From Macrostomum lignano (Eukaryota), in NCBI GenBank assembly GCA_002269645.1, contig NIVC01000504.1, positions 124,001-188,000 on the forward strand: DNA of 64,000 nucleotides, given 5' to 3'. Made by a program: the position numbers and the translations under genes. Of this stretch, positions 1 through 64,000 are shown in pieces. Within the stretch, counting starts at the first letter, position 1, and the number at the start of each line of letters is the position of its first letter. The notes below the pieces were generated by a model that was given only the letters and a program-made list of their open reading frames with translations, was not told where the DNA came from and ran no database searches.

Positions 1-856
1 GTCAGCTACCCCTGACCCATTATTGAGTATTGAGTCAGCTACCCCTGACCTACTAATGAGTAAGCTCTTACTGAGCTAGCTTAAAAGTGCATTAAAAAAA
101 ATATTTTGTAATAAAGAATGGCTAATCAGAAAACACAATATTATTCAATAAAGATGCATTCATTTCATAGTTTTAATCGTGCAAAATTATATCATTTAAA
201 AAAATTATAATAACGCTCATATGAAATAGATTAAGCAATAAATCTAGAACTAACAAAATTATCGATGGATTTCAATAATTAATTAATGAGCTAATTTTGA
301 TACCTGGGCATAGAGTGTTTGACAGGTCAGTGTTTAGCAAATTAAATGAAACAAATAAACGCAAAATAGCAAACGATTTTTAAAAACAAATTTACTAATA
401 ATAACAATTATAAGCATTAAGTAGCGATTAGCGATAAAGCCAGAAGCACAGCCAATGTACTAATAAAAAATAAATATTGTTTCCTTATAAATAAATTCAA
501 CTGACCAGTCCAAACATAGCTGAATAATAAAATCCAGACTACACTACTGCTCAAATCCGAAATCAGTAGTAGGCAACGACGAATATTGTAGTGATTTATT
601 TGGAAAATTGGCGCAGAAACTAACAGAAAATGAAACAAAGACTAACGCACATTCTGCATAAAGACTTTGATTTTAAAGTGGGCATAGGGAGGGGCGCGAA
701 AGGCAGTACTTGCGGTGGAAGCAATAGAATTAGAATTAGAAATTAATTATTAGTTTACTAAAGTTGATTTGAGGCACTGGATTAAAATTGCAAACAATTT
801 AGTTTTGAAACTATTGATTCTTTAGCATAAAATGTTAACACACTAGTTACTAGTTA

Positions 857-1375
857 CTAGAAGAATGGGGACTCCTCAATGAAGAATGGGGACTGTTCAG
901 TAAAGAATCCGGACTTCCCAGTAAAGAATCGGGACTACTCAGAAAGAATCGTGGCTCCTCAATGAAGAATCGGGACTCCTCAGTAAATAATCAGGACTCC
1001 TCAGTAAATAATCGGGACTCCTCAGTAAATAATCGGGACTCCTCAGTAAAGAATCGGGACTCCTCAGTAAAGAATCGGGACTACTCAGAAAGAATCGGGG
1101 ATCATCAATGAAGAATCGGGACTCCTGACTAAAGAATCGGGACTCCTCAATGAAGAATTGGGACCCCTCAATGAAGAATCGGGGCTCATCAATGAAGAAT
1201 CGGGACCCCTCAGTAAATAATCGAGACTCCTCAATGAAGAATCGGGGCTCATCAATGAAAAATCGGGACACCTTAATGATGAATTGGGACCCCTCAATGA
1301 AGAATTGGCATTGGCACCCCTCAATGAAGAATCGGGGCTTATCAATGAAGAATCGGGGCTCTTCAAACGAGAATT
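857..1375. repeat. 21-bp minisatellite
   Basis: Unit approx CCTCAATGAAGAATCGGGACT; explains ORFs 939..1377. Confidence 0.95.
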
Positions 1376-1518
1376 GAAACGGGAAAGTTAATAAGCAGTA
1401 ACCGGCACACTTTAAAAGTCAGAACTTTATAAGAACATTTAGCCGTCAGAAAATTGCAGGTTATAAAAATCCGATTTGACCAGTGCTTAAGCCGCTAATT
1501 AACTACCGATAACAGAAG

Positions 1519-4500
1519 TCAGTGAGCAGTGCCACCAGGTACCAGAGTGCGCAACTGCTTGAGCACAACCTCAGTCTCCTTGCGCTGCTTGCTACGGAAA
1601 TTAGCCAAAAAGCTGCCCTTGCGCCGGTCGAATTCTCGAACTTTCTCCAACAGCTGCACAGCCTTGGAGACGGTCACTCGATCGTAGCGGCTCCTCGGAC
1701 CAGTCTGGCACTCGCGCAAAAACACATGCCAATCGTTGCTGACAACCAGGCGCAACAATTGACTCAATTCTTCGAATGCCATGCACAGGGTCTCGGGTTC
1801 GAGTCCTGGCACCGGTGAATTAGTAGCGAACGCTTTACAACAGGCGATATCAGATGAGAGCTGCAGTAGTACAGCTGGGCCTATCGACCGGACCTGAGGA
1901 TCCATCACCAGGCCTAGCAGCTCCTCATGTACGTGCTTGCACGAGATTAGGCAGGCTGTTTGAGCCACCTGAAATTCAAAATTAAAAATTAGTATGAACT
2001 ACTTTTTGTAAGCAGTTAGATGCAATAAATATCACATTTTTTTCATAATTCAGCTGCATCCCTAAGTCTACATAGAGCAGTCCCTTTAGTCTAGATTGAG
2101 CAGTCCCATTAGTCTAGATTGAGCAGTCCCATTAGTCTAGATTGAGCAGTCCCATTAGTCTAGATTGAGCAGTCCCATTAGTCTAGATTGAGCAGTCCCA
2201 TTAGTCTAGATTGAGCAGTCCCATTAGTCTAGATTGAGCAGTCCCATTAGTCTAGATTGAGCAGTCCCATTAGTCTAGATTGAGCAGTCCCATTAGTCTA
2301 GATTGAGCAGTCCCATTAGTCTAGATTGAGCAGTCCCATTAGTCTAGATTGAGCAGTCCCATTAGTCTAGATTGAGCAGTCCCATTAGTCTAGATTGAGC
2401 AGTCCCATTAGTCTAGATTGAGCAGTCCCATTAGTCTAGATTGAGCAGTCCCATTAGTCTAGATTGAGCAGTCCCATTAGTCTAGATTGAGCAGTCCCAT
2501 TAGTCTAGATTGAGCAGTCCCATTAGTCTAGATTGAGCAGTCCCATTAGTCTAGATTGAGCAGTCCCATTAGTCTAGATTGAGTAGTCCCATTAGTCTAG
2601 ATTGAGCAGTCCCATTAGTCTAGATTGAGCAGTCCCATTAGTCTAGATTGAGCAGTCCCATTAGTCTAGATTGAGCAGTCCCATTAGTCTAGATTGAGCA
2701 GTCCCATTAGTCTAGATTGAGCAGTCCCATTAGTCTAGATTGAGCAGTCCCATTAGTCTAGATTGAGCAGTCCCATTAGTCTAGATTGAGCAGTCCCATT
2801 AGTCTAGATTGAGCAGTCCCATTAGTCTAGATTGAGCAGTCCCATTAGTCTAGATTGAGCAGTCCCATTAGTCTAGATTGAGCAGTCCCATTAGTCTAGA
2901 TTGAGCATTCCATCAGTCTAGATTGAGCAGTCCCATTAGTCTAGATTGAGCAGTCCCTTAGTCTAGATTGAGCAGTCCCATTAGTCTAGATTGAGCAGTC
3001 CCATTAGTCTAGATTGAGCAGTCCCTTAGTCTAGATTGAGCAGTCCCATTAGTCTAGATTGAGCAGTCCCATTAGTCTAGATTGAGCAGTCCCATTAGTC
3101 TAGATTGAGCAGTCCCATTAGTCTAGATTGAGCAGTCCCATTAGTCTAGATTGAGCAGTCCCATTAGTCTAGATTGAGCAGTCCCATTAGTCTAGATTGA
3201 GCAGTCCCATTAGTCTAGATTGAGCAGTCCCATTAGTCTAGATTGAGCATTCCATCAGTCTAGATTGAGCAGTCCCTTAGTCCAGATTGAGCAGTCCCTT
3301 AGTCTAGATTGAGCAGTCCCTTAGTCTAGATTGAACAGTCCCTTAGTCTACACTGAGCAGTCCCTTAGTCTCTACACTGAGCAGTCCCTTAGTCTCTACA
3401 CTGAGCAGTCCCTTAGTCTCTACACTGAGCAGTCCCTTAGTCTCTACACTGAGCAGTCCCTTAGTCTACACTCTACACTGAGCGGTCCCTTAGTCTACAC
3501 TCTACACTGAGCAGTCCCTTAGTCTACACTCTACACTGAGCAGTCCCTTAGTCTACACTCTACACTGAGCGGTCCCTTAGTCTACACTCTACACTGAGCA
3601 GTCCCTTAGTCTACACTCTACACTGAGCAGTCCCTTAGTCTACACTCTACACTGAGCAGTCCCTTAGTCTACACTCTACACTGAGCAGTCCCTTAGTCTA
3701 CACTCTACACTGAGCAGTCCCTTAGTCTACACTCTACACTGAGCAGTCCCTTAGTCTACACTCTACACTGAGCAGTCCCTTAGTCTCTACACTGAGCAGT
3801 CCCTTAGTCTCTACACTGAGCAGTCCCTAAGAGGCAGCACTCACCTTGGGTGGCAGATTAGTGAAGGCGGTAAAGGTGGAGTGCAGATAGGCCATCAGAT
3901 CCGACACCCAAGCTGATGGCGGCGGCAACTGCTGCTGCAGATTCTGAGCACTCTGAGCCTGCTGTTGGCCATGATTGCCACTAGAAGTATGCCCAGCTTC
4001 GATGGGATCGTAATCCCAATCGTATTCGGCTAGGGAGATCATCTTGTTCACCTGAGATTGGTTTTTTATCGAGGAGTAATAAAGTAAGTCCCTTCGGGAT
4101 TCTCGTGCGAGATTTTTAAAAAAGGTGATTCTTAAGAGGTAAGCATTAGATCACAGGGTGAGATTCTCTAGGTAAAGGTGGGTATTAAATCTCAGGGTGA
4201 GATTCTCTAGGTAGAGGTGGGCACTAAATCTCAGGGTGAGATTCTCTAGGTAAAGGTGGGTACTAAATCTCAGGGTGAGATTCTCTAGGTAAAGGTGGGT
4301 ATTAAATCTCAGGGTGAGATTCTCTAGGTAGAGGTGGGCACTAAATCTCAGGGTGAGATTCTCTAGGTAAAGGTGGGTACTAAATCTCAGGGTGAGATTC
4401 TCTAGGTAAAGGTGGGTACTTAATATCAGGGTGAGATCTCTAGGTAGAGGTAGGTACTAAATCTCAGGTGAGATTCTCTAGGCAGAGGTGGGTACTGGAT

Positions 4501-7339
4501 CTCAGGGTGAGATTCTCTAGGTAGAGGTAGGTACTAAATCTCAGATGAGATTCTCTAGGCAGAGGTGGGTACTGGATCTTAAGTCGAGATTCTCTAGGTA
4601 AAGGTGGGCACTAAATCTCAGGGTGAGATTCTCTAGGTAGAGGTGGGTATTAAATCTCAGGATGAAATTCTCTAGAGATAGATATTAGATCTTAGGGTGA
4701 GACTCTAAAGGTATGGGTTTTAGATCTCAGGATGAGATAATCTAAGGTTGGATACTAGATCTTAAGGTGAGATTTTCTAGAAATGGACATTGGATTTCAA
4801 GGTGAGACTCTATAGGGATGGATACAAGATCTCAGAGTGAGATTCTCTAGTCGATCCTTAACTTTCAAAGAGAAGATTCTATAAAATGTTCGTATGGGGT
4901 TTCAGGTGTCTAGGATCCATCAACGCGCACCTGTTCCTTCATCTTCTCGTAGGCAAATGATTCGCATTCTGCCTGGCAGTCTTTAAACACAGCCTTGCCG
5001 TGCAGCTTGACTCCGCCGCTATCCAATCGCTGCATAGTGTACGCTTCTAAGCGATCGCAGACTTCCTCTAACGCTTCAACGTTGACAATCATTTGAATCA
5101 GCTCCGGTAGATGCAGCTCTCTTAACCGTTCTTTGAAACAGTCGCGAACTGTATAGGCTAGCAGGTCGTTAATTGCCTTGCTCAGGCTGTCCTCCAGTTC
5201 GGCGTTCGAGGTGCCCCCGGCGTCGGCCGATGCCCCGTCGTGAAAGCAAAGGCATTCGTCGACAAATTGAGCACAGGTTGAGTACACTAGGGGCACCATC
5301 TGGCTGAAGCTGGTTCTCTTTGGATAGGGCAGAGAGTCGAACTCAGCCGAGCTGAACGGGTACAGATCGAGTACTTGAGCCTGGAGCGTTGAGCAGATGG
5401 GGTAGGTGAGGGTTCTGAGTTTGAGTAAATACTAATGCTAATAAGAATAGTATACAGGGTAGTCTGTGTACTTTTTAGAGCCAATGTACATTGAGGAGCC
5501 GGGGGACAGAACCAATGTACATTGAGGAGCCGGGGAACAGAGCCAATGTACACTGACGAGTCGGGGGACAGGGCTAATGAACATTGAGACGCCAAGGGGA
5601 GAGAGCTAATGTACATTGAGGAGACAAGGGGAGAGAGCTAATGTACATTGAGTGATCAAGGGGAGAGAGCTAATGTAGATTGGGGAGCCAGTGGATAGAG
5701 CTAATGTACATTGAGAAGCCAAGGGGAGAGAGCTAATGTACATTGGGGAGCCAGTGGATAGAGCTAATGTACATTGAGTAGCCAAGGGGAGAGAGCTAAT
5801 GTACATTGGGGAGCCAGTGGATAGAGCTAATGTACATTGAGTAGCCAGAGGAGAGAGCTAATGTACATTGGGGAGCCAATGGAGAGAGCTAATGTACATT
5901 GAGTAGTCAAGGGGAGAGAGCTAATGTACATTGAGTAGACAAGGGGAGAGAGCGAATGTACATTAAGAAGCCAAGGGGAGAGAGCGAATGTACATTGGGG
6001 AGCTAGGAGAGAGGTAATGTAAATTGAGGAGCCGGCACAGAGAGAGCTTATGTACATTGAAGAGCCAGTGGAGAGAGCTAATGTACATTGAGGAGCTGTG
6101 GGGACAGCCTATGTACATTGAGGTGCCAGTGAAGAATACACACTCGCCTTATAATCCTCGGCATTCTGCAACAGCATAGCCGTATAATTATCGTCAGCAA
6201 AGATGTGCTGAAACATTGGTCGATAGTTGTCTTGCAATACGCGAAAGTACTTTGCCTGCATCTCTTTGATCAGATCGGACACGAGAGCCACTCGATAGCC
6301 ATAGGATCGCATAGCAATCAGCAACAGTTGAATGTACTTTTTAAAGTCCAACAGAGCGTCAGTATTTTCCAGCTTATCAGACAGTCTGGCGCGCACTAAT
6401 CTGGTAAGAATTTCTAAAGCATTCTGCCACAATTCGTTGAGAAATTCTCTAGTAACCATATCCGGCATAGTGTGATGCAGATTGTCTTCAACAACAAAGA
6501 AGCCGACAAACTGAGCAAAGAATTCGGCATAATTAACTCGGCTGCTGCCTAGAGGCGACATCTGCAGCATAGAGGTGCACTGGTAGCTGCGCTGGTTTCT
6601 ATAGTACTGCTGAAATCTGGCCTTCTCTCCTAACACTGTGTGAATATTGAGGCAGCGATAGACAGGTGAGAAATCTAATAAATCATCTATGTTGCTGCCC
6701 TCGCCATGGTCTAGGGGTTCCGAGCTGCTGCCAAGCATTGAGAAGGCTAAACCAGCCTGTTGAGCTACAAGTCTCAAGGCGATTGCACCAACTAGACGAC
6801 TCCTGTCGCCGCGGACACCAACTAGATAATCTTTCAGCTCGTTTTCGCTGGCCTCGCGAATCTGTTCACGAATTCTGGGCAGCTCTCGGCGAATGGCTTC
6901 GGTGAAAGCGTACGGAGGCAGCAGAGGAAGCAGACTGTGCTCGAGGCGTTCGAGAGTTTTCAGGGCGTGATAGGGTTGGCGACGGTTCATCTGAGCTCGG
7001 AGACGGCTGTAGGCATCCAGCACTGGCAGGCAGAGCTGCAGGCTCTCTCTGCGGATTAGCAGTGGGCGATTATCTGTGTATAAACTTTATGCAGAATGTT
7101 AGTTGTTATGAAAGGTCTTTTGAGCAATAAATGTCAGTAGAAATTCGATAGAGAAGGGAGCTATAGTACTCGTAGTTTATACAAATAGATACCGTTTGCA
7201 GAGACAGGCAGACAGACAGACAGATTCTAAGACAGACAGACAGATAGACATATACAGACAGACAGACAGACAGATGGACAGACAGACAGACGGATAGACA
7301 GACAAAAAGACACTAAGACAGACAGACAGACAGACAGAC

Positions 7340-7417
<78 letters not shown>

Positions 7418-7587
7418 GGACAGACAGACGGACAGAAAGACGGACAGACAGACGGACAGACAGACAGATAGATAGATAAATAGACAGACAGAGACAAACA
7501 GACAGACGGACAGACAGACAGACAGACGGATAGACAGACAGACGGATAGACAGACAAAAAGACACTAAGACAGACAGACAGACAGAC

Positions 7588-7636
<49 letters not shown>

Positions 7637-7637
7637 C

Positions 7638-7676
<39 letters not shown>

Positions 7677-7689
7677 AAGACAGACAGAA

Positions 7690-7733
<44 letters not shown>

Positions 7734-7749
7734 GGACAGAAAGACACTA

Positions 7750-7785
<36 letters not shown>

Positions 7786-7893
7786 GGACAGAAAGACACT
7801 AAGACAGACAGACAGACAGACAGACAGACGGACAGACAGACAGACGGATAGACAGACAAAAAGACACTAAGACAGACAGACAGACAGACAGAC

Positions 7894-7960
<67 letters not shown>

Positions 7961-7963
7961 CTA

Positions 7964-8008
<45 letters not shown>

Positions 8009-8009
8009 C

Positions 8010-8058
<49 letters not shown>

Positions 8059-8079
8059 TAGACAGACAGACAGACAGAC

Positions 8080-8124
<45 letters not shown>

Positions 8125-8679
8125 GTCAGACAGACAGACAGTCAGCCAACCCACCTAGCCGAGTCCAGATTGTGCAGAGTCTGTCCAGACTGCATGAGGT
8201 CAACGCACAGCGAGTTCAATCTGGCGCAGACTTCGTTCACCCGACTAGAAACGTCGGCCACACGGCGCTGAAGCTGCGATGCGTCAGATTTCACCTGAAG
8301 TTACAGACAAGGGAAAAGGTGTTTAATTGGGAAACTAATAAAATCCAGATAATAGTAAGCCTCATAAACAATCTGAAATCACCTGCAACAACTGCCCAAT
8401 GCTTTCAACAAAGCCTTCATAATGCAGACTGCACAGCGACTCAATATGCTGATTATGCTCTTGCACTCTAGCTCGCAATTGTTCGGAGAACTCTGTCAGC
8501 CGACTCAAGCTGTCTAACTGCAGTACTAGATTGGCAGAGTTAGCGCCGGCAGTGCTTGACTCGACTTCTTTAACAAGCAGACTGATTCGGGAAGTTTGCT
8601 GCTGCAGTTGCTGCTGCTGCTCCTGTAAAACTGTTGCCGCCGCAGTAGCAGAAGACGGCACAGTGGCAGCGGAGTCCAT
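1519..8679 (-). CDS. EXOC6: Exocyst complex component 6 (Sec15), ~814 aa, 6 exons
   Basis: Exons complement(8383..8679, 8155..8294, 6148..7048, 4931..5380, 3845..4051, 1519..1968) total 2445 nt with consistent phases. Recognisable Sec15 motifs: [45 protein letters not shown]-like, [63 protein letters not shown]. Intron 3 probably has a GC donor. Confidence 0.95.
2075..3826. repeat. 23-bp minisatellite grading into 22/24/29-bp variants (EXOC6 intron 5)
   Basis: TAGTCTAGATTGAGCAGTCCCAT changing to TAGTCTACACTCTACACTGAGCAGTCCCT. Confidence 0.97.
4150..4850. repeat. 39-bp minisatellite (EXOC6 intron 4)
   Basis: Unit TAAATCTCAGGGTGAGATTCTCTAGGTAAAGGTGGGTAC, decaying toward 4850. Confidence 0.9.
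5480..6125. repeat. Degenerate minisatellite built on GAGAGCTAATGTACATTG (EXOC6 intron 3)
   Basis: Recurrent AGAGCTAATGTACATTG every ~33-40 bp. Confidence 0.9.
7200..8145. repeat. Compound (GACA)n/(GATA)n microsatellite (EXOC6 intron 2)
   Basis: Direct inspection; source of the spurious SVCL ORFs. Confidence 0.97.
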
Positions 8680-8753
8680 TGTTGGTTAACAAAAAGCAAG
8701 CAAGAATTAACAACTACAATAAACCAGAAGAAGACAGTTAAGGACAAAAAGTT

Positions 8754-11700
8754 TCACTGCTGCAGATTGCCAGCAATGCTCTGAACTCGCTGTTCAGCGT
8801 TGCGAAGCTGGCTAATGAGTTGATCGAGACCAGCTGAGTCCAGCCTCACAGTCACCGACTTCTGTGAATGGATTATTTAGGAATATACGATTTAAGGTCT
8901 GTAGCATACTTTTGGGTTTTTACCCAAAAAGACATAAATTTTACCAAATACAAATATTTCAGTCAATAATATGCCACCTCACTACTCATCAGTAGTCAGA
9001 GACAAAGTTTAGTTAACAATTGCCAGTAGAACTAATTGATAGTTAAATGAATTCATTCTAGATAAGTTGCTATTACTCACTGCTCACTGGTGGAGCCACA
9101 TGGTATTTATTATCTAGCATTATTCCCTTTAGCAGCCCTCAACCAATAGGAATGCATCTTTACTTCCTATCCAATGAAATTCACCCAGACCAAATGCCAA
9201 CCCCATCCTTCCAAATTTGTGGGAATCTAGTTTCCTTTTCGTCAAACTTTTTGAAACTTTTGTCAAACTCTTAACTATTTGACACCCATTTGGACAAGTT
9301 TCTGTGGCATCATTGCCACCTGCGCAACACCTTTGGCAATATCCTTATTGGATAATACATTACTATAATTTCTAAGTAGTCTTTCTTGTTTGAATAGTCA
9401 AAACTAGTTTTAAAAACTTTACGTTGTTTCTTGGTTGTTAAACTTAAATATTGAAATTTTAGAAAAAACACAACATGCAAAATTAGAAGATTGCCTGATT
9501 TTTAGAGATTGGATAAGACTTCAATCTTGAATCAATATTTGAGATTTTGAATTTTTTCTCTATCAAATCTCAATTGAATCTTGATTTTAAAAAGTGCCAA
9601 AAATCTGAGATATAAAATAAAGTAAAAATAAAGAGCCCTAGGTTGAATAGGCCTACCAATCTTCTGAATATAGCATAGATTACCTAGATGTCAATTTAAT
9701 TGCATTGAATTCAATATGAATCAAATTTGTTCCAAATAACAACTCATTATAGTGTCATCCATATTAAGGGATTTAGGATTTAACCATGTTTGAAAAATAA
9801 TATACCTAAAAATTTGTGCTTTTTACAAATTAAAGGTTGTAATTTTTAATAAAAGTGCATAAAGTTTGTTTGTTTTTGAATATATATAAATCTTTATAAA
9901 GAAAACTGTTTTTTTAGTTTTTAGCTTTGTCTTATCTAAATTAAATATCTTAAAATCTCAATCAAATCTCATATCATATTAAGTCTTATAACTATATTAA
10001 GATCATATAGTATACAACCAAAAATTTAGGTGTGCATTGGCCTTGCACACCAAAATTAGGCATGCACAGCTGGCATGTGTGGTAGGTGGGGCTACCATGG
10101 TGTTTTTTTGTTTGTCCCCAGGTTTGGTCCCTTTGGTCCACCATGAGGTGACAATGATGTAGTTTCCGCCATCTCCCATTCCTAGGTTTGCCCCTTTGGC
10201 TAGTCCCACTGTTGTGCCCTCATGTGGTCTGCCCTTTTCCCGTTTGTGGTCCTTTTGTTGTGCCACCCCTGTGCTCTAATTTACTTTTGCTTAATTTTGT
10301 TAATTCTTTTTGTTTTGCCCATTTGATATGCCACTAGTGGTTTCCGATTTGGCCCTAGTGTTGGCCTCATGTATCCTAGTTGATATCCCAATTTATTTTG
10401 TTTAATATTTAATTCATGCAAAATTGTAGCATTCACTCATGTCTTCCCTTCCCTCCCTTTTCCCTCTGCTTTTCTTTTTGCCTCTCGTTTGTTTCTCCTT
10501 TTATTTTCGTGCTATTATTATCAAGTTTTGTTTGTTAATTAAGTTTGCAATCTTATAAATTATCTTAGCACCCTGGCTCGCAATTTGCTCTCTGTCACCT
10601 TGATAACAATTACTTCAACATTATTATTTTGCCATTAAACATAATAAAACATTAATTTGCTACTTAATTTACTCTTCATCCATTAATTGAAGCCTTGTTA
10701 GTCTATATTAAGTCATTTGCCCGTGGGGCATAAAATAACCAAGTTCTCAACTCAAAGAAAGTCTGAGACTTCAACATTCCATAATACATAAATTACGGTG
10801 TTGGCAGCTCTACCCTACTGAAAGTAAGCAGTTCAGCAATTTCAAGGCATAAATTCTATAGTATCAAAAGCTCTGGTACTGACTGGTATCCACCATCTGA
10901 ACGACTATACTGCTCTAACGACCGCTCTGCTACGATTACAATACCCTCCCCCCAGACTTGAGGAACCTGGCAGTTGGAGTATCAAAGGAGAAAAGTGTCC
11001 AAATATTTCTGCAAAATTTTTCTGGCTCTACGAGTGCCAAGATCATGAAGGCGGTAGTTCAAAAGTTTAGAAAACCAACCTGTCCAAAAAATTTCTTTTC
11101 TCCGCCCCTACCTCACATGTATCACTCCTGAGAAAATAGTATTCGTACATACCTGGCATGCACTTTATAGAATCATGCATAAGAGTTGTTGTAAAGTAGA
11201 AAAAAGATAAAAAAGTTAATTTCTAAGCATAAATTTTAAGTTTTCCAGTTTTTAAGCTCATGAAAAGCATTTAAACAAATCTTGGCATGTATCAATTTTC
11301 TGCTAATAAGTATCGCTGAAAAAGTATAAAAATGAACCAAATTATCTGCTAATTAGGGTCTATTATGCAATTTAAAAAAGGTTGTTTATTGAATTATTGT
11401 CACAATATAAAAAAGGTCATTTATTGTCGCAACACTAGCATATTTTTGAGAATGGGCATGCACTAATTTTTTTAGGCCTGCATTTGTACTTTTTCAATTT
11501 TTGCTTGGGCATGCACCCAGCATGATCTAGACTATGGTTCTTAGGCTTACACCAAAAATTAGCATGAATTTGTACTTAGTCTTAAGCTAGGCCCCTAGAC
11601 ATATAGTAAGAACCTAGGTTCACAAATCTAAAATAAAAATTACCTAGCTAGCATACAAGGCTTCATTCATGATACATTAAATTTTTATAAACAGTATAAC

Positions 11701-11806
11701 TGACCTGGCTGCTGGGCTGCAGAGTAAGAAGCAGAGAAGATGCCTCTTTTGAAGTGATATCTGCCTTTAGAACGTTCCAACGATACTTTGAATCTTTAGT
11801 TGCCAT
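8754..11806 (-). CDS. Small 69-aa two-exon protein, tentatively COMM-domain-like (absent from ORF track)
   Basis: complement(11705..11806) MATKDSKYRWNVLKADITSKEASSLLLTLQPSSQ ends at a CAG|GTCAGT donor, with an in-frame TAA just upstream of the ATG. complement(8754..8861) KSVTVRLDSAGLDQLISQLRNAEQRVQSIAGNLQQ* follows an ATTCACAG acceptor. Both junctions are phase 0 and both exons are GC-richer islands in AT-rich DNA. Family assignment is by eye only. Confidence 0.65.
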
Positions 11807-12420
11807 TGATTACAAATGAATATTAGTTAATTTGAACGTAGGTGACGCAGCTAATAACAATCAGAAGTAGAAGAGGAAACCATTCTTGTAAGTTAAATTG
11901 AATACAGAAGAGTAGGCCTATTATTTGCAGAAAAATATGAAAAAATGAAATGAAAACTTTACCAGTTTTGATATTTTAACAACGTTGGTTAAAGTTAAGT
12001 TTAATTTAGTCCTAGAACAATTTTTCGACTGAACAACAAGCGCTTACACAGACTGATAGATAGGGTAGGCGGAGTAGGCCTAGCACTGGCTTGGAGTTAA
12101 ATTCTCATTTTCCTGGAAAACAAAGTTTAATGTTCTAACGTATAAAACTAAAACAAAGGATATTCGTTTAAAGACAGTTTAGTGAACAAAAACGTATTCA
12201 AGTAATACAAAAAAGTTCTGCACATTTTTAATTATTGTTTATAAAAAACTAATGTGCTGTGTATTTTTTCAGATTGTGTACATTTACTACAATCTAACAT
12301 TCCAAAGGGAGGCCGAATATAAAATTTCTTAAGCTTTGAATCTTCGAGTCAGAAATCAGCAGCTCTAGTTGGAAATTTTTGATTTGAGCTCCAAGCTAAC
12401 TTCCTCTTTGTGCAAATCAA

Positions 12421-16066
<3,646 letters not shown>

Positions 16067-17448
16067 TTGATTTTTAAGTTGATTTCATAGTACAAAGACT
16101 TCTTTTGCTTTACTAAAAGTTTTTAATATTGATACATTTTGTGTTCGCATTAAATAAATACACTCAAAAGTTACTTTCCCTAGTAACACACTTCGTCGCG
16201 GCAACGTCGCGTATTGGTCGCGTTAGGTCGCCTTTAATTTCTACAATAATTTCGGCACCAAAATTATTGAATGATTGAATTGCATGGTCGATTCTTTTAA
16301 CTTGCAGAAGTTGCATATTAACAGTTTAAAACATGTTCATATTTTATATCCCTGAAGCTACTGAATCATTTTCTTTTTTTTTTATTGATAAATTTAAATA
16401 TACTTGTAAAGCATTCGCAAGAGGAGTGCAGTGCTATTATTATCGCTGGTAGTAGTATAAGTAACCAATAAAACTTTAGAAAGCCCTGACTTTCCAATCC
16501 AGGCATGTTCATATACACACTCAGTGACTTGTGGGGGGGGGGGAATCGGCCTTCATGGATGTGAATAGCACCCATACAAAACTCGCATCGCATTGCTGCT
16601 TGACTTTATCCTATGATCTTTATCATATGGCTCTATGTGATGGAATTAGCTCGTATTAACATTTTGTATTAATAAAAAGACGCAGCGCCAACAGGCGATT
16701 TCTCTAGCTAGCTGTCATATGGAAAATAATGAAAAAATCATTTTTTAGAATGCTACAGAAGCCGGTTTTGGCTGCTGCAATGCAAATTCGTGGGATTCCA
16801 GGAAGACTAAGACAAACAATTGTTTTACTCTAAACAATCGCTAACGCAAACATGAAAAGTCTGTGTCTTCTGTCCTTCTCTCGGTAATGTGAGCCGTCCC
16901 CGTGCGCTGCGCGCTCTTGTCAGCCCCGCTGTTCAATGTACTCTCTCTCCCGCCAGCCAACTTAACCCTTCGGCCCTTGCAATATTCAAACCCCCACCCC
17001 ATTCAGTTCTTCTCTCCTCTGCAGCCAATCGGCTTGAGCTTTGGCCCTTCTAGCATTATGTACATCGTATTGCATATCGATCGATCACAATATATAATAG
17101 CACGCAAGGCTAAGTGGAAGCCTAAGCTTTTTTTCCATTCGCAATTAATTGAGCCTTCACAGGTAATAAAATATTTCTGCAAAAAAGTTTTTCGAAAAAC
17201 GATATTTCCTGAAAAGGTTGCAACAAAAACTTCATCGTCACATTTTCACTCACAGATAACTTGACCCTAGTCGATATTTAACCTGCACAAACAGGAAGAG
17301 CATGTTTTCACAAGCTTCTGGACATCGTTTGCAGAGTCTTTGGTTTCATTTACAAAATGGGATAGATTTATATTCCTGTAATCTGCTGCAGTTTTTTGGA
17401 ACTCTACAATAGAGACTTACATAGTAACTAACCCATAAAGACCTAACA

Positions 17449-20043
17449 ATGTCTAGCGCCAGGTTACTAAAACTAATTGTGGTTTTAATGTTCCTAAATG
17501 GCATCGAAAGTTGTAAGTACTTAATACGCTTATATTTTTTGTTTGAATAGATTGGAGGATTAGCAAGGCCATTCCTAATTTTAGCTAATCATTGCGGTCC
17601 CACAAAGTACGTGCAGCACAACGGTTCCGCTATTTCACTTGACGTCACAGTCAGCAGTGACGTCATCAATGCCAGTTTCTCAAACGCTCCAATTCCCAAC
17701 TGTCTGATGCTGTGCCGACTACGGGGCTGCGCGCTGGCCGTTGTCATGGAGACGAGCAACCAAAACTGCCAGATCGTGATCGTGAACGACGCTTCTCAGG
17801 TTCCTGGACCACTAGGAAGTCACGTGACAAGACGGATCGGATCCATCGTTGGATCGCTAATTTGGAAAGTAGAAAACTTTCTAGACATTATAAAATCGAG
17901 AGCTATTAATGCTTCTAGACTGAATCAGCTGTTTATTGGTGAGTGCGAGACGACCAAAAATTGCTTATACCGTGCAGTATACGGTGTCGTCACGTAGTTT
18001 AAAATATTTTTGCTTCAGAAAGCGGCACAGGAAGGACTGGCGATATCCAGTACGCTCTGATCCAAGTGACCGGCTGCTACCGCATCGAGGTGGTCGGAGC
18101 CAAAGGCGGCGACAACGCCTTCAACAACCGCATCGGTGGAGTTGGAGCCTTGGCAGCTGGCAGCTTCAACCTGACAGCCGGCACCCGGCTGGCCATCGTA
18201 GTCGGGCAGGCGGGCGGATCAGCCAAATCTGATGATTCCGGAGCCGGCGGCGGCGGAGGCAGCTTCGTGTACTCAACTGGACCGGCGGCTTCTCAGCAGC
18301 TGCTGGTGGCGGCTGGTGGCGGAGGCGGTGCGTCATATTCTAGAAGCGGTGAGACTTGCACCTCTTTGAAGCTTTAGATGTTCCTTGAATTCATTTCGTT
18401 AGGATGACTCAGATGGAATGAAGTAGTCCTTGATATCTTGTTTCTTAGAAAATCTTTAGAGAACCCTAATGTATTAAAAAATATCTGTACGTTTGTGTGT
18501 TTTGTAACCGGTATCTTTCAGATATTACACAGGTGTCTCGAGTTAAAAATTATCCTAAAATAACAAGATTTAATGTTATGTTTTACTGAAGTCCTTTGTG
18601 ACAACCCCCTAGGGTTGTAGCCTAGTGGCTAGAGCGTCGGACTCACGACTTGAAGGTCGTCGGACTCACGACTTGACGATTCCTGATCCCACTAGAAAAA
18701 TTTGTGTCTTTGAGCAAACTCTTAACTCTGCATTGCTTCAGTTCACCCAGCTGTAAAATGAGTGCCAGCATTAGCTGGGGTATTTAAGGGTGTGTGTGGG
18801 GATCCCCTCCAGTCCTTGGACTGAACAGCCGTACGCAGCCTTCAGATGCGCCACGCAATAGCTACGGCTGAGCTCTCGGTTGCGCATCTGGCCCAATTGG
18901 GGCAGATATAATCTATGATTCTTTATTATTTGTGTGCAAAAATTTATACACGAGTTGCATTGTTTGTGGCTTCTTTCGAAGAAACAATGTGGGTTGTCCT
19001 CACTTATTATTGTCAGTAATTGAATCAGACAGGTAAGACTATCTCCTATAAATATAAATGACTCCAAGAGCAGAAACAATTACAATGTACCACTGGACTT
19101 ACCTTTGCAATAAAAGTAGTGGTGAGTAGCGTTGCTACTCTGAGTTAGCGAACACGTCGGGGAGGGGCCGCCCCGGGCCTGTGTGGGCTTTCCAGTGTGC
19201 GTGCTCTGTCTGGCGGGGGGAGGGGTGGGTGCTTGAGTCCCCCCCGCCCCTTGGGGGTTTTTTAGGCCGCGCGGGGCTGCTCTGGCCCAGCTACCCTGTC
19301 TCGCGTTTGCAAGCTCATTTTTTTATCCGATTTTATTTTCCCCCTTTAAAGCCACATTTGTCTTTTAATCGCGTTCGAACTGAGCTCACTAAAATATAAT
19401 CGACCAATCACAAGGGCCTGTTCCGCCCGGGTTCGTCTTCCTCGCCCGTGCCGTGCCTTTGCCTTCCTTCCTCGGCGTCGTTCGTTAATAGCAGTTACTA
19501 AAAATATTAAACGAATTCAAAATTCCAGCTCACCCAGGGGAAGGCGGCAGCAATGGCAGCGACTCAATCGGCGGCTCGATCAACCGTTTAGGATTTGGCG
19601 GAGTCGATGGCCAGCCAGGAAGAAACAATCCGAGCTACTGGCCTTCGAACCGAAACTCAGGCGGCTGCGGAGCCGGTTGGCTGGGCAGGGCCGCGATGAA
19701 CCGCAGCAGCCCCAAGCAGGGTCAGAGAGGCAACGGCCGGGCACATGGCTGGGCTGGTGGCAAGGCAGGGCGGGATGGCTTCGGCGGCTTTGGTGGCTTC
19801 GGCGGCTTCGGCGGCGTCGGCGGCTTCGGCGGCGGCGGCGGAGGAGCGTCACGGGGCGCTGGGGGCGGCGGCGGCGGCTTCAGCGGAGGCGGCGCTGGCG
19901 ACGGTAAAAACCACGCCGGAGGTGGCGGGGGCTCGTTCTGCTGCGGCAGCGACTGCGTCACTGTCTCAGGCGGCAGCTTGGACAGCGAGCAGCGGGGCCG
20001 AGCTGCTCTGCGACTGTTGGCTCCGTTTACAGATCAGTGCTGA
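17449..20043 (+). CDS. Secreted PAN/apple-like + ALK/LTK glycine-rich domain (PF12810-like) protein, paralog 1, ~420 aa
   Basis: join(17449..17512,17585..17938,18019..18348,19529..20043) = 1263 nt, all introns phase 1. Signal-peptide exon MSSARLLKLIVVLMFLNGIES; Cys module CLMLCRLRGC..C; GRD motifs GCYRIEVVGAKGG, FNLTAGTRLAIVVGQAG, GGGGGSFVY, LLVAAGGGGG, GGCGAGW, GGFGGGGG, GGFSGG, GGGGGSFC. Confidence 0.85.
18612..18915 (+). mobile_element. tRNA-derived CORE-like SINE family B
   Basis: tRNA-like head TAGCCTAGTGG..GAGCGTCGGACTC; core TTAACTCTGCATTGCTTCAGTTCACCCAGCTGTAAAATG resembling the MIR/CORE domain; shared tail AGTCCTTGGACTGAACAGCCGTACGCAGCCTTCAGATG. Lies in intron 3 of GRD paralog 1. Confidence 0.8.
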
Positions 20044-20044
20044 G

Positions 20045-20046
20045 CT

Positions 20047-20091
<45 letters not shown>

Positions 20092-20112
20092 TAGACAGAC
20101 AGACAGACAGAC
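20045..20112. repeat. (GACA)n microsatellite directly after the paralog 1 stop codon
   Basis: Direct inspection. Confidence 0.95.
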
Positions 20113-20675
20113 AGAGTGCAAATCTCTATTGATGAATGATTATGTTTTAGAATAAAATTTTCTTAGCACACTATACAGTGCATCTCAATCTATCTTAATT
20201 TTTATCAGACTAATTCTTACTAAGCCCTGGAGTCAAGCACCGCAGTTGTATTAAAAACAGTGAATTACAATTTTGCGTAGTCACGGACGCGATACAAGTC
20301 AGTCAAGTGGGAGAGGAAAAACCTGTAGAACAGAGGCATTTAACAATCATTCCATGTCCGGCTATCATTTAAATGATACATACTATGTAAATCATGTACT
20401 ATGTAAATTTTTTTAATTTTAATCTACAGTAAACCAATATACGACGAGTATGTACTAGAAACGAAGTTACAAACGCCTCAACCGATTTTCAAAAATTCGC
20501 GCTATTAGATCAGAAAACGGGCTTCGGTACATATCTTCAGGTTAAAAAAGTTTCTCAATTAAATACTCAAAAAACAATTTTCATAATTTACTCGAAGGGA
20601 TAGCATTTGTTGTTGAATTATCAACACTTATCACCATGTAGAGTGGAAAACGATCTCAACTGCCCTTCATTAATC

Positions 20676-21260
20676 ATGGAAAACTCATCCAAAGTAGAGA
20701 CGAGATTCTTCGCTACTCTCGAAAGCGTCTTTGTCGACTGCCTGCCGAATGCGCCAAATCGACGCATCTTCTGCCCCATCAGCACAGCCTACGGCATCGT
20801 AACCAGCCTGCTGCTGCCTCTGGTGATCGTGTCGGGACTCTGGCAACTGCACCACGGCCTGGATCACGCTGGGTCGCGGTGCGGAGCGCTCCCAACTCAA
20901 CGTTTACCTGGGCGCCATGGCGATTGCTGACAACGCCTCCCTGCTGGTATCTGGCTGCCTTGACCTGCTTCTCACTCGAGGGCTGCCGTGGGTGAGCGGC
21001 GGTCGACTGGGCTTCATCGTGTCAAACTACTCTTCTACAGTTTGCACTGTGCATCGTTTCGCTCAGAAGTGGCTCAGCCTGCAGTCGATGTGCATATTTC
21101 TGTCGATGGTGCTGGACCGAGCTCTGTGCCTGGCCATGCCGTTTCGCTTCCAGGTCGTGTCGCTGTCGCGGCCTCACTGGCACTGAGCTCCGTCTGTCTG
21201 GCAGTGTACGGCTGGGATGAGTTGCAATTCGGACCCACTGGGCCCATGATTGTTGTGTGA
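20676..21260 (+). pseudogene. Frameshifted, truncated class A (rhodopsin-like, peptide-receptor type) GPCR, TM1-TM4 only
   Basis: TM1 YGIVTSLLLPLVIVSGL continues as GNCTTAW only after a +1 shift at ~20841. TM2 NVYLGAMAIADN; TM3 FLSMVLDRALCLAMPFRF (DRY-like). A second frame change near 21155 leads to TM4-like VAVAASLALSSVCLAVYGW, then a stop at 21260. TM5-7 were not found. Confidence 0.7.
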
Positions 21261-21669
21261 GGCTTGTGTGTACTTATAGTACGGGCTATCACTTTCTGTC
21301 GACTCTGTAGCTTATTATACTTGATGTTTAATAGTTTAGTATACTTGGCGCTACTCTTACTATGGCTTTGCATAAGTTCCTCAATCCCTCTCTTTAGCAG
21401 ATTTCCTCGGACATGATTTCCCTTGGAATCTCTTTAATGCAAATAAAGTAACACTTATAAGTCTGAGAATGAATTTATTGAACTAGGGAACACGAGTCAA
21501 CAAGCTTAGCCTATTATAGTTAGACTAGGCGTGCTGAAACTGGGTGAAACGCACGGTATCCCGCCCGCTGCAAATATCTATGGCCGACTTCAATAAGTAA
21601 AAAAACTCGTATGCATATAAGTATCTAGTTAATGTTTTTACAGCTTGTACATATTGAAAGTAAAGCTTT

Positions 21670-22125
21670 CTGCACCCAACCACTGAGCTACTCTGCACCC
21701 AACCACTGAGCTACTCTGCCCCAACCACTGAGCTACTCTGCCCCCAACCACTGAGCTACTCTGCCCCCAACCACTGAGCTACTCTGCACCCAACCACTGA
21801 GCTACTCTGCACCCAACCACTGAGCTACTCTGCACCCAACCACTGAGCTACTCTGCCCCCAACCACTGAGCTACTCTGCACCCAACCACTGAGCTACTCT
21901 GCACCCAACCACTGAGCTACTCTGCCCCCAACCACTGAGCTACTCTGCACCCAACCACTGAGCTACTCTGCACCCAACCACTGAGCTACTCTGCACCCAA
22001 CCACTGAGCTACTCTGCACCCAACCACTGAGCTACTCTGCACCCAACCACTGAGCTACTCTGCCCCCAACCACTGAGCTACTCTGCACCCAACCACTGAG
22101 CTACTCTGCATCAAACTACTGAGCT
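21670..22125. repeat. 23-bp minisatellite
   Basis: Unit CTGCACCCAACCACTGAGCTACT. Confidence 0.95.
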
Positions 22126-23769
22126 ACGGAGCTACAGAAAATAATTGAGAGCAATTCTATATTTGAAGTTGATGATGTACATGTAGTCAAGTAGGTTTTC
22201 GGACTCCGTCAGCTTGTCGGGTGGTACCGCGCGCTGGTGCATGCATGTTCGCTAGATTTAACTCAGCTAGCTACCCTTTAAACAGTCTATCATTACATTG
22301 CTGCATCGAAAGTCAAGGTACCGTAATTTTTTAAGATAAGCGTCAATTATTGGTTATACAGTGCTGAAGTCAGACCGGAGCAACATGGCCTCTCGTATCC
22401 ACATGTACATGTACATCTTAACTTTAAAATACATCAGCAGTATCTCAGAAACAGTATGGACGTCTGAAGGTATTTGAATATTGAATTAAAATGCTCCCAC
22501 TGCAAAGTAGAGGCTCTAATGGAACCTTTAGTTGAGGTTGTAATGTAGACTAAATTAACTGATGAGTTTGAACTAATTTTCAATTAAAACGCAGCGAGGC
22601 TCAATCATCTTCAACGGAGCCATTCCGTTCCCAACCGATAAATAACAAAGCTGGTATTACTTATTACTTACACTACTGACAGTGAGTTATGGTAAAGTAT
22701 TATACAGATATACGTTGTATCAGATGTATAAAGTAAAAAAAGTCGTTAAAAGTAAACTTTACTTTTCGACGAAATAAATCAGAAAGTTTAAAGTAGACAT
22801 ATATGTGCGTACGTCAGGATCACGTAGCATCTTGATTTGATTCTCAGAAGTCCTGCGTTGCTGAACGAGTCTTAAACTGTTCTCCGATCGCGATCGTCGA
22901 CTTTTCAATGGCCGAACGCTTCCAGTCCTTCTTGGGTTCCCTTGGGAGTCTGCTCACAATAGGGATCGAGATACTCATCATTGGTGATAGCCGAAGGTTC
23001 CTGAGCACAATCCGCTCCTACTTCAATTTCCTGGGCACAGGCAGCTGGACACTGCGGAACAGACTCTAGGATCAGAAGGTGTCAAGAAGGCAATTGTTAT
23101 TGAATGAGCAATGTCATCGATGCCGCCATTGTCATGGGCGGATTGAAATAGCTGATCACAGACCACGCTGTCTCGAGTCGCTGAGCACCGGGGACAAGGC
23201 TCTGCAATTGATAAATTTACTCCGACGGTTGCACTGCCTTCTTTGAGATGTAGAGCCATTCTTAGAGCCATACTTAGCTGCTCAATAAAACCGCACTAGA
23301 CAGGAGACTCCCTGTCCGTCTGCTCCTAACTGTGAGTCTAAGACTAACGACCCATTTCGGGAAAATAAGTTAGTGGGCTTTATCCACAGAAAGATATCGA
23401 AAGATTATTTAGATACGACTCGTAGATAGTCAGATAGAGGCCACACTAACAAAGCACAAGCAGTTTAGGAGACGAAAATATGTGACAGTTCTCTACTGCT
23501 AAGAGGAGAACAGCCACCGCTATTATTATCACCATCCAATAGAGACATTTCTCGCAAAAACATCGTCCCGCTGTTTTTTTCAAGCCTCATAAACAATTGC
23601 GTCTGCATACGCGGTCTCACAACGCCCCCTCATTATTTCGATGTGAGCCTGAAAATACGAAAACAACTCCAAGGGTGCATGGTTGGGCAGATTACTGCGC
23701 CTATGTTGATGATAACAAGCTGGATTGAAAAAAACAAAAATACACACTCAGATGGCCTCGCAAAATGTC

Positions 23770-23777
23770 TATATAAG
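23770..23777 (+). promoter_or_regulatory. Candidate TATA box of the triple-vWA gene
   Basis: TATATAAG about 110 nt upstream of ATG 23883; TSS not known. Confidence 0.4.
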
Positions 23778-23882
23778 CGGCAATCGCGGAGCCCACAGAG
23801 GCAAAGGCTCCGAGAGAAATCGAATCGAGACAACTCAAAAGAAAACCCTTAAGCAAGAAAATCTTCAAGCAACAAAGCCTCC

Positions 23883-26800
23883 ATGAAGGCGTCCGCTCTG
23901 ATTCTCATCGTGGGCTCTGCCCTCGTGCTGCAAGTCGCTGCTCAGCTTGGTAAGTTTCTGTTGTTGTCTGCTCAGTCAATACTTCAAGACTGATTTAATC
24001 TGTTACTGACCGACAACGATCCCTTCCGTAATTCGCTCAGATCCCGTTTGCGACAGCTGTCCATCCAAGAACTGCACCTACGATAAGCGGCTGTCATGCA
24101 GCTGCACAGGCCTCAACCGGACAATCGAGATTGTGGATCCCGGAGACCGCGAGTACTTTAACGTCTCTCTCGGCTTCGTTGTGGACAACACTGGCAGCAT
24201 GAGGACGGAGATCGCGTCGGTGAAGTCCAGCATTCAGGCTGTTGTCAGTAAGTTTTACAGACAGTGATCTTCCGATTACCGAGTCGAAGTTGCTAAATGC
24301 ACCAATGTACGAGCGTATTACAAGAGTAGGTGATTATTGTCAAACATTGTCATTCCAGCTGCCACATCCGGAATCTTCGACAAGTACGTGATTGGCACCT
24401 ACAACGATCCCTACGTGGCCAACGTGTTCGAATCGACGGACGCTTCCGCCATCAACAGCTTTGTGAGCACAATCAACGCCAATGCTGGAGGCGACTGTCC
24501 TGAGATGGCAATGCACGGCATCCGGGATGTGGCCGACCGTCTCAGTCCCGGCTCCGTCATCTTTCTGTTCACCGACGCGAGCTCCAAGGATCTGGCTCTC
24601 GAGCCGGATGTCAAGGCTCTGCTGGAGTCCAAGAACATCCGGCTTAACGTTATGGCGACCGGAAATCTTTGCGGCATGGGTGCCGAGTTCTCTAGACTGA
24701 CCACCGCCACCAACGGAACAATCTACAGGACGCCCGACAAGTCCGATGTCGACTTCGTTATGAACTACATCAAGAACTTTGCCAAGTACGGCATTCGGTT
24801 CATCCGCGGCATGCCGACGACTCTGGAAGATCTGAAAGCCATCGCCGATGGAAGTGAGTTGCCACTTCTGATTTGAGGTTATAACAAATGTCAATTACAA
24901 GCATAAGCATAAAAAATGATTTTCCAAAATATTTCAGACTGCTCCTGCAAGACCAGCATTGAGAACCTCGTCTGCATCGAGCCCCCGACAAAGAGCTGTC
25001 CGTGCCCGGAGGGCTTCGAACATATTGTGGTGAAGAAGAAGGTGTGCGTGCCCGGTCCGTGCAAGAAGCACAAGTACGGCTCCCTAGGTTTCGTCATCGA
25101 CAACACGGGCTCAATGGCGGCTGAGATTTTCGCGGTGCGCGCTCATATCGCCAACATCATGGCCAACAACACCGTGTTTAAGGACTACGTGGTGGCTACA
25201 TTCGGCGATCCCTACAAGAAGAATGTGATTCGATCCAGCGACGAGTCGGTCATCCAGTCCTTTGTGAACTCGATCTCGCCATCTGCAGGCGGAGACTGTC
25301 CCGAGTTCGCCATGTCGGGTATCGAGGACGCGGCCAAGAAGGCCCGCAAGAACTCTGTGCTAGTCTTGTTCACCGATGCTGCAGCAAAAGATGCGAGCAA
25401 GCTGGCCGCTGTCAAGGCGCTGTTGTTGGCGAAGAACACGAAGCTGTTTGTCATCGCCACTGGCACCTTCTGCGGCTCCGGCGTGTACAAGGGAGAATTC
25501 GACGACCTCGCAGCTGCCTCTGGTGGGGACGTCATGACGCTGACAGCAAAGTCATCAGTTAGCGAGGTAAATTTACTTTTGAGCTCACTATTAATGCAAT
25601 ATCTGCTTGGAGTCATTTTATTCCAGTTAAGCTTTAAACAAAAACAAAGCAATCAAATCATTTTTTGGCAGATTCTTGACTTCCTCGCCCTGGCTGCTGC
25701 CGGCAAGTACTCACTGCGTTCGTTCCCTCGCTGCTTGGACGACATGCGAAAGATGAAGCCAGAACGTAAGTTTGTTGAGTTTTTCTCTTTTCAGAGTCGA
25801 ACTTTGCTAAGATTATAATTTTAAATTTTGTATAATAGAAAATTTGCTTCTTATCATATTTCAGGCTGCTGCAAATGGGTCATCCATCACAAATGCAAGC
25901 CAATTGAACGTAAGTTTCTTTACTTATTAGGTTGAAAATACCTTACTTTTGATTGGCGCTAATTATCGACGCTTCGACACTTCAGCGTCCTGCCCGCTCG
26001 GCTACAAGCGAGTGACGATGCGCAACAAAGTGTGCGGCTCGCCCAACGGCTGCCCCAGGAAGCGGGTCGGCTCTCTGGGGTTCATCATTGACGACACCGG
26101 CTCAATGGGTGCCGAGATCTTCGCCGTGCGGACTCACATCAGCGCCATCATGGCGAACAACACGGTGTTCAAGGACTACGTGGTATCCCGGTACGGCGAT
26201 CCCTACGTGAAGAATGTGATCCGGTCGAGCGACGCGTCCGCAATCCAGAGCTTCGTGAACGCGATCGGGCCTTCGGGCGGAGGCGACTGTCCCGAGTACG
26301 CCATGTCAGCCATTGAGGACGCAGCCAAGGAGGCACTCGAAAACTCCGTGCTCATCCTATTCACCGACGCTGCCGCAAAAGACGCAAACATGAGTGCCGA
26401 TGTCGCAGCTCTGCTGGTTTCTAAGAAAATCAAACTCTACGTGATCGGCACCGGCCAGTTTTGCGGTCCCAGAGTGTACAAGGGAGAGTACGACTACCTT
26501 GCTGCGGCATCTGGTGGCTCCGTGATGAAGCTGACTGCGAAGACCTCCGTTGGAGAGGTAAGCAATGCGAATCTTTGTGTAGTTGGGTTTGAGTTTCACT
26601 TCAGACAAGTTCTGATGCCAATGGACAGTGCTTTCACCGCAACCACTTTCCAAACTCACAGGTTCTCAACTTCATCGGGCTCGCCGCCTCCGGTATGACG
26701 TCATTTGATTCGCTGCCCAGCACCCTGGAGGGCCTGCACGGCATGCCGTATCGTGAGTTACTCAGCTTCTGATCCTGTGGAGTTAGATTTCACGATCAAA

Positions 26801-26904
26801 GCCAGCAGATTTTTAGCAGAATTGCATCCGTTTCGTTTTCAGAGGATAATTGCTGGATTGAAGAGATCTCCACCTGCATGTGCGACTGCTATGATCGCCC
26901 GTGA
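23883..26904 (+). CDS. Secreted protein with three tandem hemicentin/VWA7-type von Willebrand A domains and Cys-rich linkers, ~753 aa, 9 exons
   Basis: join(23883..23949,24041..24247,24359..24853,24938..25566,25672..25765,25865..25909,25986..26557,26662..26752,26843..26904) = 2262 nt with consistent phases. Signal peptide MKASALILIVGSALVLQVAA. Three copies of SLGF(V/I)(V/I)D(N/D)TGSM..EI ... (N/G)DP ... GGDCPE.AM ... LFTDA ... ATG..CG. Confidence 0.88.
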
Positions 26905-29144
26905 GCAGCAAACTGACAAGCTGTGACTTTTCACAACTTTTTCTGAGTAACGAATTCGCCTGGCGCCATTTTAGCCAGTTAATTTTGTTTAATTCATTCG
27001 GATTTGTATGAAGTTAAAACTTCAAGAAGTTACTATAGTCCGAGAGAGAACATTGCATATCGTAAAACACATCCCTCTTACATTTGTATAGCTAATCAAC
27101 CTATTGTAATTGATCGAGTATAAACCAATGTCGATTTTAAAAAATGCGATTAAGTACTAATGATGCTTCGCAATAAAATTTCACCCGACGCTTTGAATTC
27201 GAAAAGTAAAATTTTTTTCCTATGATTGTAATTTGGAATTACTGTATCTTCGTGTACAGGAATACTATTATTTAAGTAATAATATAGTAAGCAAATACTT
27301 AATTTGCTTTTCGCGGATGGCAATAAATTCTGCTTTCAAGACTTGAACTTCTAAAATTGCTTGAAGTTTGAAATCTTTATTTTGAGTGGCTGGTGACATT
27401 ATAAATTAAAATATTGCAAAAATCGTAGCGATAACGATCGTAATTAAAATTTGTTGGTTTTGAAATGCTGGATAAAGATGCCACTGACTTTTCTCTCGTA
27501 TTTATTCAGATTGATTGAAATTCGTAAAAATTAGCAGAAACAAGCTGAACGAACCAGCTCTCTTGAAATCGGGTTTCGGACTTCTAGTGAGACAAGATAA
27601 TGAGGATTTTTGCCATAGACAACTGGCAATCAGCGTGCAATAATGTACCTCATTGTTATAGTTATAAAATTATTGTTATAAAGCACTATTTATACTACGT
27701 AGACAGATCGTGTATATTTTAACAAAGATTTATAAATCAAAAGTATTTGCACTCTATGAAAAATACTATATTTCGCGCTAATTTGAAAATAGACATTCCT
27801 AGAAATATAGGTACCGCTCCCACACGTTTACATATACTGCTCTCTGTAGAGTGCCAATCGAACGCCATGTATGACGGACGGCAAGCTTGAGCTAAATTTA
27901 TCAAAAATTCAAGATAATTCATCAATTAGCTCCATTTTTTGCGTGACGCCCGCAAAAATATTGTTAAACTGTTAGATTAAAAAAACTACATAAAACGAAA
28001 CTGTGCGAAGAGAATTTTCTTAAAGTTATCGTGAGAAACCGTGAGTTCGAAGCTTCCAAACATAGATCTTATATTTCCTAGAATGCGGCAATATGGAATG
28101 TGCGACGGCTGTTTTTTGCCGCTTGAGCGAAAAAAAACCGACATGGGTTGTTTAAATTTTGAGTTCAGTAGCTTAGGGACACAGACGCAATTTTTTGGGA
28201 GTCTGATAGAACTTCTCATGAATTAAATAAAATTAAGCTATTCAATCAAAACTAAGAATGATTCGTGCACCACAGAGACTACTAACAAAATTGTGTTCAG
28301 TAGTTGCTTTTCCCTGTGTCGTGAGTTGCAAAAAAATTCATATTGGCTTCTATGGCCACATAAGTGGTTAAGGAGTAGCCCATATTGTGTATATACTCTA
28401 TATTCTGTGTGTGTATATATGGTCTTGGCTTCAAATAGCCAATGCACTCAACTGCAACAGATACGAGCGTATCGGATAAACGAATTTTTTTGCTGACGAG
28501 GATGACGTACGATGAGAAAAAACTCCAACGCGAAATTCTGCGACATTTTTAGCTGGCTTGACGTTGCAATAAGAATTATAATTTTTTACTTATTATCCTC
28601 AACTTAAAATCAAATAAATCTACTGATATTTTAAATCAGAATATGACGAGTCGAAACCTTGTCCTATCGCCTATAGCCAAAAGACATTCCACCAGATTTT
28701 TATGTAGCATAAAAATTCTTAAAGCTTTGGTGTGGCGCAGTTGACTACTCTCTTTGTCTCGCTCGCTGTTAGAAGTAACTTAACTATCTCACCGATTTGC
28801 ACAAGATTTATTATCAAAAAGAAGAGCTGCATTCGAAAATGTTGACGCTATGGCTCACACATGTACGAGGTATAGCTATTCTGGCGCTAAAAGTTGCTAA
28901 TCTAGCTGTTCTAACTTGTTTTTTAAACACAACGAATTTTATCTATTGTAACTTTAGATAATAAAATAATATTCTTGTCTGCCTTGAATAAAAAGACTTG
29001 ACCTAAATTCGTCTGCAAGGAGATACGAGTCACGAAAAACTACAAAACAGCGAACCGACGCCAGTAAAAAAAAAGCGATAAAAAACGTACTTTTCGTGGT
29101 TGAAGTAAACACCAGTGAAGGAGTTCATTGGCTACACAATACTA

Positions 29145-32100
29145 ATGGCCGACGCATCGAGAAGGTGAGCCAATTTTGACGAATCTATCAAGGACTGAAA
29201 GTGACAGATGGTTCAGATGGATTGATGGACTGATGGATGGTTCAGATGGATTGATGGACTGATGGATGGTTCGGATGGATTGATGGACTATGGATGGTTC
29301 AGATGGATTGATGGACTGATGGATGGTTCGGATGGATTGATGGACTATGGATGGTTCAGATGGATTGATGGACTATGGATGGTTCAGATGGATTGATGGA
29401 CTATGGATGGTTCAGATGGATTGATGGACTGATGGATGGTTCGGATGGATTGATGGACTATGGATGGTTCAGATGGATTGATGGACTATGGATGGTTCAG
29501 ATGGATTGATGGACTGATGGATGGTTCAGATGGATTGATGGACTGATGGATGGTTCGGATGGATTGATGGACTATGGATGGTTCAGATGGATTGATGGAC
29601 TGATGGATGGTTCGGATGGATTGATGGACTATGGATGGTTCAGATGGATTGATGGACTATGGATGGTTCAGATGGATTGATGGACTGATGGATGGTTCGG
29701 ATGGATTGATGGACTGATGGATGGTTCGGATGGATTGATGGACTATGGATGGTTCAGATGGATTGATGGACTGATGGATGGTTCGGATGGATTGATGGAC
29801 TATGGATGGTTCAGATGGATTGATGGACTATGGATGGTTCAGATGGATTGATGGACTGATGGATGGTTCGGATGGATTGATGGACTATGGATGGTTCAGA
29901 TGGATTGATGGACTGATGGATGGTTCGGATGGATTGATGGACTATGGATGGTTCAGATGGATTGATGGACTGATGGATGGTTCAGATGGATTGATGGACT
30001 GATGGATGGTTCGGATGGATTGATGGACTATGGATGGTTCAGATGGATTGATGGACTGATGGATGGTTCGGATGGATTGATGGACTATGGATGGTTCAGA
30101 TGGATTGATGGACTGATGGATGGTTCAGATGGATTGATGGACTATGGATGGTTCAGATGGATTGATGGACTGATGGATGGTTCAAATGGAGTGAAAAGTT
30201 CTCAGAAGAGATAGCTTTATGAGTTCTTGGAAATTTCTGCAGGCTTACTATTTGTTCTAATTAAGGCTCGTTCGCACCAAATTGGCAGAAATCTTATTTT
30301 ACAAATGCTGTGTCTGACAGAAGATTACTATCTGCTTTCATTAATAAAGACAGAAAAAATACATAGTTTAAAGTGCATTAGATTGTTCAAACGGCCAATG
30401 TCGATCAGTGATGAGAATTACACTGTATATAATGTATTTCGGTGACTTTTTCCAATTGTATTCAATTTTCTTTTTTATTTTTCAGTCAAAGCAAAACTAA
30501 AAATCGAGGAAAGCACCGAATTCCGAAATCGAAACTATTCAAAGTTACACGTCCAGAATCTATTAAGCCGGGCACCGCCATCGCATTCTCAAACGGCCTG
30601 GTTCGGCAGCACGCTCTGGTTCTCGGGCCGGACAAAGTCAAGGTGCAGAATGGCTACATCGAAGTTGAGTTGATATACTTTCGACATCATCGTTTACCTT
30701 CCAGGCTTAAGCTCATACCTGTGAAGAAGCGACTCAAGATTGACAAGATTCGCCGGATCGAGTACGAGTCTGGAGAGCCGCAACCTTCAGCTGTAGCTCG
30801 AGCACTCTCGCGTAAATACGAACAAGGCCACCATATCCAATGGAACAACTCCAGGCACTTTGTCAGGTGGTGCTGCATCGAGCATCCCAGCAACCGGGAG
30901 CAGTGCCGAGTGCCAATCGATGATTTGAGACAGCTGATGGTTGACAAGGGATCCAGGACTGAAAATGAAGTCGTAGAGAATTTGTTCACCGGGTGTCACA
31001 TCGAGTTTACCCGTCTCGTACCGCTGACAAACATTCGCCTCTACAGCCATCACGCGTATCTGCACGAGCTGAAGATCCTTCAAGACGGACTGGCCGAGGG
31101 CGCCATGTACGAGAAGGGAACCTTGCATCCAAAAGTGTGTGAAAAGACAGTTGATCTCAGCAATGCAACGATCAAGTTGGTCAAGTACTCCGGTTTCAAG
31201 AAGCTGACTGGAGAGCTGGGCGAGACGAGGCTCAGGCAGGTCGAAGGTCGAACGTTTCTTGACGTCAGAGACCGCACGAAGGCTGGCAGCAAAGTGAGAG
31301 ACTCCGACTTCTGCTTCTGGTTCATGACGGGCGCTGATCTAGAATATTTGTTTGGCCGCAGGTTGAAGCAGCTGCAGAAGAACGTTAACGAGCTGGCCAA
31401 ACTTAAAGTTTTGTACGAGCACTCTGACACTTTTGCCAGAATCGAGAGTGCAACTCTTGAAAAGTTGAGAGACGGGGGAAGCCAGCCTCTGGAGCCGTTC
31501 AGCCACCTGATTGTCGAGACAAAAGAGACGCGATGCCGCTGCAGTGAAAAGACTCAAGTGCGCCACTACGTATTTAAAAACTGGAGCGAAAATTCCCGAG
31601 ACAAGATGGAAGCCGTCACTTACGCCGTTACCAAAGACGCGTGCTGTCTGCAGACAGAAGTTCAAGAAGTGAAATCCATCGTTAGAGTCACTGGATCGAA
31701 CCAGGTAGTCAAGGTCGTTGACGACCAGCACCCAGAGTCAAAGACTGTGAAAACAAATTTCGAAGCTCTAACAAAAGAAGACAAAAAGTACAATCTACTC
31801 TGCAATAACTGCGAGCACCTCGTCAACCAATTGAAGTACGGAGAGAAAAGCAGCAAGCAAGTGGAGTGTTGCTTGCCAGGAAGCAAAATGAGAATCTTTG
31901 GCGGTGCGATCTGGACCTTATTAAGAAGCGCAAGCTATTTCGCATCCTCGATTCCGAACGCATCGTACTGGCCGGAAGTTGGCGTTGGCATCTTCGTCCT
32001 GGTTGTGATGGCTTTGCAGCTGATTTATCTGCGTTGCTCAAGGCGTTGGAACTCAGTCTCGTGCGACGAACGCCAACAGCGCGTCGCTAACATCGTTTTG

Positions 32101-32400
32101 CCGTCGTCGTTTGCTTTGGCCGCGATTGGTTTAGGCGTCATATTGACGGAGCTGACCGTTGTCAAAGATATGGTATGGTGGCGGAGATTACTCATCGTTG
32201 CTGGAATCGGGTTATTTTTCCTGTTGCTGGGCAGCGTTCTGGCAAGAATTCCTTCTCTGTGCAGGTCGAGTCTCTGCTATGTTTGTTGCGAAAATCAAGC
32301 CAAAGAAAGTGACGAAAGAAGTCAAAATTATGCTACAGACCTGGAAACAGGAGCTTATATAGCCTTAAGTGTCTCAAATGAACATAGCCAAAAACAATAA
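29145..32400 (+). CDS. Triple LRAT/NC-domain (permuted NlpC/P60, PLAAT-like) protein with C-terminal transmembrane helices, ~644 aa
   Basis: join(29145..29164,30486..32400): mini-exon MADASR + AG|GTGAGC (phase 2) matches acceptor TTTTCAG|T. Canonical NC box KYNLLCNNCEHLVNQLKYGEKSSKQV in the third unit; degenerate boxes WNNSRHFVRWC (unit 1) and RDSDFCFWFMTG (unit 2); H-box-like GxxI...H segments. About 3 hydrophobic helices at the C-terminus. Confidence 0.75.
29205..30185. repeat. 28/29-bp minisatellite (intron of the LRAT-domain gene)
   Basis: Unit GATGGATTGATGGACT(G)ATGGATGGTTC(A/G). Confidence 0.95.
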
Positions 32401-33997
32401 AAGCTGCATTGCAGCATCCTAAAAAACTCACTGATCAATCAAGGTCCCTTTTGTATTGAAACTTTTTACGAGCGTATTAATCAAAACCAATTGTTTCTAC
32501 ACTTTAAGCGTTAGTTTTGATTTTCACAAAAGTGAAAGCTACTTAGCTACCAATTGTTCTTCTCTGCACAAGAAATTTTTACTTAATGCTTATTTACACT
32601 ATAGTGTTTTGTACTTTAAAGTTTCTCTACACAGTTTTTGTTATAAGACTATACACGCTTTGACAATTTTTACTTAGAATTAGAGCTTTAGCTACACCTG
32701 CTTCGGTATGAATTATCGCAATGATCAACATGACTTACAGAATTACAGATGATTACAACAGATTATGAAACTTGATCGTTCTTTGTGTCAATTGTCTACT
32801 GAAAGCAACCATATATAAATAAAGTAGCTGCATTGGAAGCTTGTTTTTAAAAGCGATCTTCTATTTGGTTCAATGGTAGCGATAATAATATTTGCAGGTG
32901 GGCTGTGGGGTCACCCTGATGCAACGCCTTCGGCGAAATCACCCCGCAACCAGCGCTGAGGAAATTTTGCTCATTCCGTTGACTCCTGAGCAAACAGAAG
33001 CGCGCCAAAAACTATCAGGACTCAGTAAAACTATGTGATTGCTTGCGATTTGAAACACGAATTATATGGCCTATTTTCTACTGTCTATTAGCTAACCAAA
33101 GAAATGAGACTTTTTTCGTTATTTCAGTGTTGTGATTTCTTCCTTGATTTCAAAAGCAAAATTTGGGTGCATTGCAAAGAGTCCAGTAGAGTCCAGATTC
33201 ACCATGGACGAAGAACTGAAATCACAGGGGCAGTTTTGTCATTTTGCTATCAATTTGGCTTATTTGCCAAGCATTAAACTCCAAACCAGTTAAGTATGCT
33301 CTTTTCTAATTAGCTACGTCTTCCTGCTATGTATCACAATAGCTCGCAGTTAAAACAAAATTGATTTCTGCTGTCTATGGCTTTCTACGTAAAACAGACA
33401 GACGTACGCTGTACTGTCGGCTGACGGTCACGCGCACCAATTTGAATGAGGAAAAAACAAAATTGAAGTGGAAAATGTATAACATCTAACCATTTTTTAC
33501 AATAATTCTACACTGATGTCATCCAGCAATGTCATTATCGATTGAAATCAATCCAGAGGCAGCCGAGGCGAATGAAAAGACGACTGAGTCGCCTACGATG
33601 GAAAGAGCTGAATTTTTCTGGCAATGTGAATAACTTTCCCATTTGGACTGACTTATACGTTTTAATGCAGTTTGCTAAACGCAATTCACGTTTTATTCTG
33701 GATGTTTGCATGACTCCATTTTAAATTTTTTTTAATGTGGCATCGGGGTAAATGCTTCTGTAAATAGCTTCAAATGGGCTCTGAGTTATGTAGCAAGCAA
33801 GCAAGCGCGACTACAGAAAGCCATCTCACCCCAAAGCGTTGCATGTTTGACTTTGATCAACAAGCTGGATTTACTGTGGATTCTTTTTTTCTGAGCGACT
33901 TTTCTACGCGTGTATAAAGGTTTTAACTTGAGCTTTGTTTCCAAGCTGCTTTGCACCACGATCGCAAGAAGAATATCGCTCAAAAAACAAAGCAATA

Positions 33998-36900
33998 ATG
34001 AATTTTACTGCTCAGATTCTCTGTTTTACTATAATAATTAATGTCTTTGGTAAGTGACATCAAGTTTGAGTCGAATATTTAATGCTTATGATTCAACCAG
34101 ATCTATCACATGATCCACTAAGATTTGTCACATGATCCACCTAGATCTGTCACATGATCCACTAAGATTTGTCACATGATCCACCTAGATCTGTTACATG
34201 ATCCTCCTAGATGTGTCACATGATCCATTCTCATTTGTCACATGATCCATTCTCATCTGTCACATGATCCATTCTCATCTGTCACATGATCCATTCTCAT
34301 CTGTCACATGATCCATTCTCATCTGTCACATGATTCATTATCATCTGTCACATGATCCATTCTCATCTGTCACATGATCCATTCTGATCTGTCACATGAT
34401 CCATTCTCATCTGTCACATGATCCATTCTCATTTGTCACATGATCCATTCTCATCTGTCACATTATCCACTCTTATCTGTCAAATTTCCACTCTCATCTG
34501 TCACATTATCCACTCTTATCTGTCAAATGTCCATTCTCATCTGTCACATCAAAAAATTGCAGGTTGTGCTAACGGCTATGTCTGGTTTGTCGGGTCGGAG
34601 CAAGACGTTCTGCTCAACTCCAGCATCAAAAGTGACGTCATAAACGTTACCGGAGTCGCTTCGGTAGTTGATTGTCTGGCTCTGTGCCAAGAGAACCTGG
34701 GCGTTCTCGCGGCCATGAGCAAAGCCGAGAAACTCTGTCGAATTGTCAAGGTTTTCGACGCGTTGAATTCAACGGGACCGCCCGGAGTTCACGCTGATCG
34801 ACTGATTCAAGCGGAGCTCGGAGACCGCGTCTGGCTGGCTGAGAGCTTTGAAAGCCTCACGTTTAACTACTCGATTCGAGTGTTCACCAGTAATTATCAC
34901 TGAACTGATTGGGGATTATCACTGATTGGGGATTATCACTGATTGGGGATTATCACTGATTGGGGATTATCACTGATTGGGGATTATCACTGATTGGGAA
35001 TTATCACTGATTGGGGATTATCACTGATTGGGAATTATCACTGATTGGGGATTATCACTGATTGGGGATTGTCACTGATTGGGGATTATCACTGATTGGG
35101 GATTATCACTGATTGGGGATCATCACTGATTGGGGATTATCACTGATTGGGGATCATCACTGATTGGGGATTATCACTGATTGGGGATTATCACTGATTG
35201 GGGATTATCACTGATTGGGGATTATCACTGATTGGGGATCATCACTGATTGGGGATTGTCACTGATTGGGGATTATCACTGATTGGGGATTATCACTGAT
35301 TGGGGATTATCACTGATTGGGGATTATCACTGATTGGGGATTATCACTGATTGGGGATTATCACTGATTGGGGAATATCACTGATTGGGGAATATCACTG
35401 ATTGGGGATTATCACTGATTGGGGATTGTCACTGATTGGGGATTATCACTGATTGGGGATTATCACTGATTGGGGATTATCACTGATTGGGGATTATCAC
35501 TGATTGGGGATTGTCACTGATTGGGGAATATCACTGATTGGGGATTATCACTGATTGGGGATTATCACTGATTGGGGATTATCACTGATTGGGGATTATC
35601 ACTGATTGGGGATTATCACTGATTGGGGACTATCACTGATTGGGGATTATCACTGATTGGGGATTATCACTGATCGGGGATTATCACTGATTGGGGATTA
35701 TCACTGATTGGGGATTATCACTGATTGGGGATTATCACTGATTGGGGATTATCACTGATTGGGGATTATCACGGATTGGGGATTATCACGGATTGGGGAT
35801 TATCACTCAAACGAACTCCGCAGACAGCTCCGGCAGGAACGGCTCCATCCAGCTCGCTCTGATCAACGTCACCGGCTGCTACCGCATCGAGTTGGCCGGA
35901 GCCAAAGGCGGCGACAACCCGTTCAAACCGACTCTGGGAGGTTTCGGTGCCGTCACAGCTGGCAGCTTCAACCTGACAGCCGGCACCCGGCTCTCCATCG
36001 TGGTCGAACAAGCGGGCGCTCCTGCTAGTTCGTCAGGAACCGGAGCCGGCGGCGGTGGAGGCAGCTACGTGTACCGGACTGCGGATCAGCAGCTGCTGAT
36101 TGCGGCTGGCGGTGGCGGTGGCGGCTGCTCATCTAATCGAAAATTTGGTAATTCAATTCTCTTTTTAAAGAAAAGTTGTGCTTTAAACTGACAAAGTCGT
36201 GCTTTTATTGACAAGGTGGACAACCCGGTCAGATGGGCACGGCTGGGACAGACTCCATCGGTGGTTTCGACTCAAACAAAGGCTTCGGTGGCGCCAACGG
36301 GCAGCCGGGGCTCAACAATCCGAACGGTACTGTGAGAAATGCGTTCCACGGCGGCTGCGGCGCCGGCTGGCTGGGCCGGGCCGTCAACCCGAGGCGAAGC
36401 TCTGGCGACGGCGAGCGAGGCGGCGATCTGGCTGACGGATGGGTCGGCGGCAGAGCTGGAGACGAAGGCACCGGCGACGGCGGCTTCGGCGGCGGCGGCG
36501 GCGGCACAGATGCGGACCGAAGAGGAGCCGGCGGAGCTGGCGGAGGCTTCAGCGGAGGCGGAGCCGGATTGGGTATGTCTCATTCCGGAGGCTTCAGCGG
36601 AGGCGGAGCCGGATCGGGTATGTCTCATTTCGGAGGCTTCAGCGGAGGCAGAGCCGGATTGGGTATGTCTCATTCCGGAGGCTTCAGCGGAGGCAGAGCC
36701 GGATTGGGTATGTCTCATTTCGGAGGCTTCAGCGGAGGCAGAGCCGGATTGGGTATGTCTCATTCCGGAGGCTTCAGCGGAGGCAGAGCCGGATTGGGTA
36801 TGTCTCATTTCGGAGGCTTCAGCGGAGGCAGAGCCGGATTGGGTATGTCTCATTCCGGAGGCTTCAGCGGAGGCAGAGCCGGATTGGGTATGTCTCATTT

Positions 36901-37198
36901 CGGAGGCTTCAGCGGAGGCAGAGCCGGATTGGGTATGTCTCATTCCGGAGGCTTCAGCGGAGGCGGAGCCGGATTGGGTATGTCTCATTCCAGAGGCTTC
37001 AGCGGAGGCGGAGCCGGATTGGGTATGTCTCATTCCAGAGGCTTCAGCGGAGGCGGAGCCGGATTGGGTATGTCTCATTCCGGAGGCGGCGGCGGCTCGT
37101 TCTGCAGCGGCAGCGGCTGCGCCACCGTGACGGGCGGCAACTCGGCCGACCCGCAGGGCCGCGTTGTACTGCGATTGCTGGCTGCTTCGTTCTGCTAG
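33998..37198 (+). CDS. Secreted PAN-like + ALK/LTK GRD protein, paralog 2, ~561 aa, with 12 x 15-aa internal Gly-rich repeat
   Basis: join(33998..34049,34563..34889,35824..36147,36216..37198) = 1686 nt, all introns phase 1, same exon layout as paralog 1. Hydrophobic leader MNFTAQILCFTIIINVFG; CLALCQ module; GRD motifs conserved. The exon-2 donor (CCA|GTAATT) is weak, so that boundary is less certain. Confidence 0.8.
34105..34550. repeat. 22-bp minisatellite (paralog 2 intron 1)
   Basis: Unit CACATGATCCATTCTCATCTGT. Confidence 0.92.
34893..35805. repeat. 17-bp minisatellite filling paralog 2 intron 2
   Basis: Unit ATTATCACTGATTGGGG, running from just after the donor to just before the acceptor. 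Confidence 0.97.
36542..37081 (+). repeat. Coding 45-bp tandem repeat, 12 copies
   Basis: Encodes (G/R)GFSGG(G/R)AG(L/S)GMSH(S/F) in frame within the last exon of paralog 2. Confidence 0.95.
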
Positions 37199-37578
37199 GG
37201 ATTCAATTCGAAGCACTGTCGTCGGCAACTTTTAGAAGAGAGAACGCCGAGCAAAACAAACCCTGATCATTGATAGTCAACTACTTTTCCTTCAGAAAGT
37301 TTAGATAAACTTTTTGGATTTTACTGCTTTGGATTTGCTTGTTATCAACGTTTCTCGACAACATTTTTGAAGCTTTACGACCAATGAGTTTTCGTACATC
37401 GATATAATAAAATAAGTGCATTCAAAAGAAATTAATATTGTTCAAGTGTTGCTTATTTTGCTTGAAATACACGCGTTGCCAAGCACACTACTTTTAAGTA
37501 GACTGCTACGGAATTTTAATGCTTGCGCATGAGCTCCAGCACAGAACCCACCCACCCATTTTGCACCGGTCTCGAGTG

Positions 37579-37586
37579 TATAAAAG
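37579..37586 (+). promoter_or_regulatory. Candidate TATA box of the ankyrin-kinase gene
   Basis: TATAAAAG about 85 nt upstream of ATG 37665. Confidence 0.45.
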
Positions 37587-37664
37587 CGCTCAAATTGGTC
37601 CATTCTTTTCTCTGTCACTGCCTGATCTCTTTACGCTCGTATCTTTCTTAGAGAGGCTCTGAGC

Positions 37665-39825
37665 ATGGCAAATCAAACTGACTTACTCGACGCCGTTCGC
37701 GCTGCCCTCAGCAACGCGGATGCTGACAAGCTCCTTCCACTATGTCGCAAGCTGGAGTCAAACGTCGTCATCATCATCAACGGGCATGAGCAATCCGTCG
37801 CGCACCATGTTGCCGCTTTGCTCAATGGTATTCGCTGCGTTGAGGCGCTCATTAAAAAGCTGGGACCGGGCTGTCTCACCTGCATAAACAAGAGCTACAA
37901 CACCCACGTGCACCTGGCTGCCCTGTACCAAGAGCAGGACTGGATGAAAGTCATCCATCGAGCCCTCGGTTCCGATTGCTTTCATCAGCCAGGTCAATTC
38001 CAGCGCACTGCCATCCACTGGGCTGCCGAGAACAAACTGAGCAACTCCTCGCTGAAATGGCTGGTGAAAAAGCTCGGCACTGCCTGCCTCTCCGTTCGAG
38101 ACGAGCACGGCAACACTCCCGTCCACCTGGCCGCCTTGTGTCAGGGCGAAGACTCGATGCAGTTCTTCAAGTCAGTTTTGGGCTCCGACTGCTTCCATCA
38201 GCCGGGCCAGTTCCAACGGTCCGCCATCCACTGGGCAGCTACAAACGGAGTGAATAACGCCACTTGGAAATGGCTGGTTAGTGACTGCGGAAGCGACTGT
38301 CTTACCGTTAAGGACGAGCACGAGAACACGCCCATCCATCTCGCAGCTTGGAGGCAGGGCGAAGAATCGATTAAGATTTGCGCGGCGCAGCTCGGCTTCG
38401 AATGCTTCCACCAGGAAGGCCAGCACGGGCGCACCGCCGTCCACTTCGCCGCCATGAACGAGCTCTACAACAGCAGTCTCGAAGTTCTTATTTCAATTTG
38501 CGGTCCGAAATGCTTGTCAGTTAAAGACTCATATGGTACGACACCTGCTCACCTCGCTGCCCAATACAAAGACCTCGACTCATTGCGCCTCGTTGTAAAA
38601 TCTTTGGGCGACTCCGTTTTTGAACTCGTCGATAACGAGGGCAAGACGGTGGCTGACTACGCCGAGAACAACGCTGAACACAGGCACCGAATGCTCCAGT
38701 GGATCCAAGAGTACCGGAGGCAGCAGCAGTCGCTGCCGGCGAAGATGGACGACCTGCAGTTGCAGAAACAGCAACAAGAGTCGCCTAACAAAGACGGACA
38801 GCGACCGGCTAAAAAGTAAGGCCCAGACTGCCTGTCTCCCATATGTCCTTCGGTAGCATTTCAAACGTAAACTATTTTACTTTCCAGGTTGAAGATAGAC
38901 CCGAACTTCACCAAGTGGGATTTTCTACTCGACGGCCAGGGCAAGAAGCAGAAGATCGGCGAAGGCGCATTCGGCAAGGTGTACAAAGCCTTAACTGACA
39001 AACACCAGACTGTGGCAGTCAAGATTGTCTACTTGCAGGCCAACGGCGGCACCGAGTCTGTCAACGCGGCCATCGAGCGGGAACTTTTCGAAGTCTCCAT
39101 CCTGAGAGGCATGCAGCATCAAAACATTTTGAAGTTCATCAAGGCGGAGCGCTACAAAAAACGCATGCTGAGCATTTTCACTGAGCTCATCGCTGGCCAG
39201 AGTCTCTATGATTTGATGCAGAAGCAGCAAAAGCCGTTTGATGAATCTGCTGTCAAGGACTTTTCAAGACAAGTAAGCATTAAGTTTTGTTTTAAACAAG
39301 TTGTATTATAATGCTTGCCTTCATTCATGTTATCAAAACTATTACTCGATTTTACAGATTTGCACAGCCCTCAACTACCTGCACAATCGCGATCCAGCCA
39401 CGCTGCACCGGGACATCAAGTGCAGCAATATCATGCTCAACCACAAAGGCGTCATCAAGCTAATCGATTTCGGTCTGGCCAAGGAGATTCTCACTAGCAT
39501 CGTTGGCAGCTACACTTTCTGTGGCACCGTCTGTTTCATGGCCCCCGAGCTGTTCAGCAACGAGACCACAATCGTGTACTCGCCCAAGAGTGACGTGTGG
39601 GCGTTTGGCTGCACCATTTTCGAAATGCTAACCATGGATCCTCCCAATGGTGAGCTGGATTTCACCCTGATCCCAGACAGGATCATCAACTGCGCTATGC
39701 CAGATCTACCAAGAAGTGTCTCAGGCAGTCTGTGGGATTTCTACCTGCGTTGCGTGCTGAGGGATCCCAGGGGCCGGGCGGATACCGAGGAACTGCTCCA
39801 GCACGAGTTTCTGAGCGATGGCTGA
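37665..39825 (+). CDS. Ankyrin-repeat + Ser/Thr protein kinase (STE/MAP3K-like catalytic domain), ~667 aa, 3 exons
   Basis: join(37665..38815,38888..39272,39358..39825) = 2004 nt. About 8-9 ankyrin repeats (GNTPVHLAA, RTAIHWAA). Kinase motifs GEGAFGKVY, VAVK, HRDIKCSN, DFG, GTVCFMAPE and DVWAFGCTIFEM are all intact. Confidence 0.92.
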
Positions 39826-39924
39826 CAACACTTCGAAAGTTTGAAACCATGCTTTTTGTAAAGATTTTACAATGAAACTAAATTATTATGATATAATTTT
39901 ACAGCACTAATTTGTAGCCGTGAA

Positions 39925-40655
39925 CCATCAGAGACATGTTTCCGAGCATGAGTCACCATCAGAGAGATGTTCCCGAGCATGAGTCACCATCAGAGAGATG
40001 TTCCCGAGCATGAGTCACCATAGAGAGATGTTCCCGAGCATGAGTCACCATAGAGAGATGTTCCCGAGCATGAGTCACCATCAGAGAGATGTTCCCGAGC
40101 ATGAGTCACCATCAGAGAGATGTTCCCGAGCATGAGTCACCATCAGAGAGATGTTCCCGAGCATGAGTCACCATCAGAGAGATGTTCCCGAGCATGAGTC
40201 ACCATAGAGAGATGTTCTTGAGCATGAGTCACCATCAGAGAGATGTTCCCGAGCATGAGTCACCATCAGAGAGATGTTCCCGAGCATGAGTCACCATCAG
40301 AGAGATGTTCCCGAGCATGAGTCACCATCAGAGAGATGTTCCCGAGCATGAGTCACCATAGAGAGATGTTCCCGAGCATGAGTCACCATAGAGAGATGTT
40401 CCCGAGCATGAGTCACCATAGAGAGATGTTCCCGAGCATGAGTCACCATAGAGAGATGTTCCCGAGCATGAGTCACCATAGAGAGATGTTCCCGAGCATG
40501 AGTCACCATAGAGAGATGTTCCCGAGCATGAGTCACCATAGAGAGATGTTCCCGAGCATGAGTCACCATAGAGAGATGTTCCCGAGCATGAGTCACCATA
40601 GAGAGATGTTCTTGAGCATGAGTCACCATAGAGAGATGTTCTTGAGCATGAGTCA
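39925..40655. repeat. 30/31-bp minisatellite
   Basis: Unit CAT(C)AGAGAGATGTTCCCGAGCATGAGTCAC. Confidence 0.95.
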
Positions 40656-41039
40656 CTAGATTGATGTTATTAACCCAAGTATGTACTCGTACCTGCACAA
40701 ATACTGTATTGACTGAAAGTGTTAAGTTACTCTAGTATATTTTTTATATTTGTTTTATTACTAGACCACTATTTGATATTCAAACAGAAAATTTCACCCA
40801 CTGAAAACGACGAGCAGCTTTGCTCAAAAATGTTAATTTTATTGCCCCAAAATATATTAGCTTCTGTATCACCTGAAAAACTTGTTATTACCACTTTAAC
40901 ACATTTGTGCTTAAAACGCAAAAAGAGAAAAAATTACATGTAAGTAAAATTGTAAATATATAAAAATTAAAATGTTTTGAGCAAAAATTTAGTTCGATTT
41001 TGTAGTTACAATATCAAACGGTTCGACAATGACAATGGG

Positions 41040-41480
41040 AGCGACAGAGAGACAGGGGGAGAGACGAAGGGAGAGAGGGAGACAAGGGGAGAGGGAGACA
41101 AGGGAGAGAGAGACAGGGGAGAGAGAAACAGGGGAGAGAGAGACAGGGGAGAGAGAAACAGGGGAGAGAGAGACAGGGGAGAGAGAGACAGGGGAGAGAG
41201 AGACAGGGGAGAGAGAAACAGGGGAGAGAGAGACAGGGGAGAGAGAGACAGGGGAGAGAGAGACAAGGGGAAAGGGATACAATGGAGAAGGAGACTGAGG
41301 GAGAGAGGGAGACTGAGGGAAAGAGGGAGACTGAGGGGAGAGAGGGAGACAGAGGGGGAGACAGAGGGGGAGACAGAGGGGGAGACAGAGGGGGAGACAG
41401 AGGGGGAGAGGGAGACAGAGGGGGAGAGGGAGACAGAGGGGGGGAGGGAGACTGAGGGAGAGAGGGAGACAGGGAGAAAT
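41040..41480. repeat. GA-rich low-complexity/15-bp repeat
   Basis: GGGGAGAGAGAGACA-type units. Confidence 0.9.
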
Positions 41481-42087
41481 GGAATTCTGTATATGTGAAT
41501 GCCGTAGTTTGCAGAAATTGCGAGTGGCAAGCACGCAAGCACGTTATATCAGCTAAAACGCAGCCTCAAACTGTTTCATTTTAAAGTAATATTTTTCTTT
41601 AAAATGAAGTGGCTGAAGCTCAGTGTGAGAAGCCCAGGCTTTAGGTTTCTCGCGCCATATTTGTTACGAATGAGCACAAAATATTTTTTGTACTGAAACT
41701 CGGCTCGGCAAAAAGTTCAAGACAGTAAAAATAGAAACTGAAATTCATGAGGCTAAGAGCTAGAGATGGTTGAGATTGTCAGAGACACTTGACAATAGGA
41801 CCGGCCTTGAGGTAAGAAATAAGACACTTTATTTGGAGAGAGTTTAATGGGTCCAGTGTGCAAGAGTGGCAGGGGGGTTCTATTACAGAAGAGACTGCAG
41901 GCGCACCTCCCAGGTACGAGCTGATCTCATATGCACCTATGCTACATAGCTCTGTCTTACTAAGTATACAAATTTTGATTTCCAAGTTTCTGTTGCAACT
42001 TTTTGAAGAATAGACTGTTTCTGCGAATATTGCTACTTATAGTACAGTGGATCGTTTTACAACGAATAAAAATATTTACCGCACAGG

Positions 42088-43653
42088 CAGTCAGTCAGTC
42101 AGTCAGTCAGTCAGTCAGTCAGTCAGTCAGTCAGTCAGTCAGTCAGTCAGTCAGTCAGTCAGTCAGTCAGTCAGTCAGTCAGTCAGTCAGTCAGTCAGTC
42201 AGTCAGTCAGTCAGTCAGTCAGTCAGTCAGTCAGTCAGTCAGTCAGTCAGTCAGTCAGTCAGTCAGTCAGTCAGTCAGTCAGTCAGTCAGTCAGTCAGTC
42301 AGTCAGTCAGTCAGTCAGTCAGTCAGTCAGTCAGTCAGTCAGTCAGTCAGTCAGTCAGTCAGTCAGTCAGTCAGTCAGTCAGTCAGTCAGTCAGTCAGTC
42401 AGTCAGTCAGTCAGTCAGTCAGTCAGTCAGTCAGTCAGTCAGTCAGTCAGTCAGTCAGTCAGTCAGTCAGTCAGTCAGTCAGTCAGTCAGTCAGTCAGTC
42501 AGTCAGTCAGTCAGTCAGTCAGTCAGTCAGTCAGTCAGTCAGTCAGTCAGTCAGTCAGTCAGTCAGTCAGTCAGTCAGTCAGTCAGTCAGTCAGTCAGTC
42601 AGTCAGTCAGTCAGTCAGTCAGTCAGTCAGTCAGTCAGTCAGTCAGTCAGTCAGTCAGTCAGTCAGTCAGTCAGTCAGTCAGTCAGTCAGTCAGTCAGTC
42701 AGTCAGTCAGTCAGTCAGTCAGTCAGTCAGTCAGTCAGTCAGTCAGTCAGTCAGTCAGTCAGTCAGTCAGTCAGTCAGTCAGTCAGTCAGTCAGTCAGTC
42801 AGTCAGTCAGTCAGTCAGTCAGTCAGTCAGTCAGTCAGTCAGTCAGTCAGTCAGTCAGTCAGTCAGTCAGTCAGTCAGTCAGTCAGTCAGTCAGTCAGTC
42901 AGTCAGTCAGTCAGTCAGTCAGTCAGTCAGTCAGTCAGTCAGTCAGTCAGTCAGTCAGTCAGTCAGTCAGTCAGTCAGTCAGTCAGTCAGTCAGTCAGTC
43001 AGTCAGTCAGTCAGTCAGTCAGTCAGTCAGTCAGTCAGTCAGTCAGTCAGTCAGGCAGTCAGTCAGTCAGTCAGTCAGTCAGTCAGTCAGTCAGTCAGTC
43101 AGTCAGTCAGTCAGTCAGTCAGTCAGTCAGTCAGTCAGTCAGTCAGTCAGTCAGTCAGTCAGTCAGTCAGTCAGTCAGTCAGTCAGTCAGTCAGTCAGTC
43201 AGTCAGTCAGTCAGTCAGTCAGTCAGTCAGTCAGTCAGTCAGTCAGTCAGTCAGTCAGTCAGTCAGTCAGTCAGTCAGTCAGTCAGTCAGTCAGTCAGTC
43301 AGTCAGTCAGTCAGTCAGTCAGTCAGTCAGTCAGTCAGTCAGTCAGTCAGTCAGTCAGTCAGTCAGTCAGTCAGTCAGTCAGTCAGTCAGTCAGTCAGTC
43401 AGTCAGTCAGTCAGTCAGTCAGTCAGTCAGTCAGTCAGTCAGTCAGTCAGTCAGTCAGTCAGTCAGTCAGTCAGTCAGTCAGTCAGTCAGTCAGTCAGTC
43501 AGTCAGTCAGTCAGTCAGTCAGTCAGTCAGTCAGTCAGTCAGTCAGGCAGTCAGTCAGTCAGTCAGTCAGTCAGTCAGTCAGTCAGTCAGTCAGTCAGTC
43601 AGTCAGTCAGTCAGTCAGTCAGTCAGTCAGTCAGTCAGTCAGTCAGTCAGTCA
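42088..43653. repeat. (CAGT)n microsatellite, ~1.56 kb, nearly perfect
   Basis: Only two CAGG interruptions; explains the 550-aa SQSV ORFs. Confidence 0.99.
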
Positions 43654-44009
43654 GGATCAGAACATCTCCTTAGTTGGAGGAATATATTCGGTCGAATGAT
43701 TTTGGTGTCATTTGTTTCGTGGGGAGGCAACAGGACAGAAAATGTTTTGCTTGTTCACCAATTTCTGCTTTCCATCTTCTCCCTCCCTGCCTGGGTCTCC
43801 ATTAACTACCATTTTACTCATCTATTTGCTCGCAAAGATGCTGTAAAAGATGGAGCTCATAACTGACGGGCAATGCAGCTAGATGTGGTAAAGAAGCTAC
43901 AACTTGATGAATGTTGACTCAAGAACATCTTAAGTCTACTTGAGAATTTCTTGTGTTGACTTACTGGAGCATCCGTTGTGATATCCGTAGTTATCCATCG
44001 ATGTAATGT

Positions 44010-44373
44010 GGGGGGGGGGGGCGTAGCCCAGCGGTAGCGCAGCTGCTCTGGTGTGCCGCGACCCAGGCTCGATTCCAAGTGCAGCCACATTAATTTGGGC
44101 CTGAATTGGAGTTTCGGCTTGGCTCGCCTGTGCAATTAACGGCATTAAGAGCCAACCCCCCAAGGCTCAGTGAAGTGTACATGCCTAACGATAATATAAA
44201 GTTAGGGCCGCTGTACACTCCTGTGAGTGTGTGCCTGCGTACGTATCCGCGCGCTTGTATGCCTGCTCAGGGGAGTCTGCGGAATGGGCAGTAATGCCTC
44301 TCGCCGGTTGTGTGCCCATGTCGCCTAAAGTGCGCCAGGGTGCACACAACCCCCCTGCCTCTAATAAAAAAAA
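44010..44373 (+). mobile_element. tRNA-derived SINE family A, copy 1 (with 13-bp TSD)
   Basis: A-box-like TAGCCCAGCGG, B-box-like GGCTCGATTCC, AATAAAAAAA tail. Direct repeat ATCGATGTAATGT at 43997..44009 and 44374..44386. Closely similar to 58469..58827. Confidence 0.85.
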
Positions 44374-44899
44374 ATCGATGTAATGTAAAAGTACAGATTG
44401 TTCAGCGTGGTTGCGGGTCCCCCCCAATCACTACACCAGCCCTAGCAACCATTAACTTCTGATAATTATTTTATTAGACCTGTATGAGAACCCCCCACCA
44501 GAATGGGTCGGAGAGACGAATATTTAACGTCAGAAATTAAGACGGATATCAGCGAATATTAGTCTGAAAGAAACAGCACCGATTGAGTTCCTCGAGCGCG
44601 TTACTACCCGAGCACTGTTATCGTAGCTTCTGGTAAGCAGCCTGCTTCAAGTCATTCTTTTCGTTAAGCTTGTTAGGCTAAAGGGTACAGTTCCTTCCTT
44701 GCCGAAGCATCATAACGCCTGTTTGTACTACTTCATAGCACTTTGGCTGGGCACCCAAACCGACCCCTGTTACTTCGAACTACATACTTGAAGTATTTTG
44801 TAGCTGACTGCTATACATTTTATTCGGAAATTTGACAAACTTCTTTATCAAACCACAGTAGTGTTCAAATCAGAGCACACATGAACTGCTGCTCCACAG

Positions 44900-46373
44900 C
44901 AACAGCTAGCAAGGATTCCCAGCAGAAGGTCGGTCGCGTCATCGCCTCAACAAAAGTCATGCTACTTAACTCAAGCATCAAAAGTGACGTCTTGAATGTG
45001 ACTGAAGTCCAAAGCAGCATTGAGTGCGTGGCTCTGTGCCAAGTAAAGCGCTGTGTTCTGGCAGTGCTCAACAAGGTGATGCCGTTCTGGCAGTGCTCAA
45101 CAAGGGGATGCAAATCTGTCGAATTGTCATCGTCTTCGACTCTCTGAAGTCTGCGGCACCTCCAGGAGCTCACGTAAGTCGGCATCTCGGAGCGGAGACT
45201 GGAGACAGAGTCTGGGTCGCTGAGGACTTTGCTGCTACAATTGCGAGGAACTCGAAGCGAACATTTTTGAGTGAGCACTTTTGAAACCTGCTCTGCTGAA
45301 GATACTTTGTGAAGTTTCAAGTTTTCTATGACTATTCAAATTCTTATCGTTGCTTATCTTCGAGTTTTCATAGTTTTAATTGAAGACAGCTTTTATCCTC
45401 TGAGCGAGGAAATATCGAACCTAAACTCCGCAGACAGCAGCTCAGGCAAGAATGGCTCAATCCAGCTCGCTTTGATTAACGTCACTGGCTGCTACCGCAT
45501 CGTGGTTGCCGGAGCCAAAGGCGGCGACAACCCGTTCACTGAGGGTCGTGGAGGTTTCGGCGCCGTCACAGCTGGCAGCTTCAACCTGACAGCCGGCACC
45601 CGGCTCTCTATCGTGGTCGGGCAGGCGGGCGGCTCTGCTAACTTGAACACATCGGGAGCTGGCGGCGGCGGAGGCAGCTTCGTGTACCGGACTGCGGATC
45701 AGCACCTGCTGATTGCAGCTGGTGGCGGCGGCGGCTGCTCCTGTTGCAAAAACGGTGGGTCTTTAACTGAAAACAAAATATGCTCGTACAATTGATTCAG
45801 AATTCACATCAGCAAAATTGAAAATAGCGTGCCTCTATTTTTACTTGCTCATGCAGACCACTTTTATAAAACATTTTTACAGGTGTTTCCGGCAAAAGGG
45901 ACCAAAATGGTACGGATTCGAACGGTAATTACATCCTCAAAAGTGGACTGGGAGGAATCAATGGTCGGCCTGGTTTCAACGAACCAAACAAAACTAAAGA
46001 ACTACAGTGCCACGGCGGCTGCGGCGCCGGCTGGCTTGGCAGGGCCGTCAATCCAAGGCGATGTTCCTGCGACGGCGAGAGAGGCGGCGGTCTGGCCGAC
46101 GGCTGGGTTGGCGGCAGCGCCGGAGAGAGCGGCACCGGCGACGGCGGCTTCGGTGGAGGCGGCGGCGGAGGCGGCAACGCTACCTCCCCGGGCGCTGCCG
46201 GAGCTGGCGGCGGCTTCAGTGGAGGCGGAGCCGGTGTGGGCCGCAATCAAGCCGGAGGCGGCGGCGGCTCGTTCTGCAGCGGCAGCGACTGCGCCGGCGT
46301 CACCGGAGGCAACTCAGCTGGCGAACACGGATGGGTGACGCTGCGACTGCTGGCTGCCGGAACCTGCGAATGA
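44900..46373 (+). CDS. PAN-like + ALK/LTK GRD paralog 3 (5' exon unresolved; frame broken by a 29-nt duplication unless it is spliced; possible pseudogene)
   Basis: Exons ~44900..45270 (with 45076..45104 duplicated), 45434..45754, 45883..46373, all with phase-1 introns. Near-identical motifs to paralog 2 (LLNSSIKSDV, GSIQLALINVTGCYRI, AGAKGGDNPF, HGGCGAGWLGRAVNPRR). Last exon is open to TGA at 46371. No signal-peptide exon was located. Confidence 0.65.
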
Positions 46374-48249
46374 ATGCGAAGATTGTCGCGATCAGACGCT
46401 ATTCGATTTGAAGAACTTTTGAAAATTTTGAAAATTACAAAACTTGTTTAATGATAAGCTTTAGTAATATCTTGATAAACACGTTGGTGTAAAACTTTAG
46501 ATTTAGCTACAGTTTTTATGAAGCGAAAATATAAAGTGTTCTTGCAAAAGAGCAATCAAAACCCCAAACCGTATTCTGGTTTGCTCATGCTGGGTTTGCA
46601 ATAAACTGTCAAGTTGGTTTCTGTCCGTTTCAACCTTACTTTTTCTATTTTCTAGACAATATCCCAGTTGGTAAGGTAGTTTATTTGATAAATTAGCCAC
46701 GATATATTTGCACCAGAGCTTGGCTAAAATGCAATTTACGAGTATTGACTTGGAAATTTGTCAAATTAAAGCTGGGGTTGGATAATTTGACTTTCAATGC
46801 TTGCTCAAATAACTAAGCTAACAATGATGCTAGTTTGGCTTTGGTCTACAGGATTAGTTTTAGCAGAAAACTAGCAATCTAGAGCCCGCCACGAAAAAAA
46901 ATTTGTTCCCTGCTATTAAGAAGCTGGCTCATTACATGCAATAGGCGAGTTCTAAGCTAATATCAGCTGAAATGAGACAGCAGCTAAAAAACATAAACCG
47001 ACCGCTCGGGGACTCGAGCTGGAGCAGCTGGGAATGACATGCGTCGTTGCTCGTTGGGTGCCAAAGATGATTCAAGCTGGTGCCTGTGTTCTATGCTCGT
47101 ACTCAGTCCTCTAAATCCTCTAAATTTATTACACTGCGCTAATATTAACCAAAATTTATGCGAAAACAGGAGTTATTATTAATTTTTGTTAACATTACTG
47201 TTTTTAAAACAACAATATTACGTCCACCAAATCTCCGTGAATTTATTTTATGTTTTAACAAATCCTGAATGAGAAAAATAAAAAGACATTTTTACTCCGA
47301 TAAGGCAAGTTTGCGTATTTAAGATAATATAATTAGTTTATTATGAAGCATAACAAAAAAATTGACAATAATGTCTTACACTGATATAGTAAATTTAATA
47401 AGCATTGTTGCAGTAACATTATCGATAAGGGTACAGACGACAGAAAAGGTTCAAGAAAGCTGAAGAGACCAATTAAATATATCTATTGTTTCATAGAAAA
47501 CATAATAAACAGAAAAGTGCTGAATAATGACAAATAGAAATAGACAACTAATAAAAAATTAGTTATATTTTTTACGCTGAAATTGTAATACGATTATTAT
47601 AAATAAATGGAGGTTTTTAAACAAAGAGAAATAAAAAGTACACTCATTACGCAATAGTTATTGTTCAGACAATGTATTTAGACCATAAATAAGTGCAGAC
47701 GTCACATTAATGAAAGTTTTATTATATTCATAAAAACACAAATATTAAACAATTTCTTCGATAAATGACCAACATTAACTTCGCTTTTGAAAATTTTTTC
47801 TTTTAAATTGTTTGTTTTAATCGTTAAAATTATTTATTAAAAATTAAAAAAAGACATTTTTTCTTCACTTTCAAAAGTACGAGTACATTGCTACAAATTA
47901 AACGACTGGTGTTTTGTGTTTAATATTAGGGCAGAGGAGCTCGGACGGGTAAACGCGCCTGACTCTCGCTCCAAAATCCCTGGTTCGATTACATGAGCGG
48001 CCGCATTCATTTGGGGCTTGTGCGAACGAACATTGGCCGAAAAACAGGGGCGATTGTAGTGCGATTCATGAAACCATGCGGGCCAACACACCCTCAAAGA
48101 CACGCAGAGACATGCCTAACGATTAGAAGGTGAGAGTGAGTACATGCATGCTCAGGAGTCAGTGGAATGGGCAGAGTTGTCTCAGCCAGAGCTGGTTGTG
48201 AGACGATTTCACCAAAAAAGGATTGCGTCACTGGGTTGTTCAATTATCT

Positions 48250-48524
48250 GGGATTGCAGCCTAATGGTCAGAGCGTCGGACTCCCGACTTGAAGGTCGGG
48301 GGTTCGATTCCCGACCCACTCGGAACAATTTGTGTCCTTGAGCAAGACACTTAACTCTGCATTGCTTCAGTTCACCCAGCTGTAAAATGGGTGCCAGCAT
48401 TAGCTGGGGGTAATTCGAGACTGTGTGTAGCGACCCCCCAGTCCTTGGACTGAACAGCCGTACGCAGCCTTCAGATGCGCCGCGCAATAGCTGCACATCT
48501 AGCCCGATTGGGGCAGGTGTAATC
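48250..48524 (+). mobile_element. SINE family B, near full-length copy abutting the stop codon of GRD paralog 4
   Basis: CAGCCTAATGG A box, GGTTCGATTCCC B box, GTGTCCTTGAGCAAGACACTTAAC...CCCAGCTGTAAAATGGG core, shared tail. Confidence 0.85.
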
Positions 48525-51500
48525 ACTCAAGCGAGCCCAACAGTTGCATGGTAACCAGTCCGTTATCATTATCAACATTACCACCTGTGACGGTGGCGCA
48601 GCCGTTGCCGTCGCAGTAGGAGCCGCCGCCGCCGCCAGCTTTAGAAGAGTAGCCGCTGGCTCCGCCGCTGTAGCCGCCGCCGCCGCCAGCCTCGCCGTAG
48701 ATATACCACGAGCTGTTAGTCGGGTGGTACCTCGAGCCGCTACTGCCGCCGCCTCCTCCGAAGCCGCCGCTGCCGGAGTCTACGATGCCGCCGGAGCCGC
48801 CGATTATGCCGCCGGAGCCGCCGTTGAAGCCGTCAGATTTGTCATTTCCGCCGTTGCCGCTAATCGAATACCGACGCGACGCGGCGCTGCCAAACCAGCC
48901 GGCGCCGCAGCCGCCGACACGGTTCCACACTTGATCGGAGTACCCGGGTTGGCCTCCGGTGCCACCGCGGATGTAGCGGCGGTACATGAAGTAGTAATAA
49001 GAATTAGTGCCCGTGCCGTCCGGTCCTGAGTGGCCGGGTAGGCCTGAGCATAGGGGGTGATTTGATAGCCTAGGCTGGTTCGCTTGTGCTTTAAATTTGC
49101 TACTGTTCTGTTTTAAAAACAATTTTCCATTCGTTGGTTTAAATGAAATGTGCATCATTTGAAAGCATTGCGAGCGTATACTGAAAATAACGACTGACCT
49201 GATACCGTGGTCGAAAAAATCTTTAAAGAAAGACGAAGGATCTATGGGCATTCTTGTGGTCGCTGAGTGGCTTACTGAGTATCTAGGGAATACAAGATCT
49301 ATAGGGTGGAGTGACAAAGTGGAGTAACAGTGTAGAGTGGTGCGTACGATAGAGTGACAGGATAGAGTGACAAGATTGAGTGGCAGAGTAGAGTGACAGG
49401 ATCAGAGTGGCAGAGTACAGTGACAGGATAGAGTGGCAGAGTACAGTGACAGGATAGAGTGGCAGAGTAGAGTGACAAGATAGAGTGACAGGATAGAGTG
49501 ACAGTGTAGAGTGACAGGATAGAGTGGCAGAGTAGAGTGACAGGATAGAGTGGCAGAGTAGAGTGACAGGATAGAGTGGCAGAGTAGAGTGACAGGATAG
49601 AGTGGCAGAGTAGAGTGACAGAGTAGAGTGACAAGATAGAGTGACAGGATAGAGTGACAGTGTAGAGTGACAGAGTAGAGTGACAGAGTAGAGTGACAGG
49701 ATAGAGTGACAGTGTAGAGTGACAGTACAGAGCGGCACACTCACCATGCCGACTCCTGGAGGCGCCGCCGCCGCCCCCGGCCGCCAGCAGCAGGCCACCG
49801 TCAGCAAGCCGGTACACAAAGCTGCCGCCGCCTCCTCCGCCAGCGGCGAAGGGTCGAGTGACGGAGCCGCCCGCCTGGCCGACAACAGCACCGATCCGGG
49901 TGCCGGAGTCCAGGAAGAAGTGGCCAGTAGCGCTGGCGCCGTTGCCGCCAAGTTTGCCGTGGTGAGCTGAACTGCCGCCTTTGGCACCGAAAACTTTGAT
50001 TCGATAGCAACCGCTGGTTGCGATGGTAACGGTTAGTATTCGACCGGTGGTGCTGTAGTTCGTGGCTGAGAAAAAAACGAACAATTATAATGATAGACAC
50101 AACTGGTCCAGAGAAGTTGCGTCGCCATGGATTTTCAGCACTCATTTTAGCGCGAAAATCAACTACTGAACTCAAGTTCGTCAGTAGTCTCTGCAGTGCA
50201 TGCATAATTCTTAGTTTCGATTGGATAGCCTTTTATTAAATTCATGAGAAGTTCTATCCAACTCTCAAAAAATAGCGTCTATGTCCCTAAGCTACTGGAC
50301 TCAAGATTTAGGCGCAAGTGACGAAAAACAGCGGTTGCACTTTCCCTATTACCGCAATACAAAGTTGCCTATCTATGGAATATATAGTCTATATCCAGAA
50401 CCCTGCAGAACCTAGACCACGCGCTAGACCACGAATAGACAGCGGCCCTGATTTTCACATCGTACATGACGAAGCAAACACTCACTTAGAGAACTCGCGG
50501 CAGCAGAACCGAACCTACGCTTGATTCTGAGCTGGCCTGAGATCCACAGCCTGGCTTCAGGCGAGGATTTGGTGATAAGCACGCCGCAGTTGTTGAGGAG
50601 GTCCTGCGAAGGGGATGGACGAGCCGAGAACATCGTCAGGTGGCAGGATTGACAGTCGGCATCAAAGTCTGCGGCGATGCAACCGCGCATTTGGCAGCGC
50701 ATCATGCAGTCGAATTCCGAGTTCGAGTTGGCCTCCTTGATGACGTCACTCCCGACGGAGTCGTTCATCAGGAGGAGCAGAGCCGAGCTTTGAGTGAAGT
50801 CATACTCGCACGACGTTACGCTCTGATCCTCATGGGCTTCAGCTGTTGGCATGGATGAGAATTTTGCAAGGGCATTATGATGGGAAGACCCATCCGTAAG
50901 ATAAGGCCGATCTATCTATTAGATAAGGCTGAGGACCCATCCGTTAGATAAGAAAGACCCATCTGTTAGATAAGGAAGAGCCATCTGTTAGATAAAGGGA
51001 CCTATCTGTTAGATAAGGAAGAGCCATCTGTTAGATAAAGGGACCTATCTGTTAGATAAGGAAGAGCCATCTGTTAGATAAAGGGACCTATCTGTTAGAT
51101 AAGGAAGAGCCATCTGTTAGATAAAGGGACCTATCTGTTAGATAAGGAAGAGCCATCTGTTAGATAAAGGGACCTATCTGTTAGATAAGGAAGAGCCATC
51201 TGTTAGATAAAGGGACCTATCTGTTAGATAAGGAAGAGCCATCTGTTAGATAAAGGGACCTATCTGTTAGATAAGGAAGAGCCATCTGTTAGATAAAGGG
51301 ACCTATCTGTTAGATAAGGAAGAGCCATCTGTTAGATAAAGGGACCTATCTGTTAGATAAGGAAGAGCCATCTGTTAGATAAAGGGACCAATCTGTTAGA
51401 TAAGGAAGAGCCATCTGTTAGATAAGGAAGACCCATCTGTTAGATAAGGAAGACCCACCTGTTAGATAAGACACATGTTGGACTCATTAAATAATAAATG

Positions 51501-51602
51501 TAGACATTGGATTGCGACAGACCACGAACAAGCGAACTCACCATGCAGGCCCACAATTGCTGCAAAAATCAGCAGAGAAACGGGCAGACAATTCGAATAC
51601 AT
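48523..51602 (-). CDS. Secreted PAN-like + ALK/LTK GRD protein, paralog 4 (most divergent), ~419 aa
   Basis: complement(51542..51602, 50486..50842, 49745..50065, 48523..49043) = 1260 nt, all introns phase 1. Signal peptide MYSNCLPVSLLIFAAIVGLHA; PAN-like CMMRCQMRGCIAADFDADCQSCHL; GRD GCYRIKVFGAKGG...GGGGGSFVY...GGCGAGW...GGGGGSYC. Confidence 0.85.
49310..49735. repeat. Minisatellite of ~13-bp AGAGTG(A/G)CAG subunits (paralog 4 intron 3)
   Basis: GACAGGATAGAGTGGCAGAGTAGAGT-type units. Confidence 0.9.
50905..51470. repeat. 43-bp higher-order repeat (22+21-bp subunits; paralog 4 intron 1)
   Basis: ATCTGTTAGATAAGGAAGAGCC alternating with ATCTGTTAGATAAAGGGACCT. Confidence 0.93.
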
Positions 51603-51969
51603 TCTCAAAAAAGAAACCAAAGCAGAAAAAGCAGGTTCAGCAGCAGCAGAAGCATTTCTTTTCGGGTAGAGCATTTTAAAGACAGTCGAAGCAAGGTCGG
51701 TGTCAAGCATTGCATTCATTATGCATTGTGAATTGTCCTGGGAAACAATGAATTGAAGGCTATTATTCGAGAATCGCACAACAAAAGATCTAAGACACGT
51801 AGGCTCCGATCGTGCCTGTTTGGCCCAGTCTGACCTCAGAACCGTTCAATCAGTCAAATATTTGACTTTAACAATGCAGGATTTTTTAGCCTGCCAGTTA
51901 CATGTATTCCGGGTCGCAAGTTCGCCCACATGCAAACTGTCGAGGTTTCAAAGAAATTCAAAACAATTC

Positions 51970-52034
51970 ATCCATCTATCTATCTGTCTATCTATCTGTC
52001 TGTCTATCTATCTGTCTGTCTATCTATCTGTCTG

Positions 52035-52093
<59 letters not shown>

Positions 52094-52167
52094 GTCTATC
52101 TATCTGTCTGTCTATCTATCTGTCTGTCTATCTATCTGTCTGTCTATCTATCTATCTATCTATCTAA

Positions 52168-52198
<31 letters not shown>

Positions 52199-52215
52199 CC
52201 TATTTATCTATCTAA

Positions 52216-52258
<43 letters not shown>

Positions 52259-52267
52259 ACTATCTAC

Positions 52268-52326
<59 letters not shown>

Positions 52327-52360
52327 CCTATTTATCTATCTATCTATCTATCTATTTATC
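51970..52360. repeat. (TCTA)n/(TCTG)n microsatellite
   Basis: Direct inspection. Confidence 0.95.
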
Positions 52361-53168
52361 CATCCAATCAGTCATCTATCCATAAATATCCAGCCAACAT
52401 GCTGTTAGCAAAGAAGTGAATACAAAAATGAATTACAAAAACAAAAATTTGTCCACAAATTCCACAAAGCTGTCAGATTCCAAAGCGCCTGACTCAGATG
52501 TTAGTCGCCATTGATTTATATATTTTTTCTGTGATAAAAAATAAAATTCTTATTTAAATTATTTCGATGAAAACCGCATCAGACACGCATTAAAAAGACA
52601 CACGGGGCTGCTTTGTAGGTGAAAATAGTTTTCGTACAATCAGTAAAAGTATTGCATATAATGATTAGCCAATAATAATGATAAAAACTATTGTAAGCTT
52701 CAATTACTCCAGTCAAAATTGATAAATGAAATATTGTTTCGTTTGGGAGATAAAAAACAAAAAATTCAGTTTGTACATGTAGAAAAATAAGTGATTGAGA
52801 CGTACATTGAAATGTGCGATACTAGTTACTAACTACAGACTACTTACTTAGTAGTAGTAGGGAGTAGACTTAGGGCATTAAAAGGGCATTAAAATTAACA
52901 ACAAAATATAAAATCTGCCCTTTATATTTAAACTGTAAAAGAGACACAGGAGATTACAAATATACACTTTATAGGTTTGCTAATGCAATAAAACGCACAA
53001 TTACAAACAACAATAAAGTAGCTTTACATTAAATTAGTATAAATTAACAGAAAACAGAAAAAAAATAAAAAAGATCAGCTGTTATTGAGATTGTTAATTA
53101 ATTTTTTATTTAATTGTAAACTTCGTTGCTTTGGTAGATAATTATAAGTCGGTAAATTTTTTAAGATA

Positions 53169-56100
53169 TTAATTGGTTGCCACTTGCACCTGACCATTGC
53201 TGATTGGTGAAGTCTTCGACTGGTCTGGTTGCTGCTGATGTTGCACACCAGCTTGCTGAGATTCACCTGGGCGTAGGTTATTAGTGTATCGGGGTGTACT
53301 TCACTTCCTGTCTGACAACTTCAAAGATGCGAGCTATATACATATGAGATGCAGGGGAGAGGAAGGTAGAGGGAAGAGAGGGGAGAGAGGGCAGAGGGTA
53401 AAATGGAAATATCGGAAAGGGAAGAGAGAGAAGGGAGAGGAATGTAGAGAAGGGAGATGAAGGTAGAGAGGGGAGAGGGGAGAGGGGAGAGGGGAGAGAG
53501 GAGAGAGGGTACAGGCGAGAGATAGGAGAGTAGAGAGGAGCGTAGAGATGAGAAGGTAGAGGGGAAAGGGGAGAGAGGGGAGAGGGAAGAAGGGAGATAG
53601 GGGAAAGGGGAGAGAAAGGCAGAGAGAGGAGAGGCGAGAGATGGGAGAGGGGAGACAGGTGAGATGGTAGAAGGGAGATAGGGGAGAGGAAGGTAGAGAG
53701 CGGAGAGGAAGGTAGAGAGGCAGAAGGTAGAAGGGAGATAGGGGAGAGGGGAGAGAAAGGTAGAGAGGAGAGGAAGGTAGAGAGGCAGAAGGTAAAAGGG
53801 AGATAGGGGAGAGGGGAGAGAGAGGGGAGAGGCGAGAGATGGGAGAAGGGAGAAGAAAGGAGGATAGAGAGGGGAGAGGGACAAGAGGGGAGGGAGAGAG
53901 GCGAGAGGAGAGTAGAGAGGAGGCAGAGGGGAAGAAGACAGGAAGTGAGAGGATGAGTAGAACAAAACAAGCGGACATTAGCAAAGATAATAAAAAGTGC
54001 CTCCAGAATAGACAAAACGATCACGAGAAAGCAATTGCCATAAACGAAACAAGAACAAACGACAATCTAATTCTCACCAATGGCACCCTGAGCAGCAGCG
54101 GCAGATGACAACAGCAAAGCGCAGTCAGCTTCGCAATCATGCAAAGCCTGCACAGAAACACTGTCATGATCTTCATCATCATTAGCAATCGGCGGCAGCT
54201 GCGGAGTGGCCAAGTTGAACAGTCGGTACCTGGACTCGCCCGACACCTCCCTGCGGATGCTGAGAAACGGTGGGAAATTCAACTCACTAGGCGGCTTAGC
54301 CGAGAAAGTCTCCAACAACACGAGACCGCTAGCAGCTGGGGGGCAGCGGTCTTTGTCGAACAGATCCAGCTGGTAGTACTGATCGTCCCACAGGAAAGTG
54401 CACCGGCTCTTGTAGATGGCCAGGTGGTCTCGGCTGGACTGAGCTCTGAGCAGCAACTGATAGGTGTGACTGCTCAACGGCCGCTTGGTCTCCACAACCT
54501 GCTGACGCCCATCAGCTGTGTTGGTGATATGGCGAGTGGTGTGCACGTAGGTGAAGTCCTGATCTGTGCTCTGGCGACTGCGGATGCGCGAGTGCTCGGA
54601 GCAGGACACGGAGCCTGCGAGGAACCGGTTCTCCACTTGGAACCTGTGCATCTTGATCTGCGGGGGCGGCGGATGCGTCTGCGAGATGGGGCTTCTAAGA
54701 TGAAGGATTCTGGGGTGGGGATTCTAGGATGAGGATTCTAGGGTGGGGATTCTGGGATGGGGATTCTGGGGTGGGGATTCTGGGATGGGGATTCTGGGGT
54801 GGGGGGATTCTAGGATGAGGATTCTAAGGTGGGGATTCTAGGATGAGGATTCTAAGGTGGGGATTCTAGGATGAGGATTCTAAGGTGGGGATTCTGGGAT
54901 GAGGATTCTGGGGTAGGGATTCTGGGGTGGGGATTCTGGGATGAGGATTCTAAGGTGGGGATTCTAGGATGAGGATTCTGGGGTGGGGATTCTAGGATGA
55001 GGATTCTGGGGTGGGGATTCTAGGATGAGGATTCTGGGGTGGGGATTCTGGGATGGGGATTCTGGGGTGGGGGGATTCTAGGATGAGGATTCTAAGGTGG
55101 GGATTCTAGGATGAGGATTCTGGGGTGGGGATTCTGGGATGGGGATTCTGGGGTGGGGGGATTCTAGGATGAGGATTCTAAGGTGGGGATTCTAGGATGA
55201 GGATTCTAAGGTGGGGATTCTAGGATGAGGATTCTAAGGTGGGGATTCTGGGATGAGGATTCTGGGGTAGGGATTCTGGGGTGGGGATTCTGGGATGAGG
55301 ATTCTAAGGTGGGGATTCTAGGATGAGGATTCTGGGGTGGGGATTCTAGGATGAGGATTCTGGGGTGGGGATTCTGGGGTGGGGATTCTGGGATGAGGAT
55401 TCTAAGGTGGGGATTCTAGGATGAGGATTCTAAGGTGGGGATTCTAGGATGAGGATTCTGGGGTGGGGATTCTGGGATGAGGATTCTAAGGTGGGGATTC
55501 TAGGATGAGGATTCTGGGGTAGGGATTCTGGGGTAGGGATTCTGGGGTGGGGATTCTGGGATGAGGATTCTAAGGTGGGGATTCTAGGATGAGGATTCTG
55601 GGGTGGGGATTCTGGGGTGGGGATTCTGGGGTGGGGATTCTGGGTGGGGATCTTGGTGAGAATTTTGAGGTGGGGATTCTGGGATGGGATTCTGAATGAG
55701 GATTTTGAGGTTGGGATTCTGGGATGGGATTCTGAATGAGGATTTTTGAGGTTGGGATCCTGGGGTGGGGATTCTGAGGTGGGGAACTGGGTGAGGATTC
55801 TGGGGCGAGAATTTTGTGATGGGGATTATAGATTAGCGATTCTAAAAACTTGATTGGAGTGACGGAAATTCTACTAAACGCAGTTAAAGAAAGAGCATGG
55901 AAGCAACCTAAAAGAATCAGCATAAAATAAAGCACAATACAGGGGGACCGCAGGCGTACATTCTCCAAGCACGGGTGGTTCCAATCCACTTTGCCAACAA
56001 GAAATTTCAGCTTTCGCGCCTTCAACGACAGCCGATCAGAGACGTCGATGCCGATTCGATCGCAGATGCACTGCAGCATGCGGCGCAGCTTGTCCTCGAA

Positions 56101-57773
56101 GTCGGTCGAGTTGTCGATGACGTCATAGTAGGGATGGCCGACCCAGGCGTTGGCGACTTGATCGTCCACTTGGATAGCGTTCTCGATTGACTCGTGACGG
56201 GTGCCGTGCCCGTCTACACTGTAGTACTGGGTGGCTCCCTTGGCCACACTGACCATGTGGATGACCTGCCAGGATGCGGCATATTAGCTCTTGCATAATA
56301 CAGACAGACAGACAGACACAAACAGACATACAGACAGACATTTAGACACATAAACATACAGACAGACATGTGGACACATGAACAGACATACAGACAGACA
56401 TTTAGACACATAAACAGACGGACAGAGACATTTAGACACATAGACATACAGACATACATTTAAACACATAAACAGACAGACAGACATTTAGACACAGACA
56501 GATAGACATTTAGACACATCAGGGCATCAGTCAGACGGCACCTGATTATAGCGCTTGTCTCGCAGCTCGGTCTCCTTCCAGCCCTCCTCCTCTCTGGCGC
56601 GGTCCCACTGGCCGGGCAGCATGTAGGCGGTGGAGTCCATCACCCCGCGGTCGCAGACAATCATTACCTTGTCGTTGCTATCCGCGTTGGCCAAATCGTC
56701 GAACGTTTTCTCAATCTGCATCATGGCGAAGATAAGATTCTTCTGGAACTCGTAGATTGTCTCCTCGTTGAGCTCAGTGAAGACCATGCCGCCACTGTTG
56801 AAGAAAAATTAAGTTGACATTGGTATAATTGATAAAGAACTACACTATGGTTTTATCTGCCCAGGCCACCAAAAGACGGTTGAATTTTGATTCTATAGTA
56901 AAAGGGAAAAATTATAGTAAGAAATACTAGCTTTTCAGACCCCGCGACGGTGGTTGAATTTCGATTCTAAAACAGAAAAAAATTAGCAATAAGGGCTAGC
57001 CATTTAGACCCCCTTCGAGGGGAACGAACTCTGATTCTAAACAATATAAAATTTAGTAATAAGGACTAGCCATTCAGCTCACCCCCGAGGGGGATTGAAC
57101 TCCGATTCTAAACAAAATAATTGTAATAAGGACTAGCCATTCAGACGCCTCCCCCGAGTGGGTTTGAACTTCGATTTTAAACAAAAAATTAGTAATAAGG
57201 ACTAGCCATTCAGAGCCCCCCCGAGGGGGATTGAACTCCGATTCTAAACAATAAACATTTTAGTAATAACGACTAGCCATTTTACCCCCCCCCCCCCGAT
57301 GGGGATTGAACTCCGATTCTAAACAATAAAATTTAAATAATAAGGAAGGACTAGCCTTTTAGACACCCCGAGGATGATTGAAGTCTGATTCTATCTAAAC
57401 AATAAAAATTATAATATCGATAATAAGGACTAGCCATTCAGACCCCTCCCGATGAAGATGGAAATCCAATTCTATTCAAGAGAAATTTTTTAGTTACAGT
57501 TTTTAAAATGAAAACTTTTTAGCCTTCTAAAGGCTGCCTGTCTTGCGTTGCGCTATACTCATACAGTAGCTATAAAAATACCAACCTCATAAACGTATAA
57601 GCCACCTCGCTGATACGGTAGACCTTCCAGCCGAGGCTCTGAAAGAAATTAGTTATCCTAGCCAAGCTGGTAGTTTTACCGCCGCACGGCCCGCCAGTAA
57701 GTACAACTTTGTAGATTTGTTTTCTTTTAACATTTCCGCCAGCGGCGCCACTATTGCTAGAGTCGTGATTCAT
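53169..57773 (-). CDS. TTD14: TRPL translocation defect protein 14 (P-loop NTPase AAA_28-like + CYTH-like domain), ~481 aa, 5 exons
   Basis: complement(57586..57773, 56542..56794, 55960..56265, 54078..54678, 53169..53266) = 1446 nt. Motifs [72 protein letters not shown]. The last exon is less certain (the ORF could read through to the stop at 54067). Confidence 0.85.
53345..53950. repeat. Polypurine (GA-rich) low-complexity tract (TTD14 intron 4)
   Basis: Almost exclusively G/A on the + strand. Confidence 0.9.
54700..55830. repeat. GGATTCT-based minisatellite (TTD14 intron 3)
   Basis: Units GGGGTGGGGATTCT / AGGATGAGGATTCT. Confidence 0.93.
56300..56520. repeat. GACA-rich degenerate microsatellite (TTD14 intron 2)
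   Basis: Direct inspection. Confidence 0.85.
56870..57480. repeat. Degenerate ~60-bp tandem repeat (TTD14 intron 1)
   Basis: Recurrent TAATAAGGACTAGCCATTCAGACCCC..GAGGGGGATTGAACTCCGATTCTAAACAA. Confidence 0.8.
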
Positions 57774-58468
57774 GTTGATGATAATTATCGACGGATAGCG
57801 TCGGTACTAGTTAAGCCTGAAATAGATTATGTAGCGAACGATTTTACTTTATAGCTACCAGAAAAGCAACGCTGCTACTTAAAATGTAAAGTAGCGGAAA
57901 TCAGAAAAGGCAACGCATTAAGTTGCACGTTGCCTGTAAAGTACATTAAACATACATGGAGGACAGGGCCAAAGCAGACAGACAAAATTGCACGCAGTGT
58001 AATTTTATACGCACGCTTGTCCTACCTAAAACTAGAGTTTTTGGAAATATTCTAGCGGAAAATTACTCTCTGAGAAAAATTAACCTGGCCAACTGAAACT
58101 AATTAACAGAAATTGATTCTTACAGGCAATCTAGAACTTTTCATATAGCTTTTTGCAGTCAGGAGCAGTTCACGAGTACAAATGAAAGAAGATATTCTTT
58201 ATCTGTGCGTGTGTTAGTAGTGAATTTTCATTGATCTTGCGATTGTGTCCATCAGGAACTGAGCATGGGCACAGAAGTTTTTGTCCTCTGTCACCACAAA
58301 CAAGGGGAGAGGATTGGGGCGTCCAGTCTCTTCTTCCTACCCGACGGTTAATTGACATTAAGGTATTGACATTAATCTTCGTCTATTTCGCGATATCGAT
58401 CTGCTAGCCGCTCACCTCTGTCCACCGCTTCGATGACTATAGGCTGCGTATCTCATAACTGATCTTTG

Positions 58469-58827
58469 AGGGGGCCGTAGCCCAGCGGTAGCGCAGCTAC
58501 TCTGGTGTGCCAGCGACTCAGGCTCGATTCCAAGTGCAGTCACATTAATTTGGGGCTGAATTGGAATCTCGACTTGGCTCTGTTCGTGCAATTAACGGCC
58601 TTGAGAGCCAACCCCCCAAGGCGCAGTGAAGTGTACATGCCTAACGATAATATAAAGTTAGGGCCGCTGTACACTCCTGTGTGAGTGTGTGCCTGCGTAC
58701 GTATCCACGTGGTTGTATGCTTGCTCAGGGGAGTCGACGGAATGGGCAGTAATGCCTCTCGCCGGTTGTGTGCCTATGTCGCTTAAAGTGCGCCAGGGTG
58801 CACACAACCCCCCTGCCTCTAATAAAA
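58469..58827 (+). mobile_element. tRNA-derived SINE family A, copy 2 (with 14-bp TSD, 1 mismatch)
   Basis: Same body as 44010..44373; flanked by ATAACTGATCTTTG (58455..58468) and ATAACCGATCTTTG (58828..58841). Confidence 0.85.
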
Positions 58828-59481
58828 ATAACCGATCTTTGTCCATGGTCTTGGTTGTGGACCATCATTCTGCTTGTCTGGGGAACTTGTGTCACTAGCA
58901 GACATGAGAGACTAAGTTAATATTAATTCTATAAAGATTGTTTTTGCTCACCAGTAAAACTTCTTGGTCATAGATTAGGCACAGCAGTTGTTTTGAGTGT
59001 AGCACTCTGCCCTGCTCCGGATTAAGTCAACTAACTGCTCCAAGCTCAAACTGACTGCAAAAAGCTACATAAAATCAGTTACTGCGGTCTATTCAAGCGC
59101 ACGTTTATATACTTCGTAGTATGATGTGTTCTGTTCTTATATTCTAGCTTCAAACTAGCTCGTAAATGGTGGAAATGAATGTCAAACCATATTTATAGGT
59201 CAATATATGTAACTATTGCAATAAGGGAGTGTAAACCAATGGCGTGAAGCTAACTAATACAGCTAATAAGAGAACAGAATACTTCTTAGTCAAGAAGTGA
59301 AGCACTGGTTATTCTAAAAAAATATAACGAAACGCGTTTTTCTATTGACAAAAAAGATTTGTTTCCTTTTTATTTTCACTTAAAAGCTTTAAATCAACTT
59401 TCAGATGAAGAATTTAAATAAAATCTGCACCATACAATTGACAGTAGTTCAAACACAGACAATAAGCAATTGGAACTGTTG

Positions 59482-62400
59482 TCAATCAGATTTTGCCCCA
59501 GGAGCAACAACAGAAGCTGCAGACTTAGTTGTAGCAGTGCGATTCAGCAGTACAATACTAGCTGTGATACCGCCAATACCGACACCAATAGTCCTGGCAA
59601 TGGTCCAATACTCCGACATGAGCTTAATAGCTCGGCTAAGGTTTTTTCGATCAGCCGAGAGCAGACAGGCTCGGCCAGTGACTGGCACGCAGGACTTGGC
59701 CATGGCCGACAGAGCAGCCGGGTACAGGCTGGCGTTCTCCCGTCTCGAGCCAAGCCGCTTACCAAATGGTAAATCGGCCAAGAAAACGTCAACAGTACCC
59801 GGACGAACTGGAAATTGACAAAGATTCCAACGGATCAGTTCGACTGGTGACCGCTGATCCCACCTCTGGCACCAGTTGGCAATGTTCGCGGCGCATTTGT
59901 CAATAGCAACTGGATGACAATCGCCAGCAAGATGGTAGGCATTCTGGTGGGTGGTCCACGCTTCCAACGGTATGCTGCCGCTGCCGCACATGCAGTCGCA
60001 GATGATTTCACCTGAACGCGGTTTGCACAGTCTAATCATACCCGCGGCAATTGTAGATCTAAGCGCCGTACTGCCAACATCAACGAGTTGACCGCGAAAA
60101 TCCATGCACAACCGATTGAGAGACAGACAAATACGTACTAGAGGACCTTCGATCCATATCACTACCTGAAATTGGATTGTTATAAATTATTATCAGTTAC
60201 TACAGTCAGCATTTAACAGTTTGCAGAAGCTTTTCGTTCAGAAAACTAAGGAGATATCAGGAGATATGCAATTCAACAACTATCCATAGAGTAATAAGAA
60301 AGGCACAACATATGAGCATTGAGTCTGCCTCCTATCAAAAGCAACAATAGTTTTTGTGCTGAAAAATGAAAACCTCCTATCTCCGTAGCATATTTTTAGG
60401 CGAAGACCAGCCTCCTTAACGTTTTCTAAGAAACATTGGGCCGTATGCAGAAAGCTCTGTCTAGGGTAGTCCGGTCTTGAAAAGCTAGTCTAGACTTGGA
60501 TTTTGTATGCAGAAACACAAAGTTAGACCAGTCTACTATGGGCCGTATGCAGAAAGCTCTGTCTAGGGTAGTCCGGTCTTGAAAAGCTAGTCTGGACTTG
60601 GATTTGGTATGCAGAAACACAAAGTTAGACCGATCTACTATAGACAGAACTAGGGTAGCTGGACCATAGACTATAGACTGAACTACCCAAGTTCGGACTA
60701 GCTAGTCTGGACTAAGCTTTCTGCATACGGCCCAATAGCAGAACTAGGGTAGCTGGACCATAGACTATAGACTGAACTACCCAAGTTCGGACTAGCTAGT
60801 CTGGACTAAGCTTTCTGCATACGGCCCAATAGCAGAACTAGGCTAGCTAGACCATAGACTATAGACTGAACTACCCAAGTTCGGACTAGCTAGTCTGGAC
60901 TAAGCTTTCTGCATACGGCCCAATAGCAGAACTAGGCTAGCTAGACCATAGACTATAGACTGAACTACCCAAGTTCGGACTAGCTAGTCTGGACTAAGCT
61001 TTCTGCATACGGCCCAATAGCAGAACTAGGCTAGCTAGACCATAGACTATAGACTGAACTACCCAAGTTCGGACTAGCTAGTCTGGACTAAGCTTTCTGC
61101 ATACGGCCCAATAGCAGAACTAGGCTAGCTAGACCATAGACTATAGACTGAACTACCCAAGTTCGGACTAGCTAGTCTGGACTAAGCTTTCTGCATACGG
61201 CCCAATAGCAGAACTAGGCTAGCTAGACCATAGACTATAGACTGAACTACCCAAGTTCGGACTAGCTAGTCTGGACTAAGCTTTCTGCATACGGCCCAAT
61301 AGCAGAACTAGGCTAGCTAGACCATAGACTATAGACTGAACTACCCAAGTTCGGACTAGCTAGTCTGGACTAGGCTTTCTGCATACGGCCCAATAGCAGA
61401 ACTAGGCTAGCTAGACCATAGACTATAGACTGAACTACCCAAGTTCGGACTAGCTAGTCTGGACTAGGCTTTCTGCATACGGCCCATAGTTTTCCGTCCT
61501 TCTACCCGAGTTGCCCTTGCTAAGAACATTAAAAATTAACAGACGCTAAAAAGTTCTTGATTGTACGCTCGTATTTGTTTCTAAACGGTTTTTTTATGGA
61601 TTGTCTATGGTAATAACTAAAACAAAATCCAGTTAAGTAACACACTGAAATTAGGCTGTTATTGCAACAAACCTCGATATCGTAGTTCTTCAAATCGACA
61701 TTCCAGCCAAAGTAGTCTTGAACAGCTGCGCCAACAGCTGCGGCGACTTCCATGGACTGGAAGGAGTGACCAGAACCTGCTCTGTAACAGGTGCAGCGGA
61801 AGCTTAACTTGCTCGGATCTTTCACTTTAGGCCCCGAAGGCGCCTGATCATTTGGCGATGGATCTTCGCTTGATTGCAGCTTTGGCTGACTATCACCAGC
61901 TTGATATGGCTTGGACCTAGTAAACTTATAATCTGGCAAAGGTTCGTGTCCAACATTTTGTATCTCACTGTGCCGACCGTCTGGCTCATAGAATAGAGTA
62001 CGCCAAGCTGACATGGCCAATTGCCAGTTGGCTTGAGGCACTAAATCGATGAGGCGGTCCAGCGATTCTGACTGAAAAATGTCAATGAGAGAGAGAGACA
62101 GCAGTGAGACACTAGAGTTATGTGATCGCAAATAGTTCCATTTTCTTTTTTTACATCTGCCCCATTTGAAGGCTGCGTACGGCTGTTCAGTCCAAGGACT
62201 GGGGGGTCGCCACACACACCGTCAATTACCCCAGCTAATGCTGGCACCCATTTTACAGCTGGGTGAACTGAAGCAATGCAGAGTCAAGTGTCTTGCTCAA
62301 GGACACAAATTGTTCCAGTGGGACCGGGAATCGAACCCCCCCCCCCACCTTCAAGACATGATTGCGACGCTCTAACCACTAGGCTGCAACACCTAGGTCC

Positions 62401-62760
62401 CAATGCGCAGTCAACAGGTGACCAAATAGAAACTGGTCACTTATTAACTCGGTCGCATAGCATTACCTTGTCTATCGTTTGTCCTTCATCATTAACCAAG
62501 TCGAACGGGCAACATTCGTAAAACACTAGAAAATGATTGGCTGGCATGCGCAGATTGAGAACACTTCGAATCAGCTGATTTTGACTGTCGCCATCAGCTA
62601 ACGGAGCGGCAATGTTGCACACTAGGCGACCGCGACTTGCTTCAACTGATCGAACGTCAAAGCTAGCTAAGCTCTCTAGCGCTTCATCGCGAGCCAGGTC
62701 TTCCAAACCGGGCGGACAGGTGCACCAGAAGGTGAGACTGTCCGCAGCGGTAGACGACAT
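59482..62760 (-). CDS. THUMPD3: THUMP domain-containing tRNA (guanine-N2) methyltransferase (THUMPD3/Trm14-like), ~458 aa, 3 exons
   Basis: complement(62467..62760, 61673..62071, 59482..60165) = 1377 nt, phase 0 junctions. Motifs CTCPPGLE, SFRCTCYRAG..HSFQS, FGWNVDLKNYDIEV, TALRSTIAAGM, DCMCGSGSIPLE, DLPFGKRLGS. Confidence 0.92.
60439..61485. mobile_element. MITE (TIR GGGCCGTATGCAGAAAG) with tandemly amplified halves
   Basis: Complete ~193-bp element 60541..60733 bounded by GGGCCGTATGCAGAAAG / CTTTCTGCATACGGCCC. One extra left half (102 bp) upstream and eight extra right halves (94-bp period) downstream. Confidence 0.75.
62150..62394 (-). mobile_element. SINE family B, antisense-strand copy in THUMPD3 intron 1
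   Basis: Reverse complement contains CAGCCTAGTGG, GGTTCGATTCCC, GTGTCCTTGAGCAAGACACTT, CCCAGCTGTAAAATGGG and the shared tail. Confidence 0.85.
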
Positions 62761-63185
62761 CGATGGCTGGAAAGTTAAAACAAACATGTACTTAAAAAGT
62801 TGTTAGAGCTTTTACATACCATGCAAATATTGCAACATACTAATGAGAGATCAAGGAGGGTGACAGGTCAATGGGTCATTGACAGATTGCAATCGATTAG
62901 CAGACTAACCCGATCAAAACGGTACCTCTAGGCTAAGATGCGTCACAGTCACTTGCGTCGCCACAGGGGATCGTTTCAGAGTCGTTTTAGGTAACACTAC
63001 ACAGGCAAATTAGTGACTAACGAACTCTAAAAACACGAGATTTCGTGGTAAAAGACGCCAAAAGACGTCAAAGTGTTTAATTGTCTGCGACTCTAAAAAC
63101 GACTCTGGGGGCGACGGTATAACGACTCTGGGGCCGTAGAGTCGTATTTGAGACGTGCCTCTTTTACGATTCTACAACTCAAGTG

Positions 63186-64000
63186 CAGGGTGTCCGCGCG
63201 AAATTCAATATTAATTTCCAGGTTTTTCCAGGTTTTTCCAGGTTCAAATAAGTAAAGCTCCAGGTTGCTACCTGGTGAAGCTTTATAAAATGAAACGTAA
63301 AAAATGAAATGGAAAGTAAAAAATGGGTAAAATATACAGTCTATTGTCAATGAGCCGTCCATTAAAACTACAAGACTAACATTGAACGAAACTGAAACTC
63401 GCAAAATAGAACATAAAATGGGACATTTATGGAAGTGAAAATAAAGCAAAATATGCATGACAGTAAACGTTCCGCCAATGTTCAGCAAATAATTATGAGC
63501 TTTTTAAGTACTTGTAACTAACTGTCGTCAGTTACCAAATGTACTTAGGCGAGCCTTTTGCGCAACTCCTCGACACGAGCAAGCGCCTCTGTCTCTTCAG
63601 CCAACAGAGCACGTCGCTTAGCTTCGAGCTCCTGTTCGATTCGGAAAATCTCGTCAGTCGCTTTTCTCTTCTGGGATACGGTGACCGCTGTGTTCGATTT
63701 CTCCTCGTCTCGTTTTTCCTCCAAGGCATCACGGTAACGCTGCCTGGCCATTCTGACACTAGATAGGAGATTTTTGGAGAGTAAGATGTTCTTGCGGCCA
63801 CCAGCTACTGTTATAGCATCCTGGACTTGGCGCAGGGACACCAAAGAATCCTGCAGGAGGTTAGGCACCAGCAAGTCCTTGTTCACAGAAAATCCACTTT
63901 CAACAGTGGCATTGCCATGCGACATTATCAAGACCATGCTTATCGGCTTCCAGAGCGCATCTCTGGCTGCTAGCTGCAAGCCGTGAAGCACACTTGCAGT
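63186..64000 (-). mobile_element. hAT-like DNA transposon, 3' part of transposase plus putative terminus (element continues beyond the window)
   Basis: ORF 63545..>63991 SHGNATVESGFSVNKDLL..NL...SLVSLRQVQDAI..AGG...LL..VRMARQRY resembles the C-terminal dimerisation region of hAT-like transposases. CAGGGTGTCC... at 63186 followed by repeated TTTCCAGG units looks like a TIR and subterminal repeats. Confidence 0.6.

What the first reader, a model, noticed from the sequence alone, without database searches (positions are those of the whole stretch)
8680..11806. Hidden 69-aa two-exon micro-gene ending 74 bp upstream of EXOC6: possible COMM-like protein in an operon-style dicistron
Seen: two exons too short for the ORF track splice in phase 0 to MATKDSKYRWNVLKADITSKEASSLLLTLQPSSQKSVTVRLDSAGLDQLISQLRNAEQRVQSIAGNLQQ*. 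Its TGA (8754-8756) lies only 74 nt before the EXOC6 ATG (8679) on the same strand. The spacer holds a pyrimidine tract plus AG (TCTTCTTCTGGTTTATTGTAG, 8714) with no room for a separate promoter. Known: flatworms use spliced-leader trans-splicing, which resolves polycistronic transcripts; COMMD proteins act in endosomal recycling (Commander) and COMMD6 is a COMM-domain-only small protein. Inference: the pattern W-strand / LLLTL / VTVRLD..LDQLI..LR.....V..IA resembles a COMM domain, so a trafficking micro-protein may be co-transcribed with an exocyst subunit.
Basis: partly seen in the sequence, partly recalled or inferred. Interest (0 to 1): 0.72.

Follow-up and report, generated by a model that had tools for sequence, protein, structure and literature searches.

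The report
Hidden micro-gene co-transcribed with flatworm EXOC6
A real, conserved 69-amino-acid protein gene, missed or mis-merged by existing annotation, sits 74 bases upstream of the exocyst gene EXOC6 in the flatworm Macrostomum lignano and shares a transcript with it, an arrangement common in this animal; its resemblance to COMM-domain proteins is only a weak lead.

Summary
On the minus strand, exon 1 (11806-11705) and exon 2 (8861-8754) join in phase 0 through GT..AG into a 69-aa ORF. Its TGA lies 74 nt before the ATG of a six-exon, 816-aa EXOC6/Sec15 gene.

The window is Macrostomum lignano. A related species supplies an intron-free 2,689-nt RNA-type contig (L001). It carries a 68-aa orthologue (79% identical), a 65-nt spacer and then EXOC6. 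That contig confirms the splice junction and shows both ORFs on one spliced RNA.

The ORF is under strong purifying selection: dN/dS is about 0.12, and codon-position identity is 84/88/51%. The spacer is not conserved.

M. lignano is known to keep about 15% of its genes in spliced-leader operons, with a modal gap near 100 bp. The most likely mechanism is therefore an ordinary two-gene operon, resolved at the single Py-tract/AG in the spacer. This step is untested. The lack of any AAUAAA-like signal and an ATG-free inter-start stretch keep a true bicistronic mRNA alive as a rival.

The COMM assignment is a lead only. Pfam COMM is the top hit but sub-threshold. Foldseek's top hit for both AlphaFold models is human COMMD1, at E 0.1-0.16. 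Profile and pairwise sequence tests are not significant.

The parts
11851..11878 (-). Pyrimidine tract plus AG (TTTCCTCTTCTACTTCTGATTGTTATTAG|). This is a candidate 3' splice or SL trans-splice acceptor for the micro-gene. The first exon base would be 11850.
   Evidence: Sequence read. Function is inferred. If the SL were joined here, its AUG would open only an 8-codon ORF ending before the micro-gene ATG.
11807..11850 (-). Putative 5' UTR of the micro-gene. It contains no ATG and has an in-frame TAA at 11812-11810.
11705..11806 (-). Micro-gene coding exon 1 (34 codons, MATKDSKYRWNVLKADITSKEASSLLLTLQPSSQ). The donor GTCAGT begins at 11704.
   Evidence: It matches L001 positions 47-123 at 82% nucleotide identity.
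8862..11704 (-). Phase-0 intron of the micro-gene (2,843 nt, GT..AG).
   Evidence: It is absent from the orthologous transcript contig L001.
8754..8861 (-). Micro-gene coding exon 2 (35 codons plus TGA at 8756-8754).
   Evidence: The same exon is fused onto EXOC6 in the UniProt model A0A1I8JQU1.
8680..8753 (-). 74-nt intercistronic spacer. It carries a Py-rich tract (8745-8716) and the only AG (8715-8714), which is the candidate SL trans-splice acceptor. It has no AAUAAA-like hexamer and no ATG.
   Evidence: It is not conserved in sequence with the 65-nt spacer of L001 (37 of 74 identical positions; shuffles give 34.5 +/- 2.2). Both spacers are pyrimidine-rich before an AG.
1519..8679 (-). EXOC6/Sec15 gene, 816 aa in six exons: 8679-8383, 8294-8155, 7048-6142, 5380-4931, 4051-3845 and 1968-1519 (stop included).
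   Evidence: Spliced model built against L001. Pfam gives Sec15_C at 4e-62 and EXOC6_Sec15_N at 4e-37. It is 85.8% identical to the L001 protein.
11851..12420 (.). Roughly 570-bp region between the micro-gene acceptor and the first ATG of a divergent plus-strand coiled-coil gene. It is the candidate shared or bidirectional promoter of the unit.
   Evidence: ORF layout. No minus-strand gene was seen upstream. Promoter function is inferred only.

Best explanation
This is a two-gene transcription unit of Macrostomum lignano. One promoter, upstream of about 11850, drives a primary transcript. That transcript encodes first a two-exon, 69-aa protein and then, 74 nt later, the exocyst subunit EXOC6.

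Shown:
- The micro-ORF is a real protein-coding gene under purifying selection.
- Its intron is removed at 11705/8861.
- In a related species both ORFs sit on one fully cis-spliced RNA.

Inferred:
- As in the roughly 15% of M. lignano genes that lie in operons, the precursor is most likely resolved by adding the 35-nt spliced leader at the single Py-tract/AG in the spacer (first base 8713). That would give a separate, capped EXOC6 mRNA.
- The upstream product would carry the micro-gene.
- The micro-gene itself may be SL-trans-spliced at 11850.

The protein is predicted to fold as a three-stranded antiparallel sheet followed by a helix of about 25 residues. This is the topology of a COMM domain, which works by obligate dimerisation. 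My best guess is therefore a small dimerising or adaptor protein co-expressed with EXOC6. Family membership and function are not established.
For: - Anatomy.
- Organism: P0002 is UniRef100_A0A1I8JQU1, from Macrostomum lignano.
- Orthologue: contig L001 (Logan, SRR30276804) lacks the micro-gene intron and all five EXOC6 introns. It carries the 68-aa ORF at 29-235, a 65-nt spacer, and EXOC6 at 301-2688.
- Selection: dN/dS is 0.115 and codon-position identities are 0.84/0.88/0.51. Fisher p is 5e-10, and micro-gene dN (0.153) is comparable to EXOC6 dN (0.099).
- The spacer is not conserved, but both species have a Py-rich tract (73% and 87%) before an AG.
[quoted passage not shown] The modal repeat-adjusted gap is about 100 bp, and most operons hold two genes (PMC8629364). 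About 7% of assembled transcripts are polycistronic precursors (PMC5730564).
- Fold: both AlphaFold2 models give E11-18, E24-32, E35-41 and H43-67, with pLDDT about 72.
- Foldseek's top hit for both models is human COMMD1 in the Commander ring (8p0w_A; E 0.097 and 0.16; probability 0.94 and 0.90; 66-68 aligned columns).
- Pfam COMM_domain is the best of 24,736 models for the M. lignano protein (E 0.057).
- W10 aligns with the invariant COMM tryptophan.
Against: - No SL-joined read could be examined, so trans-splicing at 8713 is untested.
- The acceptor is TTGTAG, not the commonest YTNCAG motif. That motif is present at only about 44% of mapped sites (PMC8629364).
- No AATAAA or any of 12 one-base variants occurs between 8861 and 8600, and the L001 spacer has none either. 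How the upstream mRNA would get its 3' end is therefore unexplained.
- An SL joined at 8713 would place its terminal AUG at the head of a 48-codon out-of-frame ORF that overlaps the EXOC6 start.
- The 284 nt between the two start codons contain no ATG in any frame (P about 0.03 in M. lignano). That pattern fits scanning-dependent translation of a bicistronic mRNA better than an operon.
- COMM-like fold: every sequence test is sub-threshold. Foldseek E-values exceed 0.09, with rmsd near 8 Å.
Confidence: 0.6

Rival explanations
1. This is a true bicistronic mature mRNA. The micro-ORF and EXOC6 stay on one capped, polyadenylated mRNA. Ribosomes translate the 69-aa protein and reach the EXOC6 AUG by leaky scanning or reinitiation. 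No intercistronic processing is needed.
For: - The fully cis-spliced dicistronic contig L001 exists.
- There is no poly(A)-signal-like hexamer at the end of the micro-ORF or in the spacer in either species.
- No ATG occurs in any frame between the two initiators in either species. Given the protein and codon usage, P is 0.033 in M. lignano. No window of equal length within the EXOC6 mRNA is ATG-free.
- In M. lignano the micro-ORF AUG has a weak context (T at -3), and the EXOC6 AUG a strong one (A at -3, G at +4).
Against: - Polycistronic precursors are routinely assembled from M. lignano RNA-seq (about 7% of transcripts, PMC5730564), so L001 does not discriminate between the two readings.
- The ATG-free stretch is not unusual in the GC-rich orthologue (P = 0.51).
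- The Kozak asymmetry is reversed in that species: G at -3 for the micro-ORF, and C at -3 with T at +4 for EXOC6.
- Both spacers keep a Py-tract plus AG.
- Reinitiation after a 69-codon ORF is usually inefficient (general knowledge).
Confidence: 0.25
2. The micro-protein is a bona fide, strongly reduced member of the COMM-domain (COMMD) family, a COMM-only subunit like the short COMMD6 isoform. It would pair with other COMMDs of the Commander complex.
For: - Pfam COMM_domain is the top hit (E 0.057; residues 25-56 match profile positions 31-64 of 64).
- COMMD1 chains are the top Foldseek hits for both orthologue models.
- The strand-strand-strand-helix order and lengths match.
- MAFFT places W10 on the invariant COMM Trp, SLLLTL on the second strand, and SVTVRLDSAGLDQLI on the 'VTVELSKETLDTML' segment.
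- Against my own COMM HMM, the M. lignano protein ranks 8th of 3000 shuffles.
Against: - The score is below the Pfam gathering score (14 against 22.4 bits), and the orthologue P0001 gives no COMM hit.
- hhalign probability is about 2%, P 0.02-0.03.
- The orthologue ranks 377th of 3000 shuffles.
- Smith-Waterman Z-scores are 0.35-2.7, against 6-14 among human COMM domains.
- The near-invariant Pro and the segment between strands 1 and 2 are missing.
- An exhaustive HMM search of 1.84 billion representatives found no bridging homologues.
- Only COMMD1, out of ten COMMDs, appears among the Foldseek hits shown.
Confidence: 0.3
3. The ORF is a cis-acting regulatory upstream ORF (conserved-peptide uORF) of EXOC6. 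Its translation, not its product, matters.
For: It lies in the 5' part of an RNA that also carries EXOC6. The short spacer is compatible with uORF-type control.
Against: - Purifying selection acts along the whole 68 codons at a level similar to EXOC6.
- The product is predicted to fold into a compact domain, identically in both orthologues.
- The ORF is split by its own 2.8-kb intron and is long for a uORF.
Confidence: 0.05
4. It is a chance ORF in non-coding 5' exons of EXOC6, or an annotation or assembly artefact.
For: It is very short. No stand-alone database entry exists for M. lignano.
Against: The orthologous ORF has the same start, frame and end, with dN/dS 0.115 and saturated synonymous sites, while the flanking UTR and spacer are not conserved.
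Confidence: 0.02

Closest known systems
Spliced-leader operons of Macrostomum lignano (and, by analogy, C. elegans, Ciona and Schistosoma operons)
   Same: - Two same-strand genes sit 74 nt apart, close to the roughly 100-bp mode.
- Two-gene units are the commonest class.
- The downstream gene is a conserved housekeeping gene.
- A Py-tract plus AG precedes the downstream ATG.
- A polycistronic spliced RNA is seen in a relative (PMC8629364, PMC5730564).
   Different: - No SL-joined read was seen here.
- No recognisable poly(A) signal exists for the upstream cistron.
- The upstream gene is an exceptionally small (69-aa), lineage-restricted ORF that current protein databases lack.
Animal bicistronic mRNAs with a small upstream protein (for example SNURF-SNRPN, ASDURF-ASNSD1, the MIEF1 microprotein); recalled from general knowledge, not tested here
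   Same: A conserved protein of about 70 aa is encoded upstream of a large conserved ORF on one spliced RNA. The stretch between the two starts is ATG-free.
   Different: Those occur in organisms without SL trans-splicing. Here the host genome routinely resolves such precursors, so persistence as a mature bicistronic mRNA is unproven.
COMM domain (Pfam PF07258), including COMM-only COMMD6 short isoforms
   Same: - Size is similar, about 70 aa.
- The predicted fold is three antiparallel strands plus a C-terminal helix.
- A Trp opens strand 1.
- A 'VTV.L....LD.L' motif spans strand 3 into the helix.
- It is the best Pfam hit and the best Foldseek (COMMD1) hit.
   Different: - It fails the Pfam gathering score.
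- It shows no significant profile or pairwise similarity.
- It lacks the near-invariant Pro and about 7 residues between strands 1 and 2, as well as the acidic loop between strands 2 and 3.
- No intermediate homologues are known.

Membership tests
SL trans-spliced operon (M. lignano type) | Adjacent genes on the same strand with a short gap (under 1 kb repeat-adjusted; mode about 100 bp) | tested here: met
   There are 74 nt between the TGA (8754) and the ATG (8679), both on the minus strand. The criterion comes from PMC8629364.
SL trans-spliced operon (M. lignano type) | Both genes are present on one primary transcript | tested here: met
   Met in the related species: contig L001 carries both ORFs and is fully cis-spliced. 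For M. lignano itself this is inferred.
SL trans-spliced operon (M. lignano type) | The spliced leader is joined at an acceptor just upstream of the downstream gene | not testable with these tools
   The only AG in the spacer (8715-8714) follows a 73% pyrimidine tract. No read-level data were available. The window holds no SL RNA gene.
SL trans-spliced operon (M. lignano type) | A 3'-end formation signal or poly(A) site for the upstream gene lies before the trans-splice site | tested here: not met
   Neither AATAAA nor 12 common variants occur in 8861-8600, and none is visible in the L001 spacer. The poly(A) signals actually used by M. lignano are not known to me, so this counts as a weak negative.
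COMM domain (PF07258) | Score at or above the Pfam gathering threshold | tested here: not met
   It scores 14.0 bits against 22.4 (E 0.057), covering only profile positions 31-64. The orthologue P0001 gives no hit.
COMM domain (PF07258) | Significant profile-profile or pairwise similarity to known COMM domains | tested here: not met
   - hhalign probability is 1.6-2.4%, P 0.02-0.03.
- Against my own HMM, the proteins score 7.8 and 3.0 bits, ranking 8th and 377th of 3000 shuffles.
- Smith-Waterman Z is 0.35-2.7, against 6-14 between human COMM domains.
COMM domain (PF07258) | Three antiparallel beta-strands followed by a C-terminal alpha-helix | tested here: met
   AlphaFold2 gives E11-18, E24-32, E35-41 and H43-67 for both orthologues, at pLDDT about 72 from only two sequences. 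This is a prediction of moderate confidence.
COMM domain (PF07258) | Structural match to solved COMMD chains | tested here: inconclusive
   The top Foldseek hit in both runs is COMMD1 (8p0w_A, and also 8f2r_A). However, E is 0.097-0.49, TM-score (query-normalised) 0.43-0.50 and rmsd about 8 Å. Other COMMDs are not among the top 50.
COMM domain (PF07258) | Conserved Trp at strand 1 and near-invariant Pro before strand 2 | tested here: inconclusive
   W10 aligns with the invariant Trp. The Pro and its surrounding 7-residue segment are absent.
COMM domain (PF07258) | Obligate handshake dimerisation with another COMM domain | not testable with these tools
   No multimer prediction or experiment was available.
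EXOC6/Sec15 (downstream gene) | Sec15 N-terminal and C-terminal domains above the Pfam thresholds | tested here: met
   PF20651 scores 128 bits and PF04091 scores 211 bits.

The most novel reading that the evidence does not exclude
A Macrostomum-restricted, minimal COMM-only protein is translated from the same mature bicistronic mRNA as EXOC6. The spacer would have no poly(A) signal, and the leader between the two starts would be ATG-free. Its dose would then be hard-wired to an exocyst subunit, linking a Commander-like dimerisation module to exocytic tethering.
Probability: 0.08. Interest if true: 0.6.

Novelty: new member of a known kind. Interest (0 to 1): 0.4.

Why it matters
It corrects the annotation of this locus. 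The public M. lignano protein A0A1I8JQU1 is a chimera of micro-gene exon 2 and a truncated EXOC6, and the 69-aa protein has no stand-alone entry in the protein collections searched here.

It adds a clean, comparatively validated example of a very small protein-coding gene hidden as the first cistron of a flatworm operon. This is a class that ORF-length filters systematically miss.

If the missing poly(A) signal and the ATG-free leader reflect a real bicistronic mRNA, the locus would be a convenient test case. It could show how an SL-trans-splicing animal chooses between resolving a precursor and translating it as it stands. M. lignano has transgenesis and RNAi, so both the expression mechanism and the protein's partners can be tested directly.

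Tried and rejected
- A word-index homologue search with the EXOC6 N-terminus returned only distant EXOC6 proteins (36-37% identity) from unrelated small eukaryotes. Their loci, L002-L005, hold no micro-protein relative. No M. lignano transcript contigs could therefore be retrieved.
- An exhaustive HMM search of 1.84 billion representatives found only the orthologue P0001 and the chimeric model P0002. Hits P0003-P0005 are low-complexity repeat proteins.
- PDB sequence searches with the peptide or its two-sequence profile gave only designed armadillo repeats and other chance hits, with no COMMD chain.
- The weak Pfam hit to DUF6907 (E 0.06-0.2, helix region only) was set aside as a chance helical match.
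- The 5' end of L001 (TTTTATTATG...) could be the tail of that species' spliced leader. It could equally be the homologue of the M. lignano outron tract TTGTTATTAG. I could not decide between them.
- Kozak-context logic for leaky scanning holds in M. lignano but is reversed in the orthologue, so it was dropped as evidence.
- Rfam found nothing in the window.
- A C-terminal sequence I recalled as COMMD1 proved to be COMMD8. It was used under that name only after the tool check.
Full report
**1. Observation.**
- Reading the minus strand of 8500-12000 and splicing the two proposed exons in a script reproduces the finding exactly.
- The ATG is at 11806-11804, and an in-frame TAA lies two codons upstream.
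- Exon 1 is 11806-11705 (102 nt) and ends CAG|GTCAGT.
- Exon 2 begins after CATTCACAG| at 8861 and runs to the TGA at 8756-8754 (108 nt).
- The phase-0 product is MATKDSKYRWNVLKADITSKEASSLLLTLQPSSQKSVTVRLDSAGLDQLISQLRNAEQRVQSIAGNLQQ.
- The spacer to the next ATG (8679) is 74 nt. It holds one AG only (8715-8714), preceded by a 73% pyrimidine stretch.
- In genomic DNA neither exon gives an ORF of 60 codons. This explains why it is 'hidden'.

**2. The downstream gene.**
- tblastn of the orthologous protein, plus a splice-site search, gives a six-exon gene of 816 aa: 8679-8383, 8294-8155, 7048-6142, 5380-4931, 4051-3845 and 1968-1519. All introns are GT..AG.
- Pfam gives Sec15_C (4e-62) and EXOC6_Sec15_N (4e-37). 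EXOC6 is confirmed.
- An in-frame TAA three codons before the 8679 ATG fixes its start (sequence).

**3. Organism.**
- The exhaustive profile search returned P0002, a 683-aa protein identical to the window over its length. It is UniRef100_A0A1I8JQU1, 'Sec15 domain-containing protein', from Macrostomum lignano.
- That model starts with KSVTVRLDSAGLDQLISQLRNAEQRVQSIAGNLQQ, which is micro-gene exon 2. It then jumps to EXOC6 residue about 125.
- The existing annotation therefore merges the two genes into a chimera and has no separate micro-protein.

**4. Is the micro-ORF a gene?**
- The word-index search found one relative, P0001 (68 aa, 79% identical, E 1.5e-24).
- It is encoded on a 2,689-nt Logan contig from run SRR30276804 (L001).
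- L001 lacks the 2.8-kb micro-gene intron and all five EXOC6 introns. It is therefore an RNA-derived contig.
- Its layout is: micro-ORF at 29-235, an in-frame TAA two codons before its ATG, a 65-nt spacer, then EXOC6 from 301 to the contig end.
- The exon-exon junction falls at the same codon as predicted for the window.
- Nei-Gojobori counts give pS 0.62, pN 0.14 and dN/dS 0.115. Codon-position identities are 0.84/0.88/0.51, and both other frames are closed in both species.
- Synonymous against non-synonymous change differs with Fisher p = 5e-10.
- EXOC6 between the same two species has dN 0.099 and saturated synonymous sites (pS 0.75). The micro-protein, at dN 0.153, is constrained about as strongly.
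- The spacer is no more similar than shuffled sequence (37 identical positions against 34.5 +/- 2.2).
- Conclusion: this is a real, selected protein-coding gene, and the splice is confirmed by the orthologous transcript.

**5. How are the two genes expressed?**

*What is shown and what the literature says.*
- Co-transcription is shown in the relative (L001) and inferred for M. lignano.
- Upstream of the micro-gene there is a strong Py-tract/AG at 11878-11851. Beyond it lie about 570 bp before a divergently oriented coiled-coil gene on the plus strand (first ATG about 12421). The micro-gene is therefore the first cistron, and there is room for one, possibly bidirectional, promoter.
- In M. lignano 30% of genes receive the 35-nt SL CGGTCTCTTACTGCGAAGACTCAATTTATTGCATG, and 15% lie in operons.
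- The dominant repeat-adjusted gap is about 100 bp, and two-gene operons are the commonest class (PMC8629364).
- About 7% of assembled transcripts are polycistronic precursors (PMC5730564).
- On that prior, with a Py-tract/AG in both species' spacers, the default reading is an ordinary SL operon resolved at 8714/8713.

*Three observations cut the other way.*
- Neither AATAAA nor any of 12 variants exists from 8861 to 8600, and none is seen in the L001 spacer.
- An SL joined at 8713 would put its AUG at the head of a 48-codon out-of-frame ORF across the EXOC6 start. At 11850 the SL AUG opens only 8 codons.
- No ATG in any frame lies between the two initiators in either species. Given the protein, EXOC6 codon usage and spacer composition, P is 0.033 in M. 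lignano but 0.51 in the GC-rich orthologue. No equally long window of either EXOC6 mRNA is ATG-free.

*Weighing them.*
- These points keep a genuine bicistronic mRNA (leaky scanning or reinitiation) as a serious rival.
- Kozak contexts support it in M. lignano but are reversed in the orthologue.
- I put the operon at about 0.55-0.6 and the bicistronic mRNA at about 0.25. The two could also coexist.

**6. What is the protein?**

*Evidence favouring a COMM-like fold.*
- An HMM search over 1.84 billion representatives found no homologue beyond P0001 and the chimeric P0002. The protein is lineage-restricted or very divergent.
- AlphaFold2 on the two-sequence alignment, run with each orthologue as target, gives the same fold. 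There are three strands (11-18, 24-32, 35-41) and a helix (43-67), with mean pLDDT about 72.
- Foldseek against 350,542 PDB chains ranks human COMMD1 of the Commander ring first in both runs (8p0w_A; E 0.097 and 0.16; probability 0.94 and 0.90; 66-68 columns). 8f2r_A (COMMD1) is second in the second run. The next hits are unrelated partial matches.
- Pfam's best model for the M. lignano peptide is COMM_domain (E 0.057, 14 bits against a gathering score of 22.4).
- Adding the peptides to a 49-sequence COMM alignment puts W10 on the invariant Trp and SLLLTL on strand 2. It puts SVTVRLDSAGLDQLISQL on the '(A/K)VTVELSKETLDTMLDGL' strand-3/helix segment.

*Evidence against membership.*
- P0001 gives no COMM hit.
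- hhalign against COMM alignments of 3 and 53 sequences gives probability about 2%, P 0.02-0.03.
- Against my own COMM HMM the two proteins score 7.8 and 3.0 bits, ranking 8th and 377th among 3000 shuffles.
- Smith-Waterman Z-scores against human COMMD3, 8, 9 and 10 are 0.35-2.7, while those domains score 6-14 against each other.
- The near-invariant Pro and the segment between strands 1 and 2 are missing.

*Conclusion.* 'COMM-like fold' is the best available lead, at roughly 0.3-0.35 that it is truly homologous. Membership fails the sequence-based defining tests, and the dimerisation that defines COMM function could not be tested.

**7. Comparison and novelty.**
- The arrangement works like a known M. 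lignano SL operon. Its unusual points are the tiny, previously unannotated first cistron and the missing poly(A) signal.
- The protein resembles a COMM-only unit in size and predicted topology but is not demonstrably one.
- I file it as a new member of a known kind. It has moderate interest as an annotation correction and as a tractable test case of operon against bicistronic mRNA.

**8. Dead ends.**
- The EXOC6 N-terminus search gave only distant taxa with no micro-gene nearby.
- PDB sequence searches were uninformative.
- Rfam was empty.
- The second species could not be named.

Noticed in passing
window 860-8145 (EXOC6 introns and 3' flank): The EXOC6 introns are packed with long satellite arrays. 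These are (AGAC)n with about 234 copies at 7202-8145, a 23-mer x61 at 2065-3468, a 29-mer at 3347-3828, a 39-mer at 4150-4850, a 31/63-mer at 5477-6135 and a 21-mer at 860-1366.
   Followed up: no
UniProt A0A1I8JQU1 (P0002), mapping to window 8861-8754 plus EXOC6 exons: The public M. lignano gene model is a chimera. Micro-gene exon 2 is fused in frame to EXOC6 from about residue 125, apparently through a GT formed by CAG+TGA at the stop codon. Small internal deletions occur near the C-terminus.
   Followed up: partly
window 12421-16066, + strand: A divergently oriented multi-exon coiled-coil gene, with ORF pieces at 12421-12603, 13362-13565, 14062-14673 and 15794-16066. It gives only weak coiled-coil Pfam hits. 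Its start lies about 570 bp from the micro-gene acceptor, which suggests a bidirectional promoter.
   Followed up: partly
window 18066-20155, + strand: ORFs rich in glycine. One (18066-18377) matches the ALK/LTK glycine-rich domain at E 3e-10. The local GC content is 54%.
   Followed up: no
window 24337-26698, + strand: Three tandem ORFs at 24337-24876, 24916-25818 and 25949-26698. The last two match the VWA_4 (von Willebrand factor A) domain at about 1e-34; the first was not scanned but shares the conserved GDCPE and LFTDA sequence motifs. They are either a local gene-family expansion or a multi-domain gene.
   Followed up: no
L001 1-28: The 5' end of the orthologous transcript (TTTTATTATGCTTTTTATGCCCTAAGTT) has two in-frame ATGs closed by a TAA just before the micro-ORF start. 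Its first 10 nt resemble both the 3' end of flatworm spliced leaders (...ATG) and the M. lignano outron tract TTGTTATTAG.
   Followed up: partly
L003 395-823 (GCA_013332655.1): In an unrelated small eukaryote, a 142-aa alanine-rich ORF ends 22 nt before an EXOC6-like ORF. It shows no similarity to the micro-protein and is probably an upstream exon or a separate gene.
   Followed up: partly
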